DNA from: Solirubrobacterales bacterium
Lineage (GTDB): Bacteria > Actinomycetota > Thermoleophilia > Solirubrobacterales > 70-9
Assembly: GCA_044865945.1 (NCBI GenBank)
Contig: JBIOTO010000119.1
Location: forward strand, 1,544-65,543
Length of the DNA stretch: 64,000 nucleotides
Reading direction: 5' to 3'
Shown here: one piece after another, positions 1-64,000 of the stretch
How positions within the stretch are numbered: position 1 is the first letter of the stretch
How the letters are laid out: the number at the start of each line of letters is the position of its first letter
Notes under the pieces: model-generated
Database searches by the model: none
Seen by the model: the letters and a program-made list of their open reading frames with translations, nothing else
What the model was told of the DNA's origin: nothing
Made by a program: the position numbers and the translations under genes

Positions 1-130
1 GCTTCATCAGGATCGCCGCCGCCTCCGGGTGGCCGATCCAGATCGGCAGGAAGCGGTTCCCGTCCACGGTCTTCAGCAACACGATCGGCTGCTTGCCGAC
101 CATGTCGAAACTGACGCCGTAGATCTGCAT
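1..130 (-). CDS. bifunctional nuclease (BFN/DUF151) family protein, first 43 codons only; gene runs off the window start
   Basis: My own minus-strand translation from the ATG at 130 gives MQIYGVSFDMVGKQPIVLLKTVDGNRFLPIWIGHPEAAAILMK. The LPIWIG..EA.AI motif is typical of BFN-domain proteins. The fragment is too short to appear in the ORF track. Confidence 0.5.
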   Translation of the reverse strand, partial: MQIYGVSFDMVGKQPIVLLKTVDGNRFLPIWIGHPEAAAILMK

Positions 131-208
131 CTGCTGCAAAAGGAGCTCCCGACCGTGGTTGAAAGCCGAAGTATAGGTCGGGCTCTTACCCGCTCCGGAG
201 GAGATGTA

Positions 209-282
<74 letters not shown>

Positions 283-317
283 GGGGACGGCGATGATAGC
301 GACGGGACGGCGAGCGG

Positions 318-1226
318 TCAGCGGTCGCGTTTGCGGAGGCGCCGGGCGAGCGCGTGGGCCTCGCGGACGTCGTCGAAGCGGAGCTCGGCGACGATGCCGT
401 CGCCCTTGGCGCGGGCGGTCACCTCGTAGCCGAGCGCTTCCTCCAGCGCCTCGGCGGCGACGCGGAGGGCGGCCTGCGCGTCGGGATCGACCGGGGCGCG
501 CCTCGGCCTTGCTTTTGGCTGGCCAGCCAGCCGAACCCTCTCCTCGGTTTCGCGCACCGACCAGCCGCCGCGGGCGGCATCGCGGGCCAGCCGGCGGCGG
601 ACGTCGTTGCCGCGAGCCGCGAGCAGAGCCTTGCCGTGGCCCTCGCTGAGGTCGCCGGACTCGAGCAACCCAAGCGCCTCGTCGGGGAGCTCAAGCAACC
701 GGATCAGGTTGGAGACGGCGGGGCGGCTGCGGCCGACGCGCCTCGCCAGCTCCTCTTTGGTCAGGCCGAGCTCCTCGACCAGCGCGGCGCAGGCCTTCGC
801 CTCCTCGACCGGGTTGAGGTCCTCGCGGACCATGTTCTCGATCAGCGCCGCCTGCAGGCGCTCGGCTTCGGCCTGGTCGCGGATCACCGCCGGCACCTTC
901 TCCAGCCCGGCCTGCTGGGCGGCGCGCCAGCGGCGCTCACCGGCGACCAGCTCGTAACTGCCGTCGGGGAGGGGGCGAACCAGTAGCGGCTGGACGACGC
1001 CGCTGGCCTCGATCGAGGCGGCGAGGGCGGCCAGCGCTTCGGGCTCGAAGTTGGTGCGCGGCTGCGAGGGATTCGGCTTGATCAGCTCGACCGGCAGCTC
1101 CCGCAGCTCGCCGGCCGCGGTGGCCTCGGTTTCCGGCAGGATCGCCGCCAGGCCGCGGCCGATGCCGCGACGGTTGCTAGCCACGACTCGCCAGCTCCTT
1201 GGCGAGAGCGCGGTAGGCGACGGCAC
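318..1226 (-). CDS. parB: chromosome partitioning protein ParB
   Basis: ParB motifs are present: GLGRGL-like RGIGRGLAAIL, IKPNPSQPRTNF and LVAGERRWRAAQQAGL, plus an HTH region. The true start may be the GTG at 1184, which overlaps the parA stop by 8 nt, rather than 1226. Confidence 0.9.
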   Translation of the reverse strand: MPSPTALSPRSWRVVASNRRGIGRGLAAILPETEATAAGELRELPVELIKPNPSQPRTNFEPEALAALAASIEASGVVQPLLVRPLPDGSYELVAGERRWRAAQQAGLEKVPAVIRDQAEAERLQAALIENMVREDLNPVEEAKACAALVEELGLTKEELARRVGRSRPAVSNLIRLLELPDEALGLLESGDLSEGHGKALLAARGNDVRRRLARDAARGGWSVRETEERVRLAGQPKARPRRAPVDPDAQAALRVAAEALEEALGYEVTARAKGDGIVAELRFDDVREAHALARRLRKRDR

Positions 1227-1935
1227 CGTGGGACGAGGGCGCGTGCTCGGTCACGGGCAGACCATAACTCGGCGACTCGGCGACTCGAACGCTGCGCGGG
1301 ATCACGGTCTCGAAGACCATCCCGTCGAAGTGGTCGCGCAGCTCGGCCTCGACGTCCTGGGCGAGCCGGGTGCGCTCGTCGTACATCGTGATCAGCAAAC
1401 CCGAAACCTCAAGCTGAGGGTTCAGCTCACGCCTGATCAGCCCCAGCGTTTCCAGAAACTGGACCAGACCCTCGAGCGCGAGGTACTCGGCCTGCACCGG
1501 GACGATCACGCGGTCGGCGGCGACCAGGGCGTTGACGCTGACCGGTCCGAGCGCGGGCGGGCAGTCGAGCAGGGCGACGGCGAAGCGCTCGCGAACCGGC
1601 CCCAGACGCTCGCGCAGGCGCGTCTCCGAACCCTGGATCCGCGGCAGCTCGACCGCGGCGCCGGCGAGGTCGCGGCTGGCGGGCACGAGCCAGAGGTTGT
1701 CCGGGCCGGCGGGGCGGGCAGCCTCGGCGACCGAAGTATCGCCGGTGAGGCAGTCGTAGGAGGAGGGGTGCAGGTCGCGGCCGCCACCCAGCGCCACGGT
1801 AGCGTTGCACTGGGGATCGAGGTCGACAAGCAGCGTCTGGTTCCCCTCCGCCGCGGCGCAGGAAGCGAGGTTGACGGCGGTCGTCGTCTTCCCAACACCG
1901 CCCTTCTGGTTCGCCACGGCATAGACCTTGCCCAT
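1177..1935 (-). CDS. parA: ParA/Soj chromosome partitioning ATPase
   Basis: It has the deviant Walker A NQKGGVGKTTTAVNLA and full-length ParA similarity, and sits directly upstream of parB. Confidence 0.92.
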   Translation of the reverse strand: MGKVYAVANQKGGVGKTTTAVNLASCAAAEGNQTLLVDLDPQCNATVALGGGRDLHPSSYDCLTGDTSVAEAARPAGPDNLWLVPASRDLAGAAVELPRIQGSETRLRERLGPVRERFAVALLDCPPALGPVSVNALVAADRVIVPVQAEYLALEGLVQFLETLGLIRRELNPQLEVSGLLITMYDERTRLAQDVEAELRDHFDGMVFETVIPRSVRVAESPSYGLPVTEHAPSSHGAVAYRALAKELASRG

Positions 1936-1970
1936 CAGGAGCCCAGCCTAGAGACTGGTCCTCCCGGTGC

Positions 1971-2495
1971 GTGTTGCGGCGCGTTTTCAAGCGGTCGGAT
2001 AGCCTCTCGCCCGTGTCCGAGAGCTACGAATGGCCCGACGATCCCGCCGAGCGCGCCCAGGAGCTGGTCGAGGGCGTTCTCGACGAGCTCGATCTCGACG
2101 GCGAGGTCGTCATCGATGAGGACGACGAGCGGATTCTGCTGACGATCGAGGGGGAGGACGACTTCGGCCTCCTGATCGGCAAACGCGGGCAGACGATCGA
2201 CGCTCTGCAGCTGCTCTGCTACCAGGCCGCCTTCCGCGGCCTGCGCGAGCGCAAGCGGGTGATCGTCGACGCCGCCGGCTACCGGGCCCGGCGCCGCGAG
2301 ACCCTTGAGGGGCGCGCCGACCGCGCCGCCGAGCAGGCTCTGGCCAACAAGAGCGTGGTTGAGATGGACCCGATGAGCGCCCAGGAAAGGCGCGTGGTCC
2401 ACGAACGGCTGAAAGAGCGCTCGGGCATCGAGACCTACAGCGAGGGCGACGAGCCCAATCGCTGCGTGATCGTCGCGCCGCTGCTGCCGGAGTGA
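1971..2495 (+). CDS. jag: Jag/KhpB-like KH-R3H RNA-binding protein
   Basis: It has a KH-like segment LLIGKRGQTIDALQLL and an R3H segment ERRVVHERLKE...TYSEGDEPNRCVIV. It sits next to rsmG as in the canonical operon. The start is uncertain (GTG 1971 or GTG 2013). Confidence 0.78.
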   Translation: MLRRVFKRSDSLSPVSESYEWPDDPAERAQELVEGVLDELDLDGEVVIDEDDERILLTIEGEDDFGLLIGKRGQTIDALQLLCYQAAFRGLRERKRVIVDAAGYRARRRETLEGRADRAAEQALANKSVVEMDPMSAQERRVVHERLKERSGIETYSEGDEPNRCVIVAPLLPE

Positions 2496-3172
2496 CCGCC
2501 GATCCGGCTTCGAGCCTGGACGGCGCCGCGCGCGCAAGGCTGGAGACGGTCCTCGCGCTTTTAGCCGAGGAGAGAGCCTCGGTCAGCTCGGTGGTCGACG
2601 AGCGCGCCTGGCAGGTCCACGTCGCCGACAGCCTCACGGGCTTGGAGATTCCCGACCTGCGAGCGGCGGGGCGGATCGCCGACGTTGGCGCCGGTGCCGG
2701 CTTCCCGGGGCTGGTCCTGGCCGTCGCTCTGCCCGGTGCTCAGGTCGACTTGGTCGAGTCGGTCGGCCGCAAGTGCGAGTTCATGCGCGGGGCGATCGCC
2801 GCGGCCCAGATCCCTAACGCCACGGTCCTCAACACCCGTTCCGAGGACCTGGCGACCAGCGAAGGTCGCGAGGCCTACGACGCCGTCACCGCCCGGGCCG
2901 TGGGGCGCCTCTCGACCCTAGCCGAGCTCGCATCCCCACTTCTGAAGCCAAATGGCGTCCTAATCGCCTGGAAGGGCAGGCGCGACGAGGACGAGGAGCG
3001 CCAGCTAGATAACGCGGCCGAATCCCTGGCCATGCGCCCCGAGCAGATCCTCGACGTAGGCAACCGAGCCGGCTCCGAGCACCGTCACCTCCACGTAATC
3101 CGCAAGAGCGGCCCAACCCCCGACAACCTCCCCCGCAACCCCGGCATAGCCAAGAAGCGCCCCAAGGGCTGA
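2492..3172 (+). CDS. rsmG: 16S rRNA (guanine527-N7)-methyltransferase RsmG/GidB
   Basis: It carries the SAM motif DVGAGAGFPGLVLAV and has typical RsmG length. Its GTG start overlaps the jag stop (GTGA). Confidence 0.9.
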   Translation: MTADPASSLDGAARARLETVLALLAEERASVSSVVDERAWQVHVADSLTGLEIPDLRAAGRIADVGAGAGFPGLVLAVALPGAQVDLVESVGRKCEFMRGAIAAAQIPNATVLNTRSEDLATSEGREAYDAVTARAVGRLSTLAELASPLLKPNGVLIAWKGRRDEDEERQLDNAAESLAMRPEQILDVGNRAGSEHRHLHVIRKSGPTPDNLPRNPGIAKKRPKG

Positions 3173-3181
3173 GACAGCGGG

Positions 3182-3949
3182 TTAGCGTCGCCGCTTCTTC
3201 TTGCGCGGCGGAGGAGGCGGTGGTTTGGACGCCTGCACCGCGGCGGCCCCCTCGGGCGTCGCCGTGACCGGCGGCGGCACGATCCGCTGGATCGCCAGCT
3301 GCTGGCCGATGGTCCAGATGTTGGTGGTGATCCAATAGAGGATCAGGCCGGCTGGGAAGCTGAGGATGAAGGGGACGAAGACGAAGGGGAGCAGCATCAT
3401 CAGGTTCCGCTGGCTTTTGTCAGCGGTGATCATCATCACCATGCTGGAGACCAGCTGGGTGCCCACGTAGAGGACGAGCAGGGTGATCAATTCGCCCCCG
3501 GTCGCCTTCGCGGTGAGGTCGTTGATGAAGAAGAATTCGGCTCCGTAGGCCGCGCAATGTCCTGCCTCGGGGCACCCCATGTCCGGCGGCAGCTCGTGTT
3601 TGAGCACGAAGAAGAGGGTGATGAAGACCGGCAGCTGCGCGAGGAGAGGCAGGCAGGAAGCCAACGGGTTGACTTTGTTCTCTTTGTAGAAGCGCATCAT
3701 TTCCTGCTGCAGGCGCTGTTTGTCGTTCTTGTATTTCTCCTGCAGCTCCTTCATCTGCGGCTGCAGGGCCTGCAGGGCGCGCATCCCTTTCAGCTGTTTG
3801 TAGGTGAGGGGCAGGAGGACGGCGCGGGTGCAGACCGTCAGCGCGATGATCGACATGCCCCAGCTGAGGCCGGCGCTGTCGTGGAAGAACTTCAGCACCG
3901 CGTTGGCGATGTCGATCAGCGGCTGGAGGATGTTGGCGGTGAGAAGCAT
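3182..3949 (-). CDS. yidC: membrane protein insertase YidC (short form)
   Basis: It contains LLPLTYKQLKGMRALQALQPQMKELQEKYKNDKQRLQQEMMRFYKENKVNPLASCLP and a basic C-terminal tail. I prefer the ATG at 3949; the ORF track's alternative is the GTG at 3970. Confidence 0.88.
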   Translation of the reverse strand: MLLTANILQPLIDIANAVLKFFHDSAGLSWGMSIIALTVCTRAVLLPLTYKQLKGMRALQALQPQMKELQEKYKNDKQRLQQEMMRFYKENKVNPLASCLPLLAQLPVFITLFFVLKHELPPDMGCPEAGHCAAYGAEFFFINDLTAKATGGELITLLVLYVGTQLVSSMVMMITADKSQRNLMMLLPFVFVPFILSFPAGLILYWITTNIWTIGQQLAIQRIVPPPVTATPEGAAAVQASKPPPPPPRKKKRRR

Positions 3950-3951
3950 CT

Positions 3952-4218
3952 TCAGTGGGTCTTGTGCCACTCGGCGGGGTGGACCGGGCCGGTGCGGAGC
4001 GTGAATCTATCGGGGATGGGGTCGAAGCCGCCGTGACTGAAGGGGTTGCAGCGCAGAATCCTCCAAGAGCCGAGGAGAAAACCGCGGATCACGCCGAAGC
4101 GTTCGACCGCTTCCACCGTGTAAGCGGAGCAGGTCGGCTCGTAGCGGCAGCGGCGGGGAAGGCGGGGTGAGATCCACCGCTGGTAGCCCCGGACCGGGGC
4201 CAAGAGGACGCGTTTCAC
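3952..4218 (-). CDS. yidD: membrane protein insertion efficiency factor YidD
   Basis: YQRWISP...[19 protein letters not shown]...[15 protein letters not shown] is the YidD signature. Its GTG start overlaps the rnpA stop. Confidence 0.9.
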
Positions 4219-4225
4219 GTGGAAC
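4212..4225. promoter_or_regulatory. parS-like site (GTTTCACGTGGAAC; 13 of 14 matches to GTTTCACGTGAAAC)
   Basis: This was hand-matched to the Firmicutes/Actinobacteria parS consensus. It lies at the rnpA/yidD junction about 0.6 kb from dnaA. It is the only such match I noticed. Confidence 0.4.
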
Positions 4226-4571
4226 GGCCCCCCGCCAGCGCCTCTTCCAGGTTGGCCGCCACGCCCGCCATCCCCTTCTGCTCGATCAGGTCCTTGATCT
4301 CAGCGCGGGCGACGATCACGAAGTCGTGACGGGGGGGCAGATCGTCGGCGATGCTCCAGAAGGCCTCGCGCAGGGTCCGCTTCACCCTGTTGCGCTCGAC
4401 GGCGCCGCCGACCTTGCGGCTGACCGAGACGCCGAGCCGAACTTCCTCGCGCTCCTCGTCCTTGCGGGGGAACTGGTAGAGCACCAGGTACCGCGTCGCG
4501 TGTGAGGAGCCGTCGCGATACACGCGGTCGAACTCGCCGCTGCGAGAAAGGCGCCGTCGCTTGGGCGCCAT
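4215..4571 (-). CDS. rnpA: ribonuclease P protein component
   Basis: It is a basic protein of about 118 aa with [24 protein letters not shown], located between rpmH and yidD. Confidence 0.85.
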
Positions 4572-4575
4572 CAGG

Positions 4576-4710
4576 TCACGGAGTGAGGCGCTTGCGGCCT
4601 TTACGGCGGCGGCGCTTGAGGATCGCGCGCCCGCCCCGGGTGCTCATCCGGGCGCGGAAACCGTGAGTCTTGGCCCGCTTCCGCTTCTTTGGCTGGTAGG
4701 TGCGCTTCAT
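4576..4710 (-). CDS. rpmH: 50S ribosomal protein L34
   Basis: The sequence is [44 protein letters not shown]. The longer ORF running to 4896 is an upstream read-through extension. Confidence 0.93.
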
Positions 4711-4795
4711 TGCCGGCGGAAGTATAGGGACGAGCCCGAAAATCTTTTCTGCGGCATTTGCGAGGCGGTCAGACGAGGTGCTCAGGCACGGCGCT

Positions 4796-6127
4796 ATGGT
4801 CGCGCGGCCGGTGCCCGACGACTCCCCTCCACACGACCTCGACGCCCTCTGGCGGGCGACCCGCGAGCGCCTGAAGTCGTCGGTACCGGAGTCCACCTAC
4901 CGGCTCTGGCTCGAGCCAATCGAAGTCGTCGGCATCGAGGACGACACCCTTTTCCTGACCGCGCCGGAGAGCGTCCGAGCCTGGAGCGAGCGGCGCTACT
5001 CCCTGCTGATCGCCGAAGCGCTGGGCGAGATCGAGGTCGGCCTGGAGCGGGTCAGCTTCTCGGAGCTGGCACCTGTCGGTGGTGGCGCCAGCGACGTCGA
5101 ACTGAACCCCAGCTACACCTTCGAGCGCTTCGTGATCGGCCCCGGCAACCGGCTCGCCCACGGCGCCGCCCTGGCGGTCGCCGAGGCTCCCTCCGAGGCC
5201 TATAACCCCCTCTTCCTCCACGGACCCCCGGGCTTGGGCAAGACCCATCTGCTGGCGGCGATCGCCAACTATCTGCGCGAGAACGCTCCCGGGCTCAGCG
5301 TCCGCTACACCACCGCGGAGTCGTTCACCAACGAGTTCGTCGCCGCGCTCAAATCCTCCGGCGCCGAGGCCTTCAAGGCCCGCTACCGGGACATCGACGT
5401 CCTCCTCATCGACGATGTCCAGTTCCTCCAGGGCAAGCCGGCAACCGAGGAGGAGTTCTTCCATACCTTCAACGCGCTGCACGAGTCCGGCAGCCAGCTG
5501 GTGCTCTCAGCGGACCGCATCCCCAGCGAGCTCTCGACGCTCGCTTCGCGCCTGCGCGATCGCTTCGAGTGGGGCCTGACCGTCGCGGTCGAGCCGCCGA
5601 ACCTGGCCACCCGCCTCACCGTCCTGCGCCACCTGGTCTCCGAGGCCGGGGTCGAGATCGCCGACTCGGACGCGCTCACCGAGCTCGCCAACCGGATCGA
5701 CGCCAACGTGCGCCAGCTGCGCGGAGCCCTGACCCGGGTCCTCGCCCACGCCTCGCTGATGGCCAAGCCGCTCAGCTCGGAGCTGATCGCCGAAGTCGTC
5801 CCCCGGTACCGGCCCAACCAACCGACCTCGGTCGAGGAGATCCAGCAGCGGGTGGCCGAAGGCTTCGGCGTCTCCCGCGCCGAGCTCGTCGGCTCCAGTC
5901 GCGCCGCGACCCCGCTGCGAGCTCGCCAGGTGGCGATCTTCCTCACCCGCGACCTCACCGACCTCTCGCTGCCGCAGATCGGTCGCCTCTACGGCGGTCG
6001 CGACCACAGCACCGTGCTCAACTCCCTGCGGCGGGTCGAAGCCAGCCTCGACGAGGACGGCGATCTGGCCGAGAAGGTGCGGGAGTTGCGCGGAGCTATC
6101 CACAACCCTGTGGGCGAGGAGCGCTGA
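4796..6127 (+). CDS. dnaA: chromosomal replication initiator DnaA
   Basis: It has the Walker [11 protein letters not shown], the AAA+ core and the C-terminal DNA-binding domain (...[32 protein letters not shown]). I chose the ATG at 4796 because the track start at 4700 would overlap rpmH. Confidence 0.93.
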
Positions 6128-6167
6128 CACCCGCCGGCGCTGTAAGAATCCCCAGCCTCCCACAGCC

Positions 6168-6176
6168 TTATCCACA
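6168..6176 (+). promoter_or_regulatory. DnaA box TTATCCACA (perfect E. coli-type consensus)
   Basis: Read directly in the dnaA-dnaN intergenic region. Confidence 0.55.
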
Positions 6177-6221
6177 CCCCGCAAATCCCAGTGGCACGCC
6201 GAATTCCCCGCGACCAGAACT

Positions 6222-6230
6222 TTTTCCACA
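6222..6230 (+). promoter_or_regulatory. DnaA-box-like TTTTCCACA (one mismatch)
   Basis: Read directly. It is followed by a relatively AT-rich stretch (6231-6265) that could serve as an unwinding element. Confidence 0.4.
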
Positions 6231-6275
6231 ACTCCTAACTCAACTCAAGAAGGCAAGAATCCGAGGCAGACTGAC

Positions 6276-7385
6276 TTGAAGCTCACGACCAAACGCGAAG
6301 ATCTCGTCTCCAAGCTCTCGATCGTCTCCAGGGCTGTTTCCACCCGTGCCGCCACCCAGGCGCTCTCCGGCGTCCTCCTCAATGCCGAGGACGGCCGCGT
6401 CACCCTCGCCGCCACCGACCTCGACCTCGGCCTGGAGACCACCCTCGAGGCCAGTGTCGAGAGCGCCGGCTCGGTTCTCCTGCCCGGCCGGCTGTTCGCC
6501 GAGGTGGCCCGCTCCCTGCCCGACCCGAGCGTGGAGATCGAGCTGCGCGCGGCCGAGCAGGACGTCGAGATTCGCAGCGGCGGCTCCAGCTTCCACCTGC
6601 GGGTGCTGCCGGTCGAGGACTTCCCCAAACTGCCCCAGCCCGATGCCGAGCCCGGCCTGAGGATTCCGGCCGCGGCCCTGGAAGAGAGCATCGACCTCGT
6701 TGCCCGCGCCGCCTCGCGTGACGACATGCGCCCGGTGCTGACCGGCGTCTTCGTCACCGCCACCGGCCGCGAGATGACGATGGTCGCCACCGACTCCTAC
6801 CGTCTGGCGGTGAAGCGCACCGAGCTGGAGGCCGAGCTCGGCGGTGAGCTGGAGGCCAACATCCCGGCCCGGGCTCTGCGGGAGCTGGCGCGCATCCTCT
6901 CCTCCGAGGGCGCGGGCGAGGCGACGATCTCGCTGCTCGCCAACCAGGCGGTTTTCGTCGCAGGGTCGATCCTCCTGTCTACGCGGCTGATCGACGGGCA
7001 GTTCCCCAACTTTCGACAGCTCCTGCCGGAGTCCTTCGAGCACGACGTGCGGCTGCCGCGATCGGACTTCCTCGACGTCACCCGCCGCGTCAGCCAACTG
7101 GCCCAGCGCAACGCGCCGCTGCGGCTCTCCTTCGAGTCCGGCGAGCTGACCGTGGCGGCGGAGACGCCCGACGTGGGAGACGCCCGCGAGACGATGCCCG
7201 CCGCCTTCGAGGGGGAGCCGTTGGAGATCGGCTTCAACCCCGAGTTCCTCAAAGAGGGAATCGAAAGCGTCGGCGGCGACGAGGTGATGCTGCGGTTGAT
7301 CTCGCCCCTGCGGCCGGGGCTGCTGGAGCCGATCGAGGGCGACGACTTCCGCTACCTGGTGATGCCAATCCGCCTCAACGTGTAG
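6276..7385 (+). CDS. dnaN: DNA polymerase III beta sliding clamp
   Basis: Full-length DnaN similarity (three-domain clamp, C-terminal MPIRL), in the canonical position after dnaA. The start is TTG. Confidence 0.93.
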   Translation: MKLTTKREDLVSKLSIVSRAVSTRAATQALSGVLLNAEDGRVTLAATDLDLGLETTLEASVESAGSVLLPGRLFAEVARSLPDPSVEIELRAAEQDVEIRSGGSSFHLRVLPVEDFPKLPQPDAEPGLRIPAAALEESIDLVARAASRDDMRPVLTGVFVTATGREMTMVATDSYRLAVKRTELEAELGGELEANIPARALRELARILSSEGAGEATISLLANQAVFVAGSILLSTRLIDGQFPNFRQLLPESFEHDVRLPRSDFLDVTRRVSQLAQRNAPLRLSFESGELTVAAETPDVGDARETMPAAFEGEPLEIGFNPEFLKEGIESVGGDEVMLRLISPLRPGLLEPIEGDDFRYLVMPIRLNV

Positions 7386-7415
7386 CCGTGGCGGCGCCGG
7401 GCAGGTGAGGGCGCC

Positions 7416-8504
7416 GTGCTCGTCACTGCGATCGAGGCAAAGCCGCTGCGTAGCCTCGACCGGGTCCGGGTCGAGCTGGCGCCGGGGATCGTCAGCGTCA
7501 TCGGCCCCAACGGCACCGGCAAGACGAACCTGGTCGAGGCGCTCTACTTCGCCCTCACCGGTCGCTCCTTCCGCACTTCCGACCGCCGCGACCTGATCCC
7601 CTTCGGCGGCTCGCTGGCCCGTGCCGAGGCGACTATCCGCGACGCGGACGGGATCGAACACAGGCTGCTGGCCTCGGTCAGCCGCGGCGAAGGACGCCGG
7701 CACCTGCTCGACGGCGAAGCCGCGTCCCTCGCGACGATCGCGCGCAACCGGCCGCCGGTGGCGGTCTTCTCCCCCGACCGCCTGACCCTGGTCAAGGGGC
7801 CGCCGGCCGAGCGCCGCGCTCACCTTGACGGCTTCATCGCCGCCCGCTGGCCGGCGCGGACGGAGCTGCGCAAGCGCTACGGCCAAGCGATCGCCCAGCG
7901 CAACGCGCTGCTCTCGCGGCTGAGCGCGGGGTACGGGTCGCCGGAGGACCTGCGGATCTGGGACGCCGGGCTCGCCGAGGCGGCGGCACCCCTGGTCGAA
8001 GCGCGGACCGAGGCGGTCGCCGAGCTCTCCGGCCCCTTTACCGCGACCGCGACCGAACTGGGGCTGGAGGACGGGAAGCTCGAATACGCGCCGCGGGCCG
8101 CGGGCACCGCGGAGGAGATCCGGGCCGGGCTGGAGGAGCGGCGCGATCAGGACATCCGCCTCGGCCGCAGCTCCTGGGGCCCCCACCTCGACGAGCTGAA
8201 ACTGCTGACCGCGGGTCGCTCGCTGCGGCGGTTCGGGTCACAGGGACAGCAGCGCGCGTCACTGCTGGCTCTTCTCTTCGCCGAGCGCGCCGCGCTGCTC
8301 GAGGCGCGGCGGGTGACCCCGCTGCTATTGCTCGACGACGTGATGAGCGAGCTCGACCCCAGCCGGCGCGAGCGTCTGGTCGCCCGCCTCGGCGACGGCG
8401 GCCAGGTGCTGATCACCGCCGCCGACGAGGAGTCGGTTCCGGAGCCGGCCCGGCGGTCGGTCGTGCCGATGCCACCGCCGCAGACAGAAAGTGCCGCCGC
8501 GTGA
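7416..8504 (+). CDS. recF: DNA replication/repair protein RecF
   Basis: It has the Walker A GPNGTGKTNLVEALYF, the signature SQGQQR and the Walker B LLLLDDV. Confidence 0.92.
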   Translation: MLVTAIEAKPLRSLDRVRVELAPGIVSVIGPNGTGKTNLVEALYFALTGRSFRTSDRRDLIPFGGSLARAEATIRDADGIEHRLLASVSRGEGRRHLLDGEAASLATIARNRPPVAVFSPDRLTLVKGPPAERRAHLDGFIAARWPARTELRKRYGQAIAQRNALLSRLSAGYGSPEDLRIWDAGLAEAAAPLVEARTEAVAELSGPFTATATELGLEDGKLEYAPRAAGTAEEIRAGLEERRDQDIRLGRSSWGPHLDELKLLTAGRSLRRFGSQGQQRASLLALLFAERAALLEARRVTPLLLLDDVMSELDPSRRERLVARLGDGGQVLITAADEESVPEPARRSVVPMPPPQTESAAA

Positions 8505-8806
8505 GCCGCCGCCGGGCGCCCCGCCCCGCCGCCAACGCGTTCCAGGCCGCGCTGCGAAAAGCGGCCCCGCGGACGCCGCTCGCCGCGGTCCAGACGGCCT
8601 GGTCGGCGGCGGTCGGCGAGCGTCTGGCAGCGGTAGCTCAACCGTCCGCGGAGCGCGCTGGAACGCTCACCATCGAGTGCGCCGACGCGGTCTGGGCGCA
8701 GGAGCTGGACCTGATGCAGGAGTCCCTGCTCGACCGCTTGCGGGAGGAGCTGGGAGACCGGGCTCCCGAAGCTTTGCGATTCCGCGTCAACTCAGAGCGT
8801 TTCTAG
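8501..8806 (+). CDS. dciA: DUF721 domain protein (DciA-type, Rv0004-like position between recF and gyrB)
   Basis: It is a small basic protein with a typical DUF721 core (LAAVAQPSAERAGTLTIECADAVWAQELDLMQESLLDRL). Its GTG start overlaps the recF stop. Confidence 0.65.
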   Translation: MSRRRAPRPAANAFQAALRKAAPRTPLAAVQTAWSAAVGERLAAVAQPSAERAGTLTIECADAVWAQELDLMQESLLDRLREELGDRAPEALRFRVNSERF

Positions 8807-8957
8807 TCACACTTTTTCCACGATTTGCAGGGAAAACTTCTTCTCGCGACGGCGAGTCCACGGGGCCGAACTGGTATTCTTATGGCAACTCGCATTTAGC
8901 CCCGACCAACCGTGGAGCGAGTCTCCGGGCGTCGGGGTTTTCTGTGTCTCTGTGTAA

Positions 8958-11378
<2,421 letters not shown>

Positions 11379-11408
11379 TCGGGACCGACGCGACGAGGTC
11401 GGCAGCTG

Positions 11409-13943
11409 ATGGCACTGGACGCCCTGACCGGGAACATCGAGGAGCGCGGCCTCGAGCAGGAGATGCGCTCGTCCTACCTCGATTACGCGATGAGCGTGAT
11501 CGTCGGCCGGGCGCTGCCGGACGTCCGCGACGGCCTCAAGCCGGTCCACCGCCGGGTGCTCTACGCGATGCACGACATCGGCCTGCAGCCGACGCGCCCG
11601 TACCGCAAGTGCGCCTTCATCGTCGGCGAGGTGATGGGCAAGTACCACCCGCACGGCGATTCGGCGATCTACGACACCTTGGTGCGGATGGCGCAGGACT
11701 TCTCCCTGCGCTACCTGCTGGTCGACGGCCAGGGCAACTTCGGCTCGATCGACGACGACCCCGCCGCCGCGATGCGGTACACCGAGGCCCGCCTCGGCCG
11801 CCTGGCGACCGAGATGCTGCGGGACATCGACGCCGACACCGTCGACTTCGGCCCCAACTACGACGAATCGACGCAGGAGCCGCTGGTCCTGCCGGCGCGC
11901 TTCCCGAACCTGCTCGTCAACGGCACCTCCGGGATCGCGGTCGGGATGGCGACCAACATCCCGCCGCACAACCTGCGCGAGGTCGCCGCCGCGGTCGCCG
12001 CCTACATCGAGGATCCGGAGATCGACCTCGCCGGTCTGATGCAGCACATCAAGGGCCCCGACTTCCCCGGCGGCGGCATGATGAGCATGGAGGGAATCCG
12101 CGACGCCTACGCCTCGGGTCGCGGCAGCATCCGGGTTCGCGCCCGCGCCCATGTCGAGCCGCTGAAGGGGGGCAAGGAGGCGATCGTCGTCACCGAGCTT
12201 CCCTTCATGGTCAAGAAGGGCGGCGAAGGCGGCCTGATGACCAAGATCGCCGACCTCGCCCGCGACAAGAAACTCGAGGGGATCTCCGACCTCCGCGACG
12301 AGAGCGACGAACGCTCCGGGATGCGCCTCGTGATCGAGCTCAAACGCGGCGGCCCACCGGCCAAAGTCGTCCTCAACAACCTCTACAAAAAAACCGCGAT
12401 GCAGTCGACGTTCGGGGCGAACATGGTCGCCCTGGTCGACGGCGTCCCCCGCACGCTGAGCCTGCGGGAGCTGATCGAGCACTACGTCGAACATCAACGC
12501 GAGGTCGTCACCCGCCGGACCCAGTACGAACTGCGCCGCGCGGAGGCCCGCGCCCACATCCTCGAGGGCCTGCTGGTGGCGCTCGACAACCTCGACGCGG
12601 TGATCAAACTGATCCGCGCCTCGAACGACCCCGACGCCGCCCGCGACGGGTTGATGGAGAGCTTCGAGCTCTCGCGCGAGCAGGCCCAGGCGATCCTCGA
12701 CATGCGCCTGCAGCGCCTCACCGCGCTGGAGGCCGACAAGGTCCGCGCCGAGCACGCCGACCTGATGGAGCGGATCGGCGAGCTGCGGGCGATCCTCGGC
12801 GACGAAGCCAAAGTGATGGCCCTGGTCAAGGACGAGCTGGCCGAAATCGTCGAGGCCTACGGCGACGAACGGCGCACCGAACTCGTCCACTTCGAGGGCG
12901 ACGTCGGGATCGAGGACATGATCGCCGACCAGCAGATGGTGATCTCGCTCACCGCCTCCGGCTACGTCAAGCGGCTGCCGCTGGCGACCTACCGCCAGCA
13001 GCACCGCGGCGGCGTCGGGGTGATGGGGATGAACCTTAAAGAGGACGACTACATCGCCCACCTCCACATCAGCTCGACCCACGACTTCCTGCTCTTCTTC
13101 ACCAACCGCGGCAAGGTCTACCGGCTCAAGGTCTACGAGCTGCCGGAGGGGTCGCGGACCGCGAAAGGCAGTTCGTTGCGCAACCTGCTGCCGCTGCGCG
13201 AGGGTGAGAAGGTGATGGCGGTGATCCCGACCCGGGACTTCAAGGAGAACAAATACCTCGCCTTCGCCACCGCCAAGGGCATGATCAAGAAAACCGAGTT
13301 CCTCGCCTACAACACGCCGATCCGCGCCGACGGGATCATCGCGATCAAGGTCCGCGAGGGCGACGAGCTGGTCCAGGTGCGGCTGACCTCGGGCGAAGAC
13401 GACATCCTCATGGTCTCCCACTCGGGTCACGCCAGCCGCTTCTCAGAGGAGAAAGTCCGGGACATGGGCCGCGACACCAGCGGCGTCAAAGGGATGAACG
13501 TCGCCGGCAAGGACAACCGGGTGCTGGCGATGGACGTCGCCCGCAACGACACCGAACTCTTCGTCGTCACCGAGAACGGCTACGGCAAGCGCACTCCGGT
13601 CTCCGAGTACCCGGTCAAGGGCCGCGGCACGAAAGGCGTCCTCACCGCGAAGCTGACGGAGAAGAAGGGCGGTCTCGCCGGCGCCCTGATCGTCAGCGAG
13701 CACCAGGACCTCCTCTTCATCTCCCAGAACGGCATGGTCCAGCGCACCCCCGCCAGCGGCATCTCGCAGATGGGCCGCGCCACCCAGGGCGTCAAGGTGA
13801 TGAACATCAAGGACGACGACCGCGTCAGCGCCGTCGCCCTGGTGGTCGAGTCCGAGGAAGGCGCCGACGACGTTCCGGCGACCCCCGAGGACAACGGCCA
13901 GGAGCCGCTGGCCGAAGCCTCGCCAGACGGCGCCGGCGAGTAG
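11409..13943 (+). CDS. gyrA: DNA gyrase subunit A
   Basis: It contains the [28 protein letters not shown] active-site region (AAMRYTE Tyr), a QRDR-like [10 protein letters not shown], and C-terminal beta-pinwheel repeats. Confidence 0.95.
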
Positions 13944-14876
13944 CTAGAACCCGGCTTCGAGGAACGTCTCGTATCCCGGTCCGGCGAGCGGAGAGCGCCG
14001 AGCGCCGGGGAAGTCGACCGAGAAGTCGCCCAGCCACGAGGTCGAGCCATCGGGTGCCGCCCGGTACCGCCCGGCACCGTGGAAGGGGGCGCCGGGGGCG
14101 AACCTGCCCGCGGTGACCGCCTCGTTGAGGGGGAGCTCGCCGCGACCGACCACTTCGGCTTGCCGCAGGATCGCCAGGCTCCCCCTGTTTTCTTCGCGCT
14201 GGGCGAAGTAGGCCAGTTCGCCCCGGAAGCTGAGGGCGGCGAACTCGGTCGCGTCGACGCCGTCGCGATCGCTCGCGATCAGGCCGGAGAACGAGTCTTC
14301 GAGCAGGGAGGAGGCCCGCGCGGATCGGCGACGGTCCCGCTCCCGGCACTTGGCGGCGACGCTGGAGATCGCTCCCTTGGCCCGGTGGACGCGGATCGTC
14401 AGGTAGCCGCCCTCACCGCGGAACCTGAAGTTGCCGGCGAAGACTCCGCGATGGACGACAAACCGGCCCGCGCCCCGGCAGCGCCTCTTCTTGCCGAACC
14501 ACGGCCGGTGCCGCGATTCGCGGAAGCGCATCGAGATCTCGCCGAGGTCGCCGAAGGTTGCCCGCAGCCGCTCGGGCTCCGCGATCCCTCGCGCCAGGTA
14601 GCGGGTCACGGCGGCGCGCTCGCGGCCGTACGCGCGACCGACAGCCACGACCACGGCATCTCCGGTGGTCCCGACAGAGACTTCGTAGGGCCCGGCGGGA
14701 TCGAGGCGAAAGCCGGTGTGGAACTTTGGCTCCTTCGCGACCGGCCCCCCAACCTCCGTGGCTTGCGGGTCGGGCGGAAGGAGCTGCCACAGCGGGCTTC
14801 GCGCCGCGGCCGAACCCGGACCGAGGACCGCCAGCGCCGAGGAGAGCAGGAGCAGAGCGAGAGCGCGCCTTCTCAT
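13944..14876 (-). CDS. secreted hypothetical protein (signal peptide, no recognised domain)
   Basis: The true start is MRRRALALLLLSSALAVLGPGSAAARS at 14876. Its ATG overlaps the stop of the upstream protease gene (ATGA). The 452-aa track ORF is an upstream extension. Confidence 0.55.
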   Translation of the reverse strand: MRRRALALLLLSSALAVLGPGSAAARSPLWQLLPPDPQATEVGGPVAKEPKFHTGFRLDPAGPYEVSVGTTGDAVVVAVGRAYGRERAAVTRYLARGIAEPERLRATFGDLGEISMRFRESRHRPWFGKKRRCRGAGRFVVHRGVFAGNFRFRGEGGYLTIRVHRAKGAISSVAAKCRERDRRRSARASSLLEDSFSGLIASDRDGVDATEFAALSFRGELAYFAQREENRGSLAILRQAEVVGRGELPLNEAVTAGRFAPGAPFHGAGRYRAAPDGSTSWLGDFSVDFPGARRSPLAGPGYETFLEAGF

Positions 14877-15814
14877 TTCACCCTCGCGGCCCGCCCGTAG
14901 AGGCGGGCGACTTCCGCGCCGAAGTAGGGGCCATAGTCGGGGCTCTCGTGGCCGAAGTAGCCGTAGCTCGTGACCCCGTTGAGGGTGTCGCCGTGGATCA
15001 GCCAGCCGCCCCCCGAGGCGCCGCCGGTGACCCCGCAGGCGACGGCGTGGTTGACCGGACCGGGAAAGCCCAAGGAGTGCGGGTCGTGACCGAGGTAGGC
15101 CGCGACGCCGCAGACCCTCTGCGTTTCGCCGTCGAAGGGTTCTTCTGACGGGTAACCATGAACGGAGAATTTCTGACTTCGCGTCAGTCCCCAGGCGATC
15201 TTGGCCCCGCCGACAGCGTCGACAAGCGATTCGCCAGCACCATTGCGGCCGACGACCATCGCGCCGACGTCGAAGTTGGGACTGCCGGCGGTCGCCCGCC
15301 ACCGCTTCGTGGTGTCGATCCAGCGGGCGGGGAAGACCCCGAAGGGTCGCTGGCCGTAGCGATACGCCGGGACGAAGGCAGCCGGCCCGGGGAACCAGTC
15401 GTCGCCCCGGCCGCTGTTGAGGCAGTGCGCGGCGGTGATCACCACGCTCTCGTTGGGCGAGCGAACCGCGGTGCCCGAGCAGCGACCGACGCCGAAGATC
15501 CCCAGCGAGAGCAGGACCACGCCGTGGACACGGAACTCGGGAGCGGTTGGGTCGGCGACCTGTTCGAAGTCGGACCCAAAGTCGCCCGGGTCGGTGGCGG
15601 AGGTGCCGGCGCGATTCGAGCGCAGCTCCAGGGGCACGGCGCCCCGCACCCGGGCGGGAGTCCAGAAACCCGCCGCTTCACTCGCCGAGGACGCCTTCAG
15701 CCAGACGCCGCTGGCAAAGGCTTCCCGCGATGCACCGCCTGCCATCAGGACGAGAAGGGCAGCGAGGACGGCACCCGCCAGCACCCGGCGTCCCCCGCCA
15801 AAGGCAACGTTCAT
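14873..15814 (-). CDS. secreted trypsin-like (S1 family) serine peptidase
   Basis: It has an N-terminal signal/TM segment, the His motif VITAAHC and the Ser motif GVTGGASGGGW. I prefer the ATG at 15814; the track uses the TTG at 15820. Confidence 0.72.
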   Translation of the reverse strand: MNVAFGGGRRVLAGAVLAALLVLMAGGASREAFASGVWLKASSASEAAGFWTPARVRGAVPLELRSNRAGTSATDPGDFGSDFEQVADPTAPEFRVHGVVLLSLGIFGVGRCSGTAVRSPNESVVITAAHCLNSGRGDDWFPGPAAFVPAYRYGQRPFGVFPARWIDTTKRWRATAGSPNFDVGAMVVGRNGAGESLVDAVGGAKIAWGLTRSQKFSVHGYPSEEPFDGETQRVCGVAAYLGHDPHSLGFPGPVNHAVACGVTGGASGGGWLIHGDTLNGVTSYGYFGHESPDYGPYFGAEVARLYGRAARVK

Positions 15815-15856
15815 TGTCAAAAGTCTACTTGCGTACTCAGGAACCCCGTCGTAGGG

Positions 15857-16366
15857 CTAAGCCGCTGCCGGCAGGTACTGCTGCCAGGCGGCGGGGATCT
15901 TCGGGCTCGCCACCTGGATGAAGACCGTCGGCGGTGGCGCTTTGGGGACGTTTGCCGGGTGCATCTCGATCTCGCGGGGGAGGCGGTTGCCCTTGCGGCG
16001 GTTGCAGGGGGGGCAGGCGGCGACGATGTTCTCCCAGACCGATTTGCCGCCGCGGGAGCGGGGGATGACGTGGTCGACGGTGAGCCCGGACTTGGTCGAG
16101 CCGCAGTACTGGCAGGTCCAGGCGTCGCGGGCGAGGACGGCGCGGCGGGTGATCTTGCGGCGGTGGGCCTGGCGCGGGATCCGCACGTAGTTGACCAGGC
16201 GGATCACGTCGGGGCGCTCCATCGTCATCCGCTCGGAGTGGAGCGCGGCACCGTCCCGCTGCTCGAGGAGTTCGGCCTTTTCCTTCAGCAAGAGGACAGC
16301 CGCTCGTCTCAACGTGCAGACGTTGATCGGCTCATACGTCGCGTTGAGTACCAGCACCCTGGCCAT
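15857..16366 (-). CDS. HNH endonuclease family protein
   Basis: It contains CQYCG...LTVDHVIPRSRGG...ENIVAACPPCNRRKG, an HNH motif with a Cys4 zinc site. Confidence 0.8.
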   Translation of the reverse strand: MARVLVLNATYEPINVCTLRRAAVLLLKEKAELLEQRDGAALHSERMTMERPDVIRLVNYVRIPRQAHRRKITRRAVLARDAWTCQYCGSTKSGLTVDHVIPRSRGGKSVWENIVAACPPCNRRKGNRLPREIEMHPANVPKAPPPTVFIQVASPKIPAAWQQYLPAAA

Positions 16367-16394
16367 CCTGGAAGGAAATTGTAGGCACTCGGCC

Positions 16395-17234
16395 TTATTC
16401 CACGGGATAGGAGCCGAGGATCCGTACCGACTCGGCCTTGGTGCGCAGCCGCGCGATCGCCTCGGCGACCAGGGAATCGTCTTCTTTTCCCTCCAAATCG
16501 CAGAAAAACATGTAACGGCCGAGGCCCTGGCGCATCGGCCGCGACTCGATCCGGGTGAGGTTGATTCCCCGATCGGAGAACTCGCTGAGCGCGTTGACGA
16601 GGGCGCCGGGGTGGTCTTCGCCGAGCTCGGAAAAGACCAGCGAGGTTTTCCACGGCCCCTCGCCGATCGGCTCGGTCCCGCCCGGCGCGATCCAGACGAA
16701 GCGGGTGACGTTGTCGTCGGAGTCCTCGACCCCTTCGCGCAGCAGCTCGCACCCGTAGAGAGCGGCGGCGGCTCTCGCGCCGAGCGCCGCCCATGGTCGC
16801 GAGGACTCGCTGACCATCCGCACCGCCGCCGCGGTGCTGCTGACGCTGCGCTGTTCGATCTCGGGCAGTTCCTCGCGCAGGAAGCGCTGGCACTGGGCCA
16901 GCGGCTGCGGGTGCGAGAGCACCGCGTCGACGTCCTCGACGCCGACTCCCTCGCGGGCGATCAGGTGGACCCGGACGCGGAAGTCGTGCTCGCCGACGAT
17001 CGTCACGTTGCTCACCTCGAAGGCGAGGGCGTCGAGGGTGCGACGAACCGAACCCTCCAGCGAGTTCTCGATCGGTACCAGCGCCCGGTCGGCCTCGCCA
17101 CGCTCGACGGCGATGATCGAATCGTGGATCGTCGGCGTTCGCAGGGCCTCGTAGTCGCCCTCGGGTCTTGTCTCCCGCAGCGCGTCCTCGGTGAAGGTTC
17201 CGGCAGGCCCCAGGTAGGCGATTCGCATGCCCAC
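16395..17234 (-). CDS. pheA: prephenate dehydratase
   Basis: It contains IAYLGPAGTFTE, a PDT domain, and a C-terminal ACT domain with ESRP...GRYMFFCDLEG. Confidence 0.88.
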   Translation of the reverse strand: MGMRIAYLGPAGTFTEDALRETRPEGDYEALRTPTIHDSIIAVERGEADRALVPIENSLEGSVRRTLDALAFEVSNVTIVGEHDFRVRVHLIAREGVGVEDVDAVLSHPQPLAQCQRFLREELPEIEQRSVSSTAAAVRMVSESSRPWAALGARAAAALYGCELLREGVEDSDDNVTRFVWIAPGGTEPIGEGPWKTSLVFSELGEDHPGALVNALSEFSDRGINLTRIESRPMRQGLGRYMFFCDLEGKEDDSLVAEAIARLRTKAESVRILGSYPVE

Positions 17235-17242
17235 AGCCTGAA

Positions 17243-18277
17243 CTATTCGATCAGGAGCGTGTAGACGGCTTCGTTGTTTTCAACGACTTCCTCGCCCGGC
17301 ACCGGTTCGACTTCGACTTCGATCGTCACTTCACCGCTCGGCGCGGGCGTCAGGGGAATTTCCGCGGTGCCGGTTTCGCCGGGCGGCAGTTCGTCGATTT
17401 CGCCTTTGACGGTGTTGCCTTCGTAAGTCACCGTCACGTTGACCCCGCTCTCGGTCGATTCGAGCGGGTTCAGCACCCCGACTTCGACCACGACGCCTTC
17501 TTCGGCGCTGATCGTCGCCGGCGCGCCTTCGACGAGTTCGGTCCCGTTCACGGTGACGCTGGCGATTTCGGTGCCGTGAGCCCCCGAGACTTCGCCGCCG
17601 CTGTTGCCGCTGATCGCCCCCAGCGCTTCGCTGACCTCGGTCTCGTCGAGCCATTTTTCGTCCGGCAGGAAGGTGTCTTTCGGCAGGTCGCTGTCGGAGA
17701 TCCCCTTGTTGGCGAGGACGCCGTCGACTTCCGGCCGCACCACCTGTTCGTAGACGACGTCGGAGGCGAGCAGCTTCTGCATCTGCCTGGCGATGGCTTC
17801 CATCGCCTTCTCCGCCCCCGCGTCACCGAGCGCGTCGTCGGTCTTTTCGGCGATCTGGTCCATCGCGCTGGCGCGCAGCTGGTAGACGAGCTCGAGGTTC
17901 GCCTGCGCCCGGCCCATGTCGCCGGGAGCGTCCAAGCCTTCGATCCGGGACCGGTAGGTGTCCATCGCGCTGCGGTCGGCGTTGACCTGGTCGACGAAGT
18001 CGGTGACCGAGGCGTTGCCCGGGTCTTCGAGCTTGCCGAAGAACGATTTGCTCGTCTGCTTGGTCTCTTCGACGATCTGGGTGACGTCACGGGCGTAGTC
18101 CTGAAGCGCCCGGTTGGCGCGAGCGTCGAGACAGCCCTTGATTCCGAGGACGATCAGGATCAGGAGGATCAGGCCGCCGCCGAGGGCAAGCCCGCGCCGC
18201 AGCATGATCTGCTGGCGTTCGGGTCGACGTTTGGGCCGCTCGCGCCGGGGCGAGGGTCGTGAGGTGAAGTCCTCCAC
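17243..18277 (-). CDS. membrane-anchored hypothetical protein with C-terminal CARDB-like beta-sandwich
   Basis: It has an Arg-rich N-terminus, one TM segment (GLALGGGLILLILIVLGI), a helical ectodomain, and a C-terminal segment ending ...EEVVENNEAVYTLLIE that resembles CARDB domains. Confidence 0.55.
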   Translation of the reverse strand: MEDFTSRPSPRRERPKRRPERQQIMLRRGLALGGGLILLILIVLGIKGCLDARANRALQDYARDVTQIVEETKQTSKSFFGKLEDPGNASVTDFVDQVNADRSAMDTYRSRIEGLDAPGDMGRAQANLELVYQLRASAMDQIAEKTDDALGDAGAEKAMEAIARQMQKLLASDVVYEQVVRPEVDGVLANKGISDSDLPKDTFLPDEKWLDETEVSEALGAISGNSGGEVSGAHGTEIASVTVNGTELVEGAPATISAEEGVVVEVGVLNPLESTESGVNVTVTYEGNTVKGEIDELPPGETGTAEIPLTPAPSGEVTIEVEVEPVPGEEVVENNEAVYTLLIE

Positions 18278-18408
18278 GGGGCCGGAAGTATGACCTCTGC
18301 GCCAGCTGGAGCGCCAAGAGAGGCCGCAAACGGTGCGTTTTTCCCAGATGCCGCGCCCAATCGGCCGGGTGCAGGAAGAGATCCCTTACCGGCGAAGTTG
18401 GGAGAGCG

Positions 18409-19326
18409 ATGGTCGGCTCGCTGGTGCTCAACCGCTTTTTGATCGAGCGCCGCATAGGTAGCGGCGGCTTCGGCGTTGTCTACGAGGCCTGGGACGGCCG
18501 CCTTGAGCGACCGGTCGCGGTGAAGGCGATCGAACAGCGGGGAGAGGCGGGCCGCCGAGTCCTGCGCGAGGCCCAGGCCGCGGCGCGGCTCAACCACCCC
18601 GGCATCGTCACCCTCTACGAGATGGGGGAGGAGGACGGCAATGCCCTGCTCGTCACCGAGCTGGTCGAGGGTTCGACCCTGGCCCGCCTCGCCAGCGAAG
18701 GCGATCTCTCCGACCGCGAGATCGGCGAGATCGGCGCCGACCTCTGCGAGGCGCTCGACCACGCCCACTCCCGCGGCGTCGTCCACCGCGACATCAAGCC
18801 CCGGAACGTGCAGGTGATCGAGGACGGCGAACCCCGCGCGAAGCTGATGGACTTCGGCGTCGCCCACCTGGCCGACGCGGCGGCCCTGACCGCCGCCGGC
18901 GACGTGGTCGGCACCCTCGCCTACATGTCGCCCGAGCAGGCGGAGGGACGGCCCGCCGGGCCCGAGGCCGACGTCTACTCGCTGGCCCTGACCCTGTACG
19001 AGTGCTGGAGCGGCGAGAACCCGCACCGCCGCGCCACCCCCGCCGCCACCGCGCGGGCGATCGGCGGCCGCCACCGCGCGCTGCGCCGGCTCCGCCCCGA
19101 CCTGCCCCGCGAGCTGGCCGACACCGTCGACGCCTGCCTCTCGCCCCGCCCCAACCACCGCCTCTCGCTGGAGGAGCTGGGCTCGGCGATCGAGGACTCG
19201 CTGGACGATCTCAGCGACCACCTGCCCGGCGCCTACGGCCGCGGTTTCGTCACCCGGGTCGGCGCTCTCGCCGCCGCCGCGACCGTCGGGGGGATCCTCG
19301 CCCTGCACGGTGCGGCCCTGCCGTAG
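18409..19326 (+). CDS. Ser/Thr protein kinase, kinase domain plus short hydrophobic C-terminal tail (PknA-like)
   Basis: All catalytic motifs are intact: IGSGGFGVVY, VAVKAI, HRDIKPRN, DFG and GTLAYMSPE. Confidence 0.85.
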   Translation: MVGSLVLNRFLIERRIGSGGFGVVYEAWDGRLERPVAVKAIEQRGEAGRRVLREAQAAARLNHPGIVTLYEMGEEDGNALLVTELVEGSTLARLASEGDLSDREIGEIGADLCEALDHAHSRGVVHRDIKPRNVQVIEDGEPRAKLMDFGVAHLADAAALTAAGDVVGTLAYMSPEQAEGRPAGPEADVYSLALTLYECWSGENPHRRATPAATARAIGGRHRALRRLRPDLPRELADTVDACLSPRPNHRLSLEELGSAIEDSLDDLSDHLPGAYGRGFVTRVGALAAAATVGGILALHGAALP

Positions 19327-19377
19327 ATGGCGCTTCCCTAGGATCTCCTCATCGGCGCTCTCAGTCGCTTGGAGTCG

Positions 19378-20127
19378 ATGTTCGAAGGCCTCGTCGCGGG
19401 GGTGTTCAGCCGTGCCTTCAGCTCGGAGGTGCAGCCGGTGGAACTGGCGCGCAAACTGGCGAAGGAAATGGACGCCCACAAGACCGCCTCGGTCCAGCGC
19501 GTCTACGTCCCGAACGAGTACACGGTCTTCCTCTCGCGCCAGGACCGCGGCAAGCTCGAGGGCTACGAGCGCTCGCTGGAGCAGGAGCTCTCCGGCTACC
19601 TGCTGGAGCACGCGCGGCGGCGCGGCTACGACCTGCTGACCCGGCCCCAGGTCGACTTCGAGACCGACGAGCGGCTGCGGCTCGGCGAGTTTGGGATCCA
19701 GGCGCGGCTGGTGAAGCCGCCCGCCCACGAGGGCGAGGCGCCCCAGCAGGGGGAAGAGGGGCACACGATGGTCTACTCGGCGGTCCGCGAGCGCGACCGC
19801 AACCGGCCGAAGCGCCCCGAGGAGGCGGTCGGCGCCCTGGTCTCGACCCGGGCGGTCGTCTCGCTCGGCGACCGGCGTTACGTGCTCGACGGCCCGCGGG
19901 CGACGATCGGCCGATCCAAGTCGGTCGAGTGCGTGCTCTCCGACCCCAACGTCTCGCGTCGCCACGCCGAGCTGAGGCGCGGCGAGAACGGCGATTGGCA
20001 GATCGCCGACCTCGGCTCCACCAACGGGATCAAGGTCAACGGCCGCCGCGTCCCCTCGACCCGGCTCAGCCCCGGCGACCAGGTCACCGTCGGCACCACC
20101 ACCTTCACCTTCGATATCGAGCAGTAG
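19378..20127 (+). CDS. fhaA: FhaA-like protein (DUF3662 N-terminal domain + C-terminal FHA domain)
   Basis: The N-terminus MFEGLVAGVFSRAF...QPVELARKL matches DUF3662, and the FHA core is TIGRS...VSRRHAEL...DLGSTNGIKVNG. The track start is the TTG at 19369. Confidence 0.8.
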   Translation: MFEGLVAGVFSRAFSSEVQPVELARKLAKEMDAHKTASVQRVYVPNEYTVFLSRQDRGKLEGYERSLEQELSGYLLEHARRRGYDLLTRPQVDFETDERLRLGEFGIQARLVKPPAHEGEAPQQGEEGHTMVYSAVRERDRNRPKRPEEAVGALVSTRAVVSLGDRRYVLDGPRATIGRSKSVECVLSDPNVSRRHAELRRGENGDWQIADLGSTNGIKVNGRRVPSTRLSPGDQVTVGTTTFTFDIEQ

Positions 20128-20160
20128 GGCGGCTGCCGCCGTCATTAAGGTGCTGGACGC

Positions 20161-20631
20161 GTGGACTACGACCCCATCTCAGTAGCCCTCAAGTTCGGCT
20201 TCATCGCCGTCCTCTACCTCTTCGTGCTCGTGATCGCGCGCAGCGCCATCAAGGACCTGCGCCGGACCGTCGCCCCGGCCCCCGACGCGACCGGCTTCCA
20301 CGCCGCGCCGGCCTACTCCGAGGCCCCGCGCGGGGCCGACGGCTGGCTCCTCGTCGAGCGCGGCGGCGGCCTCGAGCGCGACCAGCGCTTCGACCTGTTC
20401 GGCGGCCTTTCGGTCGGGCGCTCGAAGGAGGCCGACGTGCGGATCGACGACCGCTACGCCTCCGGCATCCACGCCCGAGTCTTCTCGCGCGAGGGGAGGT
20501 TTTACGTCGAGGACATGAACTCGACGAACGGCACCTTGCTCAACGGGGCGACGCTGCACGGGGAGGCCGAGCTGATCGACGGCGACACGATTCAGATCGG
20601 CGACACGATCTTCAGGCTCGAGGTGGGCTAG
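20161..20631 (+). CDS. fhaB: FhaB/FipA-like membrane-anchored FHA domain protein
   Basis: It has an N-terminal TM segment (ALKFGFIAVLYLFVLVIA) and an FHA core VGRS...ASGIHARV...DMNSTNGTLLNG. Confidence 0.8.
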   Translation: MDYDPISVALKFGFIAVLYLFVLVIARSAIKDLRRTVAPAPDATGFHAAPAYSEAPRGADGWLLVERGGGLERDQRFDLFGGLSVGRSKEADVRIDDRYASGIHARVFSREGRFYVEDMNSTNGTLLNGATLHGEAELIDGDTIQIGDTIFRLEVG

Positions 20632-21831
20632 ATGGGGCTGCGGATCGCGGAGGAAGTGGTGCGCACCGACACCGGGCGCCAGCGCAACGCCAACGAGGAC
20701 TCCTACTTCACCAAGGCGCCGCTGTTCGTCGTCGCCGACGGGATGGGCGGCGCGCAGGCCGGCGAGGTCGCCTCGAAAGCGGCGGCCGAGTCGTTTGCCG
20801 GCGAGCTCCCCGACGCGCCGCCCGAGCGGCTGCTGGAGGAGACGATCGAGGGGGCCAACCGGACGATCCACGAGCTCGCCCGCAAGGACCCCAGCCTGGC
20901 CGGGATGGGGACGACGACGACGGCGGCGATCGTCGACCTCGAGGCCGAAGAGGTGGCGATCGGCCACGTCGGCGACAGCCGCGCCTACCGCCTGCGCGGC
21001 GCCAAGTTCGAGCAGCTGACCCGCGACCACTCGCTGGTCGAGGAGATGCGGCGCAAGGGGCAGCTGACCGACGCCCAGGCAGAGGACCACCCGCAGCGCT
21101 CGATCATCACCCGCGCGCTGGGGCCCGAACCCGAGGTCCAGGTCGACGTGCAGACGGTGCCCGCCCAGGACGGCGACGTCTTCCTGATCTGCTCCGACGG
21201 GCTGACGACGATGCTCGACGACGAGTCGATCTTCCGCCTCCTCACCCGCGCCACCTCGCTGCAGGCCGCGGTGCGGGCGCTGATCGACGAAGCCAACCGG
21301 GCCGGCGGCCGCGACAACATCACCGTCGTCGCCTTCCGGCTCGAGGACACCGCCGCGCCGGCCGCGGCGAACCCGGGGGTGCGGCCCGAGGAGGGGGCGA
21401 CGCTGATCGGGTCGGCGGCCGAGGAGGAGGGCCTGACCGCGACCGAGGTCCGCCGCCGCGCCGCCGCCGAGGCCGCCCGCAAGCGCCGCGAGGACCTCGG
21501 CTCCCAGCCGCGCGGCGGGCGCTGGCGCGGCTTCGCCAAGGTGGCGGCGGTCCTGCTTGTGATCGCCGCCGTCGCCTTCGGCGCCTGGTACGGCAACCGC
21601 CAAATCTGGTTCCTCGGCACCGACGACGCCGGCCGCGTCGCCCTCTACCGGGGCGCCCCCTACGAGCTGCCGTTCGGGATCGACCTCTACTCGGAGCGCT
21701 ACTCGATCCCGGTCCAGACCGAGGGGCTGCCGGCCCGCCGCCAGGACGCGGTCACCGGCCACAAGCTGCGCTCCCGCGACGACGCCGTCTCCCTGATCGA
21801 AGACATCGAAAAGAACGAGGGGCTTCGTTGA
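20632..21831 (+). CDS. pstP: PP2C-family Ser/Thr phosphatase with C-terminal TM and ectodomain (PstP-like)
   Basis: It has the PP2C motifs RQRNANEDSY, VVADGMGGAQAGEVAS and ICSDGL, followed by the TM segment AAVLLVIAAVAFGAWY. Confidence 0.88.
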   Translation: MGLRIAEEVVRTDTGRQRNANEDSYFTKAPLFVVADGMGGAQAGEVASKAAAESFAGELPDAPPERLLEETIEGANRTIHELARKDPSLAGMGTTTTAAIVDLEAEEVAIGHVGDSRAYRLRGAKFEQLTRDHSLVEEMRRKGQLTDAQAEDHPQRSIITRALGPEPEVQVDVQTVPAQDGDVFLICSDGLTTMLDDESIFRLLTRATSLQAAVRALIDEANRAGGRDNITVVAFRLEDTAAPAAANPGVRPEEGATLIGSAAEEEGLTATEVRRRAAAEAARKRREDLGSQPRGGRWRGFAKVAAVLLVIAAVAFGAWYGNRQIWFLGTDDAGRVALYRGAPYELPFGIDLYSERYSIPVQTEGLPARRQDAVTGHKLRSRDDAVSLIEDIEKNEGLR

Positions 21832-23162
21832 CGTCGGCCAGGAACCGGGAGCTGCTCGCCCTGGTTCCCGTCGCGATCCTGCTCACCGCGGGGTTCGCCG
21901 GGGTGTTCTCCCAGGAGAACGAACAGCTGGGCAACCTCAGCCTCATCTACGGGGCCTACTTCCTCGCGGTCTGCCTCGCCACCCACGTCTTCCTCCGGAT
22001 CCGCCTGCCCAACGCCGACCCCTACCTCTTCCCCCTGGTCGCCACCCTGACCGCCTTCGGGCTGGTGATGGTCTACCGGATCGACGAGACCCTGGCCCGC
22101 GACCAGGCCAACTGGTTCGTCCTCGGACTGGTCCTCTTCGCGCTGACGATCACCTTCCTGCGCGACTACGAGGTGCTTGAGCGCTACCGGTACACGATCG
22201 CGATCGCCGGCCTGCTGCTGCTGCTCGCGCCGCGGGTGCCGGGGATCGGCCAGCAGGTCAACGGCGCCTACCTGGGGGTGAAGATCGGCCCGATCGCCTT
22301 CCAGCCGGCCGAGTTCACCAAGATCGCGATCGTCATCTTCCTCGCCAGCTACCTGCGCGAGCACCGCGAGGTGCTGATCGTCGGCGCCCGCCGCGTGCTC
22401 GGCGTCACCCTGCCGCCGCTGAAGCACTTCGGGCCGATGCTGGTGGTCTGGGGAGCGTCGATGTTCATGCTCGTCTTCATCCGCGACCTCGGCAGCTCGC
22501 TGATGTTCTTCGCCGCCTTCCTGGCGCTGCTCTACGTCGCCACCGGGCGCTTCTCGTTCGTCGTCATCGGCATGGCGATGTTCCTGGTCGGCGCCTGGTT
22601 CTTCGCCAGCACCGTGCCCCACGTCCACGACCGGATCGAAATCTGGCTCCACCCCTACAACGACCCGCAGGACACCGGGTACCAGATCCTCAACTCGATC
22701 TTCGCCCAGGCCGACGGGGGGCTCTTCGGCAAAGGGTTCGGGCAGGCGCTGATCGTCGTCCCGGGGACGAACGACGCGCTGTTGCCGGCGGCCCAGACCG
22801 ACACGATCTACTCGCTGATCGTCAACGAGGTCGGGCTGTTCGGCGCCTGCGGGGTGATCCTCGTCTACCTCCTGGTCGCCGCCCGCGGCTTCAAGATCGC
22901 CCTGCTCGCCAACGACGGCTTCTCGAAGCTGCTGGCGACCGGGCTGACCGCGGTCTTCGCGATCCAGGCCTTCGTGATCGTCGGCGGCGTCACCAGGGTG
23001 ATACCGCTGACCGGCGTCACCCTGCCCTTCATCAGCTACGGCGGCAGCTCGATCGTCGCCAACTTCGTGCTGCTGGCGCTGCTGCTTTTGATCTCCGACC
23101 GGGCCCGGCGTGAAGCCGCCGAACCGGCGAGGCGGATGGCGATCGGTGGGGCCCCGGCGTGA
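21828..23162 (+). CDS. rodA: SEDS-family peptidoglycan glycosyltransferase (RodA/FtsW)
   Basis: This is the C-terminal 444 codons of the artefactual 1386-aa ORF. It is multi-TM with SEDS motifs (QPAEFTKIAIVIFLA, DLGSSLMFF, TDTIYSLIVNEVGLFG, GVTLPFISYGGSS). Its TTG start overlaps the pstP stop (TTGA). Confidence 0.85.
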   Translation: MTSARNRELLALVPVAILLTAGFAGVFSQENEQLGNLSLIYGAYFLAVCLATHVFLRIRLPNADPYLFPLVATLTAFGLVMVYRIDETLARDQANWFVLGLVLFALTITFLRDYEVLERYRYTIAIAGLLLLLAPRVPGIGQQVNGAYLGVKIGPIAFQPAEFTKIAIVIFLASYLREHREVLIVGARRVLGVTLPPLKHFGPMLVVWGASMFMLVFIRDLGSSLMFFAAFLALLYVATGRFSFVVIGMAMFLVGAWFFASTVPHVHDRIEIWLHPYNDPQDTGYQILNSIFAQADGGLFGKGFGQALIVVPGTNDALLPAAQTDTIYSLIVNEVGLFGACGVILVYLLVAARGFKIALLANDGFSKLLATGLTAVFAIQAFVIVGGVTRVIPLTGVTLPFISYGGSSIVANFVLLALLLLISDRARREAAEPARRMAIGGAPA

Positions 23163-24622
23163 ATCGCCAGATCGTCAAATTGTTCGCCTTCATTGTCGTC
23201 CTCTTCGGCGTCCTGGTCGGCTTCACGTCCTACTGGTCGGTCTTCGACGCCGAGGCGCTGAAGGAAAAGGACGCCAACAAGCGGCCGTTGCTGGAGCAGC
23301 AGCAGATCCCCCGCGGCCGCATCCTCGCCGCCGACGGGACGGTGATCGCCAAGTCGGTGCCGAAGGGCAGGGGCGCCTCGAAACGCTACGTGCGGCGCTA
23401 TCCGGAGGGGTCGCTGTTCGGCCACCCGATCGGCTACAGCTTCGTCCGCCTCGGCGACTCCGAGTTCGAGCAGTTCCACAACAAGGAGCTGATCGGCGAA
23501 GGCTCCGAATTCAGCTCGATCGTCGACGAGCTGCTCGGCGAGCGCCAGGAAGGCAACGACATCGTCACCAGCATCGATGCCGACGCGCAACGCCTGGCCC
23601 TGACCGAGCTGCAGGAAGCCGGCTTCGGCGCCGTGGTCGCGATCGAGCCGAGCACCGGCGCGGTCAAGGTGATGGCCTCCAATGCCCCCTTCGACCCCAA
23701 CCGCGTCCCCTTCGAATACTCGAAGCTGAGCACGAACGAAATCGAAACGCCGCTGGTCAACCGCGCGACGCAGGGGCTCTACCCGCCGGGCTCGACCTTC
23801 AAGGTGGTGACCGCCGCGGCGGGGCTCGACAGCGGCGCGATCACGGCCGAATCGACGATCAACGCCCCCGGCACCCTGGAAGTCGAAGGGACGCCGCTGC
23901 AGAACGACTTCAACGAGGACTTCGGTTCGATCGCGCTGGACACCGCGCTGACCAACTCGGTCAACACCTGGTTCGGCCAGCTCGGGCAAGAGCTCGGCAA
24001 CGACACCCTCTTCCAGTACATGGAACGCTTCGGCTTCAACGCCACCCCGGCGATCGACCTGCCCGAAGACGAGGTCGAAGAGAGCGGGGTCTGGGACATC
24101 GAAAACAACGAACTGCTGACCGCGAACGATCCCGTCGACCTCGCCCGCCTCGCGATCGGCCAGGAGCGGCTGCTGGCGACGCCGCTGCAGATGGCCCAGG
24201 TGGCGGCGGCGGTGGCCAACGGCGGCAGGCTGATGAAGCCGCAGATCTGGAAGCGGGTGATCGACCCCGACGGCCGCGTCACCGAGACCATGGACCCCTC
24301 CGTCTACAGCGAGCCGATCAGCGAGGAGACCGCGGCGGAGCTGACCACGGCGATGGAAGGGGTGGTCAGCGAAGGGACCGGGACCAACGCGGCGATCTCC
24401 GGCGTGCCGGTGGCCGGCAAGACCGGCACGGCGGAAACGCCCGGCAACAAAGCCTGCGGCGGCGGGGTCGACGAGAACCAGGCCTGGTTCATCGGCTTCG
24501 CCCCGGCCGACGATCCGCAGATCGCGATCGCGGCCTCGGTCGAGTGCACGGAACAGTTTGGAAATGACGTAGCGGCGCCGATTTTCAGCGACGTCGCGGA
24601 AGCGATCCTGAACGGAGAATGA
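23159..24622 (+). CDS. pbpA: class B penicillin-binding protein (transpeptidase, PbpA-like)
   Basis: It has an N-terminal TM segment and the motifs SxxK (GSTFKV), SxN (NSVN) and KTG (GKTGTA). Its GTG start overlaps the rodA stop. Confidence 0.88.
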   Translation: MNRQIVKLFAFIVVLFGVLVGFTSYWSVFDAEALKEKDANKRPLLEQQQIPRGRILAADGTVIAKSVPKGRGASKRYVRRYPEGSLFGHPIGYSFVRLGDSEFEQFHNKELIGEGSEFSSIVDELLGERQEGNDIVTSIDADAQRLALTELQEAGFGAVVAIEPSTGAVKVMASNAPFDPNRVPFEYSKLSTNEIETPLVNRATQGLYPPGSTFKVVTAAAGLDSGAITAESTINAPGTLEVEGTPLQNDFNEDFGSIALDTALTNSVNTWFGQLGQELGNDTLFQYMERFGFNATPAIDLPEDEVEESGVWDIENNELLTANDPVDLARLAIGQERLLATPLQMAQVAAAVANGGRLMKPQIWKRVIDPDGRVTETMDPSVYSEPISEETAAELTTAMEGVVSEGTGTNAAISGVPVAGKTGTAETPGNKACGGGVDENQAWFIGFAPADDPQIAIAASVECTEQFGNDVAAPIFSDVAEAILNGE

Positions 24623-24631
24623 GGAGGAACG

Positions 24632-26479
24632 GTGGCTGAGGTCAGCGAGGGAAGCATCGTCGACAACCGCTACCGGGTCCTGCGCCGGATCGGCGGTGGT
24701 GGCATGGCCGACGTCTGGCTGGCCGAGGACACGCACCTGCAGCGGCAGGTGGCGCTGAAGGTCCTCCACCGACGCTTTCTCCAGGATCCCGAGTTCGTCG
24801 GTCGCTTCCAGCGCGAGGCCGAGCACGCGGCCGGGCTGACGCACCCGAACATCGTCGCCGTCTACGACCGCGGCTCCGACGGCGACGTCAACTACATCGC
24901 GATGCGCTACGTCCAGGGCCCGACCCTGAAGGAGCTGATCGACCGCGGCCTCAGCCCCGACCAGGCGGTGGCGCTGGTGCGCCAGGTGCTGGAGGGAGCG
25001 CGGTTCGCCCACCGCAACGGGATCGTCCACCGCGACCTGAAGCCGCAGAACGTGATCGTCGACGAAGAGGGTAAGGCGGTCGTCACCGACTTCGGCATCG
25101 CCCGCGCCGGGGTCTCGGAGATCACCCAGACCGGCTCGGTGATGGGCACCCCGCAGTACCTCTCGCCCGAGCAGGCGCAGGGCTTCGAAGTGACCCCGGT
25201 CTCCGACCTCTACTCGATCGGGGTGATCCTCTACGAGGCGCTGACCCGCCGCGTCCCGTTCGAAGCCGACAGCGCCGTGGCGATCGCGATGAAACAGGTC
25301 GCCGAGACGCCGATGCGGCCGAGCTCGATCAACCCGCAGGTCTCGCCGGCGCTCGACGCGGTGGTGATGCGGGCGCTGGAGAAGGAACCGGGCCAGCGCT
25401 TCCAGAGCGCCGACGCCTTCATCGCCGCCCTCGACGCGGCGCTGAAAGACCCCGGGGTGGCGCAGGGCACGGCGGCCTTCGCGACGGTCGCCCCGGTCGC
25501 CGAGGAGGAGGGGCCGCTGGAAGACCGCAAACGCAACTGGTGGCTCTGGGGGGCGCTGGTCGCGGCGATCCTGATCGGCCTGCTGATCGGCTGGGCGCTG
25601 AGCCGCGACACCACCACCGACGTCCCCAACGTCACCAACAAGCAGGTCGAATTCGCGATCGCCCAGCTCGAACGCAAGGGCTTCGACGTCGGCGAGGAAA
25701 AGTACGTCAACCGCGCGGTTCCCCGGAACACCGTGCTTGAGCAGGACCCGCTGCCTGGCTCGGCCGACGAAGACTGCTCCTTCCTCACCTTCTTCTGCTC
25801 GAAGCCGAGCGTCGACCTGACGATCAGCGCTGGGCCGGGCAGCGGCGAAGTGCCCTCGACCGCCGGGCTGAGCCAGGAAGAGGCGAGCGAAAAACTCGAA
25901 GAGGCGGGCTTCGAAGCCGGCGTCGAACGGGTCAACTCGAAGACGGTCGAGGAAGGGCTGGTGATCCGCTCCGAACCCGGCGGCGGCACCACGGCGACCA
26001 AAGGGTCGACGGTGACCCTGTTCGTCTCGCGCGGCCCGAAGCTGACCAAGGTGCCGGCTCTGGTCGGCAGCCAGCGCGGCGCCGCGGTCGAACGGCTGCG
26101 CGGCCGCGGCCTCGAACCAAGCGTCTCCGAAGAAGAAAGCTCCTCGCCCAAAGGCCAGGTCGTCAGCCAGTCGCCCGACGCCGGCAGCGAAGTCGAAGCG
26201 GGCTCGACCGTCGCGATCGTCGTCTCCAGCGGTGAAAAGGAGGAAACGGCCAAGGTCCCGAACGTGATCGGCAAGGAACGTCGCGAAGCGGTCGAACTTG
26301 TCCGCGGCGCCGGCCTCACCCCCAGCGTCGAAGAAGAAGAAACCGAAGTGCCGGGTCAGGTCGGGCGGGTGATCGACCAATTCCCGCCGCCGGGCAGCGA
26401 AGGCGAACCGGGCGACACGGTGACGATCACGGTCGGCAAGCGCGCCGCGGCCGCGCCGGAAGAAGGCCCCGAAGAATGA
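24632..26479 (+). CDS. pknB: PASTA-domain Ser/Thr protein kinase PknB
   Basis: It has a kinase domain (GGGGMADVW, VALKVL, HRDLKPQN, DFG, GTPQYLSPE), one TM segment and four PASTA repeats. A GGAGG Shine-Dalgarno sequence precedes the GTG start. Confidence 0.9.
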   Translation: MAEVSEGSIVDNRYRVLRRIGGGGMADVWLAEDTHLQRQVALKVLHRRFLQDPEFVGRFQREAEHAAGLTHPNIVAVYDRGSDGDVNYIAMRYVQGPTLKELIDRGLSPDQAVALVRQVLEGARFAHRNGIVHRDLKPQNVIVDEEGKAVVTDFGIARAGVSEITQTGSVMGTPQYLSPEQAQGFEVTPVSDLYSIGVILYEALTRRVPFEADSAVAIAMKQVAETPMRPSSINPQVSPALDAVVMRALEKEPGQRFQSADAFIAALDAALKDPGVAQGTAAFATVAPVAEEEGPLEDRKRNWWLWGALVAAILIGLLIGWALSRDTTTDVPNVTNKQVEFAIAQLERKGFDVGEEKYVNRAVPRNTVLEQDPLPGSADEDCSFLTFFCSKPSVDLTISAGPGSGEVPSTAGLSQEEASEKLEEAGFEAGVERVNSKTVEEGLVIRSEPGGGTTATKGSTVTLFVSRGPKLTKVPALVGSQRGAAVERLRGRGLEPSVSEEESSSPKGQVVSQSPDAGSEVEAGSTVAIVVSSGEKEETAKVPNVIGKERREAVELVRGAGLTPSVEEEETEVPGQVGRVIDQFPPPGSEGEPGDTVTITVGKRAAAAPEEGPEE

Positions 26480-27441
26480 AGGTCGCGGTTCTCTCCGGCG
26501 GGCGCTCGTCCGAGCACGAGGTCTCGCTGCGCTCGGGCGCGGCGGTGGCCGGCGGCCTGCGCGACGCCGGCCACGAGGTGGTCGAGGTGACGATCGCCCG
26601 CGACGGCCGCTGGAGCGCGCCGGGGGGGACGGTTGAGCTGGCGCCCGGAGCCGGGCTGCTGGGGGCGGACGCGGTCTTCCCGGCCCTGCACGGCGCCTTC
26701 GGCGAGGACGGCAGCGTCCAGGGCCTGCTCGAGTGCCTCGACTTGCCCTACGTCGGCTCCGACGTCCTCGCCTCGGCGGTCTGCATGGACAAGCTGACCC
26801 TGAAGCGGCTCTTTGCCGAGCACGGCGTGCCGCAGGTCGAGTTCGCCGCGGTCGAAGGCAACGACTGGTGGGGCCCCTGCGAAGAGCTCGGGCTGCCGCT
26901 CTGGGTAAAGCCCTCGCGGATGGGCTCAAGCGTCGGCATCACCCGCGTCACCGACCTGGCCGAGCTCGACGCCGCGGTCGAGCTGGCCCTGCGCCACGAC
27001 CCGCGGGTGATCGTCGAGGCCTCGGCCGCCGGCCGCGAGGTCGAGTGCTCGGTGCTCGGCAACGAGGACCCCCAGGCCTCGCTGCCGGGGGAGATCGTCG
27101 CCCACGCCGACTGGTACGACTTCGAGGCCAAGTACACCGAGGGCGGGATGGAGCTGCGCGTCCCGGCCCCGATCGGCGACGAGGCGATCGAGCGCGTCCG
27201 AGGCCTAGCCGTCTCGGTCTTCGCCCTCGCCGGCTGCTCCGGCCTCGCCCGCTGCGACTTCTTCGTCGAGCCCGACGGCGCCGTCCTCGTCAACGAGATC
27301 AACACCATGCCCGGCTTCACCGACACCAGCGTCTACGCCAAGCTCTTCGAGGCAATCGGCATCGACTACCCAACCCTCTGCGACCGCCTGGTCCAGCTGG
27401 CGGTCGAGCGCCACGAGCGCGCCCGGTCCTACGAGTTCTAG
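26476..27441 (+). CDS. ddl: D-alanine--D-alanine ligase
   Basis: It contains KVAVLSGGRSSEHEVSL, FPALHGAFGEDGSVQGLLE and an ATP-grasp core (VNEINTMPGFT). Its ATG overlaps the pknB stop (ATGA). Confidence 0.92.
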   Translation: MKVAVLSGGRSSEHEVSLRSGAAVAGGLRDAGHEVVEVTIARDGRWSAPGGTVELAPGAGLLGADAVFPALHGAFGEDGSVQGLLECLDLPYVGSDVLASAVCMDKLTLKRLFAEHGVPQVEFAAVEGNDWWGPCEELGLPLWVKPSRMGSSVGITRVTDLAELDAAVELALRHDPRVIVEASAAGREVECSVLGNEDPQASLPGEIVAHADWYDFEAKYTEGGMELRVPAPIGDEAIERVRGLAVSVFALAGCSGLARCDFFVEPDGAVLVNEINTMPGFTDTSVYAKLFEAIGIDYPTLCDRLVQLAVERHERARSYEF

Positions 27442-27632
27442 TCCGCCAGGGGCCGAGAACGAACCCGCAACGGCACCCACCGTCCCGTGAGTCGAGGTCC
27501 AGCAAGAGGGAAGGTCTCGAGCGCCCTTAGGGAGCGAGCGATGCGTCTCCAATGCGATGGAGGCAATTCGAGAGCGGCGGCCGCCGCGTCGATGTCGCGT
27601 CGCGCCTGAGCGGTGATGAGGACCTGTGCCAC
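27438..27632 (-). CDS. short ParE/RelE-like toxin remnant (64 aa, apparently C-terminally truncated)
   Basis: Its N-terminus (ITAQARRDIDAAAAAL...LRALETFPLAGPRLTG) resembles ParE-family toxins. The ORF ends inside the ddl 3' end, before the usual C-terminal beta strands. Its GTG start directly follows the antitoxin stop. Confidence 0.35.
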   Translation of the reverse strand: MAQVLITAQARRDIDAAAAALELPPSHWRRIARSLRALETFPLAGPRLTGRWVPLRVRSRPLAD

Positions 27633-27896
27633 CTAGGGGCCAAGGTCGTCGAGAGGCGTTCCCTTCCCCCGTTCAGCCTGTCTCAGCCCAATTTGCGTCT
27701 TCTCCCAAGCGCCCGGGATCGAGTCGAGGATCTCCGTGACGCGAGATGCATCCGGAGAGATTTCGTCGAGCGCGGTGGAGAGGAGGGACCGGGCGAGCGT
27801 CCCCTCCTGCATGTGAGCCCGCGCGGCCAGCTGGGCGAGCTTCTCGGCATGAGGCTCGTCGAGCGTCACGTTTACCCGTCTGATGGAAGCAGCCAT
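27633..27896 (-). CDS. ribbon-helix-helix (CopG-type) antitoxin-like protein
   Basis: RRVNVTLDEPHAEKLAQLAARAHMQEGTLARSLLSTAL has the RHH strand-helix-helix pattern. It lies upstream of, and abuts, the toxin-like ORF. Confidence 0.6.
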   Translation of the reverse strand: MAASIRRVNVTLDEPHAEKLAQLAARAHMQEGTLARSLLSTALDEISPDASRVTEILDSIPGAWEKTQIGLRQAERGKGTPLDDLGP

Positions 27897-27905
27897 GGAC
27901 CCAAT

Positions 27906-27932
27906 CTACACGTACATACACAGATCGTGTAG
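27906..27932. promoter_or_regulatory. 7-bp inverted repeat CTACACG-N13-CGTGTAG upstream of the RHH gene (candidate operator/promoter)
   Basis: Read directly. It lies 10-36 nt upstream of the antitoxin start codon, and the spacer is AT-richer than the surroundings. Confidence 0.4.
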
Positions 27933-27937
27933 TGCCT

Positions 27938-28846
27938 TCAGTAGGCGGTGTTGCGAGATCGCGGCCGCGGGAGCGACTTGTAGCGGCGATCGCGGCCGCG
28001 GTTCCAGAGGGCGCTGTCGATCTCGGCGGGGGTGAGGTCGCTGCTCGCCGCGAGGAGCTCGACCGTGTGGACGGCGCAGGCGCGCAGCTCGACCTCCTCG
28101 GGGGAGCCGTGGATGAGCAGCTCTCCGGCTTCGATCCGGGCGGTTAGGTCGGGGTCGAGCTGGAGGACGCCGTCGACGCGGAGGACGTGGGGGACGAGGT
28201 TGTCGGCGAAGGCGGTCAGGAGCTCGATGCCAGGGAGGTCGGCGACGCCGGCGCGGCGCAGGTCGGCCGCGGCCAGCTGGGCGCGCTTGAAGAAGGGGAC
28301 CTGGCGGTCCTCGTACTCCGAGACGTCGGCGAAGGAGTCCCAGCCGGCGAGGACCTTGGCCAGGGCGGGAATCGAGTCGGCTATCTCGACGACGCCGAGA
28401 TAGCGACCGCCGTGCTCGCCCTGGAGGCGCTCGCCGACGTCGCGCAGTGCCGCCGCGAACTTGGCCATCAGCGGGTGCTCGGGGTCCTGGCCGACCACGG
28501 CGGCTATCGCCTCGGCGTCCATCGCGCCCAGGTCGGCCGCGCTCCACGGCCCCACCTCGGCGAAGCGCTCCTCGACCCCCGCCGCCATCGTCGCGTAGCC
28601 GCTGTGACCGGGCCGCTTGCGGATCGTCGGCCACCAGCCGGAGCCGAAGTTGATCGCGTTCATGCAGATCGCGAACGCGGCCGCGGCTTCCGGGTCCGCT
28701 GGGAGGCCTGACTCCTCGGGATCCTCGCCGTCGAGGCCTCCCGCGTAGACCTCGACACTTCCTCGGTCGATGCGGACGAAGCGCGCTCGCTCGGCGACCC
28801 AGGCGCAACTGGCGCGCACTTCGTCTGGCAGGGAAACTGACCTCAT
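27938..28846 (-). CDS. queuosine salvage family protein (DUF2419 / QNG1-like)
   Basis: I recall these motifs from DUF2419: AICMNAINFGSGWW, FFKRAQLAAADL, LTAFADNLVPHVLR, GSPEEVELRACAVHTVE and DSALWNRG. I chose the start at MRSVSLPDEV (28846). Confidence 0.68.
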   Translation of the reverse strand: MRSVSLPDEVRASCAWVAERARFVRIDRGSVEVYAGGLDGEDPEESGLPADPEAAAAFAICMNAINFGSGWWPTIRKRPGHSGYATMAAGVEERFAEVGPWSAADLGAMDAEAIAAVVGQDPEHPLMAKFAAALRDVGERLQGEHGGRYLGVVEIADSIPALAKVLAGWDSFADVSEYEDRQVPFFKRAQLAAADLRRAGVADLPGIELLTAFADNLVPHVLRVDGVLQLDPDLTARIEAGELLIHGSPEEVELRACAVHTVELLAASSDLTPAEIDSALWNRGRDRRYKSLPRPRSRNTAY

Positions 28847-29315
28847 GACCAAGTCAGAGATACAGATTCGCGAGGCGACCGTGCGGGACGCCGCGGACAT
28901 CGCCCGCCTCCTGCACGACTTCAACACCGAGTACGAGGAGGAGACGCCGTCGGTGCCGGAGCTGACCCGGCACGCCGAGCGGATGCTGCGCGAGGGGGAG
29001 ATGACCGTGCTGCTGGCCGGGGATGGCCCCGACGGGCTGGCCCTGCTGCGCTTTCGTCCCTCGGTCTGGACCGATCAGCGCGAGGCCTACCTGCAGGAGC
29101 TCTACGTGGTGCCGGCGCTTCGCGGTCAGGGAATCGGCGAAGCGCTGATGCGCGAGGTGCTCGCCACCTGCCGCGCCAACGACGCCGCCTGGATCGAACT
29201 CAACACCGGCGAGAGCGACGTTGCCGCCCGCGGCCTCTACCGCAAACTCGGCTTCACCAACGAGGAAGGGCCGCAGGGCACGGCGATGCTCTATTACGAG
29301 CTGGAGCTCGATTGA
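28845..29315 (+). CDS. GNAT family N-acetyltransferase
   Basis: IREATVRDAADIARLL... and the acetyl-CoA motif LYVVPALRGQGIGEALM are present. I chose the start at MTKSEIQI. Confidence 0.8.
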   Translation: MTKSEIQIREATVRDAADIARLLHDFNTEYEEETPSVPELTRHAERMLREGEMTVLLAGDGPDGLALLRFRPSVWTDQREAYLQELYVVPALRGQGIGEALMREVLATCRANDAAWIELNTGESDVAARGLYRKLGFTNEEGPQGTAMLYYELELD

Positions 29316-30607
29316 TCACTCTCGGAATCCGGCGGGGCGAGTGCCTGGAGTTCATCCAACGTGACGACGACGGGCCCTTCCTCGACACGGTGGATGCCAG
29401 GCCCGTCGAGGCGGCACCGCAACGTGGCTTCGCAACTGCCATACGTCGGTAGCTGGTCGGGTGCCGGGAAGACGACGTCGTCCGATTCCTCGTCGAGCTG
29501 GGGCCAAGTCCACTCCTGCTCGGCTTCCATGTACTCGAGCCAGAGCCTGGTCAAAGGTGGCGGAAGCTCCGTGTAGGGTCGCGCCACCTCGTCGATTTCG
29601 CCGCAGCGGACAGCATCTTCGCCGCCGGGCTCCAAGGCCGGGGAGGAGCGTGCGAATGCAGAGGTTCCGCTCGCGGTTCCGACGATGACGATTTCTCCTC
29701 CCGCGACCCTCGAGGCTTCCGCGAACCGCAGAGTGCCCCGGTCGGCTTCCGCCTTTGCGACCCGCGCGGGCGCTCCATAGATGAGAACGGGTTCGTGCGC
29801 CTCTCCGACGATGGCCAGGGAGCGGAACCCAGTCCCGCAAGAGCCAGACGAGACCCAGGTCGAATCCGCGACGCGCTCTGCTTCGCCGCCACAGCCGGCG
29901 TCGATTGCTCCGTCGTGTTCGAAGAGCTCGCCAAGGCCGTAGCCGATGTCCCGGGGGTCGGGCAGCTCCGGGCAGAGCTCGCCGTAGGTGAGCTCCTCGC
30001 CTTCCCCGTCGGGTCCGGTGGACGAGTCCGAATCGTCGTCATCGTCCGAACCCCCACCTCCATCGCTCGGCGGGAGGGAGTGCCGGTAGAGCTCCACCGC
30101 CTCCATGCCGGCGTAGGCGAAGCCCGTGTATGAGACCAGGAGGATCGGGATCGTCAAGACGGCTGAGGCCATCGCTCCGATGTGAACCGGGCGTTTGCCA
30201 GCGCGACGGAGGCGCCTGTGCCTGGCTGCGAGAACTCCTGCGCGGCGGTAAAGAGCCCAGCAGGCGACGGCGCCGACCAGCGGCACTATCGCCGGTGGCT
30301 TCGAGAGTGCGCCGAAGGCGACGAGTATCGCGCCCAGGCCGATCCAAACCCGGGCGAGCATTGCCTGGGCTTCGCGCAGAGGGCGGTAGGCGTCTCGGTC
30401 AGCTCGGGGCCTCTGGATGCAGAGCGATACGGCGTAGGCGATGCCCGAAGTCAGCACCAGCGCTCCGAGGACGGGAAGGACGACCTGCTGCAGGCTGAAG
30501 AGCTGCAGCAGGAGGGTCAACGACCACGCGCTGATCCAGCTGCGCAGGATCTCCACGAGCAGCTCGTCGACGAATTTCCGAACCCGCCCTCCTTCCGTCC
30601 GGAGCAA
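29294..30607 (-). CDS. hypothetical membrane protein (about 4 TM, acidic linker, Cys-containing C-terminal domain)
   Basis: I recognise no domain. The N-terminal hydrophobic helices are followed by GGGGSDDDDDSDSS and then a roughly 230-aa soluble part. The start is TTG, and the codon usage looks somewhat less GC3-biased than in neighbouring genes. Confidence 0.5.
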   Translation of the reverse strand: MLRTEGGRVRKFVDELLVEILRSWISAWSLTLLLQLFSLQQVVLPVLGALVLTSGIAYAVSLCIQRPRADRDAYRPLREAQAMLARVWIGLGAILVAFGALSKPPAIVPLVGAVACWALYRRAGVLAARHRRLRRAGKRPVHIGAMASAVLTIPILLVSYTGFAYAGMEAVELYRHSLPPSDGGGGSDDDDDSDSSTGPDGEGEELTYGELCPELPDPRDIGYGLGELFEHDGAIDAGCGGEAERVADSTWVSSGSCGTGFRSLAIVGEAHEPVLIYGAPARVAKAEADRGTLRFAEASRVAGGEIVIVGTASGTSAFARSSPALEPGGEDAVRCGEIDEVARPYTELPPPLTRLWLEYMEAEQEWTWPQLDEESDDVVFPAPDQLPTYGSCEATLRCRLDGPGIHRVEEGPVVVTLDELQALAPPDSESDQSSSSS

Positions 30608-30755
30608 CTCTCATCCTCCCGGGAACAGAATCAACGTTTGAAATATCAGCGTCAAAGCTATTGACAAGCTTCAAAGAATAGATGAAATATCTATGTTTTT
30701 CACCCGCCCTGTCGACCCAGACCTCGCTCATCCCTGAAGGGACTACCCTGAGCCG
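30608..30755. promoter_or_regulatory. AT-rich divergent intergenic region with TTGACA (30661-30666) and a TGAAATATC direct repeat (30639-30647, 30683-30691)
   Basis: Read directly. A core of about 77 nt (30625-30701) is roughly 31% G+C by hand count, in a genome of about 70% G+C. Confidence 0.4.
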
Positions 30756-31100
30756 ATGAAGAAACCGCCCAAGACCGTCAGCCTCAACCTCGACGAGCTG
30801 CTCGCGGACTCGCCGCGGCAGGCCACTTCGCTGTCCCTGCCGATGGCGGTTTCTTACAAGCTGGACCACCTAGCCGAGCTGGCGAAGGCGGCGAACACCA
30901 GCCGCGGGGAAATCATCGCGATGCTGGTCGACGCGGCACCGGAGGAGGGGGAGGATCTGGAGCGTGCTCTCCTTGCTTACCGGAGGAAATCCGTTCGGGC
31001 GTCTCTTCCCGCGAGATTGGACCGGCCGAGCGAGGACGACAACGTCATCGACCTTCCTGTGCGCAATCCAGGACGGCCGTCTCGCAAAAGCGCCGGCTAG
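30756..31100 (+). CDS. small hypothetical protein, possible ribbon-helix-helix DNA-binding fold
   Basis: SLSLPMAVSYKLDHLAELAKAANTSRGEIIAMLV fits a strand-helix-helix pattern. I recognise no family. Confidence 0.45.
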   Translation: MKKPPKTVSLNLDELLADSPRQATSLSLPMAVSYKLDHLAELAKAANTSRGEIIAMLVDAAPEEGEDLERALLAYRRKSVRASLPARLDRPSEDDNVIDLPVRNPGRPSRKSAG

Positions 31101-32008
31101 TCCCGCGTTTCAGAGCCCAAGCCCAGTTCGGTGAAGCCGATCCCGGCCGGCGGCTCGACCCGGTCGGGGTGGAAGAGGTGGGCGAGCAGTTCGACTCCGT
31201 CGACCAGCCGCGGCCCCGGCCGAGAGAAGGTCGAGGCGGCGTCGACGGCGAAGGAGCGGTCCGCTCCCAGGCTCTCCAGCCGCTCTCGATACCTCAGCGC
31301 CTGGGCGCGGGAGTCGTCGAGGTACCAGCCGCAAGGCATCGCGACGATCACCTCAGGATCGAGGCCGCCGAGCTGCTCCCACTCGACCTGCGGCGACTTC
31401 TGCCCGGCCTGGCCGGCAACGTCGAGCCCACCGGCGATCTCGATCATCTCCGGCACCCAGTGGCCGCCGAGGAAGGGCGGGTCGAGCCACTCAAGCGCGA
31501 GCACCCGGCGGCGCTCGGCTCCCTCGACCGCCGCTCGCACCCGCTCCAGCCGCGCTTCGAGCCCAGCCCGGACCTTGGCGGCGTGGGCCTCGATCCCGGC
31601 CGCCGCCCCGAGCCGCGTCACGTCCTTCATCACCTCGCCAAGCGTGCTCGGATCCTGCTGCACGACCCGTGGCTGTCCTGGCAGCCGCGCCGCCACGGCG
31701 ACCACGTCCTCGTAGGAGACGGCGCAGACCTCGCAGACCGCCTGGGTGACGATCAGGTCTGGCGCCAGCTCCATCAACCGCTCCTCGTCGAGGCTGTAGA
31801 GCGCCCGCCCTTCGCCGACGATCTCCTTCACCGCGGCGTCGATCTCGCCGGCGTCAAGCCCCGCCGGCAGGACCGTCGCGGTCAGGTGGGGGAGGTCGGC
31901 CGCCTCGGGCGGGAAGTCGCACTCGTGGGTGACGCCGACCACGTCCCCCCCGAGGCCGAGCGCGAAGAGCATCTCGGTCGCGGAGGGGACGAGGCTGGCG
32001 ATACGCAT
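31097..32008 (-). CDS. BtuF/FhuD-type (cluster A, PF01497-like) substrate-binding protein without a signal peptide
   Basis: MRIASLVPSATEMLFALGLGGDVVGVTHECDFP... and ...PDLIVTQ... follow the typical cobalamin/iron-siderophore binding-protein pattern. No permease or ATPase gene is adjacent. Confidence 0.72.
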   Translation of the reverse strand: MRIASLVPSATEMLFALGLGGDVVGVTHECDFPPEAADLPHLTATVLPAGLDAGEIDAAVKEIVGEGRALYSLDEERLMELAPDLIVTQAVCEVCAVSYEDVVAVAARLPGQPRVVQQDPSTLGEVMKDVTRLGAAAGIEAHAAKVRAGLEARLERVRAAVEGAERRRVLALEWLDPPFLGGHWVPEMIEIAGGLDVAGQAGQKSPQVEWEQLGGLDPEVIVAMPCGWYLDDSRAQALRYRERLESLGADRSFAVDAASTFSRPGPRLVDGVELLAHLFHPDRVEPPAGIGFTELGLGSETRD

Positions 32009-32015
32009 TACCCGA

Positions 32016-32882
32016 CTATTTCACCGCCGCGAGGAGGGCGTTGGCGCCGCCCTGCATCCCCGCTTTGTTGGGATGGATCGGGGCGGCCGAAGTGCCCGGC
32101 ACGAGCGGTTCGACCCAGCGGGTCGAGGTGCCCTTGCAGGCATCGTGGCCGATGCTGGCGCCGTACCAGTTGACCAGCGTCGCGCCGTTCGCCGCGGCCT
32201 GGGTCGCGATCATGTTGTTCAGGCGCTGCTGCGTCGCTCGCAGGTAGGGAACGTCGGAGAACCCGATCGGCATCTGCGGCCAGCAACCGAACCCGGTCTC
32301 GGGGAAGATCGCCGGGTAGTTGGTGACGTAGATTTTCGCCGAGGGCGAGCGGGTGTGGATTCCCTGCAGGACCGCCGCCACTTTCGGCGCCGTCGCTTCG
32401 ATCCGCGCTTTCAGCTGATCGACCCCGCCCGAGTTGTATTTGTCGAGGCAGGGATGGCTGAACGGGTTGACCGTGATGCAGCTCTGCGCGACTTCCGAGA
32501 AGCCGATGTCGTTGCCGCCGATCGTCAGCGAGACGACCGTCGTGCTCGCGTCCAGCGAGTTGAACTGCGGCGGGTTCGGCCCGTCCGGGTCGACGTTCTG
32601 CGGGTTGGTCATGTCCTCGGTCTCCGCCCCGCTGCAGGTCGCGTCGCGGAGCGTCAGGCCAATTCCCGGCGCCGCCAGGTGCGCGTAGTTGTTGCTCGAC
32701 TTGAGGCAGCCGAGCGGCAGCAGCGGGTTGGGGATCAGCGGCCCGGCGGCGTAGGAATCGCCGAGGGCGGTGTAGTTGGCGGCCGCCGCCCCGCCGGCAA
32801 ACCCGGCAAGCAGCAGCGCCGCCGCGACGAGGGCCAGCAGGCCGGCGCGCAGGCGTTGAAACGTGATCGTCTTTTCCATCAT
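32016..32882 (-). CDS. secreted SGNH/GDSL hydrolase (lipase/esterase)
   Basis: It has a signal peptide, block I ALGDSYAAG and block III GGNDIG. A GGAGGAG Shine-Dalgarno sequence precedes ATGATG. Confidence 0.8.
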   Translation of the reverse strand: MMEKTITFQRLRAGLLALVAAALLLAGFAGGAAAANYTALGDSYAAGPLIPNPLLPLGCLKSSNNYAHLAAPGIGLTLRDATCSGAETEDMTNPQNVDPDGPNPPQFNSLDASTTVVSLTIGGNDIGFSEVAQSCITVNPFSHPCLDKYNSGGVDQLKARIEATAPKVAAVLQGIHTRSPSAKIYVTNYPAIFPETGFGCWPQMPIGFSDVPYLRATQQRLNNMIATQAAANGATLVNWYGASIGHDACKGTSTRWVEPLVPGTSAAPIHPNKAGMQGGANALLAAVK

Positions 32883-32977
32883 CTCTCCTCCCGAGTGAGA
32901 ACAAGAAAGAGCCACGAAAGCTCAAGTATCTTTACCGTAAGTTTTAAGTAGCCAATTCGGGTATTGGAGAAACGTCC

Positions 32978-33883
32978 ATGAAGCGAGTCGCGGCGGTATT
33001 TGCGGTGGTTGTGGCGATGTTCGGCCTGGGGGCGAGCGCCGCCCAGGCGGACTTGCCGGTGATCTACAACGGCGTCTACGGCTACGCCCACGTCAGTCCC
33101 ACCGCCAGTCCTCCGGGAGCCAACGACTGGAGCTGCGAACCCTCCGCCGCCCACCCGCGGCCGGTCGTCCTCGTCCACGGCACCTTCGCCGACATGTCCG
33201 ACAGCTGGCAGGCGGTCTCACCGCTGCTGAAGAACAACGGCTACTGCGTCTTCGCCCTCAACTACGGCGACTACCAGGGCAGCGGCGCGATCGGCGTCTA
33301 CGGGGTCGACGACATCCCGACGTCGGCCGGAGAACTCAACGCCTTCGTCGACAAAGTCCTGGCCTCGACCAGCGCCGCCGAGGTCGATCTGGTTGGCCAC
33401 TCGCAGGGCGGAATGATGCCGCGCTACTACCTCAAGTACCTGGGCGGCGCGGCCGAGGTCCACACCCTCGTCGGCCTCTCGCCCTCCAACCACGGCACCA
33501 CCCTGGACGGGCTCTTCACCCTCGCCGGCTTCTTCCCTGGCGCCACCCAGTTCACCGGCGCCCTCTGCCCGGCCTGCGAGCAGCAGCGCGCCGGCTCGGC
33601 CTTCATCACCAACCTCAACAGCGGCGGCGAGACCGTGCCCGGGGTCGACTACACGGTGATCCAGACCCGCTACGACCAGGTCGTCACGCCTTACACCTCG
33701 GCCTTCCTCTCAGGGCCGAACGTGAAAAACATCCTGCTCCAGAACCAGTGCGTGCTGGACCTCGGCGACCACCTCTCGATGCCCTACGACCACATCGCCG
33801 TCGCCGACGTGCTGACGGCGCTCGACCCGGCCCACCCGCGCAACCCGATCTGCACGCCGATCCTGCCAACCGCCGGCGGTTAG
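32978..33883 (+). CDS. secreted alpha/beta-hydrolase lipase (triacylglycerol lipase-like)
   Basis: It has a signal peptide, VLVHGTF and the nucleophile elbow GHSQGG. Confidence 0.8.
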   Translation: MKRVAAVFAVVVAMFGLGASAAQADLPVIYNGVYGYAHVSPTASPPGANDWSCEPSAAHPRPVVLVHGTFADMSDSWQAVSPLLKNNGYCVFALNYGDYQGSGAIGVYGVDDIPTSAGELNAFVDKVLASTSAAEVDLVGHSQGGMMPRYYLKYLGGAAEVHTLVGLSPSNHGTTLDGLFTLAGFFPGATQFTGALCPACEQQRAGSAFITNLNSGGETVPGVDYTVIQTRYDQVVTPYTSAFLSGPNVKNILLQNQCVLDLGDHLSMPYDHIAVADVLTALDPAHPRNPICTPILPTAGG

Positions 33884-35157
33884 ACCTTCTCTCCGCGGTA
33901 GGGCCCCGGCTTCGGCCGAGACTTGCCGCCGGGAAAGGCGAGGCGCAGGATCGTCCGCTGCACCATCCCCAACTGCTGGCTGAAGGGGCCTGAGTTGTAA
34001 GGCAGGCCGTAGCGTTCGCAGACCTCTTTCACCTGGGGAGCGATCTCGGCGTAACGGGTGCTCGGCATGTCGGGGAAGAGGTGGTGCTCCACCTGATAGC
34101 TGAGGTTGCCGCTGGCGACGTGGAAGAGCGGGCTGCCCTCGATGTTGGCGGAGCCCGTCAGCTGGCGGATGTACCAGCCACCGCGGCTCTCGTCCTCCAC
34201 CTCCTGCTGGGAGAAGGTGTAGGTCTGGTCGGGGAAGTGGCCGCAGAAGATGATCGCGTAGGCCCAGACGTTGCGGGCGATGTTCGCCGTGGCGTCGGCC
34301 TTGGCCGTGGCGCGGAAGGTCTTGCTGCCGCTGTTCAGCGCGGCTTCCACCACCGGTGCCCAGCGGCTCTGCCGCTTGCGCCTGATTCGCCGCAGGACAC
34401 CCCGGGGCTGCTTGCGCTGCCGCCGCGTCTCCACCACCACGTCGACGGCCGTCGCCGCCAAGGCGCTGACCAGCGGCCAGGCGATGTAGTCCTTGACGAT
34501 CTGGCTTTTGGCCTTGCCCGCGATCCCCTTCAGCTCCCGCTTCACCTGGTGCATCGGCTTGTGGCCCTTGCGGATCGCCTCGAAATCCAGGTCGTGCAGC
34601 GCCACGCCCCACTCGAACAGCGCCGCCAGGATCAGGTTGTAGACCGGCTGCGCGAGGTAGACCGGGTGCCACTTCTGCTCCGGATCGATCCGCATGATCT
34701 CGTAGCCGAGGTCCTTGTCTTTACCGCGGATGTTGGTGTAGGTGTGGTGGACGAAGTTGTGGGAGTGCTTCCAGGCCTCGGCGGTGGAGGCGGTGTCCCA
34801 GTCCCAGGTCGAGGAGTGGATCCGGGGGTCGTTCATCCAGTCCCACTGGCCGTGCATCACGTTGTGCCCGATCTCCATGTTCTCGAGGATCTTCGCGGCG
34901 GAGAGGGAAGCGGTTCCAGCCCACCAGACGCCCCTGTTGCGGGAGCCGAGCAGCAGAGCCCGCCCGAGCACGGCCAGGCGGCGCTGCATCTCGATCATGC
35001 TCTCGATGTAGCGGCGGTCGCGGTCGCCGAGCTCGGCCATGACGCGGTCGCGGATCGCGTCGAACTCCCGCCCCAGCTCATCGAGCTGCTCCTCAGAGAG
35101 GTGCGCAAGCGGGCTCTCCATGTGGATGTCGATCGGGGTCGTCGCAGTCGTGCTCAT
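33880..35157 (-). CDS. membrane fatty acid (acyl-CoA) desaturase, DesA3-like
   Basis: It has the three His boxes HNVMHGQ, HSHNFVHH and QVEHHLFP. I chose the start at MSTTATTPID (35157). Confidence 0.88.
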   Translation of the reverse strand: MSTTATTPIDIHMESPLAHLSEEQLDELGREFDAIRDRVMAELGDRDRRYIESMIEMQRRLAVLGRALLLGSRNRGVWWAGTASLSAAKILENMEIGHNVMHGQWDWMNDPRIHSSTWDWDTASTAEAWKHSHNFVHHTYTNIRGKDKDLGYEIMRIDPEQKWHPVYLAQPVYNLILAALFEWGVALHDLDFEAIRKGHKPMHQVKRELKGIAGKAKSQIVKDYIAWPLVSALAATAVDVVVETRRQRKQPRGVLRRIRRKRQSRWAPVVEAALNSGSKTFRATAKADATANIARNVWAYAIIFCGHFPDQTYTFSQQEVEDESRGGWYIRQLTGSANIEGSPLFHVASGNLSYQVEHHLFPDMPSTRYAEIAPQVKEVCERYGLPYNSGPFSQQLGMVQRTILRLAFPGGKSRPKPGPYRGEKV

Positions 35158-35173
35158 CTCGTGTTCCTCTTTC

Positions 35174-36271
35174 TCATAGTGCGATCGCAACGTCGCCTTC
35201 CGGCGCGTTGACACAAGTTCGGACCATCTCTCCCTCTTGCCCGTAGACCTCGCCGGTCCGCAGGTCCCGCACTTCGCCGCCGCAGAGGCGCCCGATGCAG
35301 GTGTGGCAGATCCCCATCCGGCAGCCGAACGGCAGCTCCGCGCCGGCTTCCTCGCCGGCGACCAGGATCGGCGTCCCGCCGTCGCACTCGGTCTCGACGT
35401 TGCTGGAGACGAAGCGGACCACCCCCCCCTCGCCGGCCACCGCGTCGCCGCCGATCACCGGCTGGAAGCGCTCCATTTCCAGTAGCTCCGGGTCGCCTTC
35501 CTCGCGCCAGTGCCGGACCAGAGCGTCGAGCATCTCGCCGGGACCGGAGACGAAGGCGTGGCGCTCACGCCAGTCGGGACAGAGCTCGTCGAGGTGGGGC
35601 GGAGCCACCCGTCCCGCCTCGCCCGTGATGCGTAGATGAGGGCGATAGCCGGAGCAGCGGGAGTCGAGGTCGCGCAGCTGCTCGCCGAAGATGACGCCGT
35701 CGGCGGTGCGCGCGGAGTGGATGTGCACGACGTCCTCGAGCGCTTCGTCGCGATCGAGGCTGCGCAGCATGCTCATGATCGGCGTGATGCCGCTGCCGGC
35801 GCTGATGAAGAGGAGCTTGCCGGGCGGCGGATCAGGGAGGACGAAGGTCCCTTCGACGCCGCCGAGGCGGACGATGTCGCCGGGCCGGGCGCGGTGGACG
35901 AGGTAGGGCGAGACCTTGCCCGCATCGACCAGCTTCGGGGTGATCCCGATCAGGCCGTCGGGCCGGCCCGGGTCGGTGGTCAGCGAGTAGGCGCGCCAGT
36001 GATGAACGCCGTTGACGATGACCCCGATCCGCAGGTACTGCCCGGGCTGGTGTCCGGCCCATTCGTAGCCGGGCCGGATCAGCACGGTCACCGCGTCGGG
36101 CGTCTCCTGCTCGATTCGCTCGATCCGGCCGCGCAGCTCCTGCGTCGACCAGAGGGGGTTGATCAGTTCGAGGTAGTCATCCGGGAGAAGCGGAGAGAAG
36201 AGCGAGCGGACGGCGTGGAGGGCGCGCTGGCGCGCCTTCGGAACGTTGGGTACGGCGCCTCGCTCTGCCAT
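35174..36271 (-). CDS. ferredoxin-NAD(P) reductase-type oxidoreductase with C-terminal 2Fe-2S domain (Rv3230c-like desaturase partner)
   Basis: It has the FAD-binding motif RAYSLT, the NAD-binding motif LLFISAGSGITP and the 2Fe-2S motif CRMGICHTC...C. Confidence 0.85.
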   Translation of the reverse strand: MAERGAVPNVPKARQRALHAVRSLFSPLLPDDYLELINPLWSTQELRGRIERIEQETPDAVTVLIRPGYEWAGHQPGQYLRIGVIVNGVHHWRAYSLTTDPGRPDGLIGITPKLVDAGKVSPYLVHRARPGDIVRLGGVEGTFVLPDPPPGKLLFISAGSGITPIMSMLRSLDRDEALEDVVHIHSARTADGVIFGEQLRDLDSRCSGYRPHLRITGEAGRVAPPHLDELCPDWRERHAFVSGPGEMLDALVRHWREEGDPELLEMERFQPVIGGDAVAGEGGVVRFVSSNVETECDGGTPILVAGEEAGAELPFGCRMGICHTCIGRLCGGEVRDLRTGEVYGQEGEMVRTCVNAPEGDVAIAL

Positions 36272-36280
36272 TGTCAGATG

Positions 36281-36307
36281 TTACACGGATCGGTGTAATG
36301 GTTACAC
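36281..36307. promoter_or_regulatory. operator-like site TTACACGGATCGGTGTAA plus a third half-site GTTACAC
   Basis: Read directly. The near-perfect 18-bp palindrome lies 10-27 nt upstream of the reductase/desaturase operon start codon. Confidence 0.45.
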
Positions 36308-36343
36308 AACCACCGAACCGCTCTATACCCGCCACGGGAGAAC

Positions 36344-37867
36344 TCAGTCGATCACCTTCACGTCGCTGATCTCGATCCGGTAGCGCCCTTCCTGATCGCG
36401 GGAAGGGGCCGCCTTGGTAAACCAGATTAGGAAGTACTTCGCCGGCGAGCCGAGGTGGAGCTCGACCTCCTCGACCTCCCCGGCGTCGGTCACCTCGCCG
36501 ACCGGTTCGCCCCATTCGGACAGTTCTTCCGGCGGGCCGGCGGGGGCGGCGTAGATTTCGGCGTCCCAGCCGGGGGCGCCGCGGATGATCATCTCCTTCG
36601 GGGTCGCCGTCGCCTTGGTCACCACGTAGAGGCCGACGCCGGGGTTGGGACCGGTCTTGGTGCCGGCGAATTCGGTGTCGTCGTAGTGCTCGCTGCTCCA
36701 GGCGGTCCCGGTCGGGTTGCCGTCGACCGCCAGGCTGACCGCTTCGGGGTCCTCTTCGCCATCGCCCTGCGGGTCGTAATCCGAGGCTTCGGCAAGCGGC
36801 AGCGGCGAGCCCTTGTCGCTCAGCGCGCCACCCCCACCACCGGGCCCGTTGCCGCTGCTGATCAGGATCACCGCCGCCACCGCGCCGGCGAAGGCCAGCA
36901 CCAGCAGCGCCAGCCATAGGCGCGACCAGCGGCCGCCGCTGGAGAGCTTGCGCTCCGCCGGCGGCACCGCCTCCAGCACGCTCGTCGCCTCGCCGGTGGT
37001 CGACCCCGCCCGTGCCGCCTCGACCTCCAGGGCGGTCGCCAGGTCGTCGATCATCTCGCCGACCTGCTGGTAGCGCCGCGCCGGATCCTTCGCGGTGGCC
37101 CGCTCGACCACCATCGCTGCCGCCGCCGAGAGTTCGGGCCGCCGCTGCTGGACGTCGGGCAGCTCTTCGTTGACGTGTTTCATCGCCACCCCGACCTGGC
37201 TGTCGGCGCTGAACGGGACCCCGCCGGTCAGCATCTCGTAGAGGACGACGCCGAGCGAGTAGACGTCGGAGCGCTGGTCGACCGCGTGGCCCATCGCCTG
37301 CTCGGGGGAGACGTAGTCGGTGGTGCCGAGCACGCGGCCGGTGGCGGTCATCCCATCCTGTTCGAGCTGGCGGGAGATGCCGAAGTCGGTCAGCTTCGCC
37401 CGCCCCTCGGCGTCGATCAGAACGTTCTGCGGCTTGATGTCGCGGTGGACCATGTTGCGGGCGTGGGCGACGGTCAGGCCGCGGGCGATCTCGATCGCGT
37501 AGGCGAGCGCCTCCTGGGCGTCGAGCGCGCCGACCCGGTTGATCCGCTGCTTCAGGGTCTCGCCTTCGACGTATTCGAAGACGATGTAGGGGTGGCCGCC
37601 GTCCTCGCCGGCGTCGATCACGGCGACGACGTTGGGGTGCGAGATCTTCGCGACCGCCCGCGCCTCCTGGCGGAAGCGCTCGAGCTGGTCGGCCTGCTCG
37701 GACATCTCGCGGTGCATCACCTTCACCGCCACGGCCCGGTCCAGGGTGGTGTCGCGGGCCAGGTAGACGGTCGACATGCCGCCGCTGCCAAGCTTCGCCT
37801 CCAGCTTGTAACGGCCGGAGAGCACGGTGCCGATCATCTGGGAGCTGGTCGGGGGGCGGTCGCTCAC
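36344..37867 (-). CDS. Ser/Thr protein kinase with one TM and an extracellular beta-sandwich-like sensor domain
   Basis: The catalytic motifs are intact: LGSGGMSTVY, VAVKVM, HRDIKPQN, DFG and GTTDYVSPE. The start is either the GTG at 37867 or the ATG at 37837. Confidence 0.85.
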   Translation of the reverse strand: MSDRPPTSSQMIGTVLSGRYKLEAKLGSGGMSTVYLARDTTLDRAVAVKVMHREMSEQADQLERFRQEARAVAKISHPNVVAVIDAGEDGGHPYIVFEYVEGETLKQRINRVGALDAQEALAYAIEIARGLTVAHARNMVHRDIKPQNVLIDAEGRAKLTDFGISRQLEQDGMTATGRVLGTTDYVSPEQAMGHAVDQRSDVYSLGVVLYEMLTGGVPFSADSQVGVAMKHVNEELPDVQQRRPELSAAAAMVVERATAKDPARRYQQVGEMIDDLATALEVEAARAGSTTGEATSVLEAVPPAERKLSSGGRWSRLWLALLVLAFAGAVAAVILISSGNGPGGGGGALSDKGSPLPLAEASDYDPQGDGEEDPEAVSLAVDGNPTGTAWSSEHYDDTEFAGTKTGPNPGVGLYVVTKATATPKEMIIRGAPGWDAEIYAAPAGPPEELSEWGEPVGEVTDAGEVEEVELHLGSPAKYFLIWFTKAAPSRDQEGRYRIEISDVKVID

Positions 37868-37907
37868 TTGCGGGCCAACGTTACGACGCCTTCGCTTCGA
37901 AGGCGGC

Positions 37908-38906
37908 TTAGAGGATCCTGGGTGGTCCTTCGGTTGCGCGCCCGATCCGCTTCGCGGCCGGGTAATGCGCGCGCAGCAGCTCGAGCGCCGCGGCTTCGTC
38001 CCCTGCCGGGACCACGACGCAGAAGCCGCAACCCAGGTTGAAGACCTCTTGCATCTCCTCTCCGGAGACCCCGCCAAGCTCTTGAATCAGCTGGAAGACG
38101 GGCGGTACGGGAAGCGGGCCGTCGATCTCGTAGCCGACCTCGGCGGCGAGGCGGAGCAGGTTCTTGGTGCCGCCGGAGGTGATGTGGGCGAGGCCGCGGA
38201 CCTCGACCGCGGAGCGCAGCAGCTCGACGATCGGCTTGACGTAGATCTCGGTCGGCTCGAGCAGGACGTCGCCGAGCGGGCGACCGAGCCGGTCGTCGTC
38301 GAGCGGAACCTCGGCCAGGGCCGAGCGGGCGAGGGTGTAGCCGTTGGAGTGCAGGCCGGTGGAGGGGAGGCCGATGACGACGTCGCCCGGCTCGACCGCC
38401 GAGCCGTCGATGATTTCTTCGAGGGCGACGGTCCCGAAGCAGGCGCCGGAGACGTCGACGCCGCGGACCAATTGCCCGAGCTGGGCCAGCTCGCCGCCGG
38501 GGATCTCGATCCCCGCCCGCTCGGCGCCGCGTGCCAGGCCGATGCCGATTTCCTCGCAGACGGCGGGGTCAGCCTTCTCGATCGCGATGTAGTCGAGCAT
38601 CGCCAGCGGCTCGGCGCCGACGCAGATCACGTCGTTGACGTTCATCGCCACGCAGTCGATCCCGATCGTGTCGAAGCGGCCGAGCTGCTCGGCCAGCACC
38701 AGCTTGGTGCCGACGCCGTCGGTCGAGAGCGCGATCCCGGTCCGCTCGTCGATCTTGATCACGCTCGCGTAGTGCCCCGGCAGCGGCACCTGCGCCGAGG
38801 GGCGATCGAGCTGGATCGCCCCGAGCGCCCGCACCAGGCCGGCCACGGCCGAATCCGCCGCCCCCTGGTCGACTCCGGCCTTCGCGTAGGCGTCGCTTCC
38901 GCTCAC
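37908..38906 (-). CDS. purM: phosphoribosylformylglycinamidine cyclo-ligase (AIR synthetase)
   Basis: It contains YAKAGVD..., STDGVGTKL and DCVAMNVNDV. Its GTG start overlaps the uppP stop (GTGA). Confidence 0.9.
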   Translation of the reverse strand: MSGSDAYAKAGVDQGAADSAVAGLVRALGAIQLDRPSAQVPLPGHYASVIKIDERTGIALSTDGVGTKLVLAEQLGRFDTIGIDCVAMNVNDVICVGAEPLAMLDYIAIEKADPAVCEEIGIGLARGAERAGIEIPGGELAQLGQLVRGVDVSGACFGTVALEEIIDGSAVEPGDVVIGLPSTGLHSNGYTLARSALAEVPLDDDRLGRPLGDVLLEPTEIYVKPIVELLRSAVEVRGLAHITSGGTKNLLRLAAEVGYEIDGPLPVPPVFQLIQELGGVSGEEMQEVFNLGCGFCVVVPAGDEAAALELLRAHYPAAKRIGRATEGPPRIL

Positions 38907-39700
38907 TTGCGCCCTAGCTTTGCAAGAACGACGGCCGCCAGGCCGATCCGGTAGGCGGCGTAGGGCCAGAGGGCGCGATCGCGCTCGACCAGGTGGATAA
39001 GCCGTTGCGAGGCGAGGGTCGAGGCGAAAGAGGCGGCGATGCCAACGGCGAGCGAGCGGCGCACCTCGGGCGTGGTTCCGCGCCGCGCCAGGCGGGCGCC
39101 CTTCAGCCCGGTGGCGCCGACGATGATCGGCAGCGCGATCGTGCGCGAGAGCAGGTTCGCCTGGTCGCGGGAGAAGCGCCGCCAGCGGGCGGCGGCGAGG
39201 GTGACGCCGTTGCGGGAGACGCCGGGGGCCAGGGCGGCCGCCTGGGCGATTCCCAGCGCCAGCCCGTCGATCGGCGTCGCGTCGCCGCGACCGCGCCGCT
39301 GCGGTCGGCGGTCGGCGACGAGCATCGCCGCCGCTCCTGCCAGCAGCCCGTAGGCGGTCGCCCGCGGTCCGCCCAGCCGCCGCTCGATCGGCCGCTCCAG
39401 GGTGTAGCCGACGATCGCCGCCGGTAGGAAGGAGAGCCCCAGCAGCAGCGCCCGGCGCCCGTCGAACTGGCGCATCTCCTCGGCGATCGTCTTGCGCTGC
39501 CCAATCAGCAGCGCCGCCGCGGCGCCGGTGTGGAGCGCCACCTCGAAGCTCTTGCGCAGCTCGGGATCGATCCCGTCCCAGTCCCAATCCGCCAGCCAGG
39601 GGACGAGGACGATGTGGGCGGAGCTGGAGACCGGCAGCAGCTCGGCCGGGCCCTGGACCAGCCCGAGCGCGACCGCGCGGCGGGCGGGGAGGCGACTCAA
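38903..39700 (-). CDS. uppP: undecaprenyl-diphosphate phosphatase
   Basis: It has LGLVQGPAELLPVSSSAH and further BacA motifs, and is multi-TM. Its TTG start overlaps the dedA stop (TTGA). Confidence 0.85.
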   Translation of the reverse strand: MSRLPARRAVALGLVQGPAELLPVSSSAHIVLVPWLADWDWDGIDPELRKSFEVALHTGAAAALLIGQRKTIAEEMRQFDGRRALLLGLSFLPAAIVGYTLERPIERRLGGPRATAYGLLAGAAAMLVADRRPQRRGRGDATPIDGLALGIAQAAALAPGVSRNGVTLAAARWRRFSRDQANLLSRTIALPIIVGATGLKGARLARRGTTPEVRRSLAVGIAASFASTLASQRLIHLVERDRALWPYAAYRIGLAAVVLAKLGRK

Positions 39701-40359
39701 GCCTCGGTCGCGCTCGCCGCTTCGCCCGGGGGGCGCCGCCGGCGCTTGATCAGCAGGTAGGCGAGGCCGGCGATCACCGCGACGACGACGAGGTAGTCGA
39801 GGTAGTGCAGGTGGTCGCGCCACTCTTCCCAGTTCTCGCCGACGCTCTTGCCGATCAGGGCCAGCATCAGGACCCAGGGGATGCAGCCGGCGACGGTCAG
39901 GACGGTGAAGCGCCAGAACGGCATTTTCGCCACCCCGGCCGGAAGGGAGATGAAGGTGCGGATGATCGGCAGCATCCGCGAGAAGAAGATCGTCGCGTCG
40001 CCGTAGCGCGCGAACCAGTCATCGGCCCATTTCAGGTGCTTGGGGCTGATGTGGATCAGCTTGTTTTTTTCCAGCAGGTCGATGCGGCCGTAGTAGCCGA
40101 CCGCGTAGGCGATCCAGGAGCCGACCAGGTTGCCGAGCACGCCGGCGGCGACGACCCCGAACAGGGTCAGGTCGCCGGCGGCGACGCTGGAGCCGGCGAA
40201 CAGCATGATCGCCTCGCTGGGGACCGGCAGGCAGGCGGACTCGAGCGTCATCAGGAGGAAAACGGCGGGCAGGCCGGTGCTGCTGATGAAGTCGGTTCCC
40301 CAGTTGACGATCGGGTCGAGGAAGAAGTCGGTAACGCTGGCGAGGACGAGGGGCGGCAT
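39697..40359 (-). CDS. DedA family membrane protein
   Basis: It contains LESACLPVPSEAIMLFAG and FSRMLPIIRTFISLPAG. I chose the start at MPPLVLAS. Confidence 0.85.
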   Translation of the reverse strand: MPPLVLASVTDFFLDPIVNWGTDFISSTGLPAVFLLMTLESACLPVPSEAIMLFAGSSVAAGDLTLFGVVAAGVLGNLVGSWIAYAVGYYGRIDLLEKNKLIHISPKHLKWADDWFARYGDATIFFSRMLPIIRTFISLPAGVAKMPFWRFTVLTVAGCIPWVLMLALIGKSVGENWEEWRDHLHYLDYLVVVAVIAGLAYLLIKRRRRPPGEAASATEA

Positions 40360-40414
40360 TCGTGAGGGCGGGATTCTAGGGGCGAAGCTGAACAGCAACT
40401 AAACTGGCGCGTTC

Positions 40415-42304
40415 ATGCGCCGGTTGAACCACCCTGTCTACCGCAACCGGGTTTTGCAGATAACGGCCGACGCCGTGCTCGTCGCGCTGGCCTATTTCCT
40501 CGCCTTCCAGCTTCGCTTCCTCGACGATCCGCACGGCTGGCCGCAGCGCTACGAGACCCTTTTCGCCCAGTCGGTCGGCTTCGTCGTCGCCGGCAAGCTG
40601 ATCGTCTTCTACGCCTTCGGGCTCTACCAGAAGTGGTGGCGCTACGTCAGCGGTCGCGACTTCCTCCTGATCCTCCGCGCCGTCGCCGTCGCCAGCGCCC
40701 TGCTGGTCGTCGTCTTCGCCGTCGCCAAGCCCTTCGAGCACACCCTGCCGCGGTCGGTCGAGGTGATGGACTTCCTCCTCACCGCGCTGCTGATCGCCGG
40801 CGCCCGCCTCGCGGTGCGGCTGGCCCTCGAGCGCCCAAACCGCGCCTCCCGGCTGCCGAAGCACGAGGTGCTGGTCGTCGGCGCCGGCTCCGGCGGCCAG
40901 ATGGTGGTCCGCGAGCTGCAGCTCAACCCCAACCTCGGTGCCACCGCGATCGGCTTCGTCGACGACGACCCGCGCAAGCGGGGGATGCGGATGCTGGGCC
41001 TGAAGGTGCTCGGCTCGACCAAGCAGATCGACGCGATCCTCGACGAGACCGGCCCCGACGAGGTCGTGATCGCGATCCCCTCGGCCCCGGGAGACCTGCG
41101 CGGGCGGATCGTCGCCGCCTGCCGCGAGCGCGAGATCCGGGTCCGCACCCTGCCAACCGTGTTCGAGCTGCTGCGCGGCGGCGTCCAGCTGAACAAACAG
41201 CTGCGCGAGGTGCGGGTCGAGGACGTGCTCGGCCGCGAGCCGATCGTCCGCGAGCTGGACCGGGTCGGGGCCTACCTGCGCGACCGCATCGTCCTCGTTA
41301 CCGGCGCCGGCGGCTCGATCGGCTCCGAGCTCTGCCGCCAGATCGCCCAGGTCAAACCGCGGCTCCTGGTGATGCTCGACCACGCCGAGGACAACCTCTT
41401 CCAGATCGACCGCGAGATGGTCGAGGAGCGGCACTTCGCCAGCTGCGAGTCGGTCCTGGCGGACTGCAAGGAGCCGCACCGGATGCTGGAGGTGATGCAG
41501 CGCTTCAAACCCGACGTCGTCTTCCACGCCGCCGCCTATAAGCACGTGCCGCTGATGGAGTCCAACCCGCTGGAGGCGGTCCGCAACAACGCGATCGCCA
41601 CCCGGGTCACCGCCGAGACCGCCGCCGCCTCCAAGGTTGAGCGCTTCGTCCTGATCTCGACCGACAAGGCGGTCAACCCGAAGACGGTGATGGGCGCCTC
41701 GAAGGCGATGGCGGAGTGGATCGTCGAGGCCGCCGGCGACAAATTCCCGGAGACGCGCTTCGCCTCGGTCCGCTTCGGCAACGTCCTCGCCTCCTCCGGC
41801 AGCGTGGTGCCGATCTTCCGCGGCCAGATCGAGCGGGGGGGACCGGTGACCGTCACCCACCCGGAGATGACCCGCTACTTCATGACGATCCCGGAGGCGG
41901 TGCAGCTGGTGATCCGCGCCGGCGACATCGGCACCGGCAAGGGCGAGGTCTTCGTCCTCGACATGGGCGAGCCGGTGAAGATCGTCGACCTCGCCCACAA
42001 CATGATCCGGCTGGCCGGCTACGAGCCGGGGCGGGACATCGCGGTCGAGTTCACCAAACCGCGACCCGGCGAGAAGCTGAGCGAGACGCTCTTCTCCAGC
42101 AACGAGAACGTGCAGCCGACGGCGGCGCGGCGGATCAACCGCGCGGTGCGGCAGAAGCCGCTCGACCAGGAGTGGGTCGAGTCGACCCTGAACTCGCTCG
42201 AGCACCTGGTTCTGGCCGGTGACGAGGCTAATTTGGCGGAACGGGTCGTGGAGTTGATCGCCGCGCCGGGCGGCGACGCCGCGACGGTCGTCCCCAACGA
42301 ATAG
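40415..42304 (+). CDS. membrane-bound nucleotide-sugar 4,6-dehydratase (CapD/PglF/WbpM family polysaccharide biosynthesis protein)
   Basis: N-terminal TM helices are followed by two Rossmann motifs, VVGAGSGGQ and VTGAGGSIGSEL, and by FHAAAYKHVPLME. Confidence 0.88.
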   Translation: MRRLNHPVYRNRVLQITADAVLVALAYFLAFQLRFLDDPHGWPQRYETLFAQSVGFVVAGKLIVFYAFGLYQKWWRYVSGRDFLLILRAVAVASALLVVVFAVAKPFEHTLPRSVEVMDFLLTALLIAGARLAVRLALERPNRASRLPKHEVLVVGAGSGGQMVVRELQLNPNLGATAIGFVDDDPRKRGMRMLGLKVLGSTKQIDAILDETGPDEVVIAIPSAPGDLRGRIVAACREREIRVRTLPTVFELLRGGVQLNKQLREVRVEDVLGREPIVRELDRVGAYLRDRIVLVTGAGGSIGSELCRQIAQVKPRLLVMLDHAEDNLFQIDREMVEERHFASCESVLADCKEPHRMLEVMQRFKPDVVFHAAAYKHVPLMESNPLEAVRNNAIATRVTAETAAASKVERFVLISTDKAVNPKTVMGASKAMAEWIVEAAGDKFPETRFASVRFGNVLASSGSVVPIFRGQIERGGPVTVTHPEMTRYFMTIPEAVQLVIRAGDIGTGKGEVFVLDMGEPVKIVDLAHNMIRLAGYEPGRDIAVEFTKPRPGEKLSETLFSSNENVQPTAARRINRAVRQKPLDQEWVESTLNSLEHLVLAGDEANLAERVVELIAAPGGDAATVVPNE

Positions 42305-42319
42305 CCTCTCGCAGCCACT

Positions 42320-43093
42320 TTGATCGACGCGATCGAACAAATCGGCGCCTTCGCTGGCCTGGCTGCCTTTCTCGGGCTTGCCGTCTTCGCGCTGATCTCG
42401 TTCACCCAGGGACGGGACATCCGCCGCCTGCGCGAGTGGGCGGGGTCGGCCCCTGAGCGCGACGCCGAGCGCAAGGAGCAGACCTCGACGATCGCCGCCC
42501 AGCGGGCGGAGGAGCTGCGGGCGCTGGAGGAGGCGCGGACGGCAGAACAGGAGGCGGTCTCCAATCGCGAGGAACGGCGCAAGCGGCGCGAGGAGGGGTT
42601 GCCGGAACAGACCTTCGGCGAGCGGCTGCGCGGCCGCTTCTCCAGCTTCGGCGAGACCGCCTCGAAGCCGGGCACGCTGATCGCCCTCTTCGTCGTGATC
42701 ATCGCGATCGTCGGCGGGGTCGCCTACCTCCTGGTCAGCGGCGACGACGAAGGCGCCAAGGGCAACGGCGCCAAGCAGGCGGCGGCCCAGATCAAACCGG
42801 CCGAAATCGAAGTCAGCGTCCTCAACGGCACCTCGGTGCCCGGTCTCGCCGCCACCTACGGCGACAAGGTCGAGGGCAAGGGCTTCAGCCTCGGCGCCGT
42901 CACCAACAGCAGTTCGAGCTTCGCCGAAAGCGTCGTGATGTTCAAAGTCGGACACAAGCCGGAAGCGCGCAAGGTGGCGAAACAGCTGGGGATCGCCAAA
43001 ACGCAGCCGATGAGCGGGGAAATCGAATCGGTCTCGGCAGGCGCCGACGTCGCGGTTGTCGTCGGCGAGGACAATGCCGAAACGGTTGAATGA
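42320..43093 (+). CDS. LytR_C (LytR cell-envelope-related C-terminal) domain membrane protein
   Basis: It has a TM segment, a charged coiled region, a second TM segment, and then VSVLNGTSVPGLAATYGDKVEGKGFSLGAVTN...AESVVMF. Confidence 0.7.
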   Translation: MIDAIEQIGAFAGLAAFLGLAVFALISFTQGRDIRRLREWAGSAPERDAERKEQTSTIAAQRAEELRALEEARTAEQEAVSNREERRKRREEGLPEQTFGERLRGRFSSFGETASKPGTLIALFVVIIAIVGGVAYLLVSGDDEGAKGNGAKQAAAQIKPAEIEVSVLNGTSVPGLAATYGDKVEGKGFSLGAVTNSSSSFAESVVMFKVGHKPEARKVAKQLGIAKTQPMSGEIESVSAGADVAVVVGEDNAETVE

Positions 43094-43550
43094 TTCCCGC
43101 GCTCCCGCGATCGTCTTCGCGCTCCTCGTCCTCGCGACGCTAGCCGCCTTCGCCTACGCCCAAAGGGTCAAGCGCGATCCGCTCGTCCTCGACCGCGTCA
43201 GCTTCATCGGCGCGCCGCGAGACAAGGGTCAGCCGGTCGTCCACGCCTTCACCCCGAACCGGGACTGCCGTCTCGACCTGATGCGGATCCGCTTCCGCAC
43301 CACCGTCTCCGGCAACGGAGTGGTCCAGGTGATCAAGCCCGGCGGCCGCGTCGTCTACACGCTGGCGCGAGACGAATTCCTCAAGCGCTACACGTTCCAC
43401 ACCTACTACTGGGACGGGCGGCAGCGGGGCGGCGGCACCGCTCATCCGGGTCGCTACAAGCTGCGGGTCAAATTCGACGGTCGCACCCTCGTGACCCCGG
43501 GCGTGATCCGCCTCCATCCGGCGCCGAAGGACGGCGAGCGCAAATGCTGA
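43074..43550 (+). CDS. membrane-anchored hypothetical protein (Ig-like beta-rich ectodomain?)
   Basis: It has one TM segment (AIVFALLVLATLAAFAYA) and I recognise no family. The start is ambiguous (43056, 43074 or 43086). Confidence 0.45.
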   Translation: MPKRLNDSRAPAIVFALLVLATLAAFAYAQRVKRDPLVLDRVSFIGAPRDKGQPVVHAFTPNRDCRLDLMRIRFRTTVSGNGVVQVIKPGGRVVYTLARDEFLKRYTFHTYYWDGRQRGGGTAHPGRYKLRVKFDGRTLVTPGVIRLHPAPKDGERKC

Positions 43551-45079
43551 GTGACGTCCTCGCCGGACTCGGCCTCGTCGTCGCGGCAAGCGCCAGCGGC
43601 GCCGCGATCCTGCTGCCCCCCGGCCGCCCGCGCGGCGCCGCGATGGTCCTGGCGATGGTCCTCTTCCCGGTCCTGATCGCCGGCGACCAGTGGCACACGA
43701 CCCAGATCGTCGACCTGCGCCACGACGAGGGGAGGATCGCCGCCCTGCTGGCGATCGCCGCGGTCGCGATCGGCTCCCTCACCTACGTCTTCCGCCGCTG
43801 GCCGATCCTGATGCCGCTGGCGATCATCGCCGCCCTGCCGTTCCGGGTTCCGCTCGAGGCGGGCGGCGACACGGCCAACCTGCTGGTCCCGCTCTACCTG
43901 GTGATCGCGGCGGCGGTCCTGGCCACGGTTCTGCGCGACTGGAACGACCCACCGGCCGTCCACCCGCCGCGGGCGCTGGCCTGGATCCTCGCCGCCGCGG
44001 TGGTCCTCTACGCCCTGCAGACGCTCTACTCGGAGGACTTCTCGAAGGGCCTGCAGAACGTCTGCTTCTTCTTCATCCCCTTCACCGTCGCCTACCGGCT
44101 GCTGCGCGAGGTGGAGTGGGACCGGCGCCTGTTGACCTGGGCGATGGTGCTGCTGGGGATCGAGGCGAGCCTGTTCGTCCTCGTCGGCACGGTCGAGCTG
44201 GCGACCCGCGGCCTCTTCTGGAACGACCAGATCATCCGCTCGAACGAATTCCACACCTACTTCCGCGTCAACTCGGTCTTCTGGGATCCGAACGTCTACG
44301 GGCGCTACCTGGCCCTGACCGCGGTCCTGGCCACGGCGGCAATGCTCTGGGCGCGAACCCGGAGCAACTTCTGGTTGCTCTCCGGCCTGCTCGGCGTGCT
44401 CTGGTTCGGGCTGGTCACGACCTACTCGCAGTCGAGCTTCCTCGCCCTCCTCGCCGGGCTGGCGATGCTGGCGGCGATCCGCTGGAGCTGGCGCTGGACC
44501 CTGGTCGCGGTCGCGGTGGGGACGGTTGGCGCTGCCCTGGTCATCCTCTTCGCAGGCGGCTCGGGAAAGATCACCAGCGACCGCCTCAACGTCGACCTCA
44601 GCGGCCGCGGCAGCCTCGTCTCCGGCGGCCTCGACCTCTTCTCCGAACGACCCCTCTGGGGCTACGGATCAGGCAGCTTCCAAGCCGCCTACCGCGACAA
44701 CCGCGAGAACAAGGATGCACCCGTCATTGTTTCTCACACGGAGCCCGTCACTGTGGCAGCTGAGCAAGGCCTAATAGGACTGCTCATCTACTTCTCTCTG
44801 ATCATCGTTGCGCTCCGAACCCTGGGCGCTGGCCTCTTCCGGCCCCGTCCGGCGGGTGGCGACGATCGGGAGGACTCTCCCGGTAGGGAGAGCCCCCGAT
44901 CGGAGACAGGACCCGCCGGCCACACCGCCCGCGCAGCGTTACTCGCTGCCTTCGTGGCCCTCCTCGTTCACACCCTGTCCTACGCCGGCTTCTTCGAGGA
45001 CCCGATCACCTGGGTGCTCCTGGCTGTGGGTGCCTCTTTGGCGTGGGCTGAGGCGCCGGCGGTCCGCGACCCCGCGTAG
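43544..45079 (+). CDS. O-antigen ligase/polymerase-like (Wzy_C) membrane protein
   Basis: It has more than 10 TM segments and the Wzy_C-type core TYSQSSFLALLAGLAML...PLWGYGSGSF...SHTEPVTVAAEQGLIGLL. Confidence 0.75.
   Translation: MLSDVLAGLGLVVAASASGAAILLPPGRPRGAAMVLAMVLFPVLIAGDQWHTTQIVDLRHDEGRIAALLAIAAVAIGSLTYVFRRWPILMPLAIIAALPFRVPLEAGGDTANLLVPLYLVIAAAVLATVLRDWNDPPAVHPPRALAWILAAAVVLYALQTLYSEDFSKGLQNVCFFFIPFTVAYRLLREVEWDRRLLTWAMVLLGIEASLFVLVGTVELATRGLFWNDQIIRSNEFHTYFRVNSVFWDPNVYGRYLALTAVLATAAMLWARTRSNFWLLSGLLGVLWFGLVTTYSQSSFLALLAGLAMLAAIRWSWRWTLVAVAVGTVGAALVILFAGGSGKITSDRLNVDLSGRGSLVSGGLDLFSERPLWGYGSGSFQAAYRDNRENKDAPVIVSHTEPVTVAAEQGLIGLLIYFSLIIVALRTLGAGLFRPRPAGGDDREDSPGRESPRSETGPAGHTARAALLAAFVALLVHTLSYAGFFEDPITWVLLAVGASLAWAEAPAVRDPA
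44850..44918 (+). repeat. 69-bp hairpin-forming repeat, copy 1, in frame inside the Wzy_C-like gene
   Basis: It is identical at all 69 positions to 48796-48864 (hand alignment) and encodes AGGDDREDSPGRESPRSETGPA. Confidence 0.9.
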
Positions 45080-45088
45080 GGTCCCCGC

Positions 45089-46621
45089 ATGTCGGGATAC
45101 CTGCGCCGCCTGGCGACGACCGGCGCCGCCTACACGGCGGCAAGCATCCTCTCCAAGGTCATCGCGGTCGCCCTGCTGTCGCTCTACACGCGGTACCTCA
45201 CGCCCGAGGACTACGGCGCCGCCGAGATCCTCTTCGCCGCGGTCGTCCTGGTCAGCATCGTCGTCCGCTTCGGCCTGATCGAGGCGATCCTCCGCTTCTA
45301 CTACCAGGACGACGAGGATCCGCGGCAGGTAGTCAAGAGCACCTTCGCCGGCCTCTTCTGGCTGGCGACGATCGGGGCGCTGATCCTGCTCCCCTTCGCC
45401 GGCCCGATCTCCGAAGCCCTGCTGGACGAATCGGCCCCCGAGCTGGCGCGGATCGCGATCGGCGGCCTCTGGGTGCTGACGATGTGGGAGTTCATGCTGA
45501 CCCTCTTCCGGCTCGACGAGCGGGCGCGGGCCTTCTTCCTCACCACGATCCTCAACGTGGTCGCGGCGATAGCCCTCACCGTGGTCCTCGTCGTCGGCCT
45601 CGACGAGGGCGCCCGCGGGCTGCTGCTCGGCAGCTACGCGACCGGCGCCGCCTTTGTGGTCGCGCTAATCGCCATGCAGTGGCGCCGCCTCTCGCTGCGT
45701 CCCGACGTCCCGCTGCTGCGCCGCCTCTTCCGCTTCGGCCTGCCGACGATGCCGGCCGAGGTCTCGCTCTACCTGCTCAACTTCGTCGACCGGCTGATCA
45801 TCGTCCGCTCGCTCGGGCTCGCCGAGGCCGGCCTCTACTCGCTGGCGGTCAAGTTCGCCCAGGGGGTCAACGTCCTCGTCCGCGGCTTCCAGCTCGCCTG
45901 GCCGCCGCTCGCCTACTCGATCCGCGACGACGACGAGGCCCGCCGCACCTACGCCACCGTCGTCACCCTGTTCGTCGCCGGCTGCGCCTTCGCCGTCACC
46001 GGTATGTGGCTCTTCTCGCGCTGGATGGTCCGTGCCTTGGCGGCGCCGGAGTTCTTCGACTCCTACGAAGTGATCGGCCTGATCTCCACCGCCGTCACCC
46101 TCTACGCCCTCTACCTCGTCCTCGTCGTGATCCTCGGCCGCACCGGCCGCACCGAGTTCAACTTCCCGGCCGCGATCGGCGCCCTCGTCGCCAACGTCGC
46201 CCTTAACCTGGCTCTGGTGCCGCCGCTGGGGATCGTCGGCGCCGGCCTCGCCCTCGTCGCCTCCTACCTGGTGGTGCTGGGGCTGATGTACGTCTTTACC
46301 CAGCGCCTCTTTCCGGTGCCCTACGAGTGGGGCCGGCTGCTGCGCGTGGTCCTGATCGTGGCGGCGATCGTCGGCTTCGCCGAACTGCTGGTTCCCACCT
46401 CCGGCGCCGACGGCCTGCTGATCCGAGCCGCCCTCTTCGCCGCCTACCCGCTCGCCCTCTTCGCCAGTGGCTTCTTCAGCGAGGAAGAGCGGGGCTGGCT
46501 AGCCCGCCTGAGACACCCGCGCGCCCTGATGGCCAGCTTCCGCGCCGAGGAGCCCGCGGTCGACGGCCGCATCCCCGAGGTCTACGAGGCGACGCGGCTC
46601 GACGAAGACGCCCGCGACTGA
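45089..46621 (+). CDS. Wzx-like oligosaccharide flippase (MOP superfamily polysaccharide biosynthesis protein)
   Basis: It has about 12-14 TM segments and the N-terminus ...AASILSKVIAVALLSLYTRYLTPEDYGAAEI typical of Wzx/RfbX proteins. Confidence 0.8.
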   Translation: MSGYLRRLATTGAAYTAASILSKVIAVALLSLYTRYLTPEDYGAAEILFAAVVLVSIVVRFGLIEAILRFYYQDDEDPRQVVKSTFAGLFWLATIGALILLPFAGPISEALLDESAPELARIAIGGLWVLTMWEFMLTLFRLDERARAFFLTTILNVVAAIALTVVLVVGLDEGARGLLLGSYATGAAFVVALIAMQWRRLSLRPDVPLLRRLFRFGLPTMPAEVSLYLLNFVDRLIIVRSLGLAEAGLYSLAVKFAQGVNVLVRGFQLAWPPLAYSIRDDDEARRTYATVVTLFVAGCAFAVTGMWLFSRWMVRALAAPEFFDSYEVIGLISTAVTLYALYLVLVVILGRTGRTEFNFPAAIGALVANVALNLALVPPLGIVGAGLALVASYLVVLGLMYVFTQRLFPVPYEWGRLLRVVLIVAAIVGFAELLVPTSGADGLLIRAALFAAYPLALFASGFFSEEERGWLARLRHPRALMASFRAEEPAVDGRIPEVYEATRLDEDARD

Positions 46622-46626
46622 GCTGC

Positions 46627-47541
46627 TTAAGGCCGGGCGCGGTCGCGGATCGATTCGCCGCGGTTCGGGAAGAGCGCCTGCCGCGCGTGGGCCCAGAAGA
46701 CCCTGGCGGGGCGGTTGGGGAGGACGGTCGCGGCCAGCGCCCGCACGGCGTACGACCAGGCGGTGAGCAGGCGCACCGCGAGTGCCGCGACCGCCCCGTG
46801 GTGCTTTCGCATGTAGAGCTCGCGGTTGCGGTGGAATTCGACGATTCGCGGCAGGCCCTTGGCGAGGTCGGTCGAGAGTTGATCGTGGTGGACGGCCTCG
46901 GCGCCCGGGACGAAGAGCGAGTGCCAGCCGGCGTCATCAAGGCGCTTGGCGAAGTCGCACTCGTCGTAGTAGACGAAGAAGTGAGGGTCCATGTAGCCGA
47001 CCTCGGCGGCCGCCTCGCGGCGGACCAGCAGGGCGCTCGACTGCGCCCAGTCGACCCGGCGGGTCTCGTTGCCGACGCTCTGCACGGTGAAGCGACGGTG
47101 GAGGAAGAGTGCCCCGACCGCCGCCGTGCCGACGCCCGGGAAGCGCCAGGCCGACGGGACCGGGTTGCCATCGGAGTCAAGCAGTTGCGCGGTCGCCGCC
47201 GCTGCCTTGGGGTTCGCCTCAAGCGCGGCGACCAGCGCCTGTGCGGCCCCCGGCCGCAGCTCGGAGTCCTCGTTCAGCAGCAGGCAGTACTTCCCCCGCG
47301 CCTCGCGCATCAGGGTCGAGTCGTTCTCGGCCTTGCCGGTCCGCCGATCGAGCGCGACCAGCCGAATCTCGCCTTCGAGCTCGCGCACGGCGTCCGCCGA
47401 GCCGTCGTCGGAGGCGTTGTCGAGAACGAGGATCTCGCGGTCGATCCCGGCCGGGTGGGTGCGCTCGATCGCCGCCAGGCAGGCGAGCAGGTAATCGCGG
47501 CCGTTCGTGTTCACGACGCAGTAGGAGAGCGTGGGGGGCAA
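46627..47541 (-). CDS. family 2 glycosyltransferase
   Basis: It contains SYCVVNTNGRDYLLACLAAI...ILVLDNASDDGS...LLLNEDSEL. A TTG start at 47541 is the only start upstream of the conserved N-terminus. Confidence 0.8.
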   Translation of the reverse strand: MPPTLSYCVVNTNGRDYLLACLAAIERTHPAGIDREILVLDNASDDGSADAVRELEGEIRLVALDRRTGKAENDSTLMREARGKYCLLLNEDSELRPGAAQALVAALEANPKAAAATAQLLDSDGNPVPSAWRFPGVGTAAVGALFLHRRFTVQSVGNETRRVDWAQSSALLVRREAAAEVGYMDPHFFVYYDECDFAKRLDDAGWHSLFVPGAEAVHHDQLSTDLAKGLPRIVEFHRNRELYMRKHHGAVAALAVRLLTAWSYAVRALAATVLPNRPARVFWAHARQALFPNRGESIRDRARP

Positions 47542-47568
47542 GGGGGTGACGATAATCCGCCCGGCCTG

Positions 47569-48690
47569 ATGAAGGTGCAACTCGTCGACCCCTCGGCCTT
47601 CACGCCGCCCTACGACCGCGCCCTCGCGGCGGCGCTGGCCCGTGCCGGTATCGAGGTCGAGCTGCTGACTACGAAGTTCCTCTACGGGCCGGTTCCGCCC
47701 GCCGAGGGCTACCGGGTCGATGAGCGCTTCTACCGCCGCTCCGCCGCGCGCGGGCTCGAAGCCCCGGCCCGCCTGCCGTTCAAGGCGCTGGAGCACGTTC
47801 CCGACATGCTCCGCTTCCGCCGCGAGGCCGCGGCCGACGTCGTCCACTACCAGTGGCTGACGATCCCCGCGCTCGACGCGCGCCTGCTGCCGTCGTCGCG
47901 GCCGCGGGTGATGACCGCCCACTACATCCTGCCGCCGCGCGCGAGCCGTCGGCAGGTGCGGAGCGCCCGCCGCGTCTTCGGCGCGATGGACGCCGTCGTC
48001 GCCCACTCCGAGCACAGCGCCGCGCGGCTGCGCGACGAGGTCGGCCTCGACCCGAGCAGGGTCCGCGTCATCCCCCACGGCGCCTTCGACTACCTGACCC
48101 GGCTGCCCGAGGAGAAGCCGCTGCCCGAGGAGCTGGAGGGAGCCGAGGGCCCGGTGGTCCTCTCCTTCGGCCTGCTCCGCCCTTACAAGGGAATCGAGAA
48201 CCTGCTCGACGCCTTCGGGCAGGTTGCCGACACCGACACCGAGCTCTGGGTCGTCGGCAACCCGCGAATGGACGTCGGGCCGCTGCGCCGGCAGGCGGAG
48301 AAAACGGGCGCGCGCGTCCGCTTCGTCAGTCGCTTCGTCGACGACGCCGAGATCCCGGCGATCTTCCGCCGCGCCGACCTCGTCGTCCTCCCCTACCTCG
48401 ACGCCGAGCACTCCGGCGTCCTCTACACCGGCCTCGCCTTCGGCAAGCCGCTGGTCCTCAGCGCGGTCGGCGGCTTCCCCGAGGTGGCCGAGGCCGGCGC
48501 GGCCCGGCTGATCCCGCCGGGAGACACCGACGCCCTCGCAGCGACCCTGTCGGAGCTGGTCGGCGACGAGGCCGCTCGCGCCGAGCTCGCCGCCGCCGCA
48601 TCGCGCGCCGCCGCCGGCCGGTTCTCCTGGGACGAGGCCGCCCGCCGCACCCTCGACCTCTACCGCGAGCTGATCGAGGCGCGCACGTGA
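47569..48690 (+). CDS. family 4 (GT-B, Glycos_transf_1) glycosyltransferase
   Basis: It has the C-terminal motif ...FVSRFVDDAEIPAIFRRADLVVLPYLDAEHSGVLYTGLAFGKPLVLSAVGGFPEV. The start is MKVQLVDPS. Confidence 0.85.
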   Translation: MKVQLVDPSAFTPPYDRALAAALARAGIEVELLTTKFLYGPVPPAEGYRVDERFYRRSAARGLEAPARLPFKALEHVPDMLRFRREAAADVVHYQWLTIPALDARLLPSSRPRVMTAHYILPPRASRRQVRSARRVFGAMDAVVAHSEHSAARLRDEVGLDPSRVRVIPHGAFDYLTRLPEEKPLPEELEGAEGPVVLSFGLLRPYKGIENLLDAFGQVADTDTELWVVGNPRMDVGPLRRQAEKTGARVRFVSRFVDDAEIPAIFRRADLVVLPYLDAEHSGVLYTGLAFGKPLVLSAVGGFPEVAEAGAARLIPPGDTDALAATLSELVGDEAARAELAAAASRAAAGRFSWDEAARRTLDLYRELIEART

Positions 48691-49865
48691 CCACTATCGC
48701 CGCACTCTTTTTCTGGCTCAGCTCTGGCCTGCTCGTCTATACGCACCTGGGCTATCCCCTGACGCTGTGGGTGCTGGTCAAACTGCGACGCCCCTCGGCG
48801 GGTGGCGACGATCGGGAGGACTCTCCCGGTAGGGAGAGCCCCCGATCGGAGACAGGACCCGCCGCCGACCCGCCCACCGTCTCCCTGATCATCCCCGCCT
48901 ACGACGAGCAAGAGGTGATCGCCGCCAAAGTAGCCAACGCGCTCGCGCTCGACTATCCGCGCGAGCGCCTGCAGATCGTCGTCGCCTCCGACGGCTCCTC
49001 CGACGCGACCGCCGAGCGCGCCCGCGCCGCCGGCGCCGACCTCGTCCTCGAGCTGCCGCCCGGCGGCAAGGTCGCCGCCCTCAACGCCGCCGCCGAGCAG
49101 GCGAGCGGCGAGCTCCTCGCCTTCTCCGACGCCAACAGCGCCTGGGCGCCCGACGCCCTGCGCCGGCTCGTCGCCCCCTTCGCCGACCCGGCGGTCGGCT
49201 ACGTCTGCGGCCAGGTCCGCTTCCTCGACCCCGGCGGCGGCAACCTCGAGGGGGCCTACTGGCGCTACGAGATGGCGGTGCGGGGGATGGAGTCGGCGCT
49301 GGCCGGGGTCACCGCCGGCAATGGCGCCATCTACGCGGTCCGTCGCGAGGCCTACATCCCGCTCGCCCCCTCCGGCAGCCACGACCTCAGCTTCCCCTTC
49401 GCCTTCGCCAAGCGCGGCCTGCGTTCGCTCTACGCGCCGGCGGCCCGGGCCGAGGAGAAGATGGTCCCCACGCTGGAGGGGGAGTTCGCCCGCAAACGGC
49501 GGATGATGGTCGGCCTCTGGGACATCGTCGTCGGCGAGGGGATGGTCTCCCCGCGCGGCTATCCGCCGCTCTTCGCCTTCGAGATCTCCTCCCATCGCCT
49601 GCTCCGCTACCTCAGCCCGCTGCTGCACCTCGTCGCGCTGGTCGCCAACGCCTTCCTTCTCGGCGATGGCTGGCTCTACACCGTCACCTTCATCCTCCAG
49701 CTCGCTCTGATCGCAGCCGCGCTGCTCGGACGGGTCCTGCCGATCGCCCCATTCCGCATCGCCCGCTACTACGTGATGACCACCGCCTCGATCGGCGCCG
49801 GCCTCTGGGACCGCTGGCGCCGGGGAGCAACCGGGCGCTGGGAGAAGGCGGAGGGCACGCGCTGA
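48687..49865 (+). CDS. membrane-associated family 2 glycosyltransferase
   Basis: It has an N-terminal TM segment, VSLIIPAYDEQEVI, VVASDGSSD, FSDANS and C-terminal TM helices. Its GTG start overlaps the upstream stop (GTGA). Confidence 0.85.
   Translation: MTTIAALFFWLSSGLLVYTHLGYPLTLWVLVKLRRPSAGGDDREDSPGRESPRSETGPAADPPTVSLIIPAYDEQEVIAAKVANALALDYPRERLQIVVASDGSSDATAERARAAGADLVLELPPGGKVAALNAAAEQASGELLAFSDANSAWAPDALRRLVAPFADPAVGYVCGQVRFLDPGGGNLEGAYWRYEMAVRGMESALAGVTAGNGAIYAVRREAYIPLAPSGSHDLSFPFAFAKRGLRSLYAPAARAEEKMVPTLEGEFARKRRMMVGLWDIVVGEGMVSPRGYPPLFAFEISSHRLLRYLSPLLHLVALVANAFLLGDGWLYTVTFILQLALIAAALLGRVLPIAPFRIARYYVMTTASIGAGLWDRWRRGATGRWEKAEGTR
48796..48864 (+). repeat. 69-bp hairpin-forming repeat, copy 2, in frame inside the GT2 gene
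   Basis: It is identical to 44850-44918, in the same orientation and the same codon phase. Confidence 0.9.
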
Positions 49866-50428
49866 TGCCGCGCGCCCTCGACATCCTCATCGCCTCTCTC
49901 GCCCTGGCGATCCTCTCGCCGGTCCTGCTCGTCGCCGCGATCGCGATCAAGCTGACCAGCCCCGGCCCGGTCGTCTACCGCCAGCGCCGCGTCGGCCTCG
50001 GCGGCCGCGAGTTCGAGATGTGGAAGCTGCGGACGATGGTCCAGGGCTCCGACCCGGTCGGCGTCGGCAAGGTCGTCTACCGCGACGACCCCCGCGTCAC
50101 CCGCCCCGGCCGGCTCCTGCGCCGCACCTCGCTCGACGAGATCCCCAACTTCGTCAACGTGCTGCGCGGGGAGATGTCGATCGTCGGCCCGCGCCCGACG
50201 ATCAAGGCCCAGGTCGACGACTACACGCCCCGGCAGAAACGCCGCCACGAGGTGCTACCCGGGATCACCGGCTGGGCCCAGGTCCAGGGCCGCGCCGGCA
50301 TCCCCTGGGAGGAGCGGATCGAGCTCGACGTCTGGTACGTCGACCACCGCTCCCTCGCCCTGGACCTCCGAATCCTCGCCCGCACCGCCCGGCTGGTCCT
50401 CACCGGCCGGGGATTGGCTCCCGACTGA
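49865..50428 (+). CDS. small (PglC-type) initiating sugar-phosphate transferase
   Basis: DILIASLALAILSPVLLVAAIAIKLTSPGPVVYRQRRVG...FEMWKLRTM...DEIPNFVNVLRGEMSIVGPRP is the bacterial sugar transferase signature. Confidence 0.88.
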   Translation: MPRALDILIASLALAILSPVLLVAAIAIKLTSPGPVVYRQRRVGLGGREFEMWKLRTMVQGSDPVGVGKVVYRDDPRVTRPGRLLRRTSLDEIPNFVNVLRGEMSIVGPRPTIKAQVDDYTPRQKRRHEVLPGITGWAQVQGRAGIPWEERIELDVWYVDHRSLALDLRILARTARLVLTGRGLAPD

Positions 50429-50436
50429 GCCAAGGT

Positions 50437-50949
50437 TCAGCCCTGGAGGACCGAGGGGTCCGCGACCGCCAGCCCCACCGCTGCCAGCCCGGCTACTCCA
50501 AAGCAGAGCAGGCTCGTCACCCAGAGCCTCGCCGACCGGCCTTGGGTAAACCAGTTGTCGATCAACCTGTTTTCGATTGCTCTCGCTCGCACGTCGGGAG
50601 CGTCGTGAGGGTTGGCACCGGTTCCGATCGAGATCCCTGCGACGACCTCCATCTCCTTGAGGATCAGGTTGTCGGTCTTCTCGTTGGCTCGGTGCTTGAG
50701 CATCGTCTGGATCGCGACCGTGGCGACCACTGCCGCCAGTGCACCCGAGACGCAGCGGGCGACTTGGCTGCTGGTAGGTCCATAGGCGATGGTCAGCAAG
50801 AAAGCCTGGGCGGCGAGGCCGAGGGTTGGGACCTGCCACATCAGAGTGTCGAAGGCGGTGCGGCGAGACGCGATCGTGGAATAGACCGCACCGAACAGCT
50901 CCGTGGGTACCTCGACCTTTGGCCTCTTCCCGTCCCCAGCGTCTCCCAT
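50437..50949 (-). CDS. hypothetical membrane protein (2-3 TM)
   Basis: I recognise no domain. It has visibly more A/T-ending codons than the neighbouring genes. Confidence 0.45.
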   Translation of the reverse strand: MGDAGDGKRPKVEVPTELFGAVYSTIASRRTAFDTLMWQVPTLGLAAQAFLLTIAYGPTSSQVARCVSGALAAVVATVAIQTMLKHRANEKTDNLILKEMEVVAGISIGTGANPHDAPDVRARAIENRLIDNWFTQGRSARLWVTSLLCFGVAGLAAVGLAVADPSVLQG

Positions 50950-50994
50950 CAGCCGGGGATCCTAGTTTGCGACAGTCGTGCGTCCCTGACGTGC

Positions 50995-51125
50995 GACTAG
51001 GAGGGATTGGCGAACCTCTGAATTCAGGGGACCAATGGCGAATTGATGTCGCTATAGGCATGTCAACTCACCAATCGAGCCGCATGCTGGACTGAGCTGG
51101 CAGGTTTCTCCAATCCCTCCTAGTC
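50995..51125. repeat. 131-bp element bounded by perfect 16-bp inverted repeats (GACTAGGAGGGATTGG ... CCAATCCCTCCTAGTC)
   Basis: Read directly. The interior has lower GC and contains the palindrome CTGAATTCAG (51018-51027). The existence of the inverted repeat is certain; its nature (MITE-like element, regulatory hairpin or paired operators) is not. Confidence 0.7.
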
Positions 51126-51134
51126 TTCCGGACG

Positions 51135-51686
51135 ATGAGCGCCGACCGTCCCGCCGTCAGCCTGCGCCCGTTCCAGCCTGGCGACGCCGCCGCCGTACAC
51201 CGCTGGTTCAACAACCCACAGGCGACGCAGACGCTGATGGAGCAGCGCGACGAGTTCACCCTCGCCCAGGCCGAGGCCTGGGCCGAGCGGGCGATGGACG
51301 ACTCTGGCGAGGACCGCAAGTTCGCGATCGTCGTCGAGGGCTACGAGCAGCCGGTCGGCTTCACCGCCCTCTACGGCCTCTTCCGCCAGACCGCCCCCGA
51401 GCTCGGCGCCCTGATCGGCGACGACGTGCGCGGCAAGGGCGTCGGCCGCCGCGCCGAGGCGCTGACGATCGCCAAGGCCTTCGACGAGTACGGCGCCCAC
51501 CGTGTCTACGGCCGCATCCCCGCCCGCAACGAGGTGGCGAAGAAGACCGTCGCCGGACTCGGCTGGAAGCACGAGGGGACGATGCGCGCCCACCTCGCTC
51601 GCCGCGACGCCCCCGCCGACGACTGCGAGGTCTGGGGCGTGCTGCCGGACGAGTTCCGGGCCGCCGCCGCGGACCTGCTCGAGTGA
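51135..51686 (+). CDS. GNAT family N-acetyltransferase (RimJ/RimL-like)
   Basis: It contains LRPFQPGDAAAVHRWFNNPQ... and ...GDDVRGKGVGRRA. Confidence 0.8.
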   Translation: MSADRPAVSLRPFQPGDAAAVHRWFNNPQATQTLMEQRDEFTLAQAEAWAERAMDDSGEDRKFAIVVEGYEQPVGFTALYGLFRQTAPELGALIGDDVRGKGVGRRAEALTIAKAFDEYGAHRVYGRIPARNEVAKKTVAGLGWKHEGTMRAHLARRDAPADDCEVWGVLPDEFRAAAADLLE

Positions 51687-52621
51687 GCGCCACCGCTGCC
51701 AGGGCCGAGCTGATCGAGGACGGCGGCGCGTCTGCCGCCGATGACCACTTCTTTCGCTCGCGCGCCTTCCTCGGAGCCGAGGGCGCCACCCACACGCTGC
51801 GGATCGAGACCGACGAGGGCGAGCTCGTCGCCCCGCTGATCGTCCGCGAGATCGAGGGCACGGGCGAGCGCGACGCGATCTCCCCCTACGGCTATCCCGG
51901 CCTGGTCGGACCGATCGAGGGCCTCGACCCCGCCGCGATCGACTTCGCCGCCACCGGCCTCGTCAGCGCCTTCGTCCGCCACGCCCTCGGCCCCTCGCCG
52001 CTGGCCGGCGCCAGCGAGCGCAACGTCGTCCGGATCGCAGACCCCGAGCTGCCGCCGAAGAGCCGGCCCAGCGACCGCCGCCAGGTCCGCCGCAACCTCG
52101 ACGCCGGCTACCTCCTCGACCTCGTCCCCGGCGGCGAGACCACCCCCGCGCAGCGCGCCGGCTTTCTCGGCGTCTACGAGCAGACGATGCGGCGCGCCGA
52201 CGCCGCCCCGCACTACTTCTTCGGCGCCGCCTACTTCGACCGCGTCCTCGAAGCCGAGCACACCTGGCTCGCCCTGGCGACCGATGCCGACGGCACCCTC
52301 GCTGCCGCTTCGATCGCCGCGGTCAGCGACGGCTACCTCCACTACTACCTCAGCGGCAGCGCCGACTCGCACCTGCGCGAGGCGCCGATGAAGAACGTCG
52401 TCACCCGCCTGGTCGAGCACGCGGCCGAGCTCGGTCTGCCGCTCAACCTCGGCGGCGGCATCGCCCCCGGCGACGCGCTGGAGGAGTTCAAGCGCGGCTT
52501 CGCCAACCGCCAGCAGCCCTGGCTCACCTCGGAGCTGATCTGCGACGCCGAGGCCTATGCCCGTCTCAGCCGAGGCCGCGAGGCAGGGAGCTTCTTCCCC
52601 GCCTACCGCGCTAGGAGCTAG
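51683..52621 (+). CDS. FemAB-like / Acetyltransf_6 (GNAT-fold) protein
   Basis: This is a weak recognition based on the ...HYYLSGSAD...MKNV... pattern typical of FemAB-like GNAT proteins. Its GTG start overlaps the upstream stop. Confidence 0.45.
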   Translation: MSATAARAELIEDGGASAADDHFFRSRAFLGAEGATHTLRIETDEGELVAPLIVREIEGTGERDAISPYGYPGLVGPIEGLDPAAIDFAATGLVSAFVRHALGPSPLAGASERNVVRIADPELPPKSRPSDRRQVRRNLDAGYLLDLVPGGETTPAQRAGFLGVYEQTMRRADAAPHYFFGAAYFDRVLEAEHTWLALATDADGTLAAASIAAVSDGYLHYYLSGSADSHLREAPMKNVVTRLVEHAAELGLPLNLGGGIAPGDALEEFKRGFANRQQPWLTSELICDAEAYARLSRGREAGSFFPAYRARS

Positions 52622-53427
52622 CTGCTCGGTTCGTCGGGTTCGGCCGGGGTCGGGCCGGTGAATTTGAAGGCGAAGACAGGCTCGCCGCCGTATTTGCCCC
52701 AGGTTTCCTTGCCGAAGGCGCGGATCGCGTCGAGCGTCGGCTGGCCTTTGTATTCGCGGCAGGTGAGCGTGTTGGTCCAGGTGGCGACGGCCACGTCGTA
52801 GACCATCTCGTCGTAGGGGAACATCAGCGCCGCGCCGTACATCGTGTCGTAGAGCCCCTTCAGTTCCAGCTGGGCTTTCTCCGGCAGGTCCGACGAGTAC
52901 TCGATCGCCATCCGGCCGTGCTCAAGCGAGTGCACCACGTCGAGCTGCTGCGGTTCCTCGGAGTAGGCGCCGTCGGCCTGCTGGTACGGCGGTTCGACGT
53001 GGTTGCCGGAGCTCGGCGGGCTCGTCTTGTAGACGGGCGGCTGCGAGTTCCGCGGCAGGTGGGTATGACCCTCGTCCGGAAGTTTCAGCCGCACTTCGCA
53101 GCCCGCTTTGTCGGCCGCGGTTTTCAGATTGGTGATCCTGGCCGCGGCGGGAACGATCCCGGCGCGCTCGTCCGGCGAGATCCCGTTGGTGTTGCCGTAG
53201 TTTTCGTCGCCGTTGATGTGGGCGCCGCCGTCATCGGTGTTGCCGTTACCGCTGCTGTCGTCGCCGCCGCTGACGAGGACGAAGACCAGCACCGCGATCG
53301 CGAGCACCACCGTGGAGGCGATCGCGTAGCCGACGATCATGCGGTTGCCGCCGCCGCGCGATTCGCGTTCTTCGGCGGCGATCCGCTCTTCGCGCAGCCG
53401 CTCTCTTTCGCGCTCACCCTTACCCAT
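52618..53427 (-). CDS. DUF3105 domain membrane-anchored protein
   Basis: It has an N-terminal TM segment and the core YKTSPPSSGNH...VHSLEHGRMAIEY. Confidence 0.72.
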   Translation of the reverse strand: MGKGERERERLREERIAAEERESRGGGNRMIVGYAIASTVVLAIAVLVFVLVSGGDDSSGNGNTDDGGAHINGDENYGNTNGISPDERAGIVPAAARITNLKTAADKAGCEVRLKLPDEGHTHLPRNSQPPVYKTSPPSSGNHVEPPYQQADGAYSEEPQQLDVVHSLEHGRMAIEYSSDLPEKAQLELKGLYDTMYGAALMFPYDEMVYDVAVATWTNTLTCREYKGQPTLDAIRAFGKETWGKYGGEPVFAFKFTGPTPAEPDEPSS

Positions 53428-53437
53428 GGCTCAAAGG

Positions 53438-54355
53438 TTAATCCGCTCGCTCCATTTCGGCAGCGTCCCCTCGCACCCGCTCCCACGGCCGCGACGCTTT
53501 CAGCGCCCCGAGCACTGCCCGCGTCGCCGCCGCCCGGTTGAGCGCGTAGAAGTGAATTCCCGGCGCGCCGGCGATCAGCAGCTCGGCGCACTGCTGGGCG
53601 GCGAAGGCGATCCCGAGCTCGAACTCGCGCTCTGGATCGCCACCGGCGGCTTCGAAGGCGGCTTCCAGCGGCGCCGGAATCGTCGCGTCGCAGAGGTCGC
53701 AGATCCGCTTCGTCTGGGCGAAGCTGGCGACGGGGATCACCCCGGCCAGGATCGGCACCTCGATCCCCCGCTCGCGCGCGGCCCGGACGAAGTCGAAGTA
53801 GACCTGGTTGTCGAAGAAGAGCTGGGTGATGAGGAAGCCGGCGCCGGAGTCGACCTTGGTCTTCAGGTAGCGCAGGTCGGTCTCGAGGTCGGGAGCCTCC
53901 GGGTGCACCTCCGGGAAGCAGGCGCCGCCGATCCCGAAGTTCCAGCCGGCGGAGATGAAGGCGGCCAGCTCGGCCGCGCTCCCCAGCCCGCCCTCGGGCT
54001 GGACGAAGTCCTCCTGGCCCCGCGGCGGGTCGCCGCGCAGGGCGAAGACGTTCTCGATCCCCGCCGCCGCGATCCGGTCGAGCGTCGCCCCCAGCCCCTC
54101 GGTGGTCTCGCCGACGCAGCTGAGGTGGGCCATCGTCTCGAACCCGATCTCGTCCTTCAGCGCCTTGGTGATCTCCACGGTGCCGTCGCGGGTCGAGCCG
54201 CCGGCACCGTAGGTGACGGAGACGAAGTCCGGCTCCAGCGCCCGCAGCTCGCGCGCCGTCTCGTAGAGCTGCTCGGTCGCCTCCGCCGTCTTCGGCGGGA
54301 AGAACTCGACCGAGAAGGTCGGCCGCTGCTCAGAGATGATTTCGTCAATCCGCAC
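53438..54355 (-). CDS. metF: methylenetetrahydrofolate reductase
   Basis: It contains FSVEFFPPKT, VTYGAGGSTR and the TIM-barrel MetF motifs. Confidence 0.9.
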   Translation of the reverse strand: MRIDEIISEQRPTFSVEFFPPKTAEATEQLYETARELRALEPDFVSVTYGAGGSTRDGTVEITKALKDEIGFETMAHLSCVGETTEGLGATLDRIAAAGIENVFALRGDPPRGQEDFVQPEGGLGSAAELAAFISAGWNFGIGGACFPEVHPEAPDLETDLRYLKTKVDSGAGFLITQLFFDNQVYFDFVRAARERGIEVPILAGVIPVASFAQTKRICDLCDATIPAPLEAAFEAAGGDPEREFELGIAFAAQQCAELLIAGAPGIHFYALNRAAATRAVLGALKASRPWERVRGDAAEMERAD

Positions 54356-54377
54356 CCGGAGAGGGTAACCGGACCGA

Positions 54378-55757
54378 TCAGCCGCGGGCCTTCACCCGCG
54401 CTTCGAAGTAGGCCTGGATCTCCTCCAGGTGCTTGCCCTTCGTCTCCGGCACCAGCTTCCAGCAGAAGATCAAGGTGAGGACGCCGACGCCGCCGTAGAA
54501 CCAGAAGGCGCCGGACTGGCCGAGCGCTTCGATCAACAGCAGGAAGGTGAGCGAGACGATGAAGTTGAACGTCCAGTTGGCCATCGTCCCGATCCCGGCC
54601 GCCTTGCTGCGCACGCTGAGCGGATAGATCTCGGCGTTCAGCAACCAGAAGATCGGCCCGAGGCTGATCGCGAAGGAAGCCACGTAGGTCATCAGGCTGG
54701 CGATCGCCAGGACCGAGCCGAAGGTGCCGCCACCGCCGACCTCGAAAGCTAGCCCGAGGGAGAAGAGCGAGATCACCATCCCGGAGACGCCGATCATCAG
54801 CAGGGTGCGGCGGCCGGCGCGGTCGAGCAGGCGCAGCGCCACGACGGTCATCGCGACGTTGATCACCCCGACCCCGACGGCGGCGAGGATCGAGCCGGCC
54901 GAGGAGTCGACGCCGGTGAATTCGACGATCGTCGGGGCGTAGTAGATGACCGTGTTGATGCCGGTGACCTGCTGCAGGATCGCCAGCCCGACGCCGACCA
55001 CCAGCGCCGCCTTCACAACCGGCTGCAGCAGCTCGCTCCACTGGCCGGGCTTCTCCTCGATGCTCTCTTTGATCTCCTCGATCTCGCGGTCGATCGTGTC
55101 GGGGTCATCGACCCGGATCTTCGCCAGCGTCGCCCGCGCCGCGAAGTCGTCGCCGGACATCACCAGCCAGCGCGGGCTCTGCGGCATCCGCACCATCCCG
55201 AAGGCGAGGGCGAGGGCCGGCACGCAGCCGAGCCCCAGCATCCAGCGCCAGCCTTCGACGTGGTCGAAGGCGAGGCCGACCAGGTAGGCGACGAGGATGC
55301 CGATCGTCACCGCCAGCTGGAAGAAGCTGACGAGGCGGCCGCGACTCTCCGGCGGCGCGACCTCGGAGATGTAGACGGGGGCGGCCGCCGAGGCGAGGCC
55401 GATCGCGACCCCGATCACGACGCGGGCGATGACCAGCACCTCCACGCCGGGCGCCGCCGCGCTGGCCAGCGCCCCGACGATGAAGACCGCGGCGGCGATG
55501 AGGATCATCAGCCGGCGTCCGTAGGTGTCCGCCGCGGGCCCCGCGATCGCCGCCCCGGCGACGGCGCCGATCGGCACCGCGGCGACGACCAATCCCTGGG
55601 CGAAGCTGCCGAGGTCGAAGTCGGTCTTGATGAAGAGCAGGGCGCCGGCGATGACACCGGTGTCGTAGCCGAACAGCAGTCCGCCGAGCCCGGCGATCGC
55701 CGCCGTCAGGACCACGTTGCGCCGCGCCCGCCGCGCGGACGCCTCCGATCCCTCCAT
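54378..55757 (-). CDS. MFS sugar porter family transporter
   Basis: It contains GLLFGYDTGVIAGAL, GRR..., PESPRWL-like MPQSPRWL and PETKG, and has 12 TM segments. Confidence 0.9.
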   Translation of the reverse strand: MEGSEASARRARRNVVLTAAIAGLGGLLFGYDTGVIAGALLFIKTDFDLGSFAQGLVVAAVPIGAVAGAAIAGPAADTYGRRLMILIAAAVFIVGALASAAAPGVEVLVIARVVIGVAIGLASAAAPVYISEVAPPESRGRLVSFFQLAVTIGILVAYLVGLAFDHVEGWRWMLGLGCVPALALAFGMVRMPQSPRWLVMSGDDFAARATLAKIRVDDPDTIDREIEEIKESIEEKPGQWSELLQPVVKAALVVGVGLAILQQVTGINTVIYYAPTIVEFTGVDSSAGSILAAVGVGVINVAMTVVALRLLDRAGRRTLLMIGVSGMVISLFSLGLAFEVGGGGTFGSVLAIASLMTYVASFAISLGPIFWLLNAEIYPLSVRSKAAGIGTMANWTFNFIVSLTFLLLIEALGQSGAFWFYGGVGVLTLIFCWKLVPETKGKHLEEIQAYFEARVKARG

Positions 55758-56184
55758 CGTCAGGAAAACCTATCCGGCCGTACGGCGGCCGCGAAGCCAG
55801 CGATACCTACGGTGTTTGCGGGAAGGTTGTGAGGCGACCCCTAGCGCGGCGACCGAGGCGGGGCTATGTTCGTTTTGTGACCGGGAGAGACCGGGTCCCG
55901 CGGAAGCCAAGCGGGAGGAAGGTCTCGAAGGTGACGCCACGAGCTTCTGAACGCGAAGGCTACGCGCGAGGCAGGCAACGAGCGTCATCCCCGGTCCGTT
56001 TTCGTTGTCCGCGGCGGCGCCTAACGTTGCGCCCTGATCTCGGGTGTCCTGCCCTTCCGAGGTCGGCGACCGGGGCGCACTTCTGGGAGCCGGGCGTCGC
56101 CGCGAACCCCGTGACCCGCGCCGCGACTAGCCCGCCCGCTCCCGCTTTTGAGCAGACAGCCGCAGGTGTGGAACGATCCGCGGC

Positions 56185-56937
56185 ATGAGCGACGAAGTGC
56201 GTTACGAGCGGCGGGGTGCGGCGGCGGTCCTGACGATCGACCGCTCGGAGCGCCGCAACGCGGTCGACGCCGCCACGGCCACCGCCCTGCGCCAGGGCCT
56301 GGAGGAGTTCGAGGCCGATGCGGACGCTCGCGTCCTCGTCCTCACCGGCGCCGGCGGCGAGGCCTTCTGCGCTGGCGCCGACCTGAAGGCGATCGACCTC
56401 GACGTCGACCACCCGGCGGGCCCGATGGGCTTCACCCGCCTCACCCCCTCCAAGCCGACGATCGCCGCGATCGAGGGCTGGTGCTTGGCTGGAGGTCTCG
56501 AGCTGGCGCTCTGGTGCGACCTGCGGATCGCCACCTCCAACTCGGTCTTTGGCTGCTTCGAGCGCCGCTGGGGAGTGCCGCTGATCGACGGCGGAACGCA
56601 GCGACTGCCGCGCACCGTGGGGATGGGCCGGGCGATGGAGATGATCCTCACCGGCCGCCCGGTGGACGCGGAGGAGGCGCGGCGGATCGGCCTTGTCACC
56701 GAGACGGTCGACCCGGGCCTGCACCTGGACCGGTCACTCGAATTGGCTGAGAAGCTCGCCGAATTCCCCCAGGAGACGATGCTGAGCGACCGCCGCGCCG
56801 CGATCGAGGGCGCCGGCCTGCCGCTTGCCGCCGGCTTGGAGCTGGAGCACCGCCTCGGCCGCGAGGTCCTCGACGTTGCCGCCGAGGGGGCGTCTCGCTT
56901 CGCCGCCGGCGAAGGTCGCCACGGCCAGGGCCTGTAG
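56185..56937 (+). CDS. enoyl-CoA hydratase/isomerase (crotonase) family protein
   Basis: It contains LTIDRSERRNAVD, VLTGAGGEAFCAGADLK and GWCLAGGLELALWCDLR. Confidence 0.88.
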   Translation: MSDEVRYERRGAAAVLTIDRSERRNAVDAATATALRQGLEEFEADADARVLVLTGAGGEAFCAGADLKAIDLDVDHPAGPMGFTRLTPSKPTIAAIEGWCLAGGLELALWCDLRIATSNSVFGCFERRWGVPLIDGGTQRLPRTVGMGRAMEMILTGRPVDAEEARRIGLVTETVDPGLHLDRSLELAEKLAEFPQETMLSDRRAAIEGAGLPLAAGLELEHRLGREVLDVAAEGASRFAAGEGRHGQGL

Positions 56938-56938
56938 G

Positions 56939-57532
56939 TCAGACCGCGTCGAAGCCGAGCTCGGCGGACGCCTCCTCCGCCCCGAAGTAGGGCAGCACCG
57001 CCAGGTACATCAACTCCGGCAGCAGCAGCCCGAAGCCATCTTCCTGTTCTCCCGTCAGGCGGGTGTGAAGGACCGCGAGGATGCCGGCGACCACTGCCTC
57101 GGCCGAGATGGCCGGCGCCCCCCCGTCGCCTTCCTGCCGGGCAAGGTCGATCAGCTTCGCGGCGCGCACCATCGCTTCGGTGCGCTTCTCGACCGCCCGT
57201 GGGCCGGCGGCGTGGACCTCGACCAAGAGCGCCCGCCCGATCAGCGGTCGGCTGTCGAGAAAGTCGAGCAGTCCCCGCAGCGATCCCCGCATCCGGCCGC
57301 GCCAGCTCGACTCCTCTGCCGCCGCGGCTTCGCGCATTGCCGACTCCGCCCAAATCGCGCCGGTGTCGAGCGCCTGCAGATAGCAGTCCTCCTTGGAGCT
57401 GAAGCTGTCGTAGAAGGCTTGCCGGTAAAGGCCGGCAGCCTCAATCGCGTCCTGGACCGTGGTCTGCTCATAACCTCGTCTGCCCACTGCCTCGAGCATT
57501 CCTTCGAGAATGCGCTCACGCTTTCCGGTCAA
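56939..57532 (-). CDS. TetR family transcriptional regulator (paralogue 1)
   Basis: It has the N-terminal HTH RILEGMLEAVGRRGYEQTTVQDAIEAAGLYRQAFYDSFSSKEDCY. Confidence 0.85.
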   Translation of the reverse strand: MTGKRERILEGMLEAVGRRGYEQTTVQDAIEAAGLYRQAFYDSFSSKEDCYLQALDTGAIWAESAMREAAAAEESSWRGRMRGSLRGLLDFLDSRPLIGRALLVEVHAAGPRAVEKRTEAMVRAAKLIDLARQEGDGGAPAISAEAVVAGILAVLHTRLTGEQEDGFGLLLPELMYLAVLPYFGAEEASAELGFDAV

Positions 57533-57560
57533 AGTCCCCGCCCGGTTGTTTTCAAGTAAT

Positions 57561-57577
57561 AAACAGGTTGTCTGTTT
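57561..57577. promoter_or_regulatory. inverted repeat AAACAG-GTTGT-CTGTTT in the divergent TetR intergenic region
   Basis: Read directly. It lies in an AT-richer stretch between two TetR genes and is a candidate operator. Confidence 0.35.
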
Positions 57578-57648
57578 TTCGGTACCTAAACGGTATCCTT
57601 TTCGAGCCCCCTTTGGCCCCGCGATTCGACTGCGGTACTCTCTCGTTC

Positions 57649-58317
57649 GTGGCTGCTAAGTCAACAACGCGTCCACTTCCGGGACGACAGGCGCTGTCGC
57701 GTGAGTTCATCACCCAGCACCAGCGGGCGCGGATCATCACGGCGCTGGCGGAAGAGACCGCCGAAAAGGGCTACCGGGCAGTGACCGTCGCCGACATCGT
57801 CAAGCGGGCGCGGATCGCTCGCAACACCTTCTACGAAAACTTCAGCTCCAAGGAGAACTGCTTCCTCGCGGCGCAGGAGTACGCGATGTCCGCTGCCTTG
57901 GAGCGGGTCGTCGCCGCCGCCGGCGAGATCGACGACTGGCCCCGCCGGGTCCGCGCCGGGCTCACCGCGTTTCTCGGCTACGTCGCCGAGGAGCCGGCGC
58001 TGGCCCGCACCTGCATGGTCGAGTCGCTGTCAGCCGGATCGGCCTCCGTCAGGTACTACGAGGAGTCGCAGCAGGCGTTCGTTTCGCTCTTCCAACTTGG
58101 ACGCGCTGTCTCGCCCCACGGAGGAGATCTGCCCGAGACCCTGGAGGAGGCCTTGATTGGCGGTGTCTTCTGGATCCTCTACCAGCGCCTGACCGGTCCG
58201 GAGCCCGGCAGGATCGGCGAGTTGCTGCCCGAGCTGACCGAGTTCATCCTCACTCCCTACCTCGGAGCCGACGAAGCTGGCGAGATTGCCGCCAACGGCA
58301 GCGAGCGGGACTTCTAA
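57649..58317 (+). CDS. TetR family transcriptional regulator (paralogue 2)
   Basis: It contains ...LPGRQALSREFITQHQRARIITALAEETAEKGYRAVTVADIVKRARIARNTFYENFSSKENCF. I prefer the GTG at 57649; the track start is the TTG at 57568. Confidence 0.78.
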   Translation: MAAKSTTRPLPGRQALSREFITQHQRARIITALAEETAEKGYRAVTVADIVKRARIARNTFYENFSSKENCFLAAQEYAMSAALERVVAAAGEIDDWPRRVRAGLTAFLGYVAEEPALARTCMVESLSAGSASVRYYEESQQAFVSLFQLGRAVSPHGGDLPETLEEALIGGVFWILYQRLTGPEPGRIGELLPELTEFILTPYLGADEAGEIAANGSERDF

Positions 58318-58330
58318 GGAACCGCGGGCG

Positions 58331-59101
58331 ATGACCGGCGATACAAAAAACTGGCCAGTTGGCCAAAACGGGCTCCACTCGTCTGGATCGGTATCGTCGG
58401 TTCTCTTGAGAGATCCTGCCAACCCGTCCGTTGATTCTCCCGAGTATCCACCCGAGTTGGCCCGGCTTCCCCCGGGGCGACACGGTTTGCCGCGCGAGTT
58501 CGTCGCCCACAACCAGCGAGAGCGCCTGATCGCCGGCCTTGCCGAGGCCGTCGCCGAGAACGGCTACGCGGGGACGACGATCGCTCACATCACCCGGCAC
58601 GCCGCGGTTTCGCGCCGCACCTTCTACGAGCACTTCAACAGCAAGGACGAGTGCTTCACCGCCGCTTACGACACCGTGATGACGGAGCTGCGTGAGCGGG
58701 TCGGACAGGCCTTCGACCAGGAGGACAATTGGCCCGACGCGATTCGGGCCGGGATCGCGGCGATGCTCGAGTTCCTGGCCTCCGAGCCGCACCTGGCCCG
58801 CCTCAGCATGGTCGAGGCGCTGGTCGCGGGCCCGGTCGTAGTAGAGCGCTACGACGAGGCGATCCAGAGCCTGGTCCCCTACTTTCAGGAGGGCCGTGAG
58901 GGCCGCCCACCCGAGGTGCTGGCCGGTCTCTCGCCGACGACCGAGGAGGCCCTCGTCGGCGGCATGGTCTCGCTGATCTCACGCCGGATATTCGCCGACC
59001 GCACCGAGGAGCTGGAGTCGCTGCTCCCGGACCTGGTCGAGTTCACGCTGACCCCATATCTGGGCAGCGCCGAGGCGGCCAAGGTCGCCCGCCAGTCCTG
59101 A
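58331..59101 (+). CDS. TetR family transcriptional regulator (paralogue 3)
   Basis: It contains LPPGRHGLPREFVAHNQRERLIAGLAEAVAENGYAGTTIAHITRHAAVSRRTFYEHFNSKDECF. The start is the ATG at 58331. Confidence 0.8.
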   Translation: MTGDTKNWPVGQNGLHSSGSVSSVLLRDPANPSVDSPEYPPELARLPPGRHGLPREFVAHNQRERLIAGLAEAVAENGYAGTTIAHITRHAAVSRRTFYEHFNSKDECFTAAYDTVMTELRERVGQAFDQEDNWPDAIRAGIAAMLEFLASEPHLARLSMVEALVAGPVVVERYDEAIQSLVPYFQEGREGRPPEVLAGLSPTTEEALVGGMVSLISRRIFADRTEELESLLPDLVEFTLTPYLGSAEAAKVARQS

Positions 59102-59180
59102 GCGCCGCTTTCTCCCGCGCCCGAAGATTAAGAAGTTTGCGGTTGGGCTCAAGCATGCTTGAAATCGGCTAAGCTAGACC

Positions 59181-59194
59181 CGAACATATGTTCG
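59181..59194. promoter_or_regulatory. LexA (SOS) box CGAACATATGTTCG
   Basis: It is a perfect match to the Gram-positive/actinobacterial GAAC-N4-GTTC (TCGAAC-N4-GTTCGA) consensus core, and it ends 2 nt before the imuB-like start codon. Confidence 0.7.
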
Positions 59195-59195
59195 T

Positions 59196-60227
59196 ATGGA
59201 GATCGCCTGCGTCATCAGCAAGGGCCTGGCGACTCCGCCGCGCCCGGATCGTGCCGGGGGGCCTCGGTCCGGGCGCGCCGATCTTCACGACCCGGTCGAG
59301 GTGCTGGAGACGACCGAGGCGATGGCGCGAGCGCTGGAGTCGATCGGCGCCGCCGTCGAGCCGGGAGAGCCGGGGGAGGCGTTCTTCGCGGTCGACGGCC
59401 TGCGTTCCCTCTACGGCGGCTCGTCGCGCGGAGTCCTCGCCGTCGCGCGGCGGGCGGCTGGCGAGCGCTGGACGATCGCCACGGGAAGCTCCCGCTTCGC
59501 CGCCTTCCTCGCCGCCGGCGAGTGGGGGCGGCCGGTTCCGGTCGCGGCGCTGCGCACGCGGCTGGGGGTTCGGGAGCGGCAGGCCGGCGAGCTGATCGAG
59601 GCGCTGGAGCGCCTCGGCATCTCCACCCTGAAGGCGTTCGTCCGCCTCGGCGATGACCAGGTCGCCGATCGCTTCGGCCCGCTCGGCCTGCGCGCCCTGC
59701 GTCTCTGTCGCGGCGAAGAGGAGCCGCTGCGGCCGCGCGTCCCCCACGAGGAGCTCGCCGAGGAGATCGAGTTGCCGGAAGGTACCGCCGGCCGTCAGCT
59801 CGACCGCGCCCTCGAGCTCCTCGTCGACCGGTTGCTGGCGGCCCCGCGGCGCAAGGGGAGGACGCTGCTCGGCCTCCGCCTGGGGGCGCGGCTGGCAAGC
59901 GGCGGCAGCTGGAGCGTCGAGCAGGGTCTGGGGCGGCCGAGCGCTTCGCCGCCGGTTCTGCGCAACGTCCTCACCCCCCGGCTAGAGGAGCTGCCGGGCC
60001 CGGCGACGTCGCTGCGCCTGCGGGCGATCGGGCTCGGTCCCCCCGTCCGTGACCAGCTCGGGCTCTCGGTCGGCGGCAGCGAGCCCCGGCGCCGCCGGCT
60101 CGGCGCGGCGGTGCGCGAGGTGCGCGCCGCGCAGGGGGCGGAGACGTTGTTGAAAATTCTCCCGGTCGACGGGGCCTCGCGGGTGCCCGAGCGCTGGGCG
60201 ATGCTGACCCCCTTTCCGGAACTCTGA
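59196..60227 (+). CDS. imuB: ImuB-like Y-family polymerase homologue (shortened N-terminal region)
   Basis: It contains MEIACV..., ...AFFAVDGLRSLYGG... and ...IATGSSRFAAFLAA... (ImuB/DinB-like palm and thumb segments). It sits directly upstream of dnaE2 and behind an SOS box. Confidence 0.62.
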   Translation: MEIACVISKGLATPPRPDRAGGPRSGRADLHDPVEVLETTEAMARALESIGAAVEPGEPGEAFFAVDGLRSLYGGSSRGVLAVARRAAGERWTIATGSSRFAAFLAAGEWGRPVPVAALRTRLGVRERQAGELIEALERLGISTLKAFVRLGDDQVADRFGPLGLRALRLCRGEEEPLRPRVPHEELAEEIELPEGTAGRQLDRALELLVDRLLAAPRRKGRTLLGLRLGARLASGGSWSVEQGLGRPSASPPVLRNVLTPRLEELPGPATSLRLRAIGLGPPVRDQLGLSVGGSEPRRRRLGAAVREVRAAQGAETLLKILPVDGASRVPERWAMLTPFPEL

Positions 60228-60472
60228 TGCCTGGCCTCCGTCGTCTCTATGCCCCCCAGCGGGTGGCGGTCCGGACCGACCCCGGCGGAGCCCCGCTGAC
60301 GGTCGAGGGGGCCACAGTCGAGAACGTCCGCGAGGAGTGGCTGGTGGAGGACCGCTGGTGGACGCCGAAGCCGTTGCGGCGCCACTACTTCGAGCTAGCC
60401 CTCCGCGACGGGCGCGCCCTCACGGTCTTCCGCACCGCCCGCGCCCAGCGCTGGTACCGGCAGCGGGCCTGA
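60227..60472 (+). CDS. separate ORF corresponding to the usual ImuB C-terminal domain (WW...R.Y motif)
   Basis: EEWLVEDRWWTPKPLRRHYFELALRDGRALTVFRTARAQRWYRQ resembles the C-terminal end of ImuB-type proteins. Its ATG shares one nucleotide with the upstream TGA (TGATG), in the -1 frame. Confidence 0.5.
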   Translation: MPGLRRLYAPQRVAVRTDPGGAPLTVEGATVENVREEWLVEDRWWTPKPLRRHYFELALRDGRALTVFRTARAQRWYRQRA

Positions 60473-60492
60473 GGCTCAGGGGTTGATTGTCG

Positions 60493-63400
60493 ATGTACGT
60501 CGAGCTGCACGCCCACTCCGCCTTCTCCTTCCTCGACGGCGCTTCGGCCCCGATGGAGTTGGCCGCCGCCGCGGCTGCCCAGGGCTATCCCGCCTTCGCC
60601 CTCACCGACCACGACGGCGTCTGGGGCTCGATGGAGTTCGCCCACGCCTGCAAGGGCTTCGGCGTGCGCCCGATCACCGGTGCCGAGCTGACGGTCCGCG
60701 AAGGGGAGCGCCACTTCCACCTGACTCTGCTGGTGGAAGACGAGACCGGCTACCGGAACTTGTGCAGGTTGCTGACTCTGGCTCATGCGCATACGAGGGA
60801 CAACACCGCCCGCACCCAGACCCAGCCGTGGGCGACCTTGGATCAGGTCGAGGAGCACGCCGCGGGCCTTGTCTGTCTCTCGGGATGCGCCCGCGACGGC
60901 ATCGCGGCGGGTGCCTTCGAACGTGGCGACACCGTCACCGGCGAGCGGCTTGCTCGGCGGCTGCTCGGCGCGTTCGGGCGCGACCGCTTCCGGATCGAGC
61001 TGCAGCGGCCCTACTGGCGCCGCGACCGCGCCCGCAACCGCTGGCTGGCGCTGCTCGCCGATCGCCTCGACGTGCCCCGCGTCGCCACCGGCAACGTCCA
61101 CTGCCACGACCGCCGCCGGGCGCCGCTACAGGACGCGCTGGTCGCGATCGGCCTCGGCGAGACGCTGGAGGAGTCCGAGCCGAGCCGCCGCGGCAACTCG
61201 ACCTCGGCCCTGACCTCGCCGGCGGCGATGGCGGCGCGCTTCGCCGAATACCCGGAGGCGGTGGCCGAGACCGAGCGGCTGGCCGAGCGCCTCCGCTTCG
61301 ACCTCACCGAGCAGCTCGGCTACCGCTACCCCGGCGACGACGACGCGGGCGCCGACGCCGAGCTCGCCCGCGTCTGCAACCACCGGCTCGGCGAGCGCTA
61401 CGCCGGCAGCTCCCGCCTGCTCGAAGCGCAGTGGCGGCTGGAGGAGGAGCTGGCGATCATCCGCAAGCTCGGCCTCTCCGGCTTCTTCCTCCTCCACCGG
61501 GACCTGCTCGAGCTGGCGCGCGAGGTGGCGGCCGAGGTGCGCGGGCCGGAGTCGGCCCGCCGCTTCCTGCCGCCCGCCCGAGGCCGGGGATCGAGCGTCA
61601 GCACGATCGTCTGCTTCCTCACCGGCCTGGGGATCGTCGACCCGGTCGAGGCCGACCTCTTCTCGGGCCGCTTCCTCAACGACGAAACGACGACGCTGCC
61701 GGACATCGACCTCGACTTCCCCCGCGACATCCGCGAGGTCCTGATCCCCCGCGTGCACGAGCGCTACGGTGCCGACCGCTCGGCCCTGGTCGCCGCCTTC
61801 CCCACCTACCGCCCGAAGGGCGCGGTCCGCGACCTCGGCAAGGCGCTCGGTCTGCCGGAGGGAGAGATCGACCGGGTGGCGAAGACGGTCGGCTTCCACG
61901 AGACCGCGAAGGAGATCGAGCGCGACCTGGTCGCCGCGCTCGGTGCCGAGCGGGCCAGGGAGCCGCGCTGGCGCGTGCTGCTGGATCTCACCGGCGAGAT
62001 CATGGGCCTGCCGCGCCACTCCTCCCAGCACCCCGGCGGGATGGTGATCTCGACCCGGCCGCTGATCGACGTCTGCCCGGTCGTCCCAGCCGCGATGGCG
62101 GGTCGCCAGACGGTGCAGTGGGACAAGGACTCCTGCGCCGACGCCGGCTTCCTCAAGATCGACCTGCTGGGGCTGGGGATGCTCTCGGCGGTCGAGCGCT
62201 GCGTCGAGGAGATCGGCCGTGCCCGCGGCGAGCAGCTCGACCTCTCGCGGGTACCGCTTCGAGACGAGGAGACCTTCGAATCGATCCGCGCCGCCGAGAC
62301 CACCGGCGTCTTCCAGATCGAGAGCCGGGCCCAGATGCAGATGCTGCCACGCACCCAGCCGCGCGACATCGACGACGTCGTCGTCCAGGTGGCCCTGGTG
62401 CGCCCGGGCCCAATCCAGGGTGGCGCCATCCACCCCTATATAGAGAGGCGCAAGCTGCGCCGCGAGAACCCGAACTACGAGATCCCCTATCCGCACCCGC
62501 TGCTGGAGCCGGTGCTGGAGGAGACGCTGGGGACGATCGTCTTCCAGGAGCAGGTGATCGAGTCGGTGATGGCCCTGGCCGACTTCAGCTCCGCCGAGGC
62601 GGAGGGGCTGCGGCGGGCGATGAGCCGCAGGCGCTCCGAGGAGGCGGTCCGCGAGCACCACCAGCGCTTCCTCGCCGGGGCGGCCGCCAACGGCGTCTCC
62701 GAGGAGACCGCCGAAGGGGTCTGGGGCCAGATCAAGGGCTTCTCCGGCTACGGCTTTCCGAAGGCGCACTCGGCCGCTTTCGGCCTGCTCGCCTACCAGT
62801 CGGCCTGGCTGCGGGTCCACTACGGCCCCGAGTTCCTCTGCTCGTTGCTGAACGAGCAGCCGATGGGCTTCTACCCGCCCGACTCGCTGGTCCACGAGGC
62901 CCAGCGACGGGGGATCCGGGTGGCGCCGCCGGACGTCAACCGCAGCCGCGCGCTCTGCCACGTCGAAACGCCGCGGTCCGAGGGCGGGGTGCGCGGTGGG
63001 TTGGCGGTGCGGATCGGGCTCGGCTACGTGAAGGGCGTGCGCGAAGAGGAGATGGAGGCGCTGGCGGCCGAGCGCGAACGCGCCGGCCCATATAAGGGGA
63101 TCGCCGAACTGGCGTCCCGTTCCGGCGTCGGCCTGCCGAGCCTCGAACGTCTCGCCTGGGCTGGCGCCCTCGATGACGTCCCGGCGGATTCGGAGGAGGA
63201 CCGCCGCCAGGCGCTCTGGCGCGTCGGCGTCACCGGTGCCGGCCGGATCGCCGGCACCGGCACCCAGCTGGCGCTGCCGATGGAGCCGCCGCCCTCGCCC
63301 GAGCTGGAGCCGCTGGGCGAGTGGGGCAGGATGATCGCCGACTACCGGGCGACCGGGATGACGGTCGCCAAGCACCCGCTGAAGCTGCTCCGCCCCGGCC

Positions 63401-63801
63401 TCGCCCCCTGGCTGCTGCGCAGCTCCGACCTCGAGCGCCGCGACCACGGCAGCGCGATCGAGATCGCCGGCATGGTCACCGCCCGCCAGCGCCCGGAGAC
63501 CGCCAATGGCACCACCTTCATGCTGCTCGAGGACGAGCGCGGCTCGGTCAACCTGATCGTGCCGCCCCCGGTCTACGACCGCCACCGGACCCTGGTCCGC
63601 ACCGCGCCGCTGGTCCGCGCCCGCGGCCGGCTCGAGCGCCGCGAAGGCACCGTCAACGTCGTGGTCGCGGACCTGGCGCCGCTGGAGCCGCAACCGGTCG
63701 CCGCCGCGGACCCCCATCCCGAGACCACCCCCGAACACGCCGCCGCCGAGCTCCGGGCGGTCGCCCCCGCCGGCCACGCCTTCGGCCGTCGCGGCCGCTG
63801 A
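60493..63801 (+). CDS. dnaE2: error-prone DNA polymerase DnaE2 (ImuC)
   Basis: It has the PHP domain YVELHAHSAFSFLDGAS, a Pol III alpha core, an OB fold at the C-terminus and a length of about 1100 aa. It is linked to imuB and an SOS box. The alternative start is the TTG at 60487. Confidence 0.92.
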   Translation: MYVELHAHSAFSFLDGASAPMELAAAAAAQGYPAFALTDHDGVWGSMEFAHACKGFGVRPITGAELTVREGERHFHLTLLVEDETGYRNLCRLLTLAHAHTRDNTARTQTQPWATLDQVEEHAAGLVCLSGCARDGIAAGAFERGDTVTGERLARRLLGAFGRDRFRIELQRPYWRRDRARNRWLALLADRLDVPRVATGNVHCHDRRRAPLQDALVAIGLGETLEESEPSRRGNSTSALTSPAAMAARFAEYPEAVAETERLAERLRFDLTEQLGYRYPGDDDAGADAELARVCNHRLGERYAGSSRLLEAQWRLEEELAIIRKLGLSGFFLLHRDLLELAREVAAEVRGPESARRFLPPARGRGSSVSTIVCFLTGLGIVDPVEADLFSGRFLNDETTTLPDIDLDFPRDIREVLIPRVHERYGADRSALVAAFPTYRPKGAVRDLGKALGLPEGEIDRVAKTVGFHETAKEIERDLVAALGAERAREPRWRVLLDLTGEIMGLPRHSSQHPGGMVISTRPLIDVCPVVPAAMAGRQTVQWDKDSCADAGFLKIDLLGLGMLSAVERCVEEIGRARGEQLDLSRVPLRDEETFESIRAAETTGVFQIESRAQMQMLPRTQPRDIDDVVVQVALVRPGPIQGGAIHPYIERRKLRRENPNYEIPYPHPLLEPVLEETLGTIVFQEQVIESVMALADFSSAEAEGLRRAMSRRRSEEAVREHHQRFLAGAAANGVSEETAEGVWGQIKGFSGYGFPKAHSAAFGLLAYQSAWLRVHYGPEFLCSLLNEQPMGFYPPDSLVHEAQRRGIRVAPPDVNRSRALCHVETPRSEGGVRGGLAVRIGLGYVKGVREEEMEALAAERERAGPYKGIAELASRSGVGLPSLERLAWAGALDDVPADSEEDRRQALWRVGVTGAGRIAGTGTQLALPMEPPPSPELEPLGEWGRMIADYRATGMTVAKHPLKLLRPGLAPWLLRSSDLERRDHGSAIEIAGMVTARQRPETANGTTFMLLEDERGSVNLIVPPPVYDRHRTLVRTAPLVRARGRLERREGTVNVVVADLAPLEPQPVAAADPHPETTPEHAAAELRAVAPAGHAFGRRGR

Positions 63802-63821
63802 GGCGTTGCTAGCTTCGACCC

Positions 63822-64000
63822 ATGCGGAGAATCAACATCAAAGCGCCCCAGTTCGAGTACGACGGAGACGATCCCGAGGGCTTCCGCTCCGGTCTCGCCC
63901 GCCTCGGCAAGCTGCTTGGCGGCGCCAAGGAATCCGGGATCAGCGTCTACGAGCTGCCGCCAGGGCAGGCGGTCTGTCCCTACCACTACGAGTGCGGCGA
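63822..64000 (+). CDS. cupin domain protein, N-terminal part (runs off the window end)
   Basis: My own translation gives MRRINIKAPQFEYDGDDPEGFRSGLARLGKLLGGAKESGISVYELPPGQAVCPYHYECG, which fits the typical cupin_2 N-terminal pattern. Confidence 0.5.
   Translation, partial: MRRINIKAPQFEYDGDDPEGFRSGLARLGKLLGGAKESGISVYELPPGQAVCPYHYECG

Follow-up and report, generated by a model that had tools for sequence, protein, structure and literature searches.

A dispersed 69-nt palindromic repeat found in frame within genes of Solirubrobacterales bacteria

RESULTS

Two identical inserts in a Wzy-type gene and a glycosyltransferase gene

The analysed DNA is a 64-kb stretch of a Solirubrobacterales genome, hereafter called the window. 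It contains an exact 69-mer twice, both times on the plus strand and with 0 mismatches. Copy 1 (44850-44918) lies in frame in a plus-strand gene (43544-45079) encoding a 511-aa membrane protein of the Wzy_C/O-antigen-ligase family (PF04932, E = 2.5e-17). Copy 2 (48796-48864) lies in the linker region of a plus-strand gene (48687-49865) encoding a 392-aa family-2 glycosyltransferase (GT2; PF00535/PF13641). Both gene calls are those of the source record. In the Wzy-type protein, the Wzy_C domain spans aa 284-417 and the insert occupies aa ~436-458, in a loop between C-terminal hydrophobic TM helices. In the GT2 protein, the insert (aa 37-59) follows the N-terminal hydrophobic TM helix and precedes the GT2 domain, whose start is at aa 62-66. 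The GTG start codon of the GT2 gene overlaps the stop codon of an upstream GT4 gene (GTGA, 48687-48690). The first base of either copy falls on codon position 2, as (44850-43544) mod 3 = 1 and (48796-48687) mod 3 = 1. Both copies encode the peptide AGGDDREDSPGRESPRSETGPA, which copy 1 presents in the context (P)AGGDDREDSPGRESPRSETGPA(G). The sequence identity between the copies ends sharply, with 0 further shared bases to the left or right. The original prediction had described just this arrangement, namely two perfect copies on one strand and in one codon phase, with unrelated flanks and an identical peptide in a Wzy-type and a GT2 protein, and it is confirmed by exact matching, Pfam, gene calls and translation.

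There is no third copy in the window at up to 3 mismatches, and a covariance model of the family described below detects no copies over the 64 kb besides these two. None of 100 dinucleotide-preserving shuffles matched the 69-mer, for which the chance expectation is 0. The exact Wzy-type protein of the window is present on 3 contigs, and the same inserts recur at the same sites in dozens of independent metagenome assemblies. The two copies are therefore not an assembly artefact, a concern that had been raised when they were first noticed.

A compound hairpin with covarying stems

The unit is a 69-nt compound hairpin of 74% G+C with three helices, paired ends and an asymmetric internal loop. All its parts are given here on the plus strand for copy 1, followed by the equivalent positions in copy 2. 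An outer stem of 7-8 bp forms the termini, which are terminal inverted repeats; its 5' arm CGGCGGGT (44850-44857; 48796-48803) pairs with the 3' arm ACCCGCCG (44911-44918; 48857-48864). The left motif GGGTGGCGACGAT (44854-44866; 48800-48812) includes TGGCGA as the 5' side of the internal loop and CGAT as the base of the inner hairpin, while the right motif ATCGGAGACAGGACCC (44899-44914; 48845-48860) holds the 3' side of the loop, GAGACAGGA. Between the motifs lies a variable inner hairpin, CGGGAGGACTCTCCC-GGTA-GGGAGAGCCCCCG (44867-44898; 48813-48844). The two motifs and the internal-loop bases show no variation among the collected copies, many of these bases being fixed by the pattern used for the scan. 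This pattern required 9 of the 13 left-motif bases (GGCGACGAT), leaving GGGT free, and 12 of the 16 right-motif bases (ATCGGAGACAGG).

The first 4 nt of the outer stem covary across the family (CGGC/GCCG, CCGC/GCGG, GCGC/GCGC and others), and compensatory changes are seen in pairs 1/69 and 2/68. The subfamilies differ in the sequence of the inner hairpin with its pairing kept. Altogether, 10 of the 21 pairs show compensatory changes. The paired cells amount to 97.3%, as compared with 82% in shuffles (0/500 as high) and ~40% in slid controls, and double-change cells number 140 against 42 expected. In the paired columns, G·T outnumbers A·C by 113:5, indicating that one particular strand folds. 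The plus strand is the better folder in 84 of 88 unique copies, and the window copy scores 90 bits on the plus strand and 24 bits on the minus strand with the covariance model. The predicted folding energy of the window copy is -57.9 kcal/mol as RNA (z -4.8), and its z is -6.0 as DNA.

A dispersed family with a master sequence

We performed a pattern scan on GTDB species-representative genomes and found at least 114 loci of the family, on both strands. Among the matches listed, the carriers are nearly all Solirubrobacterales, Thermoleophilaceae or 'uncultured Actinomycetes' MAGs, and several loci may occur in one genome (4 on chromosome OY969925.1 and 5 in SMAG_U535); the source genome of the window is absent from these matches. 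The 69-mer of the window is the commonest variant of the family, accounting for 12 of the 130 copies among the matches listed, at different sites and in different genomes. Some copies form head-to-head pairs, 42-63 nt apart, and the pairs of copies that were inspected enclose no RAYT (Y1/HUH) candidate. GGGTGGC...GACAGGACCC is also common to a sister family of 78-90 nt, which was detected without requiring GGGTGGC.

Searching Rfam with the element returned only generic hairpin (miRNA-precursor) matches at E ~1, and a gathering-threshold scan of the window returned nothing but a tRNA at 209-282. The plasmid and phage collections gave no match to the element. No description of it was found in the literature or in Rfam, in agreement with the earlier remark that no equivalent was known from high-GC Actinomycetota-like genomes, and the literature matches to its motifs and peptide were primer coincidences only. 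At the protein level, a 48-aa concatenated peptide query retrieved only 29 short ORFs, and one match came from an exhaustive HMMER scan in which a 31-aa peptide of the window was the query; such short queries are below the statistical reach of these tools.

Intergenic copies and in-frame copies in one phase

Intergenic copies make up 69 of 118 (~58%) among the matches listed; many of them are located 9-25 nt from gene 3' ends or between convergent genes. Intragenic copies make up 48 of the 118 (41%), and 47 of these 48 are in phase 1, in which the first base is at codon position 2. The phase-1 copies, in 23 host clusters, comprise 29 in the orientation opposite to the gene and 18 in the same orientation. 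The skew to 'opposite' is thus 29:18 in coding sequence, and it is 24:5 at gene 3' ends. Gene context was assigned by our own simple codon log-odds gene caller, which was checked on one annotated locus (L001). Two heuristics based on codon-position GC were discarded as predictors of the coding frame, as they were inconsistent and wrong for the GT2 copy of the window.

Phase 1 is stop-free and hydrophilic in both orientations. Its 23-residue peptide, rich in Gly, Pro, Ser, Asp and Glu, reads AGGDD..SETGPA or, in the other orientation, AGPVSD..SSPPA. The hosts with Pfam domains on either side of the insert are ribosomal proteins S1, S2, S5, S9 and L10, DnaX, DnaE-PHP, NuoC, GrpE, NusA, E2, RibD, ParA, PyrK-PyrD and Lhr. 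The position within the gene varies among N-terminal tails, C-terminal tails and domain interiors. One phase that is open both ways and encodes such a peptide explains how loops, linkers and tails can retain insertions, even in essential proteins. The idea of a small element tolerated in frame is supported by a palindromic unit with many copies in many genomes, in coding as well as intergenic DNA.

Filled, empty and altered sites

An unoccupied site exists in the window itself, in the PHP domain of dnaE (60698-60718, plus strand). A family member occupies the orthologous position in L002 and L055; relative to these two, the window and L003 lack exactly 69 nt, and no target bases are duplicated. 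This filled/empty pair and the two window copies define a minimal unit of 69 nt. They also rule out a unit of ~90-100 nt that would include the conserved ~10-16 nt flanks; these flanks may stem from a preference for certain targets, from DNA transferred along with the element or from an additional weak outer helix.

We compared 120 orthologues at the Wzy loop. Among the 100 that could be anchored, 46 are filled in the same orientation and 11 in the opposite one, 16 have other interiors, 6 are internally deleted in frame and 21 are empty, such as the 488-aa protein of L003. Gain of a copy thus leaves no target-site duplication, and loss proceeds by internal deletions. The canonical, subfamily 2 and 78-nt interiors found at the Wzy position share the outer motif P(A/V)GG...TGPAG. 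The Wzy-site 69-mer of L119 is identical to that of the window, and the same master sequence is reversed at this position in L120. Both orientations are also seen at the RibD site and at one intergenic site. In the pairs that differ in orientation, the 8-12 nt beside the core differ as well, and at the intergenic site the reversal extends to ~10 nt of flank; identity between the genomes in these comparisons is only ~83%.

The GT2 copy occupies the same codon in 84 of the best 120 orthologue clusters (81-93% aa identity). No truly empty site was seen in these 120 clusters, and the copy is reversed in 0 of 120 orthologues. Relatives lacking the 23 codons were thus seen at the Wzy site and not at the GT2 site. 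Four relatives (L047, L056, L118 and L119) have a GT2-site 69-mer identical to that of the window, without even a synonymous change. In contrast, the flanking 300 nt of the loci with the identical 69-mer show only 77-93% identity. The GT2 copy of L002 has 10 changes relative to the window copy, all of them in the interior and matching another subfamily. In other lineages the GT2 linker contains different structured inserts, either another hairpin, of ~60 nt, or D-armless tRNA-like sequences, the latter in both orientations. No second copies of these type B, C and D inserts were found by BLAST against all fetched loci.

Flank conservation falls with distance from the core. Over 62 orthologous filled pairs, the core is 87% and the flanks are 84% conserved. 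Better conservation of the element than of its flanks is therefore true of the GT2 and Wzy sites and not of the family as a whole.

DISCUSSION

This hairpin repeat is previously undescribed; it is of the REP/RPE/MITE-like kind and is seen here for the first time in Actinomycetota. In our judgement, the 69-mers are probably members of a high-copy, dispersed, non-autonomous palindromic family of that kind, specific to Solirubrobacterales/Thermoleophilia. The original prediction had taken the perfect identity of the two window copies as a sign of recent copying. This is not supported, given that both sites are filled in relatives as well, between flanks of 76-94% identity, and that this 69-mer ranks as the commonest family variant. 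The identity of the window copies comes from each matching the master sequence of the family rather than from a recent copying between the two genes. Two genes can thus share a perfectly identical stretch of nucleotides without any recent event. The alternative of only two copies in an ancestral linker is at odds with the at least 114 loci and the empty Wzy orthologues.

Since 2000, palindromic elements lying in frame in essential genes have been known chiefly from Rickettsia. These Rickettsia palindromic elements (RPEs) are palindromic repeats that occur between genes and, with unusual frequency, in frame in unrelated, often essential genes (Ogata et al. 2000, summarised in PMC10969869 and PMC3733652). 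The host protein stays intact and gains a conserved peptide in a surface loop. RPEs measure ~100-150 bp and reside in AT-rich obligate intracellular Alphaproteobacteria (PMC10969869, PMC3733652). The present family behaves alike, as had been proposed, with conserved peptides in frame in 23 host clusters and 47 of 48 intragenic copies in one phase. It differs in being a GC-rich compound hairpin of 69 nt (78-90 nt in the sister family) in free-living soil Actinomycetota, in using both orientations of one phase and in often re-using the same loops. The 74% G+C of the element makes homology to RPE-1 to RPE-10 unlikely; the likeness is that of a behavioural class.

REP/REPIN sequences with RAYT are high-copy covarying hairpins, often just past gene 3' ends and in head-to-head doublets, with occasional copies in coding regions, no target duplication and a 'master sequence' population structure (PMC2817692, PMC3733652). 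REPs are simple hairpins of 20-40 nt, one end of which bears an unpaired tag, GTAG or CGTC (PMC2817692, PMC3733652), and the phyla listed for either REP superfamily exclude Actinomycetota (PMC3733652). Our family resembles them as a short palindrome with a covarying hairpin, at least 114 dispersed loci, several loci per genome and head-to-head pairs similar to REP doublets. However, it is 69 nt long with an asymmetric internal loop, and its ends are paired without an unpaired terminal GTAG/CGTC tag. GTAG is confined to the apical loop GGTAGG of some variants, and GACG, the complement of CGTC, adjoins the inner hairpin and is followed by the paired CGAT. Moreover, REPs are mostly extragenic, whereas 41% of our copies are in coding sequence, with Pfam domains on both sides.

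Bacterial MITEs (Correia, ERIC, RUP, Nezha) are small non-autonomous elements with terminal inverted repeats and can form in-frame fusions; target-site duplications are normal for them, and they derive from DDE-type IS with the same ends (PMC10969869). The 7-8 bp outer stem is comparable to their terminal inverted repeats, but the dnaE pair shows no target-site duplication, and outside the 69 nt the window copies have nothing in common. Nor did the element match anything in the plasmid or phage collections. Palindrome-associated elements derived from IS200/IS605 rely on strand-specific recognition of ssDNA hairpins and insert without duplication; their left and right ends bear different hairpins, and the insertion point is on the 3' side of a fixed tetra- or pentanucleotide. 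The folding of one strand and the lack of target duplication are shared with this group.

By analogy with REP-RAYT or IS200/IS605 ends, the element may move as a hairpin of single-stranded DNA on which an enzyme would act in trans, a candidate being the HUH/Y1 type. Recombination between the conserved outer parts could then swap interiors and hold the copies near the master sequence. It is possible, if somewhat doubtful, that recombination is the main cause of both spread and uniformity, through gene conversion or cassette exchange via the outer arms (GGGTGGC...GACAGGACCC) and the partly conserved flanks. This would be another mode of propagation of the same family rather than another kind of object. 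The exchange of interiors within a common outer motif at the Wzy position points in this direction, as do the L002 copy with changes confined to its interior, the zero divergence at the GT2 site amid diverged flanks, the decay of flank conservation away from the core and the absence of target duplication. On the other hand, the conserved arms of only 13-16 nt are shorter than RecA-dependent exchange usually requires, new sites like that in dnaE offer no pre-existing homology, the core is family-wide no better conserved than the flanks (62 pairs), and conversion alone cannot flip the orientation as seen at the Wzy, RibD and intergenic sites.

A motif that is selected by the host and kept by purifying selection, either as a protein-bound DNA or RNA structure or as an mRNA structure modulating translation or membrane targeting, is an unlikely explanation. 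It would fit the invariant internal-loop nucleotides, with the above proviso on the scan pattern, and the GT2 site without any nucleotide change in four relatives. The different structured inserts in the GT2 linker of other lineages could also mean that an mRNA structure is selected there. Yet the element occurs in both orientations relative to transcription while G·T-tolerant pairing is confined to one strand. It also occupies unrelated positions within genes and lies between convergent genes, it matched no Rfam family, and close relatives often differ in whether a site is filled, empty or internally deleted. We regard as very unlikely an intragenic invertible cassette, in which a recombinase flips the element between its terminal inverted repeats and thereby switches AGGDD..SETGPA and AGPVSD..SSPPA loops. 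Intragenic invertons have both orientations coexisting in one population and an invertase (bioRxiv 10.1101/2023.03.11.532203). Here too inverted repeats bound an in-frame segment, flipping the 69-nt unit preserves the codon phase, the only phase used is the one open and hydrophilic both ways, and reversed alleles exist at the Wzy, RibD and intergenic sites. However, opposite orientations were observed only in comparisons of diverged genomes (~83% identical), none of the 120 GT2 orthologues has a reversed copy, and the adjoining 8-12 nt differ in every orientation pair, which means that the alleles are not related by a simple inversion of 69 nt. In-place inversion is accordingly rejected as a sufficient cause of the opposite orientations. 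Finally, a protein-level module, a chance-similar low-complexity linker or an assembly artefact is almost certainly wrong. The peptide is indeed of low complexity and located in loops. This reading is already refuted by the intergenic majority, by compensatory nucleotide changes that alter the peptide (R/S, P/A, E/R) with the hairpin kept, and by recurrence across many independent assemblies against a chance expectation of 0; in addition, the opposite orientation encodes a different peptide.

The preferred reading, a dispersed REP/RPE/MITE-like family, leaves a tension. A purely selfish, neutrally decaying insert does not predict an unchanged GT2-site 69-mer in four relatives; with diverged flanks, this requires gene conversion or sequence selection. 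The refilling of the same loops (Wzy, RibD and the intergenic site) by different subfamilies in both orientations needs a strong target preference or in-place exchange. Furthermore, the bias to the 'opposite' orientation is not predicted by the simplest lagging-strand-template expectation for IS200/IS605-like elements. We consider improbable a further reading, in which the family is more than a selfish repeat under passive tolerance. It would then be an actively maintained, exchangeable and invertible cassette, and a dedicated enzyme would read the conserved asymmetric loop of the single-stranded hairpin and repeatedly re-insert, replace or flip the element at the same protein loops. If this were true, the putative enzyme would hold the copies to the master sequence and supply alternative loop peptides to dozens of housekeeping proteins (ribosomal proteins, DnaE, DnaX, NusA, NuoC and cell-envelope enzymes). 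An abundant soil lineage would thus possess an RPE-like system capable of site homing, intragenic inversion or both.

The probable REP/RPE/MITE-like family offers a second, larger natural experiment on in-frame palindromic insertion, in free-living, high-GC and very abundant soil bacteria. Public metagenomes contain many alleles that are filled, empty, reversed or partly deleted, which makes it possible to reconstruct how copies are inserted, replaced and decay. There is also a risk for annotation, as inserts in conserved proteins can be mistaken for lineage-specific signature indels. We also observed that intergenic copies are annotated as 'hypothetical proteins' of 65-76 aa.

Two exact copies of a 69-nt element in the window

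We found two copies of the 69-mer CGGCGGGTGGCGACGATCGGGAGGACTCTCCCGGTAGGGAGAGCCCCCGATCGGAGACAGGACCCGCCG on the plus strand of the window, at 44850-44918 (copy 1) and 48796-48864 (copy 2), with no mismatches. The window (69% G+C) contains no third copy even allowing three mismatches, and none of 100 shuffled sequences matched. Identity between the copies breaks off exactly at each border of the 69 nt. Copy 1 belongs to the gene of a 511-aa Wzy_C protein (43544-45079) and maps between hydrophobic helices of the C-terminal part. Copy 2, in the gene of a 392-aa GT2 glycosyltransferase (48687-49865), begins 109 nt downstream of the GTG start and separates the N-terminal helix from the catalytic domain. 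The first base of each copy is at codon position 2 (hereafter phase 1), and each copy is translated into AGGDDREDSPGRESPRSETGPA. The window sequence agrees in every detail with the original description of an exact pair with these host genes, this placement and a shared codon phase. The GT2 start codon and the TGA stop codon of the GT4 gene upstream share bases in the sequence GTGA (48687-48690), which suggests translational coupling.

A family of structured, dispersed repeats

A scan of one genome per GTDB species with the pattern GGCGACGATN{26,38}ATCGGAGACAGG revealed at least 114 stretches with the element. Essentially all matches listed derive from MAGs assigned to Solirubrobacterales, Thermoleophilaceae or 'uncultured Actinomycetes', and among them single genomes contain several loci, on both strands. 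One match in Accumulibacter lacks the family features and was rejected as a chance hit. No Rfam family matches the element, the plasmid and phage collections gave no match, and its motifs and peptide are absent from the searchable literature. The element is almost always 69 nt long, and most of the remaining lengths are divisible by three (63, 72, 75, 78, 81 and 90 nt). Across the family, weak conservation extends into flanks of about 10-16 nt.

Folding of the 69-mer gives a strong hairpin, both as RNA (-57.9 kcal/mol, z = -4.8) and as DNA (z = -6.0). The 130 copies among the matches listed share the architecture NNNN-GGGTGGCGACGAT-[32-nt variable hairpin]-ATCGGAGACAGGACCC-NNNN, in which the outer four bases at each end covary (CGGC/GCCG, CCGC/GCGG, GCGC/GCGC, GGGC/GCCC and ACGC/GCGT). 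The interiors define two main subfamilies, and the changes that set them apart are compensatory. RNAalifold gives a model of three helices with double changes in 10 of 21 pairs. In the ungapped alignment, pairing holds in 97.3% of the cells, as compared with 82% in shuffles (0 of 500 as high), and this value falls to about 40% when the partners are slid; double-change cells number 140, against 42 expected. Between the helices is an asymmetric internal loop, with TGGCGA as its 5' side and GAGACAGGA as its 3' side. Its bases are constant among the copies collected, many of them being set by the search pattern, and the pattern-free positions GGGT and ACCC are likewise invariant in these copies. 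The pairing is strand-specific: the paired columns contain 113 G·T and 5 A·C, 84 of 88 unique copies have the better fold on the plus strand, and the covariance model scores are 90 bits for the plus strand and 24 bits for the minus strand.

The covariance model also recovered a sister family of 78-90 nt without requiring GGGTGGC...GACAGGACCC. Its members have this motif and the outer stem in common with the 69-nt element, and a different, longer interior (GTCGTAGGGGGGACCCCC...). They were found in loci of related genomes at L064:3618-3695, L057:6181-6258, L073:964-1041, L062:6470-6547, L054:5117-5206, L075:6405-6482, L024:5103-5183 and L019:6943-7023, and also reside inside genes in frame, in phase 1. 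Head-to-head pairs of copies recur with a spacing of 42-63 nt, similar to REP doublets (REPINs). Two such pairs lie inside dnaX, with both members translated in frame (L057:6181-6384 and L073:964-1173), and three are intergenic (L036:291-477, L037:1495-1680 and L054:5117-5317).

One reading phase in unrelated genes

To assign gene context, we trained a codon log-odds gene caller on the annotated source locus and checked it there. Among the matches listed, 69 of 118 copies are intergenic, many of them 9-25 nt past a stop codon or in the gap where two genes converge. Public databases contain many Solirubrobacterales 'hypothetical proteins' of 65-76 aa (P0121-P0148) that are largely the translation of the element; these are probably spurious ORFs over intergenic copies. 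The 48 intragenic copies (29 antisense to the gene, 18 sense) fall into 23 unrelated host clusters, and 47 of the 48 are in the phase of the window copies. Pfam domains flank many inserts on both sides. The hosts include ribosomal proteins S1, S2, S5, S9 and L10, DnaX (up to two copies), DnaE (within the PHP domain), NuoC (the domain split by the insert), GrpE, NusA, RibD, ParA, a PyrK-PyrD fusion, an E2 acyltransferase (in a linker), the Lhr helicase (within the DEAD domain), a radical-SAM protein and an ECF sigma factor. Large and tractable, the family has entered core housekeeping genes in an abundant lineage of soil bacteria.

The phase-1 peptide reads AGGDD...SETGPA in the gene's orientation and AGPVSD...SSPPA in the opposite one. 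Phase 2 in the same orientation contains a TAG, subfamily 2 is closed in phase 0, and from the remaining open frames outside phase 1 come peptides that are Arg-rich or hydrophobic. Only phase 1 is both open and linker-like whichever way the element points. The regularity of phase may be due to selection alone or to a target preference. Orientation is also biased relative to genes: among the matches listed, all 17 intragenic copies of subfamily 2 are opposite to the gene, and copies just past gene 3' ends are antisense to the upstream gene in 24 cases versus sense in 5.

Gain, loss and re-use of sites

The dnaE site is filled in L002 and L055, and empty in the window (60698-60718) and L003. The filled and empty alleles differ by exactly 69 nt with no duplication of host bases. 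Together with the window copies, this pair sets the minimal unit at 69 nt. In L003, the 'empty' sequence (..CGGCGG|CAGAG..) may in turn be a deletion scar.

The Wzy loop is a very dynamic site. Among the best 120 orthologues (76-100% amino acid identity), 46 carry the canonical element in the gene's orientation, 16 the same outer motif with other interiors, including the 78-nt type, and 11 the element in the opposite orientation; 21 are empty, with GGRTDV replacing the insert, six have in-frame internal deletions and 20 are not anchorable. In L120, a locus of a relative whose Wzy gene is 83% identical in nucleotides, the master 69-mer (the commonest variant) is reversed at the same position. 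Orientation also differs at the RibD site (L095 versus L105) and at an intergenic site (L031 versus L033, L051 and L099). These alleles are not simple inversions of 69 nt, because at all three sites the 8-12 bases adjoining the core differ too. The internal deletions, in P0156, P0170, P0172, P0223, P0254 and P0265 and also at L047:5112-5465, have junctions such as PAG|SSPPAG and RAGG|EETGPAR, and the sequences indicate that the element can decay by losing the hairpin interior with the frame retained.

The perfect identity of the window copies had been taken as a sign of recent copying. This does not hold, as both sites are occupied in relatives with diverged flanks. Of the 120 best orthologue clusters of GT2, 84 carry the insert at the same codon, and its 69 nt equal those of the window in L047, L056, L118 and L119, where the 300-nt flanks are just 77-93% identical. 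At the Wzy site, the same is true of L119, with flanks 88-92% identical. Since the window 69-mer is also the commonest family variant (12 of 130 copies among the matches listed, spread over many sites and genomes), the two copies are identical through adherence of both to the master sequence. Family-wide, orthologous copies are 87% conserved and their flanks 84%, with 29 of the 69 positions fixed by ascertainment; the core is no more conserved than the flanks, and thus the stasis at the GT2 site is a local feature. It could be caused by the double constraint of hairpin and protein, by gene conversion or by function.

Possible mechanisms of spread

The element is a dispersed, structured, strand-asymmetric repeat that inserts without target duplication, decays by internal deletion and persists in one reading phase. 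We infer that it would be mobilised as a single-stranded DNA hairpin by a putative trans-acting enzyme, like REP elements with RAYT or the ends of IS200/IS605. This is suggested by stems that conserve structure rather than sequence, the tolerance of G·T but not A·C, activity in either orientation to transcription, the lack of target duplication, and head-to-head doublets resembling REPINs. Copies might also recombine through their conserved outer arms, a plausible further route that would account for the interiors exchanged at one site and for the copies held at the master sequence. A function for the host is less likely, given copies in both orientations, unrelated positions and frequent presence/absence variation, although the GT2 site may have one, given its frozen copy and the other structured inserts at the same position.

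In behaviour, the nearest known case to this putatively mobile hairpin is that of the Rickettsia palindromic elements (PMC10969869, PMC3733652), and the analogy drawn earlier holds, with in-frame copies in unrelated genes. REP/REPIN elements are nearest in anatomy and genomic habits. The 69-nt element departs from the REP definition in size, in the terminal GTAG/CGTC tag and in extragenic location, and from the MITE definition in target duplication. REPs inside coding regions have been reported, with no Actinomycetota among the listed phyla (PMC3733652); a 2024 MITE review does not mention Actinomycetota (PMC10969869), and we found nothing relevant to such repeats in the literature on Thermoleophilia genera. 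We class the element with those small palindromic repeats that are able to sit within genes in frame, as a type new for the phylum and with no searchable sequence relative. The strict single-phase rule and the repeated use of the same loops are notable traits of this family.

Other inserts and repeats

GT2 orthologues without the 69-nt element have other structured inserts in the same linker, all in frame. A different hairpin of about 60 nt (peptide RRFH..EKGGND, -34.9 kcal/mol) is found in 31 of 120 clusters. A D-armless tRNA-like insert is read antisense in two clusters (Rfam tRNA, 27.6 bits), its anticodon loop resembling tRNA-Gly GCC by eye, and a tRNA-like insert is read sense in two others (29.1 bits). 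Examples orthologous to window 48796-48864 are L003:10094-10168, L121:10108-10174 (minus strand) and L122:10110-10169 (plus strand). No second copies of these inserts were found among the loci compared.

Elsewhere in the window, repeats of 100-186 nt with 73-85% identity link 18762-18947, 25005-25305 and 37167-37470, and the motif CACCGCGACATCAAGCC suggests paralogous Ser/Thr protein kinase genes. A tRNA gene on the minus strand at 209-282 (72.3 bits) is the sole Rfam match at the gathering threshold in the window.

Follow-up and report, generated by a model that had tools for sequence, protein, structure and literature searches.

The locus studied here raises the question of why a single 69-nucleotide sequence should stand twice, in frame, in two genes of a glycan cluster. 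The window, a stretch of 64,000 nucleotides from a Solirubrobacterales bacterium, comes from a short-read metagenome-assembled genome (MAG). The 69-mer (CGGCGGGTGGCGACGATCGGGAGGACTCTCCCGGTAGGGAGAGCCCCCGATCGGAGACAGGACCCGCCG) occurs in it exactly twice, at 44850-44918 and 48796-48864, both times on the + strand and at a distance of 3946 nt, and the identity between the copies ends precisely at both borders of the 69 nt. None of 100 shuffled sequences contained such a match. Copy 1 is in frame in the gene for an O-antigen ligase/polymerase-like membrane protein (Wzy_C; 511 aa; 43544..45079, + strand), where it covers residues 437-458 in a C-terminal loop beyond the Pfam domain (284-417). Copy 2 is in frame in a family-2 glycosyltransferase (GT2) gene (392 aa; 48687..49865, + strand) and covers residues 38-59, in the linker that leads from the N-terminal membrane helix to the GT2 domain, which starts at residue 62. 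Both copies begin at codon position 2 of the host gene and encode the peptide AGGDDREDSPGRESPRSETGPA. Between 44918 and 48796, outside the element, lie genes for a wzx-like flippase (45089-46621, +), another GT2 (46627-47541, -), and a GT4 (47569-48690, +). The first-pass annotation had described two direct copies in one codon phase bracketing glycan genes, and this arrangement is borne out. Since the phase is the same in both genes, a crossover between the copies would, as also predicted there, give an in-frame ligase-GT2 fusion.

The 69-mer folds into a near-complete hairpin

The 69-mer is predicted to pair at positions 1-8/62-69, 14-21/46-53, 23-24/44-45, and 26-32/37-43 around a GGTA loop, in agreement with the near-complete hairpin with terminal inverted repeats drawn in the first-pass annotation. 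As RNA, the fold reaches -51.2 kcal/mol compared with -28.9 +/- 3.3 kcal/mol for shuffled sequences (z -6.8; as good in 0 of 200), and as DNA it reaches -28.5 kcal/mol (z -6.0).

In copy 2, with all parts given on the + strand, the outer stem is formed by 48796..48803 (positions 1-8) and 48857..48864 (positions 62-69); positions 1-2 covary with 68-69, and a T (U.G) is tolerated at position 4. The internal loop has a 5' side, GGCGA (48804..48808), which is invariant and asymmetric and belongs to a constant "platform" common to all length variants, and a 3' side, GAGACAGG (48849..48856), which is also invariant. The middle stem (48809..48816, positions 14-21, with 48841..48848, positions 46-53) contains a hypervariable triplet at 18-20 (CGG in copy 2) that covaries with 47-49. 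The apical stem-loop (48818..48840; GG/CC plus CTCTCCC-GGTA-GGGAGAG) is an exchangeable module, replaced wholesale in variant copies. The 3' arms of the outer and middle stems are assigned from the predicted fold and from covariation.

A covariance model scored copy 1 at 94.2 bits and copy 2 at 89.9 bits and, run with filters off, found no third copy within the 64 kb. The segment 42608-42687 was rejected as a family member, being a weak match (19.6 bits) with many non-pairs. A possible relic of a third insertion, assigned tentatively, lies earlier in the ligase gene (site A; 43943..43975, +), where the window retains only NDPPAVHPPRA. The DNA of this site is similar to both element ends; elsewhere, site A holds a full element in two other species and a diverged copy, in another frame, in a third. 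The element has a G+C content of 73%. Five of its six frames are free of stops, which we dropped as evidence, the chance expectation at that G+C content being about 0.64 per frame by our own estimate.

The hairpin belongs to a lineage-specific repeat family

An exact 24-nt core of the element matched more than 114 stretches from 27 species, all Solirubrobacterales/Actinomycetota MAGs, and the matches include two closed long-read chromosomes of 2.6-2.7 Mb (OY969703.1 and OY969925.1). The covariance model recognized 125 copies in 732 kb. The further copies that the earlier readings called for therefore exist, and extrapolation from 2 per 64 kb gives about 80 copies per genome. The element comes in length classes of 69, 72, 78, 81, and 90 nt, all multiples of three, plus one of 77 nt, so that five of the six classes are 3n; with its flanks it measures about 85-100 nt. 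Its base is constant and consists of the outer stem and the invariant asymmetric internal loop (GGGTGGCGAC...GGAGACAGGACCC), on which the apical hairpin is exchanged.

No Rfam 15 family reached its gathering score for the element, the only above-threshold match in the window being a tRNA, and permissive Rfam scans with one canonical and one long variant returned chance hairpin matches only (miRNA precursors; 6C at 16.5 of 47 bits). Two patterns gave 0 matches in viral contigs, so a phage origin is unsupported. A 32-aa window peptide had only one match in a representative protein library, a database of a size for which this query is too short. In the literature, we found no account of such repeats in Solirubrobacterales or Thermoleophilia. 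The element belongs to a family of short palindromic interspersed repeats (69-90 nt) that is specific to one lineage, an uncultured Solirubrobacterales clade, and this family, in frame inside many genes of uncultured soil actinobacteria, is previously undescribed.

Conservation follows the fold

Outside the search pattern, identity across species reaches at least 98% at every position except -1/70, 1/69, 2/68, 18-20/47-49, and position 4, and the three variable stem segments change by compensating pairs only; the invariance of core positions 23-46 is partly built in by the search pattern. The covariation score was 0.276 compared with 0.094 in shuffles (as high in 0 of 500), with slid controls at 0.03-0.08, and 90% of the paired cells were complementary compared with 79% in shuffles. 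The outer stem, CGGCGGG(T)/(A)CCCGCC G, with 7-8 perfect base pairs, is kept or covaries in all copies. Among orthologous copies, identity at third codon positions was 0.86-1.00, against 0.58-0.75 in the flanks. Changes at covarying positions follow the pairing partner and alter the encoded residues (R to S/I/A and R to E/I/A/V). Rare codons, which are clustered in the element within coding sequences (CDSs), are invariant, and selection therefore acts on the folded nucleic acid and not on the peptide. The conserved entity is the fold. On the + strand, G.U wobble pairs outnumber A.C pairs by 21 to 3, with 12 of the 21 at one position; because one position dominates and the signal does not follow the orientation of transcription, we made no use of this excess to distinguish RNA from DNA.

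Copies are gained, shortened, flipped, and exchanged at fixed sites

We then compared alleles with and without the element across genomes, as the first-pass annotation had suggested, and found gain, loss, and internal deletion at orthologous sites. Presence and absence were scored in 7 species at ligase sites A and B and in the GT2 linker; the matrix includes one 3'-fragment and one solo-stem relic ("DAPPAG..PAGQ"). A small membrane protein has 69 aa with the element and 40-41 aa without it. Elements in opposite orientations occupy one and the same site in the genes for NuoC, a PyrD-like protein, and a RibD-like protein. At a site in a helicase gene, the flanks and the base align and the apical ~35 nt are completely different. 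The behaviour of the family is thus that of mobile, recombining DNA, with copies gained, internally deleted, flipped, and apex-swapped at fixed sites.

The signatures of a classical transposon were looked for in several ways. No consistent direct repeat marked a target-site duplication around 105-117 copies; the flank boxes, 5' G[CT][TC]CCT[CG] and 3' GTCCCT, are alike but non-identical within copies. The filled/empty pair of the small membrane protein had neither a clean boundary nor a target duplication, and its downstream DNA is non-homologous. Near-isogenic empty alleles were absent among the cluster members of NuoC, the ligase, and GT2. Within 0.96 Mb surrounding the copies, a crude search (Y1/HUH motif regular expressions, and tblastn with an approximate E. 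coli RayT sequence) detected neither a transposase nor a RAYT-like gene. The proposal that the 69-mer is a miniature non-autonomous mobile element is largely supported: the dispersal and the polymorphism in presence, deletion, and orientation stand, whereas target-site duplication and transposase were not found. No near-isogenic filled/empty pair with clean boundaries came to light, so active transposition is something we infer rather than observe. The near-perfect conservation at old orthologous insertions is unlike that of purely selfish, decaying repeats, and suggests that copies may have a host function.

Placement in genes and at gene ends

With our own gene caller, 55 of 117 copies (47%) fell inside long CDSs of 19 host families, among them NuoC, DnaX, and a helicase. 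A single codon phase was used by 36 of the 37 sense copies, and likewise by all 18 antisense copies. The inserts fall outside Pfam domains: the NuoC insert occupies a loop that the M. smegmatis protein is without, and the GT2 insert a linker that is variable among homologues without the element. Of the 65 non-CDS copies, 38 have a stop codon within 45 nt, and 16 are flanked by a stop on one side and a start on the other. Where a neighbouring gene ends no more than 45 nt away, the copy is antisense to it in 38 cases and sense in 6, an orientation bias that points to some transcript-level or gene-end constraint.

Such placement could mean that the hairpins are cis-regulatory RNA structures of the host, a reading compatible with a mobile origin. 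Within genes they would be translational pause sites between protein segments, and between cistrons they would stabilize mRNA 3' ends, terminate transcription, or couple translation. In the coupling variant, an extended base stem (GCUCC/GGAGC) would mask the Shine-Dalgarno sequence of the next gene until the upstream ribosome opens the stem. The gene-end placement and the 38:6 bias argue for this reading, as do the strong covariation, the invariant loop sequence, and the rare-codon clusters that accompany a -51 kcal/mol fold within CDSs. Moreover, the reverse complement of the 5' flank, GAGGAGCG, stands 5-25 nt upstream of start codons, and the extended base stem is better preserved in intergenic copies (mean 3.05 of 5 bp) than in CDS copies (2.25). 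However, the intragenic copies comprise 36 sense and 18 antisense ones, both orientations occur even at one orthologous site, and the two transcripts differ in loop sequence; the genes of sister species manage without the element; and the hairpin is absent from Rfam. No run of T follows the hairpins in the window (GCCACACCGCC, CCGACCCGCC) or in the flanks of other copies, and a G+C-rich hairpin without a following T/U run does not qualify as an intrinsic (Rho-independent) terminator. Taken together, we regard host cis-regulation as a tentative and somewhat unlikely account of the family. For the window itself, the earlier suggestion of an RNA-level structure holds in so far as the hairpin is under selection; a signal for RNase or pausing specific to this operon is not indicated, because nothing ties the hairpin to the operon and copies stand both with and against the direction of transcription.

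A probable mobile hairpin family and its alternatives

The explanation that we favour, and consider probable, is a family of mobile hairpins resembling miniature inverted-repeat elements (MITEs) and Rickettsia palindromic elements (RPEs), tolerated in linkers and at gene ends, with the window copies as two of its independent members. Copies persist only where they are harmless, in gene parts coding for linkers and loops, just past stop codons, and between cistrons. Within genes, a 3n length and one stop-free hydrophilic frame per orientation would allow the element to be read through as an insert of 23-30 aa, as judged from the sequence. A putative trans-acting factor would recognize the base of the hairpin; the candidate is an enzyme that mobilizes or recombines single-stranded or cruciform DNA, an RNA-binding factor being less likely. 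Recognition by such a factor, together with gene conversion among copies, could keep the sequence near-identical across species.

A stronger form, which we think unlikely, holds that the system has been domesticated: the copies would be genome-wide structured modules under purifying selection by a dedicated putative trans-acting factor that recognizes the asymmetric base, flippable and with an apex exchangeable like a cassette. If true, it would imply that the copies help to couple or pause translation at gene ends and linkers, or act as DNA-level address signals, and that hairpins are recombined or home site-specifically inside essential genes by a system of a new kind.

Concerning the glycan cluster, the first-pass annotation had raised the possibility that the direct copies are a programmed recombination substrate, RecA- or slippage-mediated loss of 44919-48864 creating the ligase-GT2 fusion and switching the glycan off. 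The copies are indeed identical direct repeats of 69 nt in one phase, and in assemblies unrelated genes can become joined through the repeat, as in a 586-nt contig (P0052) that runs from a GT2 N-terminus through the element into a DnaX C-terminus. But the window copies are 2 of some 80 per genome by extrapolation, and seven species carry an intact ligase and GT2 with any mix of 0, 1, or 2 copies. In OY969925.1 the two-copy state is kept, at a spacing of 3,981 nt. No Wzy_C+GT2 fusion protein was found among 300 matches to a synthetic junction query, a non-exhaustive set in which the window's own full-length proteins were not among the matches. Repeats of only 69 nt are poorly suited to frequent homologous recombination. 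A metagenome scan for the deletion junction gave 0 matches and was uninformative, because the intact ligase junction, used as positive control, gave 0 as well. We judge the deletion switch highly improbable. The window copies, in the C-terminal loop of the ligase and the N-terminal linker of GT2, are independent insertions and neither a functional pair nor a dedicated glycan switch.

Equally doubtful is a role for the encoded peptide. One 22-24 aa peptide recurs across many unrelated predicted proteins, is hydrophilic, and is located in loops and linkers, so the conserved unit might be a peptide module (AGGDDREDSPGRESPRSETGPA) that serves as an acidic, flexible linker, is targeted by a protease or kinase, or works as a sorting tag, and that has spread in the manner of exon shuffling. 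At sites where sense copies also occur, however, antisense copies give another peptide, AGPVSDRGLSLPGESSRSSPPA, and for one orthologous copy the reading frame is a third one (RRMATIGRTLPAGRAPDRRQDPP). More than half of the copies lie outside long CDSs and the peptide has no Pfam match, while synonymous rare codons are invariant and the variable positions alter residues in step with pairing; it is very unlikely that a protein-level function is what is conserved. Chance similarity or an assembly artefact, for which the short-read origin of the window might speak, is effectively excluded by the shuffle control and by the presence of the element in closed long-read chromosomes and 27 independent assemblies.

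Comparison with known systems

The closest parallel to the mobile hairpin family is found in the RPEs, short palindromic sequences without a transposase that occur in frame in unrelated, often essential genes as well as in non-coding DNA, where they contribute a peptide to surface or loop regions and are kept at orthologous sites across species (PMC10969869). The Solirubrobacterales element shares the palindrome, the lack of a detected transposase, the in-frame position in unrelated genes, the loop peptide, and the orthologous retention. RPEs measure about 100-150 bp, reside in AT-rich alphaproteobacteria, and form several families, each with a conserved peptide. The element described here, in contrast, has 69-90 nt and 73% G+C, is read in both orientations at one phase each, is near-invariant in 27 species, and displays compensatory covariation, flips, and apex swaps at fixed sites. 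Because phylum and base composition differ, we treat RPEs as an analogue and not as kin; a sequence relationship is not expected.

Other repeat classes match in part. REP/REPIN sequences are likewise hairpin repeats of tens of nucleotides with high within-genome identity, long vertical persistence, and positions near gene ends, and the conservation of REPINs has been ascribed to a single-copy trans-acting enzyme that recognizes the folded DNA. They are extragenic, whereas 47% of the present copies lie inside long CDSs; they carry a terminal GTAG/CGTC tag, whereas the ends here are SSGCGGG/CCCGCSS and GTAG appears only in the apical loop and is missing from some variants; and no RAYT was seen in the loci around element copies by the crude motif and tblastn search. 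Like MITEs (Correia, ERIC, BOX, RUP, Nezha), the element is non-autonomous and dispersed, has terminal inverted repeats and insertion polymorphism, and gives in-frame fusions, which are occasional in MITEs. Unlike them, it has no detected target-site duplication or parent insertion sequence with matching ends, and the whole element is one hairpin instead of two terminal repeats around a core.

The attC sites of integrons are recognized as folded single-stranded DNA; their structure is selected, with a conserved base whose unpaired, asymmetric positions give polarity, and a variable apex. The conserved asymmetric base and the apical region of variable length and sequence recall this organization, as a resemblance only, since R'/R'' GTTRRRY boxes, cassette boundaries, and a nearby integrase are lacking and the copies lie inside genes. 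MIRUs are actinobacterial repeats found between cistrons of operons in one preferred orientation to transcription, with stop and start arranged for coupling. Both they and the present family are actinobacterial repeats of 40-100 nt in intercistronic gaps, but MIRUs are direct, often tandem, non-palindromic, and not in frame inside genes, whereas this element is palindromic and intragenic. Like the present family, the GC clusters and "byp" elements of yeast mitochondria are mobile hairpins rich in G+C that enter coding regions; gene conversion spreads or homogenizes them. They are organellar, and byp elements are skipped by ribosomes; for the Solirubrobacterales element, read-through is the simpler assumption given the open 3n frames.

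In practical terms, the repeat leads to chimeric contigs and to chimeric gene calls when soil metagenomes are assembled and annotated, and a recurring "domain-like" peptide in predicted proteomes could mislead homology searches. To our knowledge, in-frame colonization of essential genes by palindromic repeats has had essentially one textbook case, the RPEs of Rickettsia. The Solirubrobacterales family adds a second case, which is independent of the first, much cleaner, and drawn from free-living actinobacteria of high G+C content, with features unreported for RPEs: near-absolute conservation over 27 species with compensatory covariation, one phase per orientation, mostly 3n lengths, flips, and apex replacement. 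It makes testable how such hairpins spread, what recognizes them, whether they are translated, and whether a hairpin can be under selection both as nucleic acid and as code at the same time.

Two copies of a palindromic 69-mer lie in frame among glycan genes

The window, whose sequence matches NCBI contig JBIOTZ010000083.1 of GCA_044866505.1, holds two exact copies of the 69-mer in + orientation (44850-44918 and 48796-48864), with no matches among shuffles; identity between the copies stops precisely at the 69-nt borders, and a covariance model run with filters off found no further copy in the window. The hairpin drawn in the first-pass annotation was reproduced, with an RNA folding energy of -51.2 kcal/mol compared with -28.9 +/- 3.3 kcal/mol for dinucleotide shuffles (z -6.8) and a DNA folding energy of -28.5 kcal/mol (z -6.0). 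The gene order it gave was also right: a Wzy_C ligase-like gene hosting copy 1 (43544-45079), a wzx-like gene (45089-46621), a GT2 gene without a copy (46627-47541, - strand), a GT4 gene (47569-48690), and a second GT2 gene hosting copy 2 (48687-49865). Each copy starts at codon position 2, and its peptide AGGDDREDSPGRESPRSETGPA forms residues 437-458 of the ligase-like protein, C-terminal to the Wzy_C domain, and residues 38-59 of the GT2 protein, N-terminal to the GT2 domain. This common phase confirms that a crossover between them would be in frame. The sole Rfam match in the window is a tRNA gene at 209-282 on the - strand (RF00005, 72.3 bits).

The repeat belongs to a lineage-specific family

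Protein searches with the element translated in its five stop-free frames found the element peptide in dozens of unrelated predicted proteins from Solirubrobacterales MAGs, including NuoC (195-197 aa), membrane proteins of 65-74 aa, and an E2 lipoyl and a photolyase-like protein; a few proteins had the other frames. Further copies are plentiful beyond the window. An exact 24-nt core, scanned in one genome per species, occurred in at least 114 stretches of at least 27 assemblies, and the core matches listed came exclusively from Solirubrobacterales/Actinomycetota MAGs, two closed chromosomes (2.6-2.7 Mb) among them. Searching 732 kb of element-bearing loci with a covariance model based on 68 distinct copies identified 125 members. 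The density in the window (2 per 64 kb) extrapolates to, rather than counts, about 80 copies per genome. No copy was detected in the viral contigs searched, Rfam gave no family match, and literature searches found no description of such repeats for the Solirubrobacterales/Thermoleophilia lineage. The family is lineage-specific and so far undescribed.

Conservation resides in the nucleic acid

Among the matches listed, positions outside the search pattern were at least 98% identical over 114 copies, with few exceptions (-1/70, 1/69, 2/68, 18-20/47-49, and position 4, which is C or T); the invariance of positions 23-46 is partly built in by the search pattern. The sole kind of change at variable positions was compensating pairs, seen as triplet sets (CGG/CCG, CCG/CGG, GCG/CGC, GGG/CCC) and 4-nt sets (CGGG/CCCG, TCCG/CGGA, ATTG/CAAT, GCCG/CGGC), and the apical stem of near-core copies recovered by nhmmer showed a compensatory C/G swap. 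In the named structure, pairing extended to 90% of cells versus 79% in shuffles. The covariation score was 0.276 compared with 0.094 when shuffled (0/500 as high) and 0.03-0.08 with slid partners, and six pairs showed 11-42 double changes each. The wobble-pair asymmetry of 21 to 3 was driven mainly by one position and does not discriminate between DNA and RNA as the selected form. The fold is under selection. Moreover, invariant positions hold many codons rare at 70% G+C (GGT, GAT, TCT, AGG, CGA, ACA, GGA), changes at variable positions alter amino acids, and third-codon identity between orthologous copies was 0.86-1.00 within the element versus 0.58-0.75 in the flanking gene. The target of selection or homogenisation is therefore the nucleic acid rather than the peptide.

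Many copies have conserved extra flanks, 5' cgCTCCTC and 3' GCCGGAGC, which lengthen the stem, to a greater extent in intergenic copies, and are mere traces at the two window copies. In 45 of 105 copies, a GTCCCT(A/G) box lies 12-14 nt beyond the 3' end of the 69-mer (window 48879-48886, GTCTCCCT). Since the matching bases are host codons in GT2 (TVSL) and NuoC (GLP), the box may reflect target preference rather than an element component. Its reverse complement provides antisense genes with TAG stops (TAG in 20/38 versus a 34% background).

Copies occupy linkers and gene ends

According to our own codon-usage caller, whose gene calls are approximate, 55 of 117 copies lie inside long CDSs of 19 families. 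One phase is shared by 36 of 37 sense intragenic copies, and one by all 18 antisense copies, which encode AGPVSDRGLSLPGESSRSSPPA. The element resides in frame in genes, and its inserts occupy loops and linkers of host proteins. The NuoC insert separates residues that adjoin each other in 8e9g_C of M. smegmatis, the DnaX insert lies within its acidic linker, and the GT2 insert is in a linker that differs in length and sequence among element-free homologues. The other 65 copies are close to gene ends, although some of these "intergenic" calls are in fact small genes missed by the caller. Where a gene stop lies at most 45 nt from a non-CDS copy, the gene is antisense to the element in 38 cases and sense in 6; stop-start gaps are occupied by 16 copies.

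Copies are gained, lost, inverted and exchanged at the apex

Ligase sites A and B and the GT2 linker were compared across seven species. The window and OY969925 have copies at site B and the linker and none at site A; DASUTJ also has only B of the ligase sites, with just a 3' fragment in the linker. DASZEL is occupied only at the linker and DASTXV only at site A. DASULS has copies at both ligase sites, its linker lying outside the fetched stretch. DASSTG has a linker copy, a solo-stem relic (DAPPAG..PAGQ) at site B, and a site A copy (L051 7424-7508) translated in a different frame as RRMATIGRTLPAGRAPDRRQDPP, an upstream 1-nt shift being offset downstream. In the window, the ligase loop NDPPAVHPPRA (43943-43975, AACGACCCACCGGCCGTCCACCCGCCGCGGGCG) sits exactly where other species have the element (full in two, diverged in a third); because its DNA resembles two element ends joined, it is possibly what remains of a copy that lost its interior. 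A conserved small membrane protein is 69 aa with the element and 40-41 aa without it, the element adding 28 codons in other strains (L118 1501-1710 versus L116/L117 1501-1626). In both alleles, the stop of this gene and that of a convergent gene overlap in one CTAG tetranucleotide.

Identical orthologous sites carry the element in sense in some species and in antisense in others (NuoC residue 99, PyrD-like 272, RibD-like 297). In-place inversion of a 3n palindrome keeps phase and would explain the one-phase-per-orientation pattern. At a helicase site in four species (L007 2420-2660, L056 1040-1270, L054, L036; alignment A3), flanks and element base align and the apical ~35 nt are wholly unlike, the elements there being of the canonical (window) type, of another 69-nt type, or of a 78-nt type. 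The base common to variant classes is GGGTGGC...CAGGACCC, with class lengths of 69, 72, 78, 81, and 90 nt plus one 77-nt class. In 15/15 close pairs (L011, L012, L020, L022, L030, L036, L040, L046, L048, L056, L060, L063, L066, L074, L097), the variant lies upstream of the canonical copy and inverted relative to it, head-to-head across 27-431 nt of host sequence. Half copies ATCGGAGACAGGACCCGCCGG (3' part only) directly after full copies at L004 ~2086-2114 and L024 479-509 are nested or partial duplications.

A probable family of mobile, recombining palindromic repeats

The copies are best interpreted as a lineage-specific family of palindromic repeats that move and recombine, and that linkers and gene ends tolerate. 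The mobile mini-element suggested by the first-pass annotation was largely right, given the dispersed family and gain/loss polymorphism; target duplication was not found in copy flanks or one filled/empty small-protein pair, nor a transposase in 0.96 Mb around copies by motif regex or tblastn with an approximate RayT query. The elements would transpose, a trans-acting factor would recognise the constant asymmetric base, and gene conversion would homogenise copies. A host function, for example as an RNA pause, coupling or stabiliser, stays alive because a purely selfish model incompletely explains why old insertions are conserved almost perfectly and why orientation at gene ends is biased 38:6; of the suggested RNA-level signal, the importance of structure held and its operon specificity did not. 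The proposed on/off switch, in which crossover would delete 44919-48864 and fuse ligase to GT2, found no support, as both copies are ordinary family members, sister species keep the same genes intact with other copy combinations, and OY969925.1 retains the two-copy state with a spacing of 3,981 nt. A word-indexed search gave no Wzy_C-GT2 fusion protein, a weak negative in that it returned only fragments <250 aa and missed the window's full-length ligase and GT2, and a metagenome scan for the deletion junction was uninformative, giving 0 matches as did its own positive control.

The predicted protein of P0052, a protein-search match on a 586-nt ENA contig, joins a GT2 N-terminus, the element, and a DnaX C-terminus. 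It could be an assembly chimera caused by the repeat or a genuine recombinant, and warns that the repeat breaks short-read assemblies.

The element is analogous to Rickettsia palindromic elements, which colonise ORFs in frame (PMC10969869), and resembles REPINs in hairpin form and lasting high identity. Interspersed palindromic repeats able to sit in frame are known already; this family is unusual in using a single phase in each orientation, in its modular variants of mostly 3n length, in its flips in place and apex cassettes, and in its invariance across species.
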